Source of the DNA: Squalus acanthias
Taxonomy: Eukaryota
NCBI GenBank assembly: GCA_030390025.1
Contig: CM059446.1
Span: 25,420,001 to 25,484,000 of the forward strand
Direction of reading: 5' to 3'
DNA: 64,000 bases
The translations under genes and the position numbers were made by a program. Shown here one piece after another: positions 1 through 64,000 of the stretch (positions are counted from its first letter, which is position 1; the number at the start of each line of letters is the position of its first letter). The notes under the pieces are model-generated. The model searched no databases, was not told the DNA's origin, and saw nothing but the letters and a program-made list of their open reading frames with translations.

Positions 1-254
1 TTTTGATTTTCTTGCACTAGGACCCCCAGATCCCTTTGTACTGCAGTACTTTCCAGTTTCTCGCCATTAAGATAATAACTTGCTCTCTGATTTTTCCTGC
101 CAAAGTGCATAACCTCACATTTTCCAATATTGTATTGCATCTGCCAAATCTCCGCCCACTCACCCAGCCTGTCTATATCCCCTTGTAGGTTTTTTATGTC
201 CTCCTCACTTTCTACTTTCCCTCCCATCTTTGTATCATCTGCAAACTTTGATAT
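1..254 (-). mobile_element. CR1 LINE RT fragment (3'-ward part of a host element split by a nested insertion; continues off the window start)
   Basis: Colinear with 1085-1340. The minus strand encodes the FADD-downstream RT region. It stops at GCAAACTTTGATAT, exactly where the 2363+ segment resumes. Confidence 0.85.
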
Positions 255-2366
255 AAGAACATAAGAAACATAAGAAATAGGAGCAGGAGTAGGCCAATCG
301 GCCCCTCGAGCCTGCTCCGCCATTCAATAAGATCATGGCTGATCTGATCCTAACCGCCAATCTACTATCTATCACAGAACCATCTCCTGCATCTAACAGA
401 ATTGCACACACGAAATAGGAGCAGAATCAGGCTACACAGTCCCTGGGCCCGCTCCACTACCCACAGGGCCATGACCGATCCGAACCAAGACTCATGTCAA
501 AATTCCTGCCCGCTCCCCGTAACCCTTAATGCCCTTTACTTCTAGGAAACTGTCTATTTCTGTTTTAAATTTAATTAATGTTGTAGCTTCTACAGCTTTT
601 TGTGGCAGCATATTCCATGGACCTACCACCCTCTGAGTGAAGTAGTTCCTCCTCATCTCAGTTTTGAAAGAGCAGCCCCTTATTCTAAGACTATGTCCCC
701 TAGTTCTCGTCTCACCCGTCATCGGGAACATCCTCCCCGCATCCACCGGATCCAACCCCTTCACAATCTTATATGTTTCAATAAGATCGCCTCTCATTCT
801 TCTGAACTCCAATGAGTAGAGTCCCAATCTACCCAACCTCTCCTCATATGACCACCCCCTCATCCCCGGGATTAACCGAGTGAACCTTTTTTGCACTGCC
901 TCGAGAGCAAGGATGTCTTTCCTTAAGTAAGGACACCAAAACTGTATGCAGTATTCCAGGTGCGGTCTCACCAATACCTTGTACAACTGAAGCAATACCT
1001 CCCTATTTTTATATTCTATCCCCCTAGCAATGAAAGCCAACATTCCATTTGCCTTCTTAATCACTTGCTGCACCTGCATACTAACCTTTTGAGTTTCGTG
1101 CACCAGGACCCCCAGATCCCTTTGCACTTCAGTACTCTCCAGTTTCTTGCCATTAAGATAATAAATTGCTCTAGGATTTTTCCTGCCAAAGTGCATCACC
1201 TCACACTTTCCAGTGTTGTATTCCATCTGCCAAATCTCTGCCCACTTACTTAGCCTGTCTATGTCCCCTTGCAGGTTTTTTATGTCCTCCTCACTCACTA
1301 CTTTCCCTCCCATCTTTGTATCATCTGCAAATTTTGATATGTTACACTTGGTCCCTTCCTCCAAATCGTTAATATAGATTGTGAAGAGTTGGGGACCCAG
1401 CACTGACCCCTGTGGAACACCACTAGTTACTGATTGCCAGTCTGAGAATGAACCATTTATCCCAACTCTTTGCTTTCTGTTAGATAGCCAATCCTCTATC
1501 CATGCCAGAATATTACCCCCAATCCCGTGATTTTTTACCTTAAGCAATAATCTTTTGTGTGGCACCTTGTCAAATGCCTTTTGGAAGTCTAAATACACTA
1601 CGTCCACTGGTTCCCCTTTATCCACTCTATATGTTACTTCCTCAAAGAACTCCAGCAAATTTGTCAAACATGACTTCCCCTTCGTAAAACCATGCTGACT
1701 TTGTCCTATTAAATTATGATTATCCAAATGTCCTGTTACTGTTTCCTTAATAATGGACTCCAAAATTTTACCTACCACAGATGTTAGGCTAACCGGTCTA
1801 TAGTTACCAGCCTTCTGTCTACTGCCCTTTTTAAATAAGGGTGTTACATTAGCAGTTTTCCAGTCTGCCGGGACCTTAGCGGAATCCAGGGAGTTTTGAA
1901 AAATTATTACCAATGCATCTACAATCCCTACCGCCACTTCCTTCAAGACTCTAGGATGTAAGCCATCAGGTCCAGGTGATTTATCCGCCTTGAGTCCCAT
2001 TATTTTACCGAGTACCACTTCCTTAGTGATTTTGATCGTGTTTAGCTCCTCTCCCCCTATAGCCCCCTGTTTGTCCAGTGTTGGGATATTCTTAGTGTCC
2101 TCTACTGTAAAGACTGATACAAAATATTCATTCAGTGTTTTTGCCATCTCCATATTTCCCACCATTAATTTCCCGGTCTCATCCTCTAAGGGACCAACAT
2201 TTACTTTAGCCACCCTTTTTCTTTTTATATAACTATAAAAACTCTTACTATCTGTTTTTATATTTTTTGCTAATTTACTTTCATAATCTATCTTCCCTTT
2301 CTTAATCAATCTTTTTGTTATTTTTTGCTGCCTTTTAAAGTTTTCCCAATCCTCTGTCCTCCCACT
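255..2366 (-). mobile_element. 5'-truncated CR1 LINE with intact 3' end, inserted in the same orientation into another CR1
   Basis: Tail repeat ATAAGAAC/ATAAGAAAC at 253-276, then 3'UTR. Open RT frame contains [36 protein letters not shown] and the CR1-type C-terminus (RRMRGDLIETYKI, TRGH, FTQRVV). Confidence 0.92.
492..2366 (-). pseudogene. CR1 ORF2 reverse transcriptase domain, uninterrupted but lacking the endonuclease (the ORF-track N-terminus beyond 2366 is a junction artefact)
   Basis: 649-aa ORF with non-LTR RT motifs; genuine CR1 sequence starts at [11 protein letters not shown]. Confidence 0.88.
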
Positions 2367-4598
2367 CGGTCCCCTCCTCCAAATCGTTAATATAGATTGT
2401 AAAGAGTTGGGGACCCAGCACCGACCCCTGCGGAACACCACTGGCTACTGGTTGCCAGTCCGAGAATGAACCATTTATCCCAACTCTCTGCTTCCTGTTA
2501 GATAACCAATCTTCCACCCATGCCAGATTATTACCCCTAATCCAGTGATTTTTTATCTTGAGCAATAATCTTTTATGTGGCACCTTGTCGAATGCCTTCT
2601 GGAAGTTTAAATACACTACGTCCACTGGTTCCCCTTTATCCACCCTGTGCGTTATGTCTTCAAAGAACTCAAGCAAATTTGTCAGACATGACTTCTTCTT
2701 CATAAAGCCATGCTGACTTTGTCCTATTAAATTATGTTTATCTAAATGTTCCGTTACTGTCTCCTTAATAATAGATTCCAAAATTTTACCCACCACAGAT
2801 GTTAGGCTAACTGGTCTATAATTTCCAGCCTTCTGCCTACTACCCTTTTTAAATAAGGGTGTTACATTAGCAGTTTTCCAATCTGCCGGGACCTTTGCTG
2901 AGTTCAGGGAGTTTTGGAAAATTATTACCAAAGCATCCACAATCCCTACTGCCACTTCCCTCAAGACCCTAGGATGTAAGCCATCAGGTCCAAGGGATTT
3001 ATCCGCCTTGAGTCCCATTATTTTACTGAGTACCAATTCCTTAGTGATTTTAATTGTATTTAGCTCCTCCCCTCCTAGAGCCACCTGTTTGTCCAGTGTT
3101 GGGATATTCTTAGTGTCCTCTACCGTAAAGACTGAAACAAAATATTTGTTCAGCATTTTTGCCATCTCCATGTTTCCCACCATTAATTTCCTGGTCTCAT
3201 CCTCTAAGGGACCTACGTTTGCCTTAGCCACCCTTTTTCTTTTTATATAACTATAGAAACTCTTGCTATCTGTTTTTATATTTTTTGCTAATTTATTTTC
3301 ATAATCTATCTTCCCTTTCTTAATCGATCCTTTAGTTACTTTTTGCTGTCTTTTGAAGACTTCCCAATCTTCTATCCTCCCACTAAGTTTGGCTACCTTA
3401 TATGATCTCGTTTTTAGTCGGATACTATCCTTAATTTCTTTACTTAGCCACGGATGGCTGTCATTTCTTTTACACCCTTTTTTCCTCAGTGGAATATATT
3501 TCTTTTAAAAGTTGTAAAATAACTCCTTAAATGAACACCACTGCTCATGTACCGTCTTACCCTTTAATCTATTTTCCCAGTCCACTTTAATCAATTCCGC
3601 TTTCATACCATCATAGTCTCCTTTATTCAAGCTCAGTACGCTTGTTTGAGAACCAACCTTCTCATCCTCTAATTGGATATGGAATTCAACCATGTTATGG
3701 TCACTCATTCCAAGGGGATCCTTAACTAGGACATTATTAATTAATCCTGACTCATTACACAGGACCAGGTCCAAGGTTGCTTGCCCCCTTGTAGGATCAG
3801 TTACATACTGCTCAAGAAATCCATCCCTAATACACTCAATAAACTCTTCCTCAAGGCTGCCCTGCCCAATTTGATTTGTCCAGTTAATATGATAGTTAAA
3901 ATCCCCCATAATTATAGCTGTTCCCTTATTACATGCCCCAACTATTTCCTGATTAATACTTCTTCCAGCAGAGTTGCAACTATTAGGAGGCCTATATACT
4001 ACTCCCACTAGTGTTTTTTTCCCCTTATTATTCCTTATCTCCACCCAAACTGTTTCATTATCCTGATCCTTTGACCCAATATCATTTCTCTGTATTACAG
4101 TGATTCCTTCCTTTATTAACATAGCCACCCCACCTCCCCTTCCTTCCTGCCTGTCCTTCCTGATTGTTAAATACCCTGGCATATTTAGTTCCCAGTCGTT
4201 GTCAACCTGCAGCCATGTTTCTGTAATGGCAACAAGATCAAATCCATACGTAGTTATTTGTGCTGTTAACTCGTCCATTTTGTTACGAATGCTACGTGCA
4301 TTCAGATAAAGAACTTTCAAATATGTTTTGTGACACTTAGTTCCTGCTTTTTCCTTTTTTAACACTTTACCTTTTACTCCATACCTTCTGTCCCTTCCTG
4401 ACACGCTTTCCTCTGTCTCCCTGCTCAGGTGCCCAACCCCCTTCCACTTCAGTTTAAACCCTCCCCAACAGCACTAGCAAACACTCCCCCTAGGACAGCG
4501 GTCCCGGCCCTGCCAAGGTGCAGACCGTCCGGTTTGTACTGGTCCCACCTCCCCCAGAACCGGTTCCAATGTCCCAGGAATTTGAATCCCTCCCCCTT
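2363..4598 (-). mobile_element. Host CR1 LINE, 5'-ward part: end of ORF1, APE endonuclease and first half of RT
   Basis: ORF 3505-4404 has APE motifs (YLNARSIRNK, AITETWL, GGGVA, GVVYRPP, MGDFN, LDLVL, SDH). ORF 2335-3231 is in the same frame, separated by a single TAA at 3505-3507. Confidence 0.92.
4449..4598 (-). pseudogene. C-terminal fragment of CR1 ORF1, SGNH esterase-like domain
   Basis: Manual translation EGFKFLGHWNRFWGRWDQYKPDGLHLGRAGTAVLGGVFASAVGEGLN*. DGLH matches the SGNH DxxH block typical of CR1 ORF1p. Confidence 0.8.
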
Positions 4599-4939
4599 GA
4601 TAGTCCCCCCTAACTCAGAATCCTACACCTTCCCGCACCTGAACTCAGAATGCCACACACCCTCCTGTGCGCTATCACTGTACTTTTCTGAAATGACAAT
4701 TGTCCCAGCTATTGCTCCATTAAAAATGTTGTTCTAACCATGCACGGGGGATGCAGCACTGCGGCAAATGCCAGCCAGATGTGGAATAAAGCATGTTGAG
4801 GGGTATGAGCACAGAACCTCATTCATATGAATTAATGACTTCCAAAACTGACTTTAGCAGTTTTATTAAAGCAGAGGTTTACGAATGATGTTTTCAGATG
4901 ATTTAGACTGGACTAGGAAATATTTGTTTAAAATAAAAC

Positions 4940-5180
4940 AGCCAACTGCCCATTCTTCATGTGTAAGCCTAGGTATAGACTGTTGGAAAACTGTTTGGCT
5001 TGAAGGGCATCACAGCTGTGCCCAATCCTTCTTCTCATCTAACACATCTACACTTTCCATCAGCGGGTCATTGGATTAGGATTTTGTCTCCTCATTAGAC
5101 CAGGGGCACTGAGACCAATTGTAGCACCCCATAGGAGTATGACCTCTTAGGAGTAGCTATCTGCTGAGACTGGGACTTGG
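4940..5180 (-). mobile_element. Diverged copy of an old SINE-like interspersed repeat (family not named)
   Basis: Shares GCCCATTCTTCA...GCCTAGG...CATCACAGCTG with copies at 55020, 57700, 59500, 61560 and 62800. Confidence 0.55.
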
Positions 5181-5190
5181 AAGCAAATCA

Positions 5191-5660
5191 AAGAAAAGAC
5201 TTGCATTTATATAGTGCCTTTCATGACCTCAGGATGTCCCAAAGCGCTTTACAGCCAATGAAGAACTTTTTGGAGTGCAGTCACTGTTGTAATGTAGGAA
5301 ACGCAGCAGTCAATTTGCGCACAGCAAGCTCCCACAAACAGCAATGTGATAATGACCAGATAATCTGTTTTAGTGATGTTGGTTGAGGTATAAATATTGG
5401 CCAGGACACTGGGGATAACTCCCCTGCTCTTCTTTAAAATAGGACTTTGGGATCTTTAACATCTACCTGAGAGAGCAGACAGACCTCGGTTTAACATCGC
5501 ATCAGAAAGACGGCACCTTCAACAGTGCAGCACTCCCTTAGCACTGCACTGGAGAGTCAGCCTAGAATTTTGTGCTCAAGTCTCTGGAGTGGGACTATGA
5601 ACCCACAACCTTCTGACTCAGAGGCGAGAGAGAGTGCTACCCACTGAGCCACAGCTGACT
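5191..5660 (-). mobile_element. Full-length tRNA-derived SINE with L2-like 3' tail (SacSINE1/DeuSINE-like)
   Basis: Minus-strand head has A box TGGCTCAGTGG and B-box-like GGTTCATAGTCC. Tail reads AAGCGCTTTGGGACATCCTGAGG...GGCACTATATAAATGCAAGTCTTTTCTT. Related copies at 17150, 19720, 53840 and 62950. Confidence 0.85.
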
Positions 5661-6299
5661 TTAACCTAAGTGGGAGTCCAGCACACTGGTATTATCATCC
5701 CTGGCAAGATCATTCTTTTAATAGCTTAAACTATTGTGTAAATGAGAATATTCCCAGCATTACTGGGCAGTTATTGGGCACAATTCATGGGGAATTTGCT
5801 CAACGTACACCAGGCATGCAGACAGTTTGTGTACAGCATCCAAAGGCCCAAAACACAAAAGAGAAATTGTGAGGCACTGAATAAAAAGACATTGGAATGG
5901 CCTGACTGGAGGACAAACAAGTCATTCCGCCTACTCCATGGTGGTGAGATTGCCACCCAAGAAGACCCCGGTGAGTCTGCAATATTGTGCTTTCTGAATC
6001 TATTTCCTTATTCTGTACAAGCCGTTTGAAAACACTCTTTCTTACCTCTACCTTAATAGCCATGCTGTAATACAGGTCCTCAGGAGTGAAGGTGAGAATT
6101 TTGGTCAGAAAAAAATTGATAGGTGGTCCCAGGCTTCTCCAAGAGGCTTGTGCCCATTTTGGCCATATAATCTGAAGAAGCTGTGCCTTTTGTATCTGTC
6201 TATTGCAATGGGTCATCCAGCAACACTGACAGCACAAATACTTGAAAATAAAGAACATTTTAGTTATTCTCTTAAGAAATGAGAACTCGTACTCCATGG

Positions 6300-7010
6300 C
6301 CTAATCCATCTGGATCTTAAATTAATCTAAAGTTATCATCTCCACTATCCCACCAAGAAGACCATTCCATTGACACACTTTGTGTCAAGCAGTTCTTCCT
6401 AATATCAAGACTAAATTGCCCTTTCACCAGTTAAGCCATGCCCTCGTGTTCTGTCTTCTCATAATTCAATTCTCTGAGGCTACAGATTAGCTTTGTGACT
6501 CCTGTCTGCACTGCTCCTATGGTGCCAGTAATTCCCTTGTATCTTGGATGCCAAAACTGGACATAATACTCAAGGTCAGATCCAACCATCACACATTATC
6601 CTCTGCCTTACACTATATTGATTTGGTTATATTTCAATATTGTTCAATATTCAGTTTATTTGGTTTACTGGTGCTCCAGTGATTTGATATGTTAGGTGCC
6701 GAGTCTGCTATCACCCCAGATCCTTTTTCAACGTCACCTTCCGTCAGTTCTACACTATTTACATAGCATAAATTTTCCTTCCAATTTGAATTTGCCTCAC
6801 ATTTGCCTATACTAAATTGCATCTGGCACTGTTTTGTCCACATACAGATTGTATCTAACTCTTGGAGGTGCCTGGCTACTTCCTCTGACTTGATTGCTCC
6901 CCTCCCACTTCAGTGCCATCTGAGAGTTTAACCAATTTGCATTCTGTTTTCAATACAAGTTGATAATGTAGATTAGGCACAGTAAGGGGGCCCAGCACCA
7001 ATCCATGGAT
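6300..7010 (-). mobile_element. Old, decayed CR1 RT fragment
   Basis: Minus-strand remnants of GLVLGP, KLSDGTEVGG (FADDTK-like), WTKQCQMQFSIGKC and YYVQFW. Confidence 0.6.
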
Positions 7011-8109
7011 CCACTCCCCATCCAAAACAAGGAGACGAGCAAGTCGTGACATTACTTTCACCTTTAGTGTTCTGCTCGAAACCACTGTGGGATAAAGACA
7101 AGGCTCTCGAAGAATATTAAACTCAACACAAAGACACGAGGCAAGTGGTGTTTTCAAATCAATTAAGTGCCTCAATAGGAAACGTCAGGTCTGCTCTCTT
7201 CCTTTAGACAGAAGATTGATGGAACTAAAAAGGGAGAGGAATTTTCATTTAATTATCAGGAAGACATGCTTAAATTACTTAGCTGCAATGACGAACTAAA
7301 TTTGATTTCATGCAACAAATGAGACAAGACAATGCTAAGTAAATGCAAATAAGTTGTTCTCAACTTTAGTAGGCACTTGCAGGACCTGGAACTTGCAACC
7401 TGAAAGACCTGCGATGCTTTCAAAGTGCCAGGGTTTGTTTACACAGCACCATGGCCTAGGGCAAGTTAGTGTTTCCATAATGGCACCACTGGGAGACAAA
7501 GTAGGCTTCATGTCATGCTTTTTCCATAACCTCAAACATCTGTCCCCAGCTACCATGCTGTCAGCAAAGGTTAACACGATATATAAATGTTTCCTGAGAC
7601 AACTTAACATTATCATAGCTATTGAGTTACAGTGACACAGTGTAGAATGGTGATGTTCTATGCCGGTTCTTCAGACACTGCTCAGTGCTCTCGGCATGAG
7701 ACTGCTAACCCCAGTAATAATGTTTGTTGAAAAAAAAAGACGATAAAAGAAAACAAGAATGTGTTGTAAGGTCGTAACACGTCGAAGGGTTCAAATGACA
7801 TCTCGTCAGTGAAAGCAAAGCCTGGGAATTTAATCAAAGTTATGGCAGTGCCTTGAATCAGGCTCCTAGATCTGTGTTACTTTATACTGCCATATATTTA
7901 CATATTAAAGGGAAATAGTCGGAAAGCTTGGAAGGGTCGGAATTATTGGAGCTCAGAGGTAAACTCGCATTGACTAGCTAAAATAGCACTGAAATAAAAA
8001 TCAAGAATGCAGCACGCAGCTCAAATTAACATGACATGAGCTGATGAGACAAAATAAGCTGCATCATGGAATAAATAATAATCTAGGTTGTTAAAGAATA
8101 TATTTACAA

Positions 8110-9110
8110 AGGAATAGCATGCTCTGTATATTATAGTAATCAGCATAACCTGCATATATTATAGGGACCTGCAGACCCAGTATTTGTTACAGTGAATATC
8201 AGACCCTGCATATTTTATAGGGACTATTAGACACTGTGTATATTATAGAGAATATCAAACACTTTACATATAATACAGAATATCAGGTCTTTTATATATT
8301 ATAGCCAATATTAGAATCTATATATATGATAGAGAATATCACATCTTTTATATATTAGAGGGAATATCAGGCCCTGTATATATCATAAGGATTTTCAGAC
8401 CCTGTATATTTTTTATATTCGTTCATGGGATGTGGGTGTCGCTGGCAAGGCCAGCATTTATTGCCCATCCCTAATTGCCCTTGAGAAGGTGGTGGTGAGC
8501 CGCCTTCTTGAACTGCTACAGTCCATGTGGTGAAGGTACTCCCTCAGTGCTTTTAGGGAGGGAGTTCCAGGATTTTGACCCAGCAACGATGAAGGATCGG
8601 TGAAATACTTCCAGGTCAGGATGGTGTGTGACTTGGAGGGGAACTTGGAGGTGGTGGTGTTCCCATGCGCCTGCTGCCCTTGTCCTTCTAGGTGGTAGAG
8701 GTCACGGGTTTGGGAGGTGCTGCCGAAGAAGCCTTGGCGAGTTGCTGCAGTGCATCTTGTAGATGGTGCACACTGCAGCCACAGTACACCGGTGGTGGAG
8801 GGAGTGAATGTTTAAGGTGGTGGATGGGGTGCCAATCAAGCGGGCTGCTTTGTCCTGGATGGTGTTGAGCTTCTTGAGTGTTGTTGGAGCTGCACTCATT
8901 CAGGCAAGTGGAGAATATTCCATCACACTCCTTACTTGTGTATATATTATAGGGAATATCAGACCCTATATATATTATAAGGAATATCTGCTGCAGTGCA
9001 TATTGCAGGGAAAGTCAGCCCCTGTATAAACCAAAAGGCATATCAAACCCTATACATAAGGAATATCAGACCCTTTATATATTATAGGGATTATTGGCCC
9101 CTATAGACAC
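8110..9110. repeat. Degenerate ~28-bp AT-rich minisatellite (ATATCAGACCCTGTATATATTATAGGGA), interrupted by a LINE fragment
   Basis: Units visible at 8110-8410 and 8940-9110. Confidence 0.8.
8411..8940 (-). mobile_element. 3' fragment of a second CR1-clade LINE family
   Basis: Reverse complement matches 16190-16712. Encodes LKKLNTIQDKAARLIGTP...HCSNSPRLLRQHLP. Confidence 0.85.
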
Positions 9111-9119
9111 TACAGCTAA

Positions 9120-9940
9120 TGTCCAAGATTGTTTTTCCCTGAGGCAGCCAGCGCCATCACGGGCTGCACTCAGAGAAACCAGCCCCAGGGATCGCCTGCA
9201 ACAAAGAAGATAAGTAACTTACTTTAATATAAGCACTCCTGCTCCTCCCGGCCCCACATATAAACCTCCCTTCCGATCGCCACCGCACCCAATCCCTGAT
9301 CACCCCCCTACCATCCTCTCCCACCCCCAATCGCTCCCCGCCTGGCCCCCATCACGCACTCCGACCTTCTCTCCCAACCCCTGATTGCTCCGCCCCCCGA
9401 CCCTGCCTCCTCTCCTGACCCCCGACTGCTCACCCACCTTGGCCTCCCCATCCGACCCCATGTTAAAGGACCCAGTCGTCACTCCCAACCCGACCCCTGC
9501 GATCCCCAACCCCTGATCCATGCTCCAACCCATGCCCCACCCCAATCGCCGGCCCCAACCCCGATCCAGGCTTTGACCTCCAATCCCCGACCCATGACCC
9601 CATCCCTAGCCCCGACTCAGGCCCCACTCCCTGTCCCATGACCCCAACCCTATCCCTGACCCAGGTCCCAATCCCTGACCCATGCCCTAATCCCTGACAA
9701 CACTTACCTGAGTCCCGCTGCAACGCTAGCAATGGCCTAAAACTTGGAATCCTCTTCACCGATGGGCTCTTGATACTTTGCCGGCAACACTAAAATAAGA
9801 CCCAAGGCCCAATATCTGGAGATCCTTGTGCCTCACCATTCAGGTGTGGGGATGTGAGCTCTGCCCCCCTTCCCCACCCCTCCCCCCGCTTCCCCCACCC
9901 GCGTGCCTAAAAATGGTTGTGGCCCAATTTCTAGGCCCCT
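9120..9940. mobile_element. GC-rich non-autonomous element with a C-rich degenerate internal array (9290-9705)
   Basis: Motif AGCACTCCTGCTCC (9232) is the reverse complement of GGAGCAGGAATGCT at 15384. Right end AATTTCTAGGCCC resembles the MITE termini in this window. Confidence 0.45.
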
Positions 9941-10299
9941 GTATTTATTACAGGCATTCACAATTGGTGAATGCTTTTTTCCTCTTCTGTCATTATTGCC
10001 AGTTCACCACATTTTATGTCCTGGAGCAGTTGACCTTTGCTGTTTACATGTGTGAGGCTGCTAGCCCCAGCGTTAGTGATTTCATTCATGGCTCGACTAT
10101 CTGGGGTGAACTCTCCTGATCCCCGTTAAATGAACTACAAGTAGCAGGTTGACACTGGTACCTGCTTTAGAGAGATGCGAGTCAGCAGTGCTGGGTTATG
10201 CTGCCAGATTTAAATTTCTGACTGCAAATGAAATTTCAATTCTTAGTGAAGAACTCCTTGTTCGCACATTCTTCATGTTGGGTATCGTGGGGGTCGGGT

Positions 10300-10740
10300 T
10301 GGATTTGATAGGGTAAATAGAGAGAAACTGTTTCCTCTGGTGGGGGAGTCAAGAACAAGGGGACAAATCTTAAATTTCGAGCCAGGCAAGTTAGTAACAA
10401 AATCAGGAACAACTTTTTCACATAAAGGGCAGTTCCAATCTAGAACATAGGAACAGCAGTAGGCCATTCAGCCCCTCGAGCCTGTTCCGCCTTTCTGTGA
10501 GATCATGGCTGATCTGCGACCTAACTCCATATACCTGCCTTTGCCCCATTTCTCTCCCCAAAAGGCTGTAGATGCTGGGACAATTTCAAGACTGAGATCC
10601 ATACATTTTTGTTGGGTAAGGGTATCAAGGGATATGGAGCAACAGCGGGTAAATAGAGTTAAGGTGCAGATCAGCCATGATCTAATTGAATGGCGGAGCA
10701 GGCACGAGGGGCTGAATGGCCTCCTCCTCTTCTTACATTC
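10300..10740 (+). mobile_element. CR1 3' fragment containing an inverted ~105-bp CR1 3' tail (10441-10549, minus strand)
   Basis: GFDRVNREKLFPLVGESRTRG-like coding remnant and 3'UTR. The internal piece is the reverse complement of a CR1 3'UTR. Confidence 0.75.
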
Positions 10741-11099
10741 CGAACGAGTTTTGGCAGATTACTGGATTGTGGGAATTTCACAATCGAGCCTGATCCTGTC
10801 CTTTGGATTTTCACACATGAGCACTTTCCAACAGGGCTTCTGATTTCATTCCCCTCTCTCCCCTCGGGGATTCAATCTGAGACCCGCTCGTGTCTGTATG
10901 CGTGGCTCAGTTGTACACTCGGCAGTGCACTTAGCAAATGGGTTTGTGGGGAAGCCATTCTTTTACTTCAACAGCTTTATATTAATTTGTTTACAGTAAT
11001 TCAAACATACACGGAAAATGGGATTAGAATAGACAGGGCTTGATGGCCGGTGTGGACACGATGGGCCGAGGGGCCTCTTTCTGTGCTGTATGACTCTAT

Positions 11100-11992
11100 G
11101 AGGTAAAAATTCAGTTGGTTGCGCCTCCCGTTAGCGCCTTAAGAGGGCGCTAATGGGGCGCAAAGCCGCTAACGCCCGGGCGCAGCGATGTTTGCGCCGC
11201 TCGGGAACTTAACTTGACATTGTGCGGCGGCGCTAAAACTTACCGCTGCGACCACCTGCGCGCGCAGATTGTGACGTCATTCCATGGTGCAACGCCCTTG
11301 TGGCGCCCCGGAGCGGAAATTGAGTGGCGCCCCCTGCCTTACCGCCTGGCGCTTCCAACGACCAGAAGACTGGAACGCTATCAATCGCTGTGGGGCTGGG
11401 GGGGGCGCTATTTAAAGGGGGCCTCTTCCTGTCTTTTATTGTTGGTGGCATTTTTGAACTACGCATTCTGAGAGAGAGAGGGAGAGACTTCTGGAGAGAT
11501 TCAACGTTGTGTGAAGGAGTTTTGGGTACTGAGCAGTACTTTGCAGGTTCATTTTGATTTGCCATTCCTTGTATCGATTTAGCAGAGACTGTGGGAGCTG
11601 CACTCTGAGCTCTTTGCCTGGTACTCTCCATTGTTCTTTCCAGCACATTTGATGTGCAAGTCTCTCCAGGCCGAGATTCAAGGCTGCAATGAACAGGATG
11701 TGGATGGAAAGCAAGATTAACCATCCCCTTTAAGAACTGACCCGTGCCATTGTGTGTGTGTTCCATTGCTGACTGACATTACATGAGCTTCGCCAGCGCT
11801 CTGAGTTAGCGCCTCGCTCCTCGGCCTTTGCGCCTTAAGACAGGTGTGCAGCGCCTGCTTTAGCGCTCCACTCACCTCCCGGGGCGGTAAAAGTGAAGTT
11901 TCCAGTCAGTGCCGATAATTAGCGCCAGGCGCTAATATTTGCGTCCAGACGATATTTGCGCCCCAAATGGGGCGCGACCTAATTTCTACCCC
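11100..11992. mobile_element. Non-autonomous DNA transposon, PIF/Harbinger-like MITE
   Basis: TIRs GAGGTAAAAATT / AATTTCTACCCC, 3-bp TSD TAT (11097-11099 and 11993-11995), and many GCGCC/GGCGC subterminal motifs. Removing it restores a CR1 (TATGACTC)n tail. Confidence 0.75.
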
Positions 11993-12002
11993 TATGACTC
12001 TA

Positions 12003-12176
12003 GAGGGTGAAATTGGTCTTGGGCAGTAGCACAAAATGGGCAGTAGCGAATTGCGGCCCGTTTTACACCCAGCCCGATTTTCTTTTCCATTGGCCAAGCA
12101 CAAAGGGCGAGGTGTTAAACAGGCACCGATTCTCTATCGCCCGTTTGCACTGCTACCCAAGACCAATTTCACCCCC
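12003..12176. mobile_element. Short palindromic MITE
   Basis: GGGTGAAATTGGTCTTGGG...CCCAAGACCAATTTCACCC inverted ends; same family as 63769-63955. Confidence 0.8.
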
Positions 12177-12204
12177 ACAGAATCTTGCTGCAAACAAGAA
12201 GGTA

Positions 12205-12305
12205 TATGGAGTTAGATCGCAGATCATCCATGATCTCATTGAATGGCGGAACAGTCTCGAGGGGCTCAATGGCCCACTCCTGTTCTTATGTTCCTACGTT
12301 CCTAA
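12205..12305 (+). mobile_element. CR1 3'UTR/tail remnant
   Basis: GATCTCATTGAATGGCGGAACAGTCTCGAGGGGCTCAATGGCC...TTCTTATGTTCCTA. Confidence 0.7.
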
Positions 12306-13124
12306 GAGGCAAAAGGCCTCCAGAAACAATAACCGATTTATCGACAGCTGGACTCAACATTCCTTCCCACAAGTGTAGAAACCCTACAACCGGTTGCTCG
12401 CTGGCTGTTAACCCCTCGGCTTCTCTCAGCAGCTCCAGATTCAAGGGGAAACTGCTTTGATGTGTCAGGTTTGACCCCCAAAGTCATTCCCACACTCACC
12501 CGAAGTGCCCTGAGCAGCTGAGGCCTCCCGGCATTGTTAAACCAGCCACTCGGGTTTATATTATCCATGAGTGTTACAGTGTGAATGTTTAGATCATCAT
12601 TGAATTATCTACTTCTCCAAACCCTGAACAAGGCAGTGGTTCTTTTTTCCCAGTTTTTTCCTCTTCTCTCCTCCTTTACTGTTGCTGGCGTGCGACATAG
12701 CTGCCTCCATATACCTGTGCCCTATAACCTTAATGCACAAATCTGCTTCCATATAACTGTGTTCACATGCCTGTGTCTGTATACCTGCATCCATATACTT
12801 GCAACCATACGCTTCATCCATACACTTGCATCCACATTCCTGCATCTAAATACCTTTGTCCATATACCTTCATCCATGTATCTGGATCCTCATACATTGC
12901 TAGATAGATATTAGCAAAATGAAGCATGGAGGATTGTTCCCTACCCTAGCCCAGGGTCACTGAAGCTAACTGCAACACCCCAAGTACTGAAATCCAGATA
13001 CTGAGCTCAGGACTTTCAGCTCTGTATAATTTAGAGCACTCGGTGCATTTCCTCACTGAGTGATCTTAGAGCGTGGTAGTTCTAATGGAAAACAATGAAT
13101 TAGTGAGCAAGAAGGCATTCCAGT

Positions 13125-13840
13125 GGGTGTGCATGTGTGTTCGTGTGTCAGTGTGTATATATTCCCATGTGTGTGCATCCTTGGGTGGCTCTGTGTCACT
13201 GTATGTGCGTGTGCATGTGTTTGTTCCTGTGTGTATATATGTGTGTCCCTGAGAGAGTGAGACAGTGTATGTGTGTCCATGTGGGTATACATAAATGTGC
13301 CTGTCTGAATGTGTGCATCTATGTGCATGAGTATGCATCCATGCATGCATGTGTGTGTCAAGTGTGTCTCATTTATGAATATGTACATGTATGTGCATTT
13401 GCATGTGAGTGTGTCTACACCATGTTTACATACATGCATGTATGACTGTGTCTGCACACATGTGTGTTCAGACATGCACGCATGACTGAGTTTGCAAGTA
13501 TAGCTAGATTCAATGAGTGCGCGGATGTGTGTGTGCATATGTAAGTATGCACTCCTGCTTGGGAGCATGGGTGTGTGCATGTATGTGTCTGTATGAGTGA
13601 GAACATGTGCAGGCCTGTGAATATGTGCACATCACTGTGTGTGAATGTATAAATCGGCATGCCTTTGTGCATGGGTGTGTGCATGTGCACGCACGTGTGC
13701 ACTTGTTGGCATGCATATGGCATGTGGGCGTGCATGAATTTATGTGTGCCTCTGTATATGCATTTGCATTCTTATGGATGTATGTGTGTGTGCGCCTGTG
13801 TGTGAGTGTGTTTGTGTCTGTGTGTGACCACCTGTGTACA
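13125..13840. repeat. Degenerate (TG/CA)-rich simple repeat
   Basis: Alternating purine-pyrimidine tract; source of spurious His/Thr- and Cys/Val-rich ORFs. Confidence 0.9.
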
Positions 13841-14051
13841 TAGGAGTCAGAGTTTGCGTCAGTTTCAGCAGTCAGCTCCCACTCATGCACAGACAGTTTC
13901 TGGCAGTGTATTTCCCCCACCACCCAGATACAGACACCTTCCCATTCTTTAGTACTCGTTTGGGTTGCCAATTGTGACAAAGCTCAACTTTCTGAATTTG
14001 AAACAGCCTTTCTGCATTTTACAGGCATGACTGTGGTTTCCATGCAGTCAC

Positions 14052-14450
14052 AGATTCATAGAATGATGCAGCACAGAAGGAGGCCATTCAGCCCATCGTG
14101 CCTGTACTGTCTCTTTGAAAGAGCTCTCCAATTAACCCCACTCCCCCCTGCTCTTTCCCCATAGCCCTGCAAATTTCTCTTTTTCAAGTATATATTCAAT
14201 TCCCTTTTGAAAGTTACTATTGAATCTGCTTCCACCACCCTTTCAGGCAGTGCATTCCAGACCATAACAACTCGCTGCATAAAAAAATCTCCTCATCTCC
14301 CCTCTGGTTCTTTTGCCAATTACCTTAAATCTGTGTCCTCTGATTACTGACCCTCCTGCCAGTGGAAACAGTTTCTCCTTATTTACTCTATGAAAACCCT
14401 TCATAATTTTTGAACACTCCTATTAAATCTCCCCTTAACTTTCCCTGCTC
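14052..14450 (-). mobile_element. CR1 3' fragment
   Basis: QRVVMVWNALPERVVEADSIVTFKRELNIYLK; same subfamily as 52980-53515. Confidence 0.85.
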
Positions 14451-14945
14451 TCAGCAGACAGTACAAAGGAACTATACTGTATAATATGTACATGTGGCTG
14501 GATTTCCTTGTGTGCTTCTGTTAAGCATTGAGTGACAGTGTCACTTACTCCTGCTGGCCGCACACAGCACAGAAGCTGTGCTTTCAGCATCATTACAGAA
14601 CAGACAGCCTTGCTCAACCAGAGACATCTGTGGTGAAAAATGTGTGTTATCTTTTAAGACTGTAACCTTAAGAGTGCACTGTCAAAACTCACACATGAAT
14701 AATGGCCACTTGGGCATGGTACTAAAGGCTGACTACTACTCTTGGAGGGAGTCAAGTCCTTCAGGAGCGGTGGGGAGAAAGATGGAAAGCTAATCTCAGC
14801 GAGGGCGGTCGGGTGCTACAGCTAGCCTCAAAGAACCCAGATTAAGGACTCAATGCTCAATGTGTCCAACCAATGCAGAGAATCAATCAACAAAGCGAAT
14901 AGAATATTGAACTCCGTGGCCAAAACAGGTCGGAGGAAGTCATGA

Positions 14946-15690
14946 TCAAATTGCACTGGTCCAGTTCTGGTCACCAAGCCTCAATGGAGACATACAAGCA
15001 GTGAGAACAGTGCAGAAAAGAGCCATGAGGCTGATCCTTAAGGGCCGATTATAACTCTCCCTGCCCTGTGGGAGTGGTGCAGGCGGGGGATAAGATGGCA
15101 GTGGGGTTCTGCACCGCATTCCCAATGCATTCCCGCCCCCGCCCCCACCCCCACCCCCCCCGCAAACCATTTTACTTCAGGCATGGGAAGGCCGCCCGTC
15201 CCAGAGGAGCGGGGTCCTCATTTAAATAGCAATGTCACGTCCCAATGCGGTCATCGGGACGCGCACGCCATTTTAACCGCAGACCCGTCTACGTCCCCAT
15301 GGTCTCCGGCCAGCAAAGGATCCAGGCCACAGGAGGCCCAGGGAAATGCTGTTGTTTTGGATTTTTACAGGGGTGAGCCAGAAGGAGCAGGAATGCTCTC
15401 GGCCTTATGGAGGTTATAAATAGGTAAGGGAATTGACTAAATTAATCCAGAATATTACTTTAAACTGAACTGTCGGAGTAGATTAAGGGGTCGCAGATTC
15501 AAGCTGGAACTGATATCAGGAGGTTCTTCTTCACACCGGGAATGATGAGCACTTGGAATGAATTCTTAGATTGGGGGGGTGGAGTTGAAAACCCTGGAAT
15601 TATTTAAGAGACTATTAGCTGTAGCAATGGGGTAGGTTTTAAGGTTGTCCCACATGGATGAATTAAGGTGAATCCAGTGGCCTTTCTTAT
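14946..15690 (+). mobile_element. Old CR1 fragment interrupted by a GC-rich element (about 15040-15405)
   Basis: VQFWSP...VQKRAMRLI remnant before the GC-rich block and RGRRFKL...FFT remnant after it. Confidence 0.55.
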
Positions 15691-15697
15691 CCTTATC

Positions 15698-16712
15698 TCA
15701 GCCCCAGGACATCACTGCAGGAGTTCCTCAGGGCAGTGTCCTCGGCCCAACCAGCTACAGCTGCTTCATCAATGACCTTCCCTCCATCATAAGGTCAGAA
15801 GTGGAGATGTTCGCTGATGATTGCACAGTGTTCAGTTCCATTCACCACAACTCAGATAATGAAGCAGTCCATGCCCGCATGCAGCAAGACCTGGACAACA
15901 TTCAGGCTTGGGCTGATAAGTGGCAAGTAATATATGCGTCACACAAGTGCCAGGCAATGACCATCTCCAACAAAAGAAAGTCTAACTACCTCCCCTTGAC
16001 ATTCAACTGCATTACCATTGTCAAATCACCCACCATCAACATCCTGGGGGTCACCATTGACCAGAAATGTAACTGGACCAGCCACAATAATACTGTGGCT
16101 ACAAGAGCAGATCAGAGGCTGGGTATTCTGTGGCGAGTGTCTCACCTCCTGACTCCCCAAAGCCTTCCCACAATCTACAAGGCACAAGTAAGGAGTGTGA
16201 TGGAATACGCGCTACTTGCCTGGATGAGTGTAACTCCAACAACACTCAAGAAGCTCGACACCATCCAGGACAAAGCAACCCACTTGATTGGCACCCCATC
16301 GACCACTTAAACATTCACTCCCTCCACCACCAGTGCGCCATGGCTGCAGTGTGTACCATCTACAAGATGCACTGCAGCAACTCGCCAAGGCTTCTTCGGC
16401 AGCACCTCCCAAACCCACGACCTTTGCCATCTAGAAGGACAAGGGCAGCAGGCGCATGGAACACCACCACCTCCAAGTTCCCCTCCAAGTCACACACCAT
16501 CCTGACTTGGAAGTATATATCGCCGATCCTTCATTGTCGCTGGGTCAAAATCCTGGAACTCCCTCCCTAACAGCACTGTGGGCATACCTTCACCACACGG
16601 ACTGCAGCAGTTCAAGAAGGCGGCTCACCACCACCTTCTCGAGGGCAATTAGGGATGGGCAATAAATGTTGGCCTTTCCAGCGATGCCCACATCCTGCGA
16701 ATGAATAAAAAT
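15698..16712 (+). mobile_element. 5'-truncated CR1-clade LINE (RT C-terminal half plus 3'UTR), frameshifted
   Basis: [22 protein letters not shown] and YKAQVRSVMEY motifs; ends GAATGAATAAAA. Confidence 0.9.
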
Positions 16713-17149
16713 AATCCACGTGATCTTGAATTGCCAAGATCGCTGTGGGCTAACTGTGCTGACATGTGGCCTTAGCATAAATATGCCAGGCAAAGAACAC
16801 AAAATATATCAGTGTCAACATTTCTATATGTTCGACACTCCCTTTATGAAAAAGCACTCTGGTCCCCTCCCTCTCCCAGTTCCCGCTGGTACACTTCTCT
16901 CCCAGTTCTTGCTGACAGTCTCCTCCTCTCCCCCATCGAACCCCCCACATGTAAGAGAACAGTATAGGTTTACTTGCTTACTGATACTTTTTCCCTTCAG
17001 TTAAACACCCATCTCTCTGGTGAAATGTCTTGCCTTTGCTCAGTGATCCCTACAGGAACTTATCTTCTGGGAAATCATCACAGTTCCTAGCACCTATCCG
17101 AGGCTGCTGCTCCAAGAGAAGGGAACTCTGCTGGGGAAATACCTTAGAT

Positions 17150-17278
17150 TACGACAGTGACTACAACTCACAAGTACTTCATTGGCTGCAAAGCGTTTTA
17201 GGACATTCTATGGTCATGAAAGGTGTTATATAAGTGCAAGTCTTTCTTTCTTTCTTTCCTTCTTTCTTTCTTTCTATC
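17150..17278 (+). mobile_element. SINE 3' tail remnant with (TTTC)n
   Basis: AAGTACTTCATTGGCTGCAAAGCG...TATAAGTGCAAGTCTTTCTTTC, as in the 5191 SINE. Confidence 0.7.
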
Positions 17279-18389
17279 ATACGAAATTCCATCCACAGCT
17301 ACATTCACTCCACAGTGCAGCTTTGGCACCAGGTAGGAGTTGGGAGTAGTGTTGGCTTTCATCCACAACTGCGGAGGGTTGGCATATATGAAGTTGTATG
17401 ATTCGGAGCTTATAGTTTTTGATTCAGAGGATCAATACAAATATTATGGGGGAAAGGGGGGAAAGAAATTGGATCCAAAACGAGACTGATCAAAGAGTGG
17501 GTACAAACCAACGAGCAAGCATGAACACAGTAGCTCAGGGAGGTATATTGGCATGAGCTATCACAACAGGCAGTCAGAGGTTCAAAAATAAAGTGGTCAC
17601 AAATCTACATTATGGTGCAATAGCAGTTAGGCATAAGGAGCTAGAAATTCCTGGCATCTGGCAACATAAAGTTATTTTGGCAGGCAAGGAAGGAAGTTGG
17701 GGCGGGGCCCAATTACACCAGATCTCCACCTCTCTTTTGCCCCGGTGCCTATTCTGACAGAAGTAGGGGAGAATGTTTCAATACACCTGCCCCCTCTTTG
17801 GTGACACTTTACATATTCCTGGTCTAGGATGTTGCACCAAAACATTGTCCCTAATTTGGAACTACACAGACTTGCAGGCAAAACCTGGAGGCCAAATGCA
17901 GGTGACAGAGGTTCCTGAGAGAGAAGTGGAGGCAGTCCTCCAAAGATGCGTTGGCTGACCTCAAAATGATTGGGGGTTCATTATCCCCGATACCCCCACT
18001 GGCTCCACCACTGGATAAATAGAAGGTTCTGCATGCAAGAAGAAAAAATGGGCAACATAATGGATGGTGCTGAAATAGCTACGGGTGAAGTTGAAAGATC
18101 TAGGCTGGGAGTATGAGTAGACTTGATGCTTAACATCGCCAATGTTGATCTATATAGCAAAAGCCGTTGAGTACAAATCAGAGTAAGCTATGCTTAACCT
18201 GTCCACTGCTCTGGTCAGCTGACACCTTGTGCAATGAGGCCATGCCAAATGAAGCAAAGAAAGTTGTTTTAAATTGGGGGTGCATTGTGCCCTATTATTA
18301 ACACTGGAAGAGCAGACGCTCTCCCTAAGTTGGCATGTATGTAAACTGGCATTTAGTAAGCAGTGTCAAGTAGTTTATTTATAGAAAAA

Positions 18390-19560
18390 TGGATCCCACT
18401 GAATTAGTTACAGATTGGAACCTAATCAAAGGATTCACATGGGTTATGCATTGAATAATGAATCCTTTGGAGTTAGTTACAAACTGAAATCTAATCAAGG
18501 GGTTCAGTTGCCTTTTGCATAGAATAATATATTCCTGCAAATTACAGGCTGGAATGCTTATGCTTTGCTGAAATTGTCATCACAACATTTCATGCTGTGG
18601 TCCACATTTGTCAGTGCAGCTCTGTAGCACCCAAGCACTGCATCACTGAGGAGAGGTTTGTGATTTTGCTGCAATGAGCAGCCTGAAATAGTAACATATG
18701 TCACACATGGGCTTTATAACATGGGGTGACGGTGGTAGCAGCAAAAAATCTCTAGTGTTTTCAGTGCTTAAACACATAAAAACTGGAGGACTAGATGGTC
18801 CAGTGGGTCAGAAAAGCCTTGTAGGATCTGGGTTGAACTAGGTCAGATAGATAGGATGAACATCTTCTGTGCCTGGTAACTGTGAGTGCCCTGCAAGCAA
18901 TGATCTTGGACTGTCTGAATCCAGTTCAAGTCCAACCTTTACTTTGGCACTAAATTGGACAATTTAGCCAATCTACTCGGGAACATAAGGTCCATGTTTC
19001 AAGACTAGAATGTTACACCAAATCATTGCTCCTAATTTGATACCAATATGCCAATCTCACTCAGAGGCATTTGGTGTGGAAAATGGAAAAATGTGACTCT
19101 TGTGAAGTAAGTATGCTTTTCTACAATTTACAGTGAAATAATTATATGCCAATCATCTGAATGCCTCCATTAAGTTTACAGATTATAACTCACTCCCAGC
19201 TATCCATTCTCCATATCTAAATTATCTGAACCCCTTGTATCCATTATTCAATACACATAAACCATTTGAACGCTTTGATTAGGTTGCAGCCTGTATCTCA
19301 GTCCTGGGTATTCATTATTCTGTGATTTGGTGCTTCCATGAGGGTATCTGTGTTTGCAGAGACTGCAGGGCGGAGATAGGGCTGTAACATTGTAGCCTCA
19401 ATTCTCCAACAAATGGTCCCTATAAATGTAATTCATTAGTAGGAGCAGAATTACAGAATTAACCCTTTTATGTAAACCATCTAAACACCTTGATCTGTTA
19501 TTCTATATGTAATTGATCTGAACCCCTGGATTAGATTCCAGTTTGTATCTCACCCTCAGG
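18390..19560. repeat. Degenerate ~70-bp satellite-like units in two opposite orientations (18390-18560 on +, 19180-19560 on -)
   Basis: GTTACAAACTGAAATCTAATCAAGGGGTTCA (18477) versus TGAACCCCTGGATTAGATTCCAGTTTGTA (19519). Confidence 0.6.
18785..19085 (+). mobile_element. Possible LF-SINE-like ancient SINE
   Basis: GGAGGACTAGATGGTCCAGTGG head, internal TTGGCACTAAATTGG and GAGGCATTTGGTGTGG resemble the LF-SINE consensus as I recall it; not aligned. Confidence 0.45.
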
Positions 19561-19719
19561 TCCCCATTGCTCACTATATAAAGCATCTAGGCCCTATGAA
19601 TTGATTATGGCCTGCAGCTCAGGTATTTTGCTCTTTGAAAGAGCCAGCGTAAACTCGACGGGCCGAATGGCCTCCTTCTGTGCTGTACTTTATGATTCAA
19701 TATTTATTCAGATGAGAAG

Positions 19720-20030
19720 TTACACCAAGACCCCATCTGCCTGCTCAAGTGGGCGTAAAAAGTCCCATGGAGCTATTGAAAGAAGAACAGAGAGTTCTTT
19801 CTGTGTCCTGGATATCATTCCCTTTCAAACAACACATGCCACAAAAAGAGATTATCTGGTCATTCATTCATTTGCTGTCATTGGAATCTTGCTGTGCGTA
19901 AATCGCTGCCACATCTACCTACATAACAACAGTGGCTGCACTTTAAAAATAATTTATTGGTTGTGAAGCACTTTTGGACATCCTGAGGGTGTGAAAGTTG
20001 CTAGATATGTGCAAGTTCTTGCTTTATTTG
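19720..20030 (+). mobile_element. Diverged copy of the SacSINE1-like SINE, preceded by a CR1 tail (19620-19700)
   Basis: Colinear with 62950-63270. Confidence 0.7.
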
Positions 20031-20969
20031 TTCCTTATTCTATTTATTATCCATCTGGACCTTCTCCATCTTTAGTAAAATCCAACCAGTAATTCACTCC
20101 CAGGGAGCCATTATTTTTCGGTATATAAGTTATACCGGTGCTAAACTCTGGAGCACTAGAGGCACGAATACTGAGCCATGGGCTCCGTACCCAGTTTACC
20201 CTGTTCATAGACAATTGTCCATTTTGCTACAGGTTAGACGTTCTTTCTCGTTCATCACTCACTCACACGTAAGTTCTTAATGAACAAAAGGGGGAAGTGA
20301 TGGACCAATGTCGGTGCCCTGCATTGAAAAGAGCACAATCTCTCATTAAAAATCTCGAATAAAAATTAACTCGGAGGAAAACAGATTCCATACGCCATGT
20401 CCTGTTCAACTGAAACTGGGTATCAGTGGCTGTTTAATCATTTAAAGTAAAGCATGCCGTTACGAACGTTCAGAAATGATTTCCTGTGAGATTGCTGGTC
20501 AAGTGTCCAGCTCTTGGCTCATCCTGCTCTCTCCCCCACAAAATACTCAGAGAAAACTTTGGCTGTATCACTGCACCGAATGCAATGATTTGTGCTATGA
20601 AACTGCTTATTTTTATATTCTTTTCAGTTTTATTACTCACTGTAGGAAATACAATGCTTGTTCCACAAAACTCCACATGCCTGCATAGCAATAAAACATT
20701 ATTGATGGGGTTTAGATAACTTGAGGAACGTGTGCAAAACAGTGAGACTTAGTCTAACTTTGCTTGTTTTACCTGGGGGGGGCGGGCAGATTTTTGCACC
20801 CCATCGTTACCTTGCCACCTCTCTTAATATGATACAGTGTTAGCTCCATTTAACTCGGCCTCAGCACCTCAGACATAGGGCCATGTCACCTTTATATTGC
20901 ACATGTTTTAACCAGAATATTTCAAAATATTAAACCTGCTAAAAAGGTCAATAAAGAGGTAGCATAAGC

Positions 20970-21300
20970 GAAATGTAACAGGATTTCAAAATTATGGAAG
21001 GTTTTGAAAGGGTCAGGAGTGAGTTTCACTGTTTGGTGAATCAGTAACAGAATCAGAATCGGTGAATCAGACTGTGCGTTATCACGAGGATGGGCAAGTT
21101 AGAGGGGGGGGTTTTTTGACCCAAAGGTTGATGAGAACGTGGAATAGTTTACCACAAGTGGCTATTTGCGGAATTGGATGGGTATGTGAAAAAGGATAAA
21201 TGATACAGAGAAAAGAAATGCGATTGGAGTCGAGCTGTTCAATTAAAGGGCTGGCAGAGAGAGCGCGCGCGATGGGCCAAGTGGTTTCCCTCTGGGCGGG
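20970..21300 (+). mobile_element. Old CR1 3' fragment; last obvious TE before the TE-poor domain
   Basis: FKIMEGFERV...FLTQRLMRTWNSLPQVA remnant, then GATGGGCCAAGTGG 3'UTR. Confidence 0.65.
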
Positions 21301-24300
21301 ATGTGCGCCGATTTGAGCTTTCTCTGCTTCACGCACGTCTGTACTTAAGGTTGTGCGGACTGTAAACGGTGTCTAATCCACGTGAAATACAGGCTCGCCG
21401 TTCTAAAGCTATAGAGGCCAATGATGAAAGTTTCACTTATTGGAACCACAATCCTATTAGAGAAGGGACGCTCCCATTGAAGTTAACGAAGCGGAAGAAT
21501 ACAAAAATTCAAAGAGGGGGTTGTAAAACCTACATGCAGGAACATTAACAGTCCCAATAACTTATAAAACATAAGTAATTTCATAGTAATAAAACATGAA
21601 CGCAATGAAATTCAACATAAAAAGAGCTTATTGCAGCCATATATTTCATCACCACGCATGGGACTACTTTGGACTATTTTTCCACAGTGTGGGACCCCAC
21701 GGTAAATGGACAGTTACTGGGCCCTCAGTTGCTATTCGGTTGCAACGATTGAAGTTAAACCTTGTTGCGAATTGTCAATCTCTGAATTTCCGAACCTGCA
21801 GTCCGCCACACTTTAAACTGCAAACAGTCAGTGGCATGGCAAACTCGGTACATTTGGTAAGATGTTGCACAGATTCCATTGAATATAAATCACTGATGGG
21901 TTTTCAAAGATACACAGATTTCATGAATATCTAACGCCAGCCTTTGCAAACTATGATTAATAAGGCAAATTTATAAATAATTTGAAGTGATTCTTGTTTT
22001 TAGAACTATGACTATTGTGATGAATGCACATGCCTTGTAGATAGATGACTGTTAAATCGGTTTAATTGGCTAGACTGTTATTCTAACCGATTTACCAAAG
22101 TTTTAAAAAAAAACACCTGAAAAGATATAAACAGCAGATGAAAATAACCTCCATATCGCATATATTTATACAGGCTTTCATTTGTTTGTGCTAAACATAG
22201 TAATCTTTTCTGTATATTTTTTTTACACGTAATATATATATTCTGTATATAATAACTGTGTGTATATGTGTGTGCGTGTGTGAAACAATATGCCCAAATA
22301 GTCATTACTAATAGAAGTATTAATTAATATTGTTATTACTTTTGGGTTTAAAACTCATACAGGTTTGATGTAAGCAGCACTTATCTCCATTTCTCTTTTT
22401 ACTGCTGTGCACATTCATTTAAATAGAACTGGCACCGAGCTGCTTCGCTGAGCCGTTTTCTACTGTAACACAGGCTACATGCGTGACATCTTCGGTTCTG
22501 GACCATAAAAAACTGCAGTAATCTACAATGTGTTGCATGCTTAAATAGCTGAGTGGCGTTTTTGCTGCTAATATTTCATGTCAGGCAGAATTTCAGTACA
22601 GTAACATGAAATCAATGACCTAGGCAGGACAATGTAATTAGCGATCATCGGAGATCCGCCATGAAATCCACACACACACACACACACAAAAGGATTATTG
22701 AATTAAATATGAGAAAACTTCAATTCTCATTTAAGTGTAAACGATTATGACAGGACGGCTCCAAACCACCCCCTCAATATCAACACATTACTTGCTGCTA
22801 AACTTGTAAATTAATAGAAATCACCTAGTCTTGAAAAGTTGATATAACGATTCGGGTTGAGAAAGGGAAAGTGGTCACTCTGCGATCAAATAATGAGCGC
22901 CTTAGCAGAAACGGAACAGCTGGCTAGAAGGGCGATGGGAGTTAATTTTTTTTTGAGGGGGAATTATTTATATATTTTTAAAAGCTTGGAGTGCAAAGAA
23001 GTAAGTTCGTTGTGCAAACAATATCTGTAGTACAGAATGCGTTGAACCCATTTGTATCGCGCAGTCTGGAAGTTCTAAAGTGCCAGCGAAACTCGGAAAC
23101 AAAATTATTCGTCTCTGAAAGGGAGAGAGCCCGTGAAGGATCAGAGGCTTCCTGTGACTGAAACTTTGCTGGAACTTCTGATGATAATATTGCAGTCCTT
23201 TCGGTCGCCGTTATAAAGGGAGGGGGACTTGTCATGATTTTATTTGTTCTCTCTCAGTATGCAAGCCTTAAAACAAGTGGAACGGTGACATGTAACTGTG
23301 TGAAGTTTTATCACTCTGCAATAGAGTGAGGACAAAATATTGTTTTCGATTTCTGGATGTCACTGGGGCAATAAAATCATTTAATTTTCCAGATTCCGTT
23401 AAACGAGTTCATGTGTTGAGATCTGGCGGTTCAGGCACTGTGGAGACCAGTCTCGCTGCCAAGAGTGAATGCAGCTGTCCTCTCCAAACTAGACGGGGAC
23501 CCATCAGCGAGCAATATCTAAATGCCAGTCACAACTCTCAGCCTCTCCCGCATTTTGTTCGGGGAATAATGTGTAGTACTAATAATACCTAACAAATGAA
23601 CACTTTGGGAAGTTCGCAAATGAGTTAGTACAAAATCAGCGATGGTTTTAATGAACACAATTCAATCGGTTGCCCCTGCGTTCAGTAATCCTCCCTATTT
23701 TATATAGTTTGCGATTTGTCCTTGTTAATGTAAACAGTCACACTCTTTCTGTGGGTTCCATTCACTTAACCAAGTCCAGCTGGGCTGCCCCACAATGTAA
23801 ATCATGTTCTAATAGATTGGCTATGAAATGTGTCTCTGTGATGTTATCTCTCTGAGTAGTGTGGAGCTGCGCAAGGTGTGTTCAGCTCATTCACCAATCG
23901 ATCGGTGCTGGACCACTCTATCCCGAGGTTCAAACAAGAGAAATGGAAGACAAAATACTGGAAATAAACGAGTTTCTTTTTACACAAGACAAGCCATATA
24001 GTTTGTACATGAACTCTAACACACCAGCCTAAGGAACTTCCTATCTCTGTGACTGTATGTATATTAGAATATCATATATATGCATTCCGCAATATGATAT
24101 AGAACTGTTAATGACCGGCTGGACTATCATTCTCTGTACAATGAACACATCGTTAACGCTGCCATTCCCTCCTTAACAGAACTCTTAGGAAATCAAAATT
24201 GGAAAGGACCTTGCGATCAATTACTGCAGGGCACGGCTGTTTTTGCCCATATATCTACATATTAAATGAATGAGGACATACGTGTGCTGTGTAACTAATT

Positions 24301-26075
24301 GTCACATTATTTGGGATCTGTTTTAACTGTTCAATATTGATTACGAACTCCCTTTTTTATGACTGACTTGTTTTAAACGAATAAAAAGCACCGCGCGTCC
24401 AATTCATTTCTTTCTCGTGAATTTAAACAATCTTTTTTACAAGACCTTCCCTTTCTGGTCACCTCCCTGAGTTTTTACTGAAAGCCGGTGTTGAAAGAGA
24501 AGCGAAATCTCCCGTGCTCGCGGTGTGATTGCTTCTTAGAAACGCACATGAAACGAGTACTTTAAATGGCGGTAGTACTGACTTTTGGTGGTTTTTTTTC
24601 TCTCCCTAAAACTATCCCGAAGAGTACGCTTACAAATCTCAGCTAACCACCCGTATGACTGGCAAGCACTCACAAGAGAACGGAGGTGCCGCATCGAGAT
24701 TGGATTCTCTCCCCGTGTCAGTAAACTTAAATCAGTAACTCTTTACTAAATTGGAATGCTTTACGCTGTGAGGAGACCCACAGTGAAAGGCTGAGGGCAA
24801 CTAGGGAAAGAATAAATGGTGGGAAATAGCGAATTGGGAAGCCGTACGATGAAGAGATAGGGAATGAGCCGGACTAAACCCTGCCAGTGTCCACACGCAA
24901 GTGTGTTGTGCAGGTTCTCTCCCTCTGTTGCAGTTCTTACTGTTGATTGACGCCTCTCTTCCAGTTTCTCCCTTGCTGACCAGCATCAGTAGGTGCCCCC
25001 AGTCTGAGAACCTGTGTGTTTGTTTTTTTGGAGCTCTCTGCCCTGCAGTGCCACGTTATAAGGGGCCAGGTGAAGCCGTGCAGAACTAAGTTAGCCTGGT
25101 GCAATGCAAGCGCGAGTTAATGAGCTAGAAACTCAAGCAGAGCGTCACTCTCTCAAAGTTGTGCTTCAAAGTCCGCAGTTATTTGGGAGTCGGTTGCGGT
25201 GTCATGGAGACGGGACCTGAGCGTCTCTCCTGCTGTGTGCTGGTCACTATATCGGGGCTGCGCTGTCCCTGCGACACCGTTTGAGTCAAATCTGCTGTAC
25301 AGAGGGACCTGCAACAGAAGCAGACAAATATTATACAGCTATACAGTAACTTTAACCCTGGCGCCTCGCCTCGCTCCACTTTATTATACTGCCCCTTCTG
25401 GTCAAAGACCCGAATAACGTCTAGCAATCTTTATCATCACTTTAGATATAATAATGTTTTGCATGATTTTACAGGAAGATATTAAATAATTCATATACTG
25501 GATCAAATAGATAAAAAATTTACATAGAGAGAACGTGTGATAAAAGTTGTCAAACAGTAAAAGTAGCGTGGGGAAAACATTAATATGTTGGATTTCAGTA
25601 AACGAGTCTTTTTATAAATTATTTTATAGATAATACAACTATTTAAAGAAACGATATGGCTGTATGTTTTAAAAATCTAATCTACGGAGTATTTAATGCT
25701 GGGCAAATAACGTGAAGATTCGATGTATCGCCGTTTCCGGTATATTTATAATGTTTCTATACCGGCCATCTCTCGGCAAGAAAGGTTGATTGTACTTTTC
25801 ATTTCTCATGCCTAAAACTCTGCGTAGTTGGATTGAATCTATCAGGTTGAAAATGTTTCTGAAATCAGGTTTACCGTGTGAGAATAATCCCTGATTAAAC
25901 TGCAGATCAGATGCAAATATTTCGTTAATAATTTGCCGATACCTGCGGGCTGCACCGTTCCTCCATCATCAGCGGGTCCACATCTAAAGCATTAAAGCAA
26001 AGGGGAAAAGTCATTTCCAGATTGTCATCTCATTAAAACTATACCTGATTTACACACAAAAGCACACACATATAC

Positions 26076-26160
26076 AGATAGATAGATAGATAGAGAGATA
26101 GCTAAATAGATGGCTAGATAGATAGACAGCTGGAGAGATAGATAGATGGATAGATAGATA
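26076..26160. repeat. (GATA)n microsatellite
   Basis: Directly visible. Confidence 0.9.
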
Positions 26161-26384
26161 TATTGTTATTTAGATCATACAGGATGCATAATCAAACATA
26201 TTAATTACACATTTTGCTTCTTTTACAATGCTTATTTCATAAATTTTCTACAAAATAAGTTTATCACCAGCTGCTGTCTCGTGCTAAGGTTTATTAAATC
26301 AAAATGAGATAGCAAGCTATATTCGTCCATCTATAGATATGCATACATACATGTTTTATCATACTTGTTTATTGTATGTGTGTG

Positions 26385-26419
<35 letters not shown>

Positions 26420-27893
26420 ACATTCCCTGTGTGATTATCCAATGCTATATTAGAAAAGCAGTCATTCAAATGTAATGTCCGCCTTTCCTTGGGAGGTCTG
26501 CTCGCTGCAGACCGCTATCCTGAACTCTCTGGTATCCGAAATATTTCACTCCGCCCGTTTCGTTCGGATGTATAAACGGGGAGGGGGGGGGGGGGTGGGG
26601 GGGATCTGTGAAAAATACTTATTTTAAAAGCCCATAATTTAGACTTAATCGGTGAAGTTAGGAAGACAGTTTTAACAACTTTCAACAAAGTTAATATTTA
26701 TAATAATAATAACGATTTTTATTTTCTCATCTTGTTACTGTTTTTTGTACACTTATAATTTTTATACATCATAGGCCTGGTCGTCAAACAGTAAATACGC
26801 CAACCAGTGGGGCCCACGGGCAATTATTCTAACCAGAGACAGAAATAAACGAATGTTCTTAAACAGGGAAAGAGAAGGAACACAAGTCACTCCTTGCTGC
26901 TTGCTAAAACAAAAAGAAACTTATATTAATAGGAATAGTTTTCATCAGTGTTCCATGACACTTCCTAGACCTGCAATTTACTTTCTATTATGTGGTATAG
27001 ATTTATGAATAAAATCAAATTTCTCACAAGTGCATCAATAGTTTAGATGGAACAATTTGTTGACCAGGCCTGCGGTGTGACCCCGGTTAGTTTGCTCCGC
27101 ATGTTCCTCACTGCCCCGCACTTTCGGTTCAAGAGGCACGGTGAACCCGCTCTCCGCTCTCTCAGCTGCAGGCGATGATTTCGTTCCCAGCTTCCACAGC
27201 CTTTCTGTTAGAGAGAACATATATCCATAATATGCACACGGCAAGTAACTCTACCAGCTGAGCATAAACGAGCTGTGCTAAAATGAGTAAATTGAATATA
27301 AACTGCGCCTGAACTTGCACTGTCATTTTAGATTGAACGGATCAAGCACCAGACACTTTCCGTCTATCTTTACTTGGGGAATGGACATTCGCTGTTAAAA
27401 AATAATGACTGACCTTTCCGAAACCGTTTAGAATTATTTCTAGTTTAAATTTCCCTTTTTGCATTTCTCGCCTGTCTTTCCCAACCCGCTCTAATCTTAT
27501 TTCTTCGGGGGTTTTTTGCATCTTTTTAACCGCGGTTCATTTATCGTTTTTGACACTCTGTCGGGTATTTGACTTGTGTCGATAACTTTGTCCAGAAAGG
27601 GAGGGTCGATTCTGGACTTTAACCCTTCGCCAGCTGAAATTCGTTTTCACTTTACACGGGGAGGCGCGAATCCGTTTAGCAAGAGCACTGAATAATAGCG
27701 ATTCCATTTATATATCGGCGAATATTGTCCGGAAGGACAGGGATTAATGGTTAGAGTGGCGGTAACAGAAGTGACGGTGCCTCGGCTGGATGAGCAACTG
27801 CAACCAACCCGCTTAAAAATGCAAGAAAGTTAAGTTAATAAAGGACGGAAAGTCTGGCTATTCCACCTGCATACCCATGCTGTGGAGCAGCTC

Positions 27894-28387
27894 ACCCAAC
27901 CCTAGGTCCAACCCTAACTACAACTCTAACTCCTACTCGAACCCTCACACCAACACTAACTCCAACACAAACCCTAACCTTAACCCTAGCCGAGCCTAAC
28001 TCCAACCGAACCTTAACACCAGCCCAACCCTAGGTCCAACCCTATCTCCAACTCTAACTCCTACTCGAACACTCACTCCAACAATAAGTCCAACACCAAC
28101 CCGGGCTTCAACCGAACTTTACCACCAGCCCAAACCAAAACCAAACCGAACTCCAACCAACACTCCAACCCTAACACCAATCCCAAACCCAGCTCCAACC
28201 CGGGCTCCAACCTTAACACCAACTCCAACTGCAAGCCTAACTCCAACCCTAACTCCAACCCAGCCCTAACTCCAACCTTAACTCCAATCCCAAATTACTC
28301 TAACTCCAATACCAACCCTAACACCAAGCCTAACCCCAACTCCAGCACTAACTCTAACCCCAATCTTAACTCTAACACTAGCCCTAG
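27894..28387. repeat. Telomere-like degenerate hexamer array (CCCTAA/CTCCAA/CACCAA)
   Basis: 6-bp periodicity with several exact CCCTAA units. Confidence 0.85.
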
Positions 28388-28739
28388 ATCTCGCAATACT
28401 TAATGTTCCCAGAATGAATTTTAAGAACAGAACACTGAATGGCGGGGTTCGGTTATTCAAACTTCTGCAACTGACATAAAGCAATCACTTCATTTTATTT
28501 CATGCCGCCCCCCCCCCCCCCCCCCCGGAAATCAATCCTTTTCTATTTGTATCATTATTGGAATAAACATGTTTTTAATGGTTTCCGTTTATGAATGCAT
28601 TTGGTATTGGTTTAATCATTCGGGATTTGAAATGTCGGCTCTGGGAAACGGTGCAGCGTGCTCCGGGTGGGGGCCTGTGGGTGGCTGGCTTTGTATTACG
28701 GTATTTTAAAGGTGTGCGGCGGTAAGATGTTGTAAACCG

Positions 28740-29470
28740 CCCTCCCCTTTAAATGCAGGGTGACTGCAGGCGGCAGCCAATCAGCGTCTCTCTCTCATCA
28801 AAGTAACTGCGGCTATGTCGACTTCCACTCTGTTAGCAGACTGAAGTTTGTGTATTTCTGCCCCCCACCCCCCCACCCCACCCACCCCCGCCCGCCCACC
28901 GTCCTTAACTTTCAGGAAGTTGTTAAACAGGCTGACCACCAGCAGACTTCGAAAGTGCAAATCTCAGAATCTCATTGTGATAGGGAGAGCGGAATAATCA
29001 GTGTCTAATCACCTCTTACCTTCCTTTTGTTACCTGAGTCAGAGGCCGTATGGAAATAGGATAGTTTTTTCAGATCCATCTCCCTAATCGCTCTTACCTT
29101 ACAGTTAAGGAGCGGAGGGTTCAATTTCTTCCACTAATATTCCACAAGTGAATCGCTCCACTTTATTCGCTGTTTCTAATTTCCCCTTTTATCTGTTCAC
29201 AGCTCAGTCGAGCTTTGGTACGTTTACCTAAACCGTTTAGTTTCAGTTAGCTGTAGGTAGGGCGAAAGAATTTTTTTTTTAAAAACCCAGAAAAGACACA
29301 CAGGGTGGGAGGGGGGTGATATCACCACCATACTAATAGGGAAAAGGGGAACAAAACAACAGCAGCAGCGGGGGAAAGAGGCACACGACAAGCCGGCGAG
29401 AAAGTTCAGGAGCCCGGCAAGATTTACTGGGGTGCGTCGGGAAACAGACCATTAAGCAAAGCTCTGTATG
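28740..29470. promoter_or_regulatory. Candidate distal (possibly bidirectional) Pax2 promoter
   Basis: CCAAT box (GCCAATCAG, ~28776), TCF-type ATCAAAG (~28797), GC boxes (CCCGCCCGCCC, ~28887) and CpG retention. Splice donors point outward on both strands. Confidence 0.4.
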
Positions 29471-29492
29471 GCTCAGAGAACAAGGCGATCAG
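29468..29492 (+). CDS. PAX2: Candidate alternative first coding exon of Pax2 (MAQRTRRS+G, 25 nt, phase 1)
   Basis: ATG GCT CAG AGA ACA AGG CGA TCA G|GTAGGC. Phase 1 matches exon 2. No transcript evidence. Confidence 0.4.
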
Positions 29493-29727
29493 GTAGGCTC
29501 GCCCATCATGTCAAACTGTTTATTTGAACTGGGCCAAAGAGGTGTGATTGCTTCTGTGTTCTCTCTCTCTCTCTCTCTCTTTCTCTTTTCTTTCAGTCTG
29601 TGATAAGCTGGAGGGTTGAATTTTTTTTGGTGTGTGTATTGTTGCAAGGAGTTGAGAGTTGGAGTTGCAGTTACGGGGTAGCCGGGGACCGGTGCTATCG
29701 GCAGGTTGCCTCCGGCAGAATTTTAAC

Positions 29728-29944
29728 ATGACAACAGACGGAGCCGAGCGGCCAGGTCCCAGTCCCACTCCCTGCCCAGTTCCCTCACACCTCACCCCAA
29801 GTGCCGGGCGCTCAGCTGATGTTACCTGGCGCGGCTCCGTGTCTAATTATAAAATTGTACCTGTTTTCGTCACTTCAAAGGATAGATACTTAACAGCTCT
29901 GTTTCTGGTCCTTTGCAGAGTGTGTGAGATTGTCCCTATTAAGG
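29728..29944 (+). CDS. PAX2: Second candidate alternative first exon (MTTDGAERPG...VCEIVPIK+G, phase 1), or a micro-exon 29919-29944
   Basis: AACATG start with A at -3, open frame to the consensus donor AGG|GTGAGT, and an acceptor TTTCTGGTCCTTTGCAG at 29918. Confidence 0.3.
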
Positions 29945-31221
29945 GTGAGTGGCGGTACAGTATAACGGATGTATTTTCCTTGTACTGACACTGATTTTTA
30001 TCACGGTTCTATTTCACGTTTTAATAAAGTTCTGCCTGTACTGGTCAGTTAGTTTAGATTTTGCATATTATTCTCATTGTCATTTGCCGTTTCTCGTGCC
30101 TCGGGTGTTTTAGCCTTCACATACCCAACTTGTGATGTCTTTTCTTAAATCATCACTTTTAAGTACATCACTTTAATTATTTCCGTCTGCCATTCGTGGA
30201 TATCAGCTTTTTTACACTCAAATATATTATGAATGCGTTGATTTTAAAATTTCTCTGGAGTTCTGTGATCATTTCATTTTATAAATGGACTTTTGTGACA
30301 TTGTTTTGGCTTTTAACCGGCCGCAACACTCCCCTCCTTCTATTCGACTTATTTACTGAGAAAGAAAACCCATCGCACTGTTCGGATTCCTCCCCTCACA
30401 TGTCCCTGTGAACTTTAGTTAAAAAGGTGGTCAGGAATATAACTGATAGCCCAGGAGTCGCTGCCGGGCCCCTGACAAACAAACCCCAGACTCTGGGGTT
30501 TTAAAAGAATTGGGAGGAAAAAAGAAGATAGTGAAGTATTTTCGCGGTAGGGATTTGACAAACGCCAAGGCACTGGACGGTCGATGGCAGGTCCTCCTTA
30601 AAGTCAAATTAGGAGACCAATACAGAACGGCTGTAATGATCTAATTAATTATGACAAAATTAAAAAAATCAAGTAAAAAATCAATCTCCGATCGTGTCGA
30701 GTGTACAATTAAATTGATTGTCCATCTGGCTTCGTTCTACATCCGTTATGAATATGCAATCTGCACTGTCGCCAAGTCTGGAGCCCTGAGGATTAGTATT
30801 AAAAGCATCACCTTTATTTATTTGTCATTGGGTAATTGTGATTTAGTTTGCGCGATTCGATTGATTTTTTTAAAAAAACAAAAAGAAAAGGTCCAGGAAC
30901 GAAAGAACAAAATTTAAAAAAAAAACATCTCCTTCCAGCGAGCGAGCGCCAGTTGTGAATGTAGAAGTTTTGTGAATGAGTGCGACGGTGGAGCTTTCGG
31001 CCAGACTCTGCCTCGATCGATACTGCAAGCGTTTATTTTGCCTTTTGGTTGCTGCGGCTATCCTCCCGGAGAGAGAGAGAGAGAGAGAGGCCACTCGGGG
31101 TGGGGGATCCCTGCAAATCCGAAACTTCACTTTACACCAACTGCCCCTGGTGGGTCCCGCACATCAGGAAAGGGAGCTAAAACTGTGAAAACACCGGGCG
31201 CACCGTTTATTCAAACAAACC

Positions 31222-31255
<34 letters not shown>

Positions 31256-33539
31256 ATGTGTTCATTAACACAGGTGCCGCTTACTGCATTAAACCCCAAC
31301 ATTATTTAAATATACACACATATATTACAGATATTTTAAGAGATACAGAATAGTGCAAACCGTGTACACAATCTGAGTTTTAAACACCCATAATTATTTA
31401 TATTTAATAAAATACATTGCAATTCCATCCCCGCTTTCCAATAGATCTTACTTTTAATTTCCATTTAATAATGGGGCAATAAATTCAATTTCATTAGTCC
31501 TCCCGAGTTGTGTGGGCCAATATCTCTAAAACGCCAAACTTTTGCTCAATTCATATCTTTTCTTCGAGTAACAAAGTCCCAATTTTAAATCTATTTTCAA
31601 AAAAATGTTGCGTTTCAGTGAAGCAAGCCCGGACGAGTTGGTGTTACGTGACGCTAATTAATTTTAAATAAATACGCAGTCACAGCTGTGATGCAATTAT
31701 TTTCAATGGTGAGCAATCTGGGAATCTTTATTTCTCTGCTCTGTGGCGTTAAACAGCAGAGCAGAGAAATAATATCTTCAAATATGCACAGCGCTCTATC
31801 ACAGCGCTCTGGATATTGTTAGCAATATAGGACTTAAATGCAGGGGCCACATCAGCTCTCGGTTCCTGTCGCCCAGGCGGGCAAGCGTTGCCTGGATCTT
31901 CTTTATTCTAAGGACTGTGATGCGACTCGATAGCAACAATTATTTTTGATTAAACACTAACGAAATCATTCTCAAGCACCGCTTTCCTTTCGACTCCTGG
32001 CCTCACTCAGAAACACAAATTAAATAAATAATTTCCAGCCTGCTCTGTCCTTTTGGCTCCACACGAGGTTCTAATATGATATATTAATTGACACGGTGAT
32101 TGATCTATTGATAGGAGTGATTGATTGACACCCTGCAAATAGAAATAGCTCTTGTCCTTTCAGTTTTGGGTGTTTTTCTCTGGGAACTTTTTAGTCGGAA
32201 ATAAAACTGTACATACTATACATTTTTTTTCTCTATTTATCCAAACATTACTAAACTTCATATGCCATCTCAAATGCCAATACCGTACTCAATGAGCAAA
32301 ACGAGATGCTGTCAAATAAATTCCGCTTATTATGAAATTTCACTATAAATTATCAATTGATATTCTTTAATGAATCTTCTTTCGCTTTCCCCGATTGTTA
32401 AGCACTCGTGTTAAACAAACACGATCTGACAGAAACCGTTCACTTTATCCCGTTTAATGGTACACCGTCGCGCCAATATATCGAATTACATACAATGAAA
32501 TGTTCATTTTTTTTAAACTGCAGCAAGATGGTTAAGAGAGGTTATTGTGGTAAAACTCACACCCACTGGCACCAAGGTCCTACAGAAGCATGAAGGCATC
32601 GATCGCTAAAGCTGCCTCCGACACTGGGAGCTGAGCTGAGCTGAGCTGAGGTAGAGCTGCAGTCTGAGTTTGGATTCACTAACCGTGCACCTGGCTGAGA
32701 GGGGAAGGTGGAAATGCCCAGCGCCCGCCCGTTCGCCACAGGCTGGGCGGGGAGCTATTCCAGCCCGCTCTCCGAATGGGGGCTCCTGGCCCCAGCCAGC
32801 CACCAGGAACCGCTAGCAGCTGATGCTAAAAGACAAATGGATTTCTGTCACTCGCTCAAACGGCTTTTAATTAGGCATCAACTCTCTTTTTTGGGGGTTT
32901 AATCTCTATAATCACCAATTCCCAAATTACATTTTTCCACCAATTATCTGCTAACCAAAACAGTACTCCCGGAGTTAGCGGAAAGAAATCTTTTCAAAGC
33001 CAAACACACTATAAATCCAGAAATGGATTCTATTTCTCCCAAATGAATGACTTATCCCCTCCATATCTGTTAAAGAGCAGTTAGGACAATGTAATTCAAA
33101 TCAGTGGCACATTGTTGAAAGCCTTTATACGTGTGATGCAGGTGTTAAAGAGAATTCAGCCAGGCCCAGAAAGGATCGTTTACATTCTTTCTTAATCGCA
33201 CCTTCTTCATTTAACCCCCTCCCACCCCCCACTCACACCTTTTCTGAGTTTTATATTTAGATCCCATGCGGCAGGTTGGCGATCTATCGGTAATTCACCC
33301 TGTTTGTTGACTTTCAGCTTTTATTCACAATTACTTTCTCTTTAACCGCCTCTCTCCCATTTTCTAACCTGATTTGTTTTCTTATTTGCCCCCTTCCCTT
33401 AACACCGATCCAGGAAAACTGTCTGCTGCAAATCAGAAAATTCAAAAGCTAAAAGTGCGCATCTAAGTTCAGAGGGTCATGCTGGAGCAACTTTCCCCAT
33501 TCCACACATGGCCAATGTATCTGAGTGTGGGGGAGAGCA

Positions 33540-34000
33540 AGACTCTGGGACGCGCGTGTATGTGTGCTGGGTATGTGTGTAATGCCCGTTTCTTTATCTG
33601 AGGGGATGGCCATGTGTGTCTGGATGTGTGTGTACTTGCCATGTGTGAGAGAGAGAGTAAATGTGTTTGGTGTCACCTTCCTTGGTCGAACTATAAATCT
33701 ACGTGCCTGTATGTGTACACACGTTTGCGAACATGCGTGTTTATATATGCATATATCCATCTGTATGGCTATATTTGCGTGTGTGTGTGTGTTTGGTGTC
33801 CGTTTATTCCTTAATTTGAACGTCGCTAGGGTGTGTGCCTATATGTGTGCACATGCGCTTGCTAATATTTGCTCGTCTATATATGTGTGTATATGATTGT
33901 CTCGGTGTGTATATGTGTCTATATGTGTGTGTGTGTGTGTGAATATTATTTTTGTATTTATATTTGTGTGTGTCTGTCTATATTTATTCGTGTGTGCCTG
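33540..34000. repeat. Degenerate TG-rich simple repeat
   Basis: Directly visible. Confidence 0.8.
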
Positions 34001-35125
34001 TCTCGCCTCAGCCCCCACAGTCTTGTTACAGGTGCCTTCAGCACCGAGGCCTTACAAAAAGCCACGACTGGCTCGGTTAACATGACTTGCTAACCTTAAA
34101 CCAGGGTGCAGAATGGTGATGGGCACGGACAAACCCGTATCAACCATCCATTTACACACTGCGGTTTCGTTTTAGCAAATAAATGTAGCTAATACTTTAG
34201 AATAAAATATGCATTACCAGGTCTTTTGGTTATATGTCATAAACATATATTTTATGTCTGGGTAAGAAAATACATTATGGGCATGTCAGCATAGGCTAAA
34301 TGTAGTTAATCCATCAGACTCACCATGTCTGTATTTTTGTGCGTTTTTCTCTGATCTTACATATCACCAAACTTCATTTAATTGTTTTTTTTTTATTTTA
34401 TGAAATAGATTATTTAAATTTGGGGGGGGGGGCACGGGGGTTTATAAAGGAATAAACCCCCCCACAAAGTTATTATAAAGTGTATCTAATACTGAATGTT
34501 GTAGTTACACTCGCATACCCGTTTCACTAACACGGTCCCTACAAAACACCTGGATTTGAATTTGGAATGCAATTTATTTTTTCCCGGGCCGGCCGTATAA
34601 AAAAAATCTTAAGATTTTCTGATGCAGTTTCCGAAAAGAAGTGTTAATTGTGAGGTGGCGAGAAAGTAGCTCTACACGTGTGCTATTAACATTCAAAGCA
34701 GGCAGATGCAAAAGAAGGGAAAATAGGCTATTACCGATGTAGCGTGACCAGATTGGATATAACATTTATTTTATCCCTGCTTCCTCTTTCTTGAACTGTG
34801 CATTGTAGCCAAGCACTGTAAGGTAAGAGAGCAATAATCTTGGGGAGGGGTCCGAGACAAGGGAGGAGGGGGAAAAAAAGAGGGAAAAAAAACATAAGTT
34901 GCTTTAGGCAAAATGTTCTCCGGACTGTGAAATTGCAGCCGATGCCGTTACATTTCACCAGAACGCTTCAACTTCTCCAAAACACGCACATCCAGCAAGC
35001 CCAAACCTAGCCAAGGGCGCACAGAGCACAAACCGGCACCATGTGCCCATTCGTGTCCCGCCAGCACATCCTAATACACTTAGAAATCCGCTTGAGAACA
35101 AGGGCTATTTGTTGGGGATTGATTA

Positions 35126-35308
35126 NNNNNNNNNNNNNNNNNNNNNNNNNNNNNNNNNNNNNNNNNNNNNNNNNNNNNNNNNNNNNNNNNNNNNNNNNNN
35201 NNNNNNNNNNNNNNNNNNNNNNNNNNNNNNNNNNNNNNNNNNNNNNNNNNNNNNNNNNNNNNNNNNNNNNNNNNNNNNNNNNNNNNNNNNNNNNNNNNNN
35301 NNNNNNNN
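35126..35308. other. Assembly gap (further gaps at 39234-39394, 39571-39740, 40014-40299 and 43455-43616)
   Basis: Runs of N, all adjoining TG/CA/TA simple repeats. Confidence 0.99.
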
Positions 35309-36249
35309 ACATGTATGTGTTTTTATGTGCTTATATATATATGTGTGTGCCTGTGTGTGTATTTCTGTATGTGTGTATATATATATATATACATGTCTGT
35401 AATATATATATACACACACATATAAATATGATGAAGCTGATTAAATGTCATTTTCTTCTCGTCGTCCTTCTCTACAAGCAAAAATCACACCTAACCACCG
35501 GTAATGTGCAACTTACACACCGCTCTGACATTGCCTCCCCCACTCCCCTCCCCCCCTCCTCCCCTCACACACACACACACACAGCGCCTCACACTAAAGC
35601 ACACACTATTATCTATTAACAATGCGCAGTTTGCACACACGAACCCTCCAAGTCACAACATTCCACGGGGGTTACCTATAAAATGCATTAAAGAGGGCTC
35701 CAGAAAAGAAAGGCAGGACATCGTGGCAAGTAGAAAATAATTCATCAAAAATAAAAGATTTGTAATTTTCGAGTGAAATACTTTTTTTCAGCGAGAACTG
35801 AAACAGCACTGTTTGAGAAAACACACATATATATTGCAAATTAAATTATACACAAATATTTTCCCATTCATTATCCCAATGTTCCGTCAAATTCTACATT
35901 TAACTTTTAAACGGTCGCCACTTGCTCTGTGACTGAACAGATCCGTTAATTTCAGATCAAAGGCAAAGATAGAGCCGCGGGTAATCCTGTGTGTAAACAC
36001 CAAGAGGCGTCAAATCGAACCAGTATATTTACACGCAACACGATTATAGAGTTAAACAGTGAGCGGACAAGAGGAGTCTGGATAAAACAGATGATCAAGG
36101 GATTTGCCTCTCAGAGATAGTATATAAAATGGATTGCGGATTGACTGCGGCCATCCAGGGGCTGATCTAGAGATTCCACACAGACCCCTCTCTCTCTCTC
36201 TCTGAAAACACACTCCCCTCCCTCCCCACCCCCCCAAAACAAAGTTTAT

Positions 36250-36720
36250 TTGTCTTTAATTTCCGTTGGGCGAGACGGCGCGGCTCTTTGTAGTGCAAAT
36301 GAAGCGAGGGGGGCTTCCTGTGAAATAGGTTAATGAAAGACTGGAGAGCGGGGTTACCCAACCATTACTCCCCCCAAACCCTCCGACTCTCTCCCACCTC
36401 TTCTCAGGCTGGCATCCAAAGGACATGGCACAATTGCACCTCAAATAATAGATTTTATTTCCCTTCCCCATTTGATCGGCGAATCTCTTATTAGTTGGAG
36501 AGGGACTTGCGCCGAAACGCTGGCCCAAAGACCCAAGTGTGGGCGTCAGTCTGCACTGTGATTTGTAATTAATACTGAAAATTATAGATTTTGAAATCAC
36601 TTCATTCCTGCCTCGGATTATGAGTGTACAGTCAATAACACATGGATTTAATACCTGGCATAATCCAGGCTGTGCTGGCTAATCTAGTGTTGTGTGAGAA
36701 CAGTCACAATAGCGCATCGC
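36250..36720. promoter_or_regulatory. Candidate conserved upstream enhancer of Pax2
   Basis: Unique sequence dense in homeodomain sites (GGATTA ~36615, TAATCC 36661, TAATTAAT), about 4 kb upstream of the proximal promoter. Confidence 0.45.
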
Positions 36721-37869
36721 TTTCTAAAGTTGATCTTTCCTGAACGCGATACTAAAAATAAATAAAGCGACTGATGTGCAGTTAATGATTGTTGCCAATT
36801 CCCCTCCCGCGTGGGAGAAAGTTACTTTTTGTTGCGGCTGATGCAAGAAAAACTTATTTTTTTATATAACAAAGCCAACAGTTTGGATGCATCTCCCCCC
36901 CCCCCCCCCCCCCCCCCCGCATTCTCAGTAACTATCACTTTTTAGGAGGTCGGCAGGTCTTAGCAGCGCGGTGAAAATTCTCACAACTATCCACCATTCT
37001 GAGAGTTAAGGGGCCGTTTTACACGGGATAATTGCAGCCAAAGTGACACAGAATGCCGCCACATTGCACTAATTTGTCCTTTTTTGATTCATGATATAAA
37101 TCCGTGTCCCCCTTGCAACTCCGATTTGCAACCTCTCTTTACTGTTTAAGTGACAGCGACTATTCTCTTCGCTTCAGCCCCATTAACATTTCAAGCCTTT
37201 AATAACTCCGGCGCTATATCAAATGAATTTGCACAGATTCGCCTGGAACGTCCTGTTTAACAGAATGACAGTTCCTCCCTCACATTTAGTGTGGTAACGT
37301 ATAGCAGCTAAATCCCACTCTGGATCCTAATATACTTGCTGCTTCCCAGAGGGGGGAAAAATTAGGAAGAAGAACGCAGGAAAAGACTCAGCGACACAGT
37401 TGTAAATGCGCCTTGAAATGCTTCCCCTCTGATTTAATTCAGTCTTTTACTGTTTTGCAATGATTACATTTTTATTTAATCTGACCAGGTGGCTAAATGC
37501 GACTTTCACTGTTTTAAAAAAAATATTAAAAATGCAAGAATTAAGACTGAATTACGTGGGCTGAGCTGATTTGAAAGTATTCTTTAAGTATTGTATTTCA
37601 GATTTCACAAAATGCGCGACTTGAATGTTTTTGAGAGCGGTACAATGTTTGGTTCGGTATTTAAGAGGCTCACCGGCTTGAAGCGCCGGCACATTTCAAG
37701 CAGAGCAGATCAGTGAAAGCGGGAATTGTTTGCAAACTAAAATGACTTCAAGTATGGGAAATGGGGTTGCGGGGCTGGAGGTGAGGTATGGGGAGGCGCG
37801 CGGGGGGGGGGGGAGAGACCTCGCGAAGAAAAGATTTCAATTACAACATTGAGCACACGATGACAGAGA

Positions 37870-38120
37870 ATCGTTTGAAAACAAGAAGCCTGCTGACAGA
37901 TTAAATGATTTGTCACCAAGAAATCAGACGATTGATTCGATTCCAAGAAGAGTCGCAATGGTAAATAGTAAAATTAATGCAATATAACAGCAGCGCCGAG
38001 GCAGGCTTTATATACATATCGGTATCAAATAATCTCTGATTTGGAAGAGATCAAAGGGGGATTTTATTCACCAAATTTATGCCCACAGAGATTTAACAAA
38101 GTTCTGTTGGCCGGTGTTTC
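37870..38120. promoter_or_regulatory. Candidate enhancer with TCF/LEF and Pbx/Meis-type sites
   Basis: TGACAG, GATTGAT and AGATCAAAGG (38048) in non-repetitive sequence. Confidence 0.4.
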
Positions 38121-39209
38121 AGGGAGTTTAAAAAAAAATAAAGTTCCTATTGTGTCCCAGTAGAGAGAGAGAGAGAGCGCTGAGCTACAGTAACTCTGAA
38201 CACTTCCAACTTTGAACTCACCCGAAACCTTTATCGAGCTGATCTTCCCCCGAGAAGTAAAAAGCCAGCGCCACCTACAGCACACTCGGCCACACGGCAC
38301 CTAACTTCCCTCCAACAAACAACATTAAAGAGAGAAAAAAATCACCTCGCAATCACTCCAAACTGAGGGGAGAGGGGGGGGAAGATCATTTCTTTAAAAT
38401 AAAACACAGACATCTGAAAGATTCTGTTAGGAGGACACCGCAAGCAGCGAATATGAAACGCGCATTAACTATCCATTTCCGAAGGATTTCCAATGAGTTC
38501 TGTAACAAGGAATGGTCTTAGCACAGAGTTTAACATTTAGTACTTCTGTCTGGTCACTCCATTCGCCGTGTTATGTGACTGTGAGATTGCAGTGGGTCAG
38601 TTACTTAATGCGTTTACACACCGGTTCGGAGAAAAGTTAAGAGCAAATGTTATTAATTTAAAAAAAAATCAAGGAAACTGGGTGAAGTATGATTTGTAAA
38701 CTCCATTGATGCCCTCAAATACATTTCTTTTTAATGTCTGTCAATCTAATTTCACCTTCCACCCTGTGTGCATAACATACACGCGCAGGTCAGACAGCTC
38801 AGGTGCACTGGCGAGGGGTGGGGGTGGGGTAAAAGAATCCGGTTACACAGAAACATCGGTAAACCGAATCAGAGATACACACAGCATTGCAGAAAGTGGA
38901 GGCACCATAGTTGCCGTTTGATATATAACCTTCTTTGGAAGAGGCTGATTGTAATAAAGAGTCAATCTGTTTAAAACAAACAGATGTACAGGGAGAGACT
39001 GTTCCCGCAGAATTCAATTTGAAAATAGACAGGATTACATATGCTGTGTTGGAGGGGAATACAGCAAGACACGGAGTAAAAGAGGTACAGATATTCTGCA
39101 GAGTTGGTCTTGGCTGAGCTCTGCCTACTTATTCCACTTATCTTGGATCAAACGGGCTATTTCCTAATTCAATTTCCCGAATAAAACCGAATCTCAGAAT
39201 CTGAATTTG

Positions 39210-40013
39210 GGATGTATGCGTGTGCGTGTGAGTNNNNNNNNNNNNNNNNNNNNNNNNNNNNNNNNNNNNNNNNNNNNNNNNNNNNNNNNNNNNNNNNNNN
39301 NNNNNNNNNNNNNNNNNNNNNNNNNNNNNNNNNNNNNNNNNNNNNNNNNNNNNNNNNNNNNNNNNNNNNNNNNNNNNNNNNNNNNNNNNNNNNNTGTGTC
39401 TATGTGAGTGTGTGTCTGTGTGTGTGAGAGAGAATGTGAGATTGTGTGTTTATGTGAGTGTGTGCATGTGTGTGAGAGTGTGAGTGCGTGTGTGTCTATG
39501 TGAGTGTGTGTCTATGTGAGTGTGTGCATATGTGTGTGAGAGTGTGTGTGTGTCTATGAGTGTGTGCCTANNNNNNNNNNNNNNNNNNNNNNNNNNNNNN
39601 NNNNNNNNNNNNNNNNNNNNNNNNNNNNNNNNNNNNNNNNNNNNNNNNNNNNNNNNNNNNNNNNNNNNNNNNNNNNNNNNNNNNNNNNNNNNNNNNNNNN
39701 NNNNNNNNNNNNNNNNNNNNNNNNNNNNNNNNNNNNNNNNTGTCTGTGTGTGTGAGAGTGTGTCTTTGTCTATGTGAGTGTGTCTGTGTGTGTGAGAGTG
39801 TGACTGTCTATGTGAGTGTGTGCCTGTGTGTGTGAGAGAGTGTGTGTGTGTGTCTATGTGAGTGTGTCTGTGTATGTGAGAGAGAGAGTGAGTGTGTGTG
39901 TCCATAAGTGTGTGTCTGTGTGTGTGAGAGAGAGTGAGTGTGTGTGTGTCTATGAGTGTGTGTCTGTGTGTGAGAGACAGTGTGAGTGTGTCTATGTGAG
40001 TGTGTGTCTGTGA
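39210..40013. repeat. TG/AG compound microsatellite directly upstream of the promoter
   Basis: Recurrent GTGTGTCTATGTGAGT units, with gaps. Confidence 0.9.
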
Positions 40014-40339
40014 NNNNNNNNNNNNNNNNNNNNNNNNNNNNNNNNNNNNNNNNNNNNNNNNNNNNNNNNNNNNNNNNNNNNNNNNNNNNNNNNNNNNNNN
40101 NNNNNNNNNNNNNNNNNNNNNNNNNNNNNNNNNNNNNNNNNNNNNNNNNNNNNNNNNNNNNNNNNNNNNNNNNNNNNNNNNNNNNNNNNNNNNNNNNNNN
40201 NNNNNNNNNNNNNNNNNNNNNNNNNNNNNNNNNNNNNNNNNNNNNNNNNNNNNNNNNNNNNNNNNNNNNNNNNNNNNNNNNNNNNNNNNNNNNNNNNNNG
40301 GTGACTCTCAGAGTGGCAGATCACGGGACCTCCTCATTT

Positions 40340-41124
40340 GGGGTCCAATCTGCGTTGGCGAATCACAAAGTGTTGTAATCTATTGCCTTTGTCTGACAAG
40401 TCATCCATCTTTCTAAAGGGGACTGGAGTGGCTGGAATCTGCGCAGGGTTTTAGAGAGAACCACGCAGAGCCCGGGCTTCAGTCTGCACTTCAAAACCTG
40501 CAACCAGCACCAGCAAGTAAGCAGAGACACGCTCTCTGGCTCCATTGGGCTCACCCGCCTCCCTCTGATCCTGCAGACCGGCCTGTTACCACTGGCGCAA
40601 CCAAGGCACCGTCAGTCGCACTTGAGGAGAGAGGGGGACAAGGAAGGATTTGAGTGAAGGTGTAAAGAATTTTCAGAGGACAGTGAATCTTGACAAAACG
40701 ACGCATCGCGCGTTCATTTCCCGTCACTGCGTGTGCGTTTCTTTTCCAAAACAGTCTATAAATCCGAGCCTTGGTTTCCGACTGATGCCTGTTTGCTCTA
40801 CAAACATCTCAGAAAAGTGGACGGACATGCGTCCCACCTGTCCGATTGCCGACCGCTCCCCCATCTCTCCGTGCAGAGGACTGTGAGCGAGGACAAGGGG
40901 CGCCGGTCACTTAACTTTCTTTGCAGGACTAGTTTTGAATTTTCCGGCTCGTCGCCACCAGCTGAAAGGGGGAAAAGGGAAAAAAAAAAGTTTTTTTGTT
41001 GTTTTTTTTGTTGTTGTTTTGTTTTCTTGTTTACAGTCAATGTTTTTTCTGCATTAACGTAAGCCTTTAATTAAAAGACGAGACGGCGGAATCAGCCCCG
41101 TTCATTTCTGTAGCGCTGGCTCTC
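40340..41124 (+). promoter_or_regulatory. PAX2: Pax2 proximal promoter and 5'UTR
   Basis: CCAAT followed by TGGCGAATCACAAAGTGTTGTAATCTATTGCCTTTGTCTGACAAGTCATCCATCT (40356-40410), which closely matches the mammalian PAX2 promoter as I recall it. CpG-rich and directly upstream of the ATG. Confidence 0.7.
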
Positions 41125-41167
41125 ATGGATATACATTGCAAAGCAGATCCTTTCTCAGCTATGCACA
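41125..41167 (+). CDS. PAX2: Pax2 coding exon 1 (MDIHCKADPFSAMH+A, 43 nt)
   Basis: Pax2-specific N-terminus; donor ACA|GTGAGT, phase 1. Not in the ORF track. Confidence 0.96.
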
Positions 41168-42683
41168 GTGAGTAGGCGATTGATTGTGTTTTCTTTAACG
41201 CCAGTAAAACCTATTTTAAGTAAAATATTAGATCTGCAAAGCGCAAATTAATAAACCTATCTATTTATAATTGCTACTGTATTTTTTACACAAAGATATA
41301 ACGAGATACACAGCACTTTCTAACACGGCGAATATATAAAAACAGAAGGGAACGTTTACTTGTCATAGTCACTTCGATCTAAATATACACGCACGCATTG
41401 TTTAGATTAATTTCAGATACACCACGGCACATATTACACCAATATTTGAAGAGCATTAAACAGGCAAAATATAATCTTGCAAACCGAATGATTAACACTC
41501 CCAGGAGTTGCTTATATTTCCAGGGGGTTGAGTGAACTTTCCTCTCCCCCCTCGCACTCCTCGGCTTGATACCAAAGCGAAGATGATTTTCTCGCCACAC
41601 ACATTAACCCAGTTTCTTTCGCCAATGTCCTCACTAATATTCGCGTTGTCACGCTGTTATTGTCAGAGATATACAGGTAGGGCTTTTGCGGATTTGTCTG
41701 CTCCCCGGCTTCCAGCTGTTCGCATTTGCTTGTTAAAGTCGGTAGACATTCGAGATTAAATTTAAAAAAAAAGAGACAGCTCGAATTGTAATAAAAATAA
41801 TGTTCTCTGGTCCTTTTTATTGTAAACAGATTTATGAAGTGCCGCCTTATTCCGCTCTCTAATTTCACCGTTAACCACGTGTAGGGCCCTATAGTACTGG
41901 TAGAAATCTCTTAAACACCATAAACCACAGCACTGACACACTGCAATAACATACACACAGATCTATTTATATATAAGTAGCGAGATATAAATATACAGAT
42001 ATATATATATTGTACCATATTTAATTAACAAAAATGACTATTTAAAATCATACTAACCTCGACAGAATGCAACACAAGGCTGAAAAAATACAAATTGATT
42101 CCTATTCTGTTATTGTTTCAAAAAATGAACCCGGGGTAAATATATATATATATATATATGAAAAGACTCGCTAACAGATATTACAGCGCAAAAGGTTTTT
42201 AAATTATTTATTCTAATCTTTCCTTGATGATGCGGCCTTCAAATAATCCGTAATCTGAGATATCAAAGCTAGTCTGAATTATTGATGTTGAATCTGATAG
42301 TTTTGCCAGACAGTAACTTCAGCCCACATATCGGAGAGCCGAGGATAACTGCGAATAAACAAGTATCATTAGCAAATATTTACCCCGTGCTCCCAGTATT
42401 ATTTTCTAGGAAAAATTGGCAAATATTTTTTAACTCGATTTTTTCCCATTACAATTGAGTAAAATAAGAACCAAGATTAAATGTTTTTAGAGGATAAAGA
42501 TTGAGAGAAAGAGAGACTTAAAAAAAAATCTGTTCCAGCTACTCCTCGAAAAATCCATATTTATAATCCTCCGACATGGGTCGATTTGAGGGCAATTGAG
42601 AGTTTGGCGAAGTCGCCTCGCATCAATAAGTTACTGTTTGAAGTGGAGGAATTGTGCTCCGCCGAAATACCACGGTCACTCCT

Positions 42684-42714
<31 letters not shown>

Positions 42715-44242
42715 TCCAAATCACCTCGAACAAGTACATTAGCAACAAGAAGACAATCGTGTGCACGTGAAGGCTCCTTGTCTTGTTTCAGAGAATGACA
42801 CGCTCTTGTAAATATACCGGGGCGTTTGATATAATTCTTCCCGTTCGCTATAAAACAGCATATCGACAATCAATAACACATCATTTTTACGCATTCCCTG
42901 CTTTTTTAAAAAAAAACTGTAACATACAAGTACAATGAATTATTATTAAGGACTAGCTGCATGAAATGTATGCATAGCAAATATTTAAATCTGAACATTT
43001 GGAACACGTAATTAATTAGTGTCGAGTATATGCGTCCCTTGTACATATATATTAACGTATGTTTTCTGTTCATTAACACCAGTATATATATGCATTTTAT
43101 ATGTCATGTAGAAACACATCTATCTATATATATATATATATATATATAAGCCCTTCTCACTTCATAGTGCCGGTGCTGAAATTGCCTATCATTTTGTTGT
43201 CTTTCAAATCTTTTCTCTCGATGAAATTGCTAAGTCTCCTTCAGAGCAGGGCAATGAGAGAATGCTTAACCCGTGTACCCCCAGTAAAGGGGATACACAC
43301 ACACAATAGGAGAAGCAGAGGAAACCGAGACAGAGGAATTTTCAGCGGGCTCTATGAAGCCCTGCAGCGAGGGAATCCTGCACTGTTGTAATTTGCTGCT
43401 TTATACACCATTTCCGCACAAATACCAGCGTGCCGTTCAACAAACAGACTGTCTNNNNNNNNNNNNNNNNNNNNNNNNNNNNNNNNNNNNNNNNNNNNNN
43501 NNNNNNNNNNNNNNNNNNNNNNNNNNNNNNNNNNNNNNNNNNNNNNNNNNNNNNNNNNNNNNNNNNNNNNNNNNNNNNNNNNNNNNNNNNNNNNNNNNNN
43601 NNNNNNNNNNNNNNNNACACACACTTAGTCACACACACTCACACACCCACACACACACACACCCACACACACACACACACACTCACTATTTAATCAAAAC
43701 CCGTTCCAGAATAAACATGGAACCCAATTCAAAGTTTTATACAGTTTCTTTTTTTTAACTCATATCATTTTCCTTTTTCAAAGTATGTTGAATAATTCTG
43801 TTAGTTTAAACTGCCACGTCATATTGTAATAGATACAGTAATTTAGTCGGATGATATCAGAGATTTTGTTTTATTAGAAAAATATATGTGCTTTTGTTTT
43901 CCTTAAAAGACAGAATGAATCAGTAAATTAAAATAATATAGTCTTAAAAGATGGCATTTCATGTGCCTTTTAATGTAATGTGTGAAGTTAAATGTGTATC
44001 GGTATGCTTTGCTACACGTGTCCACATATATGTAATTTCTTTATTCCATGCTTTCGATTTCTTTTTTCCTCTCGTTCTTTTTTTTCTATTCCCCCTCCTT
44101 CCCCCCCTCTCTCCCCTGTTCCATTTTTTTGCTTTTTTTTGCCACTCCTCCCTTTCTTCTTTTCTCCCCCCTTCTCTTTGTTTTTTCTCTCTTTCAGGTT
44201 GCAGTTCTACCTGGGATGAGTTCAGTTGTGTGTGTTTTGCAG

Positions 44243-44408
44243 GGCATGGGGGTGTGAATCAGCTGGGAGGAGTGTTTGTGAATGGCAGGCCCCTTCCTGA
44301 CGTGGTGAGACAGCGCATTGTGGAACTGGCACACCAGGGAGTCAGACCCTGCGACATCTCCCGGCAACTGCGGGTCAGCCACGGCTGTGTCAGCAAGATA
44401 TTGGGCAG
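44243..44408 (+). CDS. PAX2: Pax2 exon 2, paired domain N-terminal (PAI) part, 166 nt
   Basis: (R)[54 protein letters not shown](R); TTTTGCAG acceptor, AG|GTGAGG donor. Confidence 0.98.
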
Positions 44409-47082
44409 GTGAGGGGTGATACTGCCAGAGAGAAAAGAAACACAAAACAAAATGATTTTCCGATTAATATTTTGTGTATATAATCCCAGAATTAAAATGA
44501 GAGATTGGTCAGTGGCTCCAACACAGAGGTGATAGGACCCATAAAACGAAATCAATTTATGCTCCAATCTACTTCCAAGCATGTACTGATCAGCAATTTC
44601 GTTTTTTGCCTCATACAATTCAAATGATTTTTGTAACGAAAGCAATTAACAGCGGGAATAAAACAATCACTATTTTTAAAATCAAAAGTATGGATAGAAT
44701 CACCAAAGAGTTTTAAGGCAAGTCAGAACGCTCAGGAAACATGAAAAGTCCAAAGTAAAGAAAGGCAATCCAGAGAGAGAGAGAGAGAAGTACCAAGAAT
44801 AATAGGCGAACAGTTGAGTGCAGACTCAGACACTGACACTCACAGACAGAAGGTGGGTGGGTAGCTACATGTAAAAGCAGTTACAATCTCTCCTTAGCAC
44901 CGAACCAGTTGAATATGCGAAGCATTTTAGAACTGCCACTCCTAATTGTGCACACATTTTAGCATTAAGTAGATCAGATCGACTGTAACGGAAGGAATCA
45001 CTTGCAAACCAGAAGTGGAATAAATTTAGGGGTGGGGGTAGGATTTGCAGTTCGTTGCCAGGCGAGATTGACGTGGTTTATGCAAATAGTTGCAGTTTCA
45101 GTGGAACAGGTGGAATTGCGTTCGTTTTCGTTCGTTTTGATTTACTCTGTCCCCTTAAGAGTACAACCCCACGGCCTGACCCATTACATCGGAGTAACAG
45201 GTTCCTTCAAACCAGGATTAAACCACTTCTCCTTCACTAAGAAATGCCGTTTCCCTAAAATTATATATGTATAATGTAACTACTGAGGTATTTTAGCAAT
45301 TCAAAAGAAGCTGAACGGATAGAGAAGATGCCTTTAAACCAATAACAACTTTTTCTGAAATTAAAACTTGGGCCCAGTGTAAAATCTTTAATGACTATTG
45401 TTTCAGCATTAAGTGAGCTGTCCTTTGACAAAGTCACTGCATGTGAGCTGAATGCCGGTCTGGACTGCGAGTTACTCTTCTCTAATGAAACAGGAGTCAG
45501 GCACACAATTCACTAACATTAAAATCTTCAAACGAATAATTGTTGTTCGCTGTCATTTTAATCTAACCGAGTGGCGATTTTATTTGAATTATAATTGAGC
45601 GAAGTGATAACTAAAAGTCATTATTGTATTCGAAGTGAAACACGCTGCAATTGGCATAGGGGAGCAATGGAGAAACTCTCAAATTGCTCGTACCACGCTG
45701 AGCATTTAGTGCCCTAACATCAGCGATTGTATAGTGTGCAACGTGAATGCATGCGTGTAGTTAAAACAGCTTATTATGCAGTGTAGCCATTGGGAATGTG
45801 CACAGTGGGGAAAACAAGGTGTTGGTATTATCCACTGGTCCCAGTGAACCCTAAGAATCAGTCCAATGTTATCCAATCTGGACACTGGGCATATTCGCTC
45901 TTTACTTTCAAGGGTGTATATATACCTTAAAACACTGACTCTATAATATCCAGTGTGCACATTGGGAGTCTATAGCCTAAAACATTAATGCTGGTGTTGA
46001 ATCCCAGCGCTGCTATTTAGTTAACCATGGTGCGTTCCCTGGTTTAACCCGCTGTAGTTACTGAGCCCACTTACACGGAGTTAAACCCGCGCTAGAATTA
46101 CACTCGGTCTTGGATTGTTAGTTAGATTTCACCTTCCATTTACAGTGGAAATCAAACAGCGCGCTACTTATTGTCTTTTTTTCCCTATTTGTGAGTTTTA
46201 ACAATCTAACCTACCCTGTTGCACCATTCTTTACCATAAAACACACTGAGGCTAGGAGGCCTGTTTTACGTAACAGTGGGGTAAATAAGACTCTGCGGCA
46301 GCCAGCCATACAATCCTTGTTCACACTGTGACATGTGCGCCTGGATTCAGGTTTCACAACAGATAATACAGGGAGGATTGAAAAGAAGCATCACCTATAG
46401 ATAAAGACCTTTAATTTCTGCACATATAACGAACCGAACCTCAGGACTTTAGAAAACAAATACACTTTCATAGGCACAAGCAGCGGCGGTGCTTAAAATC
46501 TCTTGACTTCCTCTTGTCCCTAATCTCTTCCTGCCCTTTCGAGCTGCCTTCCTCCTTCGATTTCGCTCTCTTGGCTGAAGGCACTGGGGACAAGAGCAGA
46601 AAGCTTCTGATTCCCGCTTCCCCCCACCCACCCCTCGCTCCTTCACCAAAGGCAGAATTCGGTGCTAAAAGTCTTGTCAATTTTTCATATTAATTATACC
46701 CTTACTAAAATTGTTTCCCCATTAAAAAAAGAAAAAGATGTGCATCGGTGCCTTTAGCTTTCTAATCTCCCAGCGACGTGACGGGTTTTTTTCAGAGTAG
46801 GGAGGACTGTAACACAGATAGGTTAATACTTTTGCATACACACACTGATTTATTTTGCGTTTTACAGTTCCCTATCCATTTTATGAGGCTGTAAATAACG
46901 AGTGAGGTCGAGTTTTGCTGTCGTGTCCTTAAATTTAATTATATAAGAGATACAGCAATTGTGTAATTAATATATATATATATAATTCCTCTATACAATT
47001 ATAACAAACGAATGTCTAATGCAATTTCCTGCTCCTAGTTTAAACGCTATACTAGAGCGGGAATGAAGCCATACTTTGCTGA

Positions 47083-47394
<312 letters not shown>

Positions 47395-48629
47395 TAAAAT
47401 AGGAAGCCTCTAATTTATAATGTTAAAAATGAATATACACAAATAAATGTAAAACACGAGAGAATTATCCTATAACTGATGCGGATATTATGTTCTAATA
47501 ATCAGGTTTATATGTAGTTATAACCCAATACCTATTATTTGGTAAATCAGGAAGTAGGTGTATTTCATCAAGAATACGTGCGTCAAACTGATTTCATCGT
47601 GTAAATCTGTGCGATATTAATTATGAATTTTAAGGAAGTGCAGAGGAAATTGTCCAAACCGACCCTCACTGTAAATATAGGAATAATGAGATTAAGCCAA
47701 CCAAACCGTCGTTCAACCAATCTAACCACGAGCACACAGTGAAGGAGAGATGGAGAGAGGGACGGAGGCAGAGGAAGTACCTGGCAGATTATATAAAGAA
47801 AAATGAAATCTCAATGATGAAACACCGGGAACATTAATCTGTCTCACTGATATGGTCAAGAGGGACTGAACGTTCTGTCCCCAAAACAAAATCAGTTGCA
47901 AACACAAGGCTTCTTCAAAGGGACTAAGCACGCCAGGGACAGTGTCTGTTTATATAATACACAATGCAATGAGAGTAATCTGGAAGTATATGTAATCGGC
48001 CAACAAGTAATTTTAATTTTGAAACATGGGCTCCGAATGAAAACACAGCAAATACCAGGAATGCCGCCCTCCCTTCTGAACTCACCTGGGACCAGGGTGA
48101 ATTATACAGCAATATCAATGGAAGGCAGGTGGATCAGACCCGGATGCATTGCCCTTTTCGCTGTTTAATATAATTGCAAACTGGTGGAAATGTAAACTGT
48201 TAAGGAGGGTCTGTAAGGACATTGATTTGAAGATTGCAGCCTGGGCGGTTGCTGATACTTGCTCCCCTGTGCCGCGGTCCAGCTAACAGTACAAGTGTAG
48301 GTGCTGGGAATCGGTCCCCTTAACAACCCCTGGGGAGAGGGCGGGGGGGGGGGGGGGGAGTTTACACAAAAATAGACGGGTTGGGGGCGGTCGGCGTGGG
48401 TTATGGGAACACGGGAAGGGCAGTGCCAGAGAAAGGAGTGCCGAAATAAGCCAGAGCCGCAGAGTTCTTTGCAAAGATAGCGAGATCCTTAATCAGAATT
48501 TACAGAGACCGCTTCTCAAAGGCGCATCGAATAACTTGGGTCCATTAATTATTGTCGTATATTTTAGATGGCTAAGTTGAAAACTTATTCTACCGAAGAA
48601 AAATTAATCTCCGCAAAGCAATCCCTTGG

Positions 48630-48830
48630 ACTTTCTCTGTGTGCATGTCTGTCTTCTCTCTGTTTTCTATCTCTCTCGCTCGCTCCTTCTCTCTGTTTCC
48701 CCCCTCTCTCTCGCTCGCTCCTTCTCTCTGTTTCTCTCTCTTCTCACTCGCTCCTTCTGTTTTCTCTCTCCCTCTCTATCTCACCCTCCTCTCTCACTCT
48801 TCTCTCTCTTTCTCTCTGTTCTCTCTTTAT
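48630..48830. repeat. CT-rich polypyrimidine simple repeat in intron 3
   Basis: Includes a duplicated CTCTCTCGCTCGCTCCTTCTCTCTGTTTC unit. Confidence 0.85.
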
Positions 48831-51584
48831 TTCCCATCGCTTTAAATAAAAAAGCTTCACCCGGCCGGACTAGCGAATCTGGGATCATGCTGGAATGCAA
48901 ACATGTTTAACAGTAATGGAGATGGCTTGTTCTGTGAATGCACACTTTGTCTTAAGTTCAGAGTGAGGTTCAACCATGTGAAACCGCACACCGCGCACTG
49001 AAAAATCACCAGCTCACTCCGACCTAAACACACACATCTCCAGCGTAAAACTCGCTAAACTATTCCCCACCAGCCGCTATTGGGACCAAAACTATTTCTG
49101 TTGATAAGAATATAGACTGACAACTTTTAGAAAGCCTGGGTTTTTTCCTGTTAAAAAGATAGCTTTCAGATCGTCCAGCACCTGCCCGTAACCTCTCCGA
49201 ATTAACAGCAGTGCCTGAAGCCTGATTTTAACAAGATCGACCGCCAGTCCCGCGGATTCATTCCGAAATTATTGAAATTGGACAAATAGAGAAATCCTTA
49301 AAGAAGTATATAGAAAACTTCTCAGTCGGCGCAGACGGATTTCGGCCCAGTCCTCCAAGATTTAATATCTGCACCACTGGGTGTTCCGTTTCCCCTTTCT
49401 CTGGGCTTTACTTTTGATCTCTGGGTGGTGACCCGTCTGAATTCCCTTTGATTAATCTGCAGACATCTCACCGAACCGAAATCGTTGCCCCCTTTCAGCG
49501 TCCTCTGATATTCCACTAATATCATTACACCGGCAATTCAAGCCAAAGGGACTCCTTACATTTTGTCACACACAGCGAATTCTATCTAAAATTGTTTAAA
49601 TTTCTACCTTGGCAAATCCACACTTTTACAACAACTTGTATTAAAATAGCGCCTTCAGTGTAGTAAAACGCCCCGAGGCCAGGAGCGTTGTCAGGCAACA
49701 TTAGGATGTTTTAATTTTTTTTGGAACTTTTCTTTCTGTGTGAAACTCTTGCTAGACTGGCGGAAGTCGGAATTGGGGAAAGATAAATACATTATTGTCC
49801 CTTGCCTCTGATTTTATTCTTGAATGAGTGGAGAAGGAAAAGCTAGTCGGATTGCCTCGGCTTCTCCACAACTCTCACAGAGTATATTGTAAAATACAAA
49901 CTAACAGTAGTTAGGGAGCAGTGTCGGCTCCCAGGGTTTAATGTACACCTCATACCCGTGACGGAAAATATCCGTTTGTGATTAGATTAAAACGAGTTCA
50001 ATAGATCCGCTTTTATACAGAGAAGGAAAAAAAATCAATTCTATTTATTTTCGTGTCTGCAAGTTGCACTTCTTCAAGTGGCTAACAGGTGTTTGTAACA
50101 ACAGTTCACCAACACTTATTTTTGGAGGGGGTCTTGCTCCGGATTTTAGACTGGGATTTTGCATCCTCGGGTGTACAGTAAAGTGTAATCTCCCTTCCCC
50201 TTCCCTCTCTAACCAGCCGAGCCTCCAGTCACCCACCACCCCGGGGCTATCGCTGTTGCACATCCGCGACCAGACCGTCGCTAAACTCTCAACAATCCCG
50301 GCCTTGTAACGTTTAGAAAAGCATTGCATTTCCCCCCCTTTCTCTCTTAAATTTCAAACGTTAAAAATCACTGAGATTGGATGTGTTAAAACAAAAAGTT
50401 TAAAAAAAAATCGCATTTGAAAATGCATCCTGTTTTATCGATCAGTTACAACATGACAAGGTGCATTTCGAAGGAGGTTGTGCTTAGAAGAAGGGAATGT
50501 GGAAGAGAGAGAGAGAGAGAGAGTGCCATGGCACACGCTGCTGGACTGTAGTAATGAACTTTGCTTGGAGTGTTCTGCTTTTTAGTGCTGGCATCAGCAT
50601 TACATTTTAATGAGATCTTTGGAGATCCGGGGCAAGCGTTTCACGGGAAATTTCAGTGTGTGTTTAAAAAAATAAGGCTGGAAAAAATTCATTTCATGCA
50701 CCGTGGTCGCTCATAAGGGCAATTCGAACAGCTTCCAACATACGTGTGTGATACATTCTAAGTGTGGATTAATCGCATTAGAGAACGTTTGTAAAACTTT
50801 TCAGCTTCAATTAAATTGGAGTGGGGTTGAAAGAAATCGAGTTGGCTGCGGGGGCTGGTGTTTATACAGAAGATTAGAATGCAGAAATACAATTAAATGT
50901 ATTTTTTTCGCCTTAATGAAAGGGCGTTGCTTTGCAGTGTTGGCTTTTAATTCAATATACACCGATTATCTCAGATCATTACATTGGCAAGTACACATTG
51001 TAGTTAAACGCTCTCCCTGCATGAATTTTTAAAGATTACAACTAGACAAGGCTTCACTCTGTTGTTGCATTACAGTCAGGAATTAGAACCAAGCGGCTGG
51101 TGGCCATTAAAAAAAACAAGTCCTTCTTTCGATGCTATTGATCCCGACTCAAAGCAATTTTAATATTTCTTCAGGGAATTTTCCGCAACGGCCAGCTCAT
51201 TAATTCACCCTTCTAAATTGCTTATTCAATATCCACGACATGGATTCCGAATAAAGTCGGTGAATTTATGTGGCTGGCGCGAGTCAATAGGTCAAATAAC
51301 AGTTATGGAGGAATTTGAAAATCCAAATAAAATATTGATACATGTTTTTTGATAAGTCCTGTAGCTTTCGTCGTGTAGCCCCAAGGACATTACTAGGGAG
51401 ATTGTGGGCGATCTTGTGGCCATTAAAATCAATGAGTGTTTGATGTATATTGACTTGTTTTTATATGAACTCCTACCAAGGATCCCAAGTGTTAGAGGTC
51501 ACGCAGTAACATGGAGGGGGAAAAAGTCAGCTTTAAAACATTATAGAGGGAACAGAGTTGAGAAGAATGTATTTAAAGCGAGCT

Positions 51585-51950
51585 CTCCCCATGGTTTAGC
51601 TGGTAAAGGGTCCTGTAAAACTGCTGTGGTGTGTTAGCCGACCTCAAGCCAGGCTGCTATGGGTAGGGGCTGCCGCAAATTGGCCTCGGGGCCCTGGGCT
51701 AGCAATGAGGGGCATGAAACCTGAGCTCCTGCTCCTGATCACAATGCCCCACACTGGACAGTGCGCGAGTCCCTCGAGGACAGGGCAACAAGGCACGGCG
51801 GCGAAACCCCCATGGAAGAATAGCCCGGTGTGACATTCACTGCCAAGGGTCGCGCATTGAGGCAGGGCCACTTGGTCGAGAAACGGGAGGCTGACGGGAC
51901 CAAAGGGGCCCGTCTCCGAGTGACAGTCAATATCTTGGGGAGGGGAAGGG
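51585..51950 (+). mobile_element. GC-rich copy of the old SINE-like family in intron 3
   Basis: GTTAGCCGACCTC...AATTGGCCTCGGGGCCCTGGGCTAG...CTCCTGCTCCTGATC parallels the reverse complements of 55140-55250 and 12940-12980. Confidence 0.5.
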
Positions 51951-52727
51951 GTAGCAAAGGCGAAACAGGCCGGGGAGGGTCACAATAACAAAAGGATATG
52001 CCATTATTTAACAAAACATTAGCGTGTCTCTGTCTTGTGTTAATTAATTTACAAACCCCAAACTCTTTCATTGAGAAGGGAGGATTCTACACATTTCAAA
52101 CATTTTGATTCCCCCCCTACCCCCGTTTAATTATTAACTGGATGGTTTTACAATCCATTGCGCCAAACACTGTGAGAAATAAGCTTTTATATTCCCTTAA
52201 AAATTGCATTTTTTTGGTAAAAAGAATTGCTGGAATAAATCGCTATATAAAAAGAATAACTTTTTTTACACGACTGTAGGGAGCCTGTTATCATTCAGAA
52301 GCAAGTACTACTGTCCCCACAGTCGCTCTTTCTTGGCTCAGAATGATAACAGGCCCGCACACGATCAGCTTAAAATTCATTGGGAGCGAACCCCTTTCAA
52401 AGTGTCATTAGTACAGGGGATCCTGTGATAGGACAAGGCTTGCGAGCAGCATTACAGCACTATTGCATTCCTGTCACAAATAATTTATAGCTTTCCATTT
52501 GCATTACCGGGCTTGCAACTAATTCCCAACTTTTCTCCAGCCTCGGATCAATTAAATCACATCCTTTTCGCCCAGCACCAGGCGCCTCACGCAGCCTTGA
52601 CTCTGGGAGTTCTGCCTGGGGAGCCTCGGCTCCTTACACGCCAGACAACTAGATTATCCGCGGCCAGGTAGAATCAGTCGCCCTGATCATTGAGGTGAAT
52701 TGATGTGATTTCATGGTTTGTTTGCAG

Positions 52728-52813
52728 GATCATTCGGACCAAAGTGCAGCAGCCCTTCCACCCCTCACCGGATGGACCTGCGACAGCAGTCACTGCACCA
52801 GGCCACACAATAG
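52728..52813 (+). CDS. PAX2: Pax2 exon 4, 86 nt
   Basis: [28 protein letters not shown] (Pax2-type, unlike Pax5/Pax8); TTTGCAG acceptor, TAG|GTAAGA donor; phases consistent. Confidence 0.96.
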
Positions 52814-52979
52814 GTAAGAGAGCAAACAGACCTGGGAAGAAATGCCAATCATTTCACGTGTATCGAATTTAACCCCTTTTTCACCAACATAACCCTATAC
52901 ACGCTGGCTCTGCCGTTTTATGTTTAGCAGAAGTACAGAGTGCGCGTTGTTTGGCTGCACACGTTTATAGCGTGAAACC

Positions 52980-53515
52980 ATTCTGGGCACCACACTTTAG
53001 GAAGGATGTCAAGGATTTAGAGAGAATGTAGAGGAGGGTTACCAGAACGGTACCAGGGATGCAGGACTTCAGTTAAGTGGGGAGACTGGAGAAGCTGGGG
53101 TTGTTCTCCTTTGAGCAGAGAAGGTTAAGACGAGATTTGATAGAGGTGTTCAAAATTACGAAGGGTTTTGATAGAGTAACTAAGGAGAAGCTGCTTCCAG
53201 TGGCAGAAGGGTCGGTAACCAGAGGACACAGATTTAAGGTAATTGGCAAAAGAACCAGAGGGGAGATGAGAATAAAAATTTTTACGCAGCGAGTTATTAT
53301 GATCTGGAATGCGCTGCCTGAAAGGGCGGTAGAAGCAGATTCAATAGTGGCTTTCAAAAGGAAATTGGATAAATACTTGAAGGCAAAAAATTTGCAGGGC
53401 TACGGGGAAAAGGCAGGTACGTGGAACGAATTGAATAGCTCTTTCAAAGAGCTGGCACAGGCACGATGGGTTGAATGGCCTCCTTCTGTGCTGTGTCATT
53501 CTATAATTCTATACA
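52980..53515 (+). mobile_element. CR1 3' fragment in intron 4
   Basis: FWAPHFRKDV...RRLRRDLIEVFKITKG...TRGHRFK...WNALPE, with in-frame stops and a TTCTATAA tail. Confidence 0.9.
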
Positions 53516-53839
53516 GACACTGATACTTTATAACGAAAATGTGTGATACAATTTAAAAAGAGATAGCTGCACAGGCCAGTAAAGTTAGCGAGAGCCATCA
53601 ATGCACAATGCTTCATAGATATGCTTAATATATATATGCACCCATCTGCATAACATATCCCCTGTAAAAACGATCTTAACTCTTAAATGCACAAAGATAC
53701 CCAATTGCTTTGTAAAAACAGGAATGCACTTAACCCTATGAATACTGCATGGCCTTTTAGCTTTTAAAAGCTGGTCATTATGTTTTTACATTTTACAATT
53801 AAAATCAAACTGTGATTGGTTTGTGGTCATCAAGAAAAA

Positions 53840-54365
53840 AAGTCTTGTATTCATATAACACCTTATCAAAGCACTTTGCATTCAATGAATTACTTTGAAG
53901 TGCGGTAGCTGTTACAATATAGGTGAATGTGGTGGCCATTTTGCATCTGGAAACTCCCACAAACAGCAATGAGATTAATGATCAGTTGAGGGTTGAATCT
54001 TGGTTAGCGTTCCCTCAGATACTGCCGCAGCACCTTGAACAGGATTCAGGGTCTCGGTTTAACATCTCATCCAAAGGACGGCACTTCTGACAATGCAGCA
54101 CTCCCTATGCACTGCGCTGGAGCGTCAGTCTAGACTCTGGGGTGGAATTTCTGCGGGAGTTCTGCCGGTCGCTCACTGTAATCAATAGAAACCCCAGAGG
54201 ATTGGTGTAAATGGCTGTTGACACAGTTTCTGCGGCATTTCTGCCGATCTTCCAGTGAAGGTCAGGCGAGAGATCGGGAGTACTCCCACGGATATTACTG
54301 GCGCAGGTGCTTAAATTCTGCAGTGGGTCTAACCTGGAGGTGAGAGTGTTATACTCGGTGTACTA
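53840..54365 (-). mobile_element. Diverged SacSINE1-like SINE carrying an inserted palindromic MITE (about 54138-54305)
   Basis: Colinear with 5191-5660 on both sides of an insert with inverted ends GGAATTTCTGCGGGAGTTCTGCCGGTC / GATCGGGAGTACTCCCACGGATATTAC. Confidence 0.7.
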
Positions 54366-55014
54366 AGCTGCCAGCAGCACTTTCTGTACCAGTGGGACAT
54401 TTTCCATTTCTCACACCCGCCGTACTTGTGACCTCTTGAATGAAATTGCCAATTCATGGTAAACAATGGGGAGCTTACTGTTGTGGATTCACAGTCACCA
54501 GGAAGCAGAGCTCATTTTGTACAGTTATTAGAGGAGATTTTAACCCTCTCTTCCTGGGCTGGGTTCAATGGCAAGTCCCAGAGGTGAAAGGACAGCGTGA
54601 CACCCAGATCTCAAAAAGCAGAAGGGCCACTTACCCCATGTCTCTTCTTCATTTGTAAAAAGTAGATTATCTCCCAATTTGACTGTAATAATTCAGGCAA
54701 ATAATCTATGTTTGGAGTTTATCAGTCCAGGCCTTGAGACTACCATGTTTCAACACCAATAGCAGCCATCTGCAGAGGATTCTAGATCAACCAAAATAGG
54801 GGCTGCCAAAATGAGTCCTCTGGTCTAGTGTGCTTCTTGGTGAGCACAGGGGGAGGTGGCAGCTAATGTCCTGGTTTATCTATGGAATTACCCCTCTGGC
54901 ATAATAAGGTTATTCATTCCAATCCCCACCCACCCGCACAGTTCCTTCCCCCCTCCCCTGTAAGTGGGACCCGTGGCTGGGGTACAGCTCCACTGGTGCA
55001 GGAAGCCCTCAATA

Positions 55015-55325
55015 CTTCACTCAGTTGCCCATTCTTCAAAATGAGCCTAGGCACTGAGTGTCAGCAGGCTATCCAACCATGGAGGCCATCACAGCTGAGC
55101 CTGAACCCGTCCTCACCCTCTAAATGCGGTCGAGGTCAGTGATCACGAGCAGGAACCCTGGCTGAGTTTCTCCCTTTCCAGCTCAATAATGATAGGATAG
55201 ATTGTGGGACCCCTACCCAACCTTGTCTGAGATCACTTAACTCAGAAGACAGACCAGTAGTCCACCCTGGGGACCTGGTCTGTATGGCTCAGTACTACAT
55301 TAGTCAGTGCCTTTACCCAGCGGGC
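55015..55325 (-). mobile_element. Old SINE-like family copy (others at 57105-57360 +, 57660-58020 -, 59480-59700 +, 61290-61690 +, 62760-62930 +)
   Basis: Shared blocks GGCTCACACATGAAGAATGG, CATCACAGC and CCCTGGCT among the copies. Confidence 0.6.
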
Positions 55326-55727
55326 CTTTGAGGGATGTTTGTACGTTGAGGAATTCAAGGTCAACACAGCCGGGCGATGGTGGGAGTTACCTGTCTGGAC
55401 AGGGAGTGATTCTTGATAAACACGGTGAGGGCCTGCAGAAGTTAAAGCTGGGGGTCCCAATTGCTTGGCACTTGTTTTCACAGACGGTGCTCCTACTGGG
55501 AAGATTTGTAGATTATCTTGGCCGGGGTAATTGGTGTAATTTTACAGTTACAACACAGTGAGACGCCATGCATACACTCCCACAAAATGGAGCAGTTACT
55601 GACGGCAAGATCACACAGATATATTTGAACAATACAGGAATACAGCAGCCTGTAACTGAAGACAGGAGGCTGATTGTTTCACCTGTCAGTCACACTACTG
55701 TTTTTAGTCATATTGTATAATGTAAGA

Positions 55728-55915
55728 TATATATATATACACACACGCTACACATAAATACATGCACACACATATATACACACACATACATATATATTAT
55801 ATACACCATATATACAATACAAACACTATACACATGCGCATATATATACACATACGTACATATACACATCTATATTATACACACCCATATATGCTATACA
55901 CGCACGCATATATAT
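55728..55915. repeat. (CA/TA) degenerate simple repeat
   Basis: Directly visible. Confidence 0.85.
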
Positions 55916-58211
55916 AAAAAACTGTACACAAGCTTAACACATTCATGTCTGCTCTTTTAACTAAGGGCATTAACACACTGGGTTACTGTGATAGAGTAAC
56001 ATCATACGCAAGTGTTTATCTGCCAATATCACAACCAGTCACTTCTGGCCTCTATTTTATGTGACGTGTTTTAAAATAAAGCAAGTCTAGTGAGGTTGGG
56101 GCCAGTCAGCAACCTCAATATGAACTTGGCAACGTCGAGTGGGGGTCAGGGGCAGCTCGGGAGAAATTAGTTGAAGGGACAGTGGCCTGGCATACTCTGA
56201 TGTCCCATTACATTGCAGCCCTGCCTCCGGAGGCAGAGAGCGCCAGCTGCCAAGCTAGCTTTGTCTCATGCCTGCGGGAACAAAGAGTAAAGTAAATGGC
56301 TGTCTTATGCATTTGGGTGGTTCTGGTGCTGTCTCCCACCATATTCTGCTGCTGCTGCTGGCTGGCTGGGCTACATTTGACCAGACCGAATTGCCTCTCA
56401 CTCCAGTCAGCTGCCCCTACTCCTGATGAGGTTCCTCCAAGGTTTGCCTGCAACGAGTGGTTGCTGAAGGACCCTGAAAATAGGAGTTAGCAAAAGATAC
56501 CTCAGTAGGGTCATATCTGCTCATAGACATGCAGAGAGAGAGAGGGTGACAGCGCGCGGACACGGTGTAAGTTTAACCTGTTCAGTGATACGACACAATT
56601 GCACAGACACGCTTATATTACCACCATGCTCCAGTTGTGATTATGTCAAATGTTGCCTATTAATTAATTATTGATAATTATTTAATTGTTTTTGCTGAAC
56701 TTCGTGCCATACGGTTAGGCCACTGAGTGTGGTCTCGCTGTGAGATGTCATTTAAGCTTAAAAAAAGAATCCCTTGCAGTTGAAACCTAAATTGAGGTTA
56801 GCGCTGGCTGGAGCTTCTTTCACGGAACCAGTGCGTGAGGGTGATAGAAAAACAATGAGCTCTCTGTTAAAGGAGACTTCCCACCTCCCAGTTTTCTCCT
56901 GTTTGCCCTCCCTCCCCTCCCCCCAGCCCTCCTTTCCCACAGACACTGGCTAATGCTGGGCCACACTTTCACAGGTGTCAGCAGCTCTCTGGCACCTTGC
57001 GAAAGTGGGGTGAGCCCATTATTTCTTTAAAATGCTTGAGCCTTGACAGTGAGTATTGGCCGGCTATTCGCCTCTGGAAGGCATCACAGCCAGATGCTTG
57101 GTCTATGGCTTCCTGGGCGGTTGTACAGCCCGGTGGGAGACTGAGCCATCCAGATCGAGAGGCCCCAGATTTAATCACTGGTTCACGACGAGTTTGCTGG
57201 TGGATTGAATTGGAGTACCTTGGGCTAGGGAGATGAAAAATCAGCCAGGGCTCCACATTCGCTGCCAAGACTCACACATGTAAGGGTGGCCACATGGGCC
57301 AGGTACTGGAGGACTTTCAGTACCCATGCCACTGTAGCCATCCAGGATTAGGGAGAAAATTACTTGACCTATGAACATAGGCAGTCTAGCTGAATGAACT
57401 ATGCTGCTTTTAGTGCCCTTATATGGTTGCGTGAATGATCACTGCATAGGGCAAAGCCAGTCATCTCTCTGAAACCCAATAACATATTGTTTGCTTCAAA
57501 CCCCTATTAATTATAATATTTTCAGTTTCATTGTCAGAGATTCAATGTACAGACTGAGATGACGCACTTCCTTTTTAATTACAATTTTTCTTTTTCCCAA
57601 TTTTGTCTCCACGTTCCCACCAGATGTTTCCACTCAGTGGGCTGCAGATCTCTGGGGAACCAGCTGCCCTCCAATACCTTGCTCGAGTGGCCTTTATTCA
57701 CGTCTGAGCCTTGACAGTGAGTATTGGCCGGCTATTCGTCTCTGGAAGGTATCACAGCCGAATCCGATCCTATCCTCACTCAGCATTCACCTAACATGCA
57801 TTTTCCGGGAGAGGTCACTGGACAGCAATCAGGCGTGCGTGGGTACCCTGGCTAATTCCCCCCCCCCTCCCTAATTCAGCGACACTGCGAACAACTGAAG
57901 CCCCCTAACACTGCCCAACTAACCATCAATTAACTCAGTACGGACAGGGAATAGAACCTGAAACCTCCTAGCCTGTTTGTCTTAATATTACATCAGGAGG
58001 TGCTCCTATCCACTTGGCAATACGCAAATTATTTTTGGTTATTCTCCATGCTGATTAGCCTCTTGGTTTATGAGTGTTATAGAATGTTGTTCATTCTCGT
58101 TTATAACCATTACATGCTCAGCTGGCTTTGCCAAACCAGGTTGTAGAGCATAGCAGGTTAAAGTGTTGAGTGTGCTGTGAAAACACAACTTTAAAAAAAA
58201 TATATAATTGA

Positions 58212-58385
<174 letters not shown>

Positions 58386-58934
58386 TAGGGCAGCTAGTGT
58401 TTCTGGCACAGTGACCGCGTGCTGCCCATCTGCTCTGTAATCATCTTCTAGTTTACACAGGGTTCAGGCTGTTGGCTTCAGCTAGTCTGCAGATGGGGTT
58501 TAATGTTTATTATAGAATTCGGTTCTGCGATCGGGTTTGTGTAATGTGATCGGCTGCGAGGTGTTGGTCATTAAGGCTGCATGGTTGGAGCTCCGTGCGG
58601 GGGCCTGTACTTCTAGTAATGGGAATTTCAAGCTCATACCTCCGTGTGCTCTTGCAGTGGTGGATGGCAGTCGCACCTCACCCGCTTACAGAAGTGGGCG
58701 CTTTCCGTTGGTGGCACATATTGGTGCTTTTGTGTGGGAATATTGACGTGTTACATCCGTGAAGGAGTTAAGTGTATTCCCTGTCTTGTGAGGAGATAAA
58801 TCTGCTTGGTCGCTGTGATCTCTGCTGAGAGAGAGAGTAAAGGAGGTGTTCAAGCGGCGTTAACCCTCTGGGTGCTGGAAGATTGTGTCAACTGTTGTGC
58901 ATCTTTTTTTCTGTAAGAGTTGTTGTGTAAGAAC

Positions 58935-59128
58935 AGGGCGGTGGATACAGATTCAATAGTAGCCTTCAAAAGGAAATTGGATAAATACTTGAAGGACAAA
59001 AAATTGCAGGGATATGGGGAAAGGGCGGGGGAGTGGGACTAACTGGATTGCTCTTCGAAAGAGCCGACTCGATGGGCCAAATGGTCTCCTTCTGTGTTGT
59101 ACTATTCTATGATTCTATGATTCTATAA
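58935..59128 (+). mobile_element. CR1 3' end in intron 5
   Basis: Matches 53322-53510; (ATTCTATG)n tail. Confidence 0.85.
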
Positions 59129-60594
59129 TTGCAAAAGGGTTTTCTCCATAACTTCCTAAATGTGAATATCAAAGTAAATGAACACAAGTTATGTTACGCA
59201 TTTCCTGAGCCATTCTTCCACTAGTCTTTAAGCATCATTTCAAACACAGTAATCAAGAGTGGCAATTTGCACAGATGAAATTAATCAACAAAGTTATATT
59301 ATTCATGAAAACATTTCAACACACCAGTGAACCCCACTGTGCATCACCCAAGAAAACTTAGAAATATCTTTAACACCTTGCCGTATAAAGTCCCATTAAT
59401 GACACAAAGGTGCTTGCAATAGAAAGCGTCGCCTGTTGTGAGCAGTCGCCCTGAGTTAAGAAAGGGCAACATTAGCCTGCTCCTGGTCACCATCCAATGA
59501 CTCTTGCTGAAATTGGATATTGGAGGACTTGATCAGACTCGGCCCTGGTGTTGCCCGTGCCTGGTCGCCTGCCGACACTTACTGCCAAGGCTTACACATG
59601 AAGAATGGGCAGTCGAGTGAGGTACTGGAGGGCATTCAGCCGCAGTTAAACCAACTTCTGAACATGAGTCAGCACCTTCAGGACAGGAGGAGATAAAAGG
59701 GCACAATTTTGGAAAATAAAATGTTGACAAATCTTGTGAACAGCTGGCGTTTCACACCTCCACATTCCTGTCATCTCATAACGCCCTCCTCTACACTCAG
59801 AGCTCAGAATATTCCTTCAGTCTCAAGGGTTCAGAAAATGGGATCTTCCACAATATTGAGCTTTAGTCACAGGGAGGTGACTCCAGGTTGTGGAGGGTTG
59901 AGTTCTCTCCATTATTTTGTATTGAGAAACCCAGGTGAAGGATCAAGGGCCACAGTGCAGGTCATCATCAAGACTGAAAGAAATGGGGGACAAGACCAAT
60001 GAAGTCAAGAAATAGGAATTCGATGGCACCAAGCTTGGATTTTAAAATGGTGTTTGACTGTAGGAAGAGAGAAGGTTTCAGTGAGCTAGGGAGTTCTGCA
60101 GCTGTGAATTCTGGGGATAAATGAGTTAAATTAGGAGATTGTTTGATGTTGCTGGGAGAAAACATGTCTGTATTTTGGAGAATACCAATGCAACCTCCCC
60201 TGTCATCTTCTCAGCTTGTTGATGATTTTCTAATAACTCAAAATCATTGATTATTTACTATGTGTATCCAAGAGCTTGTAAGAAATGCTTTCAGAAACAA
60301 TCATTTCTCTTTTTTATAAGATGATATATGTATCCTTGTTACATAAGATAAAGTATTGTTTTAAAATGTTGTGAGGTTTTGGATCCTCTCGATTGCGATA
60401 TGGACGAGGTTCACACAATGCATTTTAGAAATAGGTGTGGCAACATAATTATAGTGTAATTCTGTATGCTCTAGCAGGTTCATCATGGTGTTAAAAACAT
60501 TGCACAGTCTTGCAACTGTGCTGATATATTTAAGATGCCAAAGTATTTAAGGTAGCTTGACGATCACAGAGAAGGGTATCTCTTTCCGGCAGTC

Positions 60595-61020
60595 TGGTAC
60601 CTCTCGGTCCGTCGATAAACTCAATTTTAAAATTTTAATCCTTGTTTTCAATTCTTTCCATGGCCTCGTCCCTCCCTATCTCTTGTAACCTCCTCCAGCC
60701 CTACAACCCTCCGAGATCTCTGCATTCCACCTATTCTGGTCTCTTGCGCATCCCCGATTTTCATCGCCCCTCCATTGGTGGCCGTGCCTTCAGCTGCCAG
60801 GGCCCTAAGTTCTGGAATTCCCTCCCTAAACCTCTCCGCCTCGCTACCTCTCTCTCCTCCTTTAGATGCTACTTAAAACCTATTTCTTTGACCAAGGTTT
60901 TGGTCACCAGTCCTAATATGTGGTTTGGTGTCAAATTTTGTTTGATAACGCTCCTGTGAAGCGCCTTGGGATGTTTTACTACGTTAACGGGGCTATATAA
61001 ATGCAAGTTGTTGTTGTTAT
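60595..61020 (+). mobile_element. L2 LINE 3' fragment
   Basis: PYNPPRSLHS...IGGRAFSCQGPKFWNSLP (L2 ORF2 C-terminus). Tail GTGAAGCGCCTTGGGATG...CTATATAAATGCAAG(TTG)n. Confidence 0.85.
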
Positions 61021-62949
61021 GGTTTCATGTCCCAGAGTCATCTGTCACTTCAATCTGCCTACGTGGCATAAGTTTTCCAGAGTTAGTATCTATTTTGCCT
61101 GCTATGGTTAAATCTCAGTTTTGTCAGTCTAACTGGGTTCTGCGTAGTGTAATCATCCCGTTACAGTTAAGGTCGACTTTGTCAATTGGTCACTCCGATC
61201 TGCCTGCCCCAGTTGGACAGAGTTTTTTCTGTCCTAGTAGATCACTAGGAGAACTTTTGACTCAGTTGGCGTTTGGGCTGCTCGTTGAGTCAGTGACTGA
61301 GTGACATGTGGACCTGGAAGGTCTCAGTTATGGTCTCCGATCTGTGCCGAGTTGGTTGATGTCAGTCAGGACTGTGGTATGGGAGCTTAATGAGTCTCGG
61401 CATCTCTGGCCCAAAGTGAGGGAACCTCAACTAGGGTTCCTACTCTTGATTGGCACCCAGTGCCTCCCTCGCTGGATAGTATGTCACGTGTGGTTGTTGG
61501 CTGAGGGTGAGGGGCAGAATCAGCTGTGATGCTCCCCATGGTCAATAACTTCCCCGGCATTCACTGTCTAGGCTCGCCCACAAAGAATGGCGACTTGGGT
61601 AGGGTACCAGATGGTAAAAAAGTGGGGAGTGCTGTGGAATCATATCTGAGTAAGAATCAGTGTCTTCAGGAGACCATTGGAGAAAATAGGAGGAAAAGCA
61701 AGCCTCTCAATTTCCCTACAAGTCTACCACCAACCATCAGAGAGGGCAACAGTCAAGACTGCCTGCCCTATCTTACTGAAGGAATAGGTGGGGCGATGAA
61801 CGAGCTCAGAGAGTAGAGTGGTGCGGGTGGGGGGGAACGAAACAGGGGGGGGGGGAAGGGACTGAAAGGAACGGCTAAGGCATTCAACTATTTAAAATAA
61901 CTGGCTGTGTGGTTCTGGCGATATTAGAATCTCTGAGCACATTCAACAGACAGACACCTAGCAAAAAAACCCAAAGCTTTCTTATGCAGATCGTATAATG
62001 AATTCCCTGAAGATTCTATTCAGCCTCGTCCCCCTTCCCCCAACCCATACCCACCCGAGCATAACACCGACCAACCACTCCCCCCCCCACCGCAAAAAAA
62101 AATAAAATCTTGCTTCCCTTTCAGTGAAGTTTATTAATTGATTCAATGAAGCACGTATTGAACAGAAAGAGGGGTTCCCACTCAAAGGCCTGACCTACAC
62201 TTTTGTCACTGTTGTCTTATACAATTAATCTTGGGTGAAATGATTAAGAAGAGTTAGGATAATTACATGTCAAGATGATGTAGCAAGCCACCCAGGTCAG
62301 CCGCAGAAAGCACTGGTGATGTGTTAGATGCTTTCACTCCATTTCGGAGAGAGGGGAAGGGAGAAGAAATGATTTTTTAGCCTCGAGCCTTACAGATTAT
62401 AGACTCAGTGCACACAGCACAGCTCTCCATTTTAATTTTATTGAATAAACATTATTATAAGTAGAAAGAAATACAAAAATCAATCAATTCCGACACATTC
62501 ATACAGAACAACAAATGAGCTAGATAGAAACCTGATGCCGACCCAGGGCTGAGTGCTATTATGATTACGAAGCCACTGAACTTTCACATTGCACAGAGAA
62601 AATTAAAAAAAAAACGTAGAATTACAAGCGAAATGAAAATTAAACCCGAGAGTTTTAAAACTGCCAACAATCAAGCGAGGGAATGTTGTGTGTGTCAGGC
62701 ATCGATGTTTCGACACGCAGAGAGTGGCGTTGACCAATGAAGCTTGTCATTCAGAAAATAAAAGTCAGTCAGGATTCCTGCCCCAGTCCCTATCCAGTGA
62801 TTCCTGCTGGAAAGAGTGTGTGTGTAAACGTTGGGTGTAAAATTGAGTTTGCAGTGCCTTCCGTGGTGAAATAGCCAACACTCGCTGTCTAGACTCACAC
62901 ATAAAGAATAGTTAGTTGGAAGTTGCCTATGCACCAACACACGTGATTT

Positions 62950-63270
62950 CGGATGAGACGTTAAACCGAGGCCCCGTCTGCTCTCTCAGGTGGATGTAAA
63001 AGATCCCATGGCACTATGTCGAAGAAGAGCAGGGGAGTTATCTCTGGTGTCCTGGCCAATATTTATCTCTCAATCAACATCACAAAAAAAAACAGATTGT
63101 CTGGTCATTATCACATTGCTGTTTGTGGGAGCTTGCTGTGTGCAAATTGGCTGTCACGTTTCCTACATTACAACAGTGACTATACTTCAAAAAGTACTTC
63201 ATTGGCTGTAAAGCGCTTTGGGACGTCCTGAGGTCTTGAAAGGCGCGATTTAAATGCAAGTCTTTCTTTC
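62950..63270 (+). mobile_element. 5'-truncated SacSINE1-like SINE
   Basis: High similarity to the reverse complement of 5191-5505. Confidence 0.85.
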
Positions 63271-63768
63271 TCACAAACTCTCTCACTCACACATCTCGTG
63301 TTTATAAGTAAATCTAAATTCACTCTCACACAGCGCATCTTGTGATCCAATATATCAAGATGGCTGCAGAACAAAGTGCGTGTTACAAGTTTTTAAAAAA
63401 AAACACTTCAACCTTTTGCAGACTGGATTCGCACACGTCAGGAGGGGAGGGGAGGCGAAAGGAAGAGGGAAGAGAAAATAGGCAATAAATAAATAAAATG
63501 TACTAATGAATTAAAATTTAAAAAGTGACTCCTCTTAACCATTTTTACAATCACTCATGCTTGCATACTCACACATTGATATTAATCTGCACTTCTCCTT
63601 ATGCACTCAGACACACTAATAAATATGGGCACAAACACACGCACCCACATATTAACACCACTCACTTATGTACTGATACACTCACAAATGCTGACACTTT
63701 TACACACAATAAGACTGACACACTTGAACATATACTTGCACACTCAACAGTCCAGCTCCCACACACAT

Positions 63769-63955
63769 TGGGCTACAGTTTGACATTGTGCGATAGTGTA
63801 AAATGGGTGATAGCGAATCGGCAGCCTGTTTTATGTCTCTCCCAATTTTTATTTCTATCGTGTTCAATGGAAATAAAAATGGGGAGAGGTGTAAAACGGG
63901 CGGCCAATTCGCAATCACCCATTTTACACCATCGCACAAAGTCAAGATCTACCCG
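63769..63955. mobile_element. Fully palindromic MITE in intron 5
   Basis: Outer arms pair at 36/40 by manual comparison (63779-63818 with 63907-63946), and pairing continues to a tiny central loop near 63862. Confidence 0.85.
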
Positions 63956-64000
63956 ATTTGATTCATAGACAACAATTACATTCGCACTCCTATTCAGACA

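What the first reader, a model, noticed from the sequence alone, without database searches (positions are those of the whole stretch)
29468..29498. Hidden 25-nt phase-1 coding exon ~11.6 kb upstream of canonical Pax2 exon 1
Seen: ATG GCT CAG AGA ACA AGG CGA TCA G|GTAGGC, i.e. 8 codons plus 1 nt and a good donor, behind a CpG-containing UTR-like stretch. Phase 1 is what exon 2 needs, giving MAQRTRRSG-HGGVNQ or MAQRTRRSG-CSSTW...-GHGG. From memory (unverified), human PAX2 has an annotated variant from a promoter roughly 10 kb upstream with a similarly tiny first coding exon. Inference: a distal-promoter Pax2 isoform with a basic N-terminus may be ancestral to jawed vertebrates.
Basis: partly seen in the sequence, partly recalled or inferred. 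Interest (0 to 1): 0.7.

Follow-up and report, generated by a model that had tools for sequence, protein, structure and literature searches.

The report
Ancient upstream exon of shark Pax2
A tiny exon 11.7 kb upstream of the shark kidney-and-brain regulator gene Pax2 is spliced into the gene's untranslated leader rather than onto its DNA-binding domain, matches the front exons of its sister genes Pax5 and Pax8, and likely acts in sharks as a translation-dampening upstream reading frame, whereas birds and mammals have it annotated as an extra protein start.

Summary
In 3 of 3 RNA-like runs laid (2 studies), contigs leave the genome at donor 29492 and resume at 40419, inside the exon-1 leader, 706 nt before the normal start codon. 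They do not resume at exon 2. Contig lengths fit retention of all of exon 1, so the exon's ATG likely opens an 87-codon upstream ORF and the protein stays canonical Pax2.

The exon is the orthologue of an annotated amniote exon (mouse RefSeq MEQRASRA, bird MAQSSGRA), which is joined in frame for a +31-residue isoform. In this genome it is the likely ohnologue of Pax5 exon 1A and the Pax8 start exon: all three end in CGATCAG|GTA, found once per locus. A hagfish gene has both start types. The ancestral two-start design therefore survives in Pax2, rewired.

A minor direct exon-2 join is not excluded; translation is untested. The scan earlier noted alternative starts in an invertebrate Pax2/5/8 (unchecked).

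The parts
29119..29492 (+). Distal exon (E0), the part covered by one spliced contig; true 5' end not mapped (separate contigs reach 28938-28963)
   Evidence: table 8: X2 record 16 (29119-29493), X1 record 7, X5 record 24; X5 record 22, X1 record 6
29226..29244 (+). 19-nt leader element matching (18 of 19) the leader of Pax5 exon 1A in the same genome
   Evidence: local score 33; best of 396 other tiled 400-nt windows 30
29468..29492 (+). ATG + 8 codons + 1 nt (MAQRTRRS); ATG context weak at -3 (T), G at +4
29493..40418 (+). GT-AG intron of 10,926 nt removed in RNA-like contigs
   Evidence: table 7 (same loose end in X1, X2, X5); (those letters occur once in the window, at 40420, behind an AG)
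40419..41167 (+). Exon 1 used as a 749-nt internal exon (706-nt leader part + 43 coding nt); its 5' end is shown, its full retention is inferred
   Evidence: contig-length test
40419..40657 (+). Second part of the predicted 87-codon upstream ORF opened by ATG 29468; TGA at 40655-40657
40785..41057 (+). Three further upstream ATGs (40785, 40827, 41040) with short ORFs of 33, 19 and 5 codons
41114..41124 (+). Acceptor-like site 11 nt before the main ATG that would put E0 in frame; use not seen, not tested
41125..41167 (+). Canonical Pax2 start (1B-type exon), phase-1 donor at 41168
   Evidence: the 394-aa model is 98.5% identical over 205 aa to a catshark protein and 87% to mouse Pax2
44243..44408 (+). 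Exon 2 (first paired-box exon); an alternative in-frame acceptor at 44198 is untested
29098..29250 (-). Exon of a spliced antisense RNA overlapping the 5' part of E0 (joined from 32561 and on to 27204)
   Evidence: X5 record 23; (GT-AG on the minus strand); one run only

Best explanation
The 25-nt exon is spliced, in shark RNA-like contigs, into the untranslated leader of Pax2 exon 1, where its start codon is predicted to open an 87-codon upstream reading frame that likely lowers output of an otherwise normal Pax2 protein. It is the likely surviving copy of the upstream ('A-type') start exon of the ancestral vertebrate Pax2/5/8 gene, which had two start exons in series, A then B. Pax5 kept both as alternatives that each join the paired-box exon. 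Pax8 kept only A. Pax2 makes its protein from B and kept A, but A now splices into B instead of over it. In this shark the acceptor is 706 nt before the main ATG and out of frame. In birds and mammals the annotated acceptor is 68 nt before it and in frame, which adds 31 residues. SHOWN: donor use and the 29492->40419 join; sequence matches to the amniote peptides and to the Pax5 and Pax8 exons. INFERRED: retention of all of exon 1, a promoter just upstream of E0, ohnology, order of events. UNTESTED: translation of the upstream frame, repression, tissue-specific use.
For:: X1, X2 (study P1) and X5 (study P2) each have a 2.8-3.2 kb contig that stops at 29492/3 with an identical loose end; depth drops from 34-94 to 0.7-2 past the donor, while run X6 spans the site unbroken; the loose letters map once, to 40420, behind AG; frame gives TGA at 40655; a single genomic copy, so no retrocopy in this assembly explains the join; with all of exon 1 and the mapped exons, the X1 and X2 contig ends fall in a poly-C tract of the last exon (49 of 2,600 positions qualify); 0 of 19 internal-splice models and 0 of 76 in-frame two-step models do; 46 of 70 stored proteins carrying the amniote leader extension have an M-x7 peptide in front of it, including curated mouse NP_001355674.1, a marsupial and birds; the shark has no AG at the -68 position and a stop in that frame; shark Pax5 has METNGSALRSVRS 11,826 nt above exon 1B; shark Pax8 has MSQSTGRS (8 codons + 1; 23 of 31 nt identical to E0); the 10-mer CGATCAGGTA occurs exactly once in each of the three regions (64, 80, 80 kb, both strands), at these exon ends; the Pax8 structure 2k27 has R7-S8-G9 before the paired domain; hagfish P0015 and P0232 share 440 of 440 downstream residues but start with a B-type and an A-type peptide.
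Against: The runs are only guessed to be RNA, are assembled contigs that drop rare variants, and table 7 hid 18 rows. No reads could be laid over exon 1-3, so the path beyond the first 30 letters after 40419 rests on a length argument. That argument does not fit X5 (end at no obvious break) and could be mimicked by compensating small changes. The 8-codon, phase-1 spacing is kept in shark, bird, mammal and Pax8, which is more than an out-of-frame start codon needs and hints at an in-frame product somewhere. The Pax8 candidate was picked with the amniote E0 peptides as query, and no leader similarity to Pax8 was found. The 19-nt Pax5 match is only modestly above background (33 vs 30). No TSS data; acceptor-like sites at 29105 and 29203 leave open that E0 is sometimes internal.
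Confidence: 0.66

Rival explanations
1. One reading: E0 also, or in some tissues mainly, splices straight to exon 2 (or to the acceptor 11 nt before the main ATG), giving a Pax2 isoform with a short basic N-terminus like Pax5A and Pax8; the out-of-frame join is only one product.
For: Joins to 44243, 44198 and 41114 are open and in frame. The 8-codon phase-1 layout and the terminal Arg-Ser codons are shared with Pax8 and Pax5 1A, which do join the paired exon (PMC2504290 passage for Pax5; 2k27 register for Pax8). Amniotes use the ATG in frame.
Against: Not listed in 3 of 3 RNA-like runs. 0 of 247 stored proteins begin with 8 residues joined straight to the paired exon, though that set is biased to amniote Pax2/Pax5 and holds almost no shark entries.
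Confidence: 0.22
2. E0 is kept only as a promoter and leader exon. Its ATG is a leftover, mostly bypassed by leaky scanning; the conserved exon end reflects splice signals, and the upstream frame and the amniote +31 isoform are neutral by-products.
For: Weak start context (T at -3). Positions 4-5 of the amniote peptide vary freely. The upstream-frame peptide has no credible homologue (two repeat-like hits only).
Against: ATG, Gln at position 3 and the distance to the donor persist from shark to mammals and in Pax8. A neutral ATG would be expected to decay (inference).
Confidence: 0.1
3. Chance pattern or assembly artefact.
For: 75 similar ATG...GT patterns exist in the window; the runs are not on record as RNA.
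Against: Same GT-AG join in three runs of two studies, unbroken DNA in a fourth; matches to amniote and paralogue exons.
Confidence: 0.02

Closest known systems
PAX5 exon 1A / exon 1B two-promoter system (PMC9456430 and PMC2504290, passages seen)
   Same: Upstream ATG-bearing phase-1 exon about 11.7-11.8 kb above a B-type exon in both shark genes; same last 10 nt across the donor; shared 19-nt leader element.
   Different: PAX5 1A splices over 1B to the common exon 2 and gives another N-terminus. Shark Pax2 E0 splices into the B-type exon's leader, out of frame. No TATA[AT]A box was found in 28400-29470, whereas human PAX5 1A is described as TATA-containing.
Annotated amniote Pax2 isoforms with a 31-residue extension (mouse RefSeq NP_001355674.1 = P0165; predicted isoforms in many mammals, a marsupial and birds)
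   Same: 8-residue M-[AE]-Q-x-x-x-R-[AS] start peptide from a separate exon, joined into the exon-1 leader rather than to exon 2.
   Different: The amniote acceptor is 68 nt before the ATG and in frame. The shark lacks that AG, has a stop in that frame and uses an acceptor at -706.
Pax8 first coding exon (PDB 2k27; shark Pax8 locus)
   Same: 8 codons + 1 nt ending Arg-Ser-G; 23 of 31 nt identical to E0.
   Different: In Pax8 it is the only start found and is in register with the paired exon; no B-type exon was detected in 80 kb upstream (best scores 2-5 against 68-84 at Pax5).
Split upstream ORFs made by alternative 5' exons (general class; established knowledge, not from a call)
   Same: An ATG in a distal exon read into a downstream leader, stopping before the main ORF.
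   Different: Here the ATG is a former main start codon of the gene family and is still in frame in other lineages.

Membership tests
A-type start exon of Pax2/5/8 (Pax5 1A, Pax8 first coding exon) | ATG-opened short coding exon with a phase-1 donor | tested here: met
A-type start exon of Pax2/5/8 (Pax5 1A, Pax8 first coding exon) | Lies upstream of the B-type exon and the paired-box exon | tested here: met
   11,657 nt above the B-type ATG; Pax5 11,826 nt
A-type start exon of Pax2/5/8 (Pax5 1A, Pax8 first coding exon) | Sequence homology to the paralogous exons | tested here: met
   shared 10-mer once per locus; 23 of 31 nt with Pax8; 18 of 19 nt leader element with Pax5
A-type start exon of Pax2/5/8 (Pax5 1A, Pax8 first coding exon) | Splices directly and in frame to the paired-box exon | tested here: not met
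   3 of 3 RNA-like runs join 40419; rare forms not excluded. Homologous by descent, but not shown to work as an alternative N-terminus.
A-type start exon of Pax2/5/8 (Pax5 1A, Pax8 first coding exon) | Has its own promoter / transcription start | tested here: inconclusive
   contig cover fades between 28938 and 29308 but contigs cannot show starts; no TATA box, one CCAAT and GC boxes at 28.7-28.9 kb
Amniote Pax2 +31-residue isoform | 8-residue start peptide from the distal exon | tested here: met
Amniote Pax2 +31-residue isoform | In-frame acceptor 68 nt before the main ATG and an open 23-codon linker | tested here: not met
   no AG at that position and an in-frame stop
Amniote Pax2 +31-residue isoform | Syntenic genomic position of the distal exon in amniotes | not testable with these tools
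   no vertebrate genome other than the window's own is held; only protein sequences were seen
Regulatory upstream ORF | ATG and stop both upstream of the main ATG on the spliced mRNA | tested here: met
   join shown; stop at 40655 by translation, given retention of exon 1 (inferred)
Regulatory upstream ORF | Is translated and lowers main-ORF output | not testable with these tools
   needs ribosome profiling or reporters

The most novel reading that the evidence does not exclude
All three vertebrate Pax2/5/8 genes inherited a two-start design older than the hagfish-shark split, and Pax2 turned the upstream start exon, the one that makes B-cell PAX5A and PAX8, into a dosage dial. In sharks it is an out-of-frame upstream ORF on a major transcript; in amniotes a new acceptor recoupled it into a little-studied longer PAX2 protein. 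The exon would then be an overlooked mutation target in a haploinsufficient disease gene.
Probability: 0.4. Interest if true: 0.72.

Novelty: new variant of a known kind. Interest (0 to 1): 0.55.

Why it matters
PAX2 is a dosage-sensitive developmental gene (renal-coloboma syndrome; PMC7084737 passages). A distal start exon conserved from sharks to mammals, whose ATG is either out of frame or adds 31 residues depending on the acceptor, is a candidate control point for PAX2 dose and a region that usual exon-1-onward screens may omit (inference). It also gives a clear case of how one duplicated feature was divided after the vertebrate genome duplications: both starts in Pax5, one in Pax8, a rewired one in Pax2. 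The amniote isoform is already in RefSeq. I found no paper on its homology to Pax5 1A / Pax8 or on a shark form, but the key older papers (Busslinger 1996; Goode and Elgar 2009; zebrafish and Xenopus Pax2/5/8 papers) were not held or not seen and may state part of it.

Tried and rejected
No listed holder is on record as RNA; I used the GT-AG joins, not the label. 4 of the 10 listed runs were laid (X1, X2, X5, X6), on 28600-30000 only; a second laying over exons 1-3 gave no result, so direct evidence ends 30 letters past 40419. Joins to 44198/44243: not listed. Homologues of the upstream-frame peptide (40421-40654): none among longer proteins (33 candidates); two repeat-like hits in 1.84 billion representatives, treated as chance. 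In-frame rescue by a second splice inside exon 1: 47 of 803 donor-acceptor pairs are open, but all 76 resulting models put the contig ends away from any C/G tract. Leader similarity of E0 or Pax5 1A to Pax8: none above background. Similarity of the Pax2 exon-1 leader to the Pax5 1B leader: only the coding part matched. A distinct CpG island at E0: not seen. The X5 contig length fits no obvious break point. Papers: PMC39201 and a Nature Communications DOI not held; PMC2532684 and PMC3759438 passages say nothing on first exons; a search for a named Pax2 antisense transcript listed nothing. No supplements were read. No look-alike notes on related DNA.

Full report
Observation. The sequence is as described: ATG at 29468, eight codons plus one base, donor CAG|GTAGGC at 29493, 11,657 nt above the canonical ATG at 41125. 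The gene is Pax2: a 394-residue model built from exons mapped in the own genome is 98.5% identical over 205 residues to a catshark protein, 87% to mouse Pax2 and 77% to mouse Pax5. The pattern alone is common (75 in the window), but this is the only instance passing my strong-donor pattern and the best match to amniote Pax2 start peptides. The surrounding CpG level is not special within the locus.

Splicing. Eight public runs hold the stretch, five of them guessed to be RNA. I laid four of the ten listed. In X1 and X2 (one study) and X5 (another study and organism label), a contig of 2,831, 2,969 or 3,235 letters follows the genome up to the donor and then leaves it with the same 30 letters. 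These occur once in the window, at 40420, behind an AG. Run X6, from a related organism (48 other letters over about 1,400), spans the site unbroken; no difference is listed inside 29468-29497, which at that divergence is not significant alone, and four rows were hidden. The region is single-copy in the assembly. So the exon is real, but the join is 29492->40419, in the leader of exon 1 and 706 nt before the main ATG.

Reading frame. Read through 40419, the ATG gives 87 codons and stops at 40655; three shorter upstream ORFs follow before 41125. With all 749 nt of exon 1, acceptor 44243 and the mapped exons, the X1 and X2 contigs end at offsets 787 and 780 of the last exon, inside a poly-C tract, a natural assembly break; 49 of 2,600 positions qualify. 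None of 19 internal-splice models and none of 76 models that would restore the frame put the ends there. X5 is not explained by this test, and compensating small changes could mimic it, so this step is inference. The upstream-frame peptide has no credible homologue.

Orthologue in amniotes. Annotated Pax2 isoforms of mammals, a marsupial and birds carry 31 extra residues: an 8-residue peptide (mouse RefSeq NP_001355674.1 MEQRASRA, bird MAQSSGRA) followed by 23 residues read from the exon-1 leader. Of 70 stored proteins with that leader stretch, 46 have an M-x7 peptide in front; the other 24 switch to other sequence at the same residue, several to what looks like a read-through polypyrimidine tract, marking a splice site 68 nt before the ATG (the set was collected with a bovine query, so it is biased). 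The shark leader aligns to those 23 residues but has an in-frame stop and no AG at that position.

Paralogues. The own genome holds Pax5 on C1 and Pax8 on C17. Pax5 has a perfect 1B exon and, 11,826 nt above it, a phase-1 micro-exon METNGSALRSVRS, the top hit for a fish 1A peptide though not for bird, frog or mammal 1A queries, where an open stretch with a poor donor scored higher. Pax8 has MSQSTGRS, eight codons plus one, 30.5 kb above its paired exon, 23 of 31 nt identical to E0 (five positions forced; next best 18), and no detectable B-type exon. All three exons end in CGATCAG|GTA, and that 10-mer occurs once in each region searched. The Pax8 candidate was found with E0-like peptides, but the solved Pax8 chain independently shows R7-S8-G9 before the paired domain. 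Pax2 E0 and Pax5 1A also share 18 of 19 nt in their leaders (score 33; background maximum 30). A hagfish gene has a B-type and an A-type start on an identical 440-residue body (database gene models), which puts the two-start design before the hagfish-shark split.

Mechanism. The simplest account: the ancestor had start exons A and B, each able to join the paired exon, as described for human PAX5 (PMC9456430 and PMC2504290, passages). In Pax2, transcripts from the A promoter run through the B region, where an acceptor paired with B's donor defines B as an internal exon, so A joins into B. In the shark the join is out of frame. The ATG has a weak context, so some ribosomes would scan past it and others would be diverted into a long upstream frame after which re-initiation is usually poor (established knowledge of scanning, not tested here). 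The result would be canonical Pax2 at lower yield per mRNA. In amniotes an in-frame acceptor gives a longer protein. The main argument against a purely out-of-frame role is that the 8-codon phase-1 spacing has been kept, so I leave about 0.2 for a meaningful in-frame shark form.

Novelty. The amniote isoform is annotated, and the A/B design is known from PAX5. Nine literature searches listed no paper on the Pax2 distal exon, its shark form or its homology to Pax5 1A and Pax8; older subscription or scanned papers were not available and may cover part of this. An earlier unchecked note of this scan reports alternative first exons in an invertebrate Pax2/5/8. I rate this a new variant of a known kind, interest 0.55.

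Noticed in passing
window minus strand 32561+, 29250-29098, 27204-: Spliced antisense RNA with canonical GT-AG sites overlapping the 5' part of the distal exon, in one run (X5); a possible Pax2 opposite-strand lncRNA.
   Followed up: partly
window 44198: Second in-frame acceptor 45 nt above the usual exon-2 start; fish and hagfish proteins show comparable short inserts at this junction. Use in shark untested.
   Followed up: partly
window 29105 and 29203; Pax8 locus 76 and 193 nt before its ATG: Acceptor-like sites upstream of the ATG in both A-type exons, so each may sometimes be an internal exon behind a non-coding one.
   Followed up: no
window 29634-29944: Low-depth unspliced contig in X1 inside the first intron; pre-mRNA, DNA or a small separate transcript.
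   Followed up: no
G000:C23, Pax2 intron after window 58344: The intron behind exon 5 is about 125.6 kb long; the gene spans about 235 kb from the distal exon to the last exon.
   Followed up: no
window 28134-28380: Degenerate 6/12/18-nt tandem repeat (CTCCAA/CCCTAA-like) about 1 kb upstream of the distal exon.
   Followed up: no
window 20000-52000: Broad CpG-retaining domain (o/e mostly 0.5-1.05 against mostly 0.15-0.5 in 1-20 kb) covering both Pax2 start regions.
   Followed up: no
proteins P0141, P0143, P0171, P0180, P0183, P0187: Some ruminant and bat models insert a further 22-25 residues between the 8-residue peptide and the exon-1 leader, suggesting an extra cassette exon.
   Followed up: no
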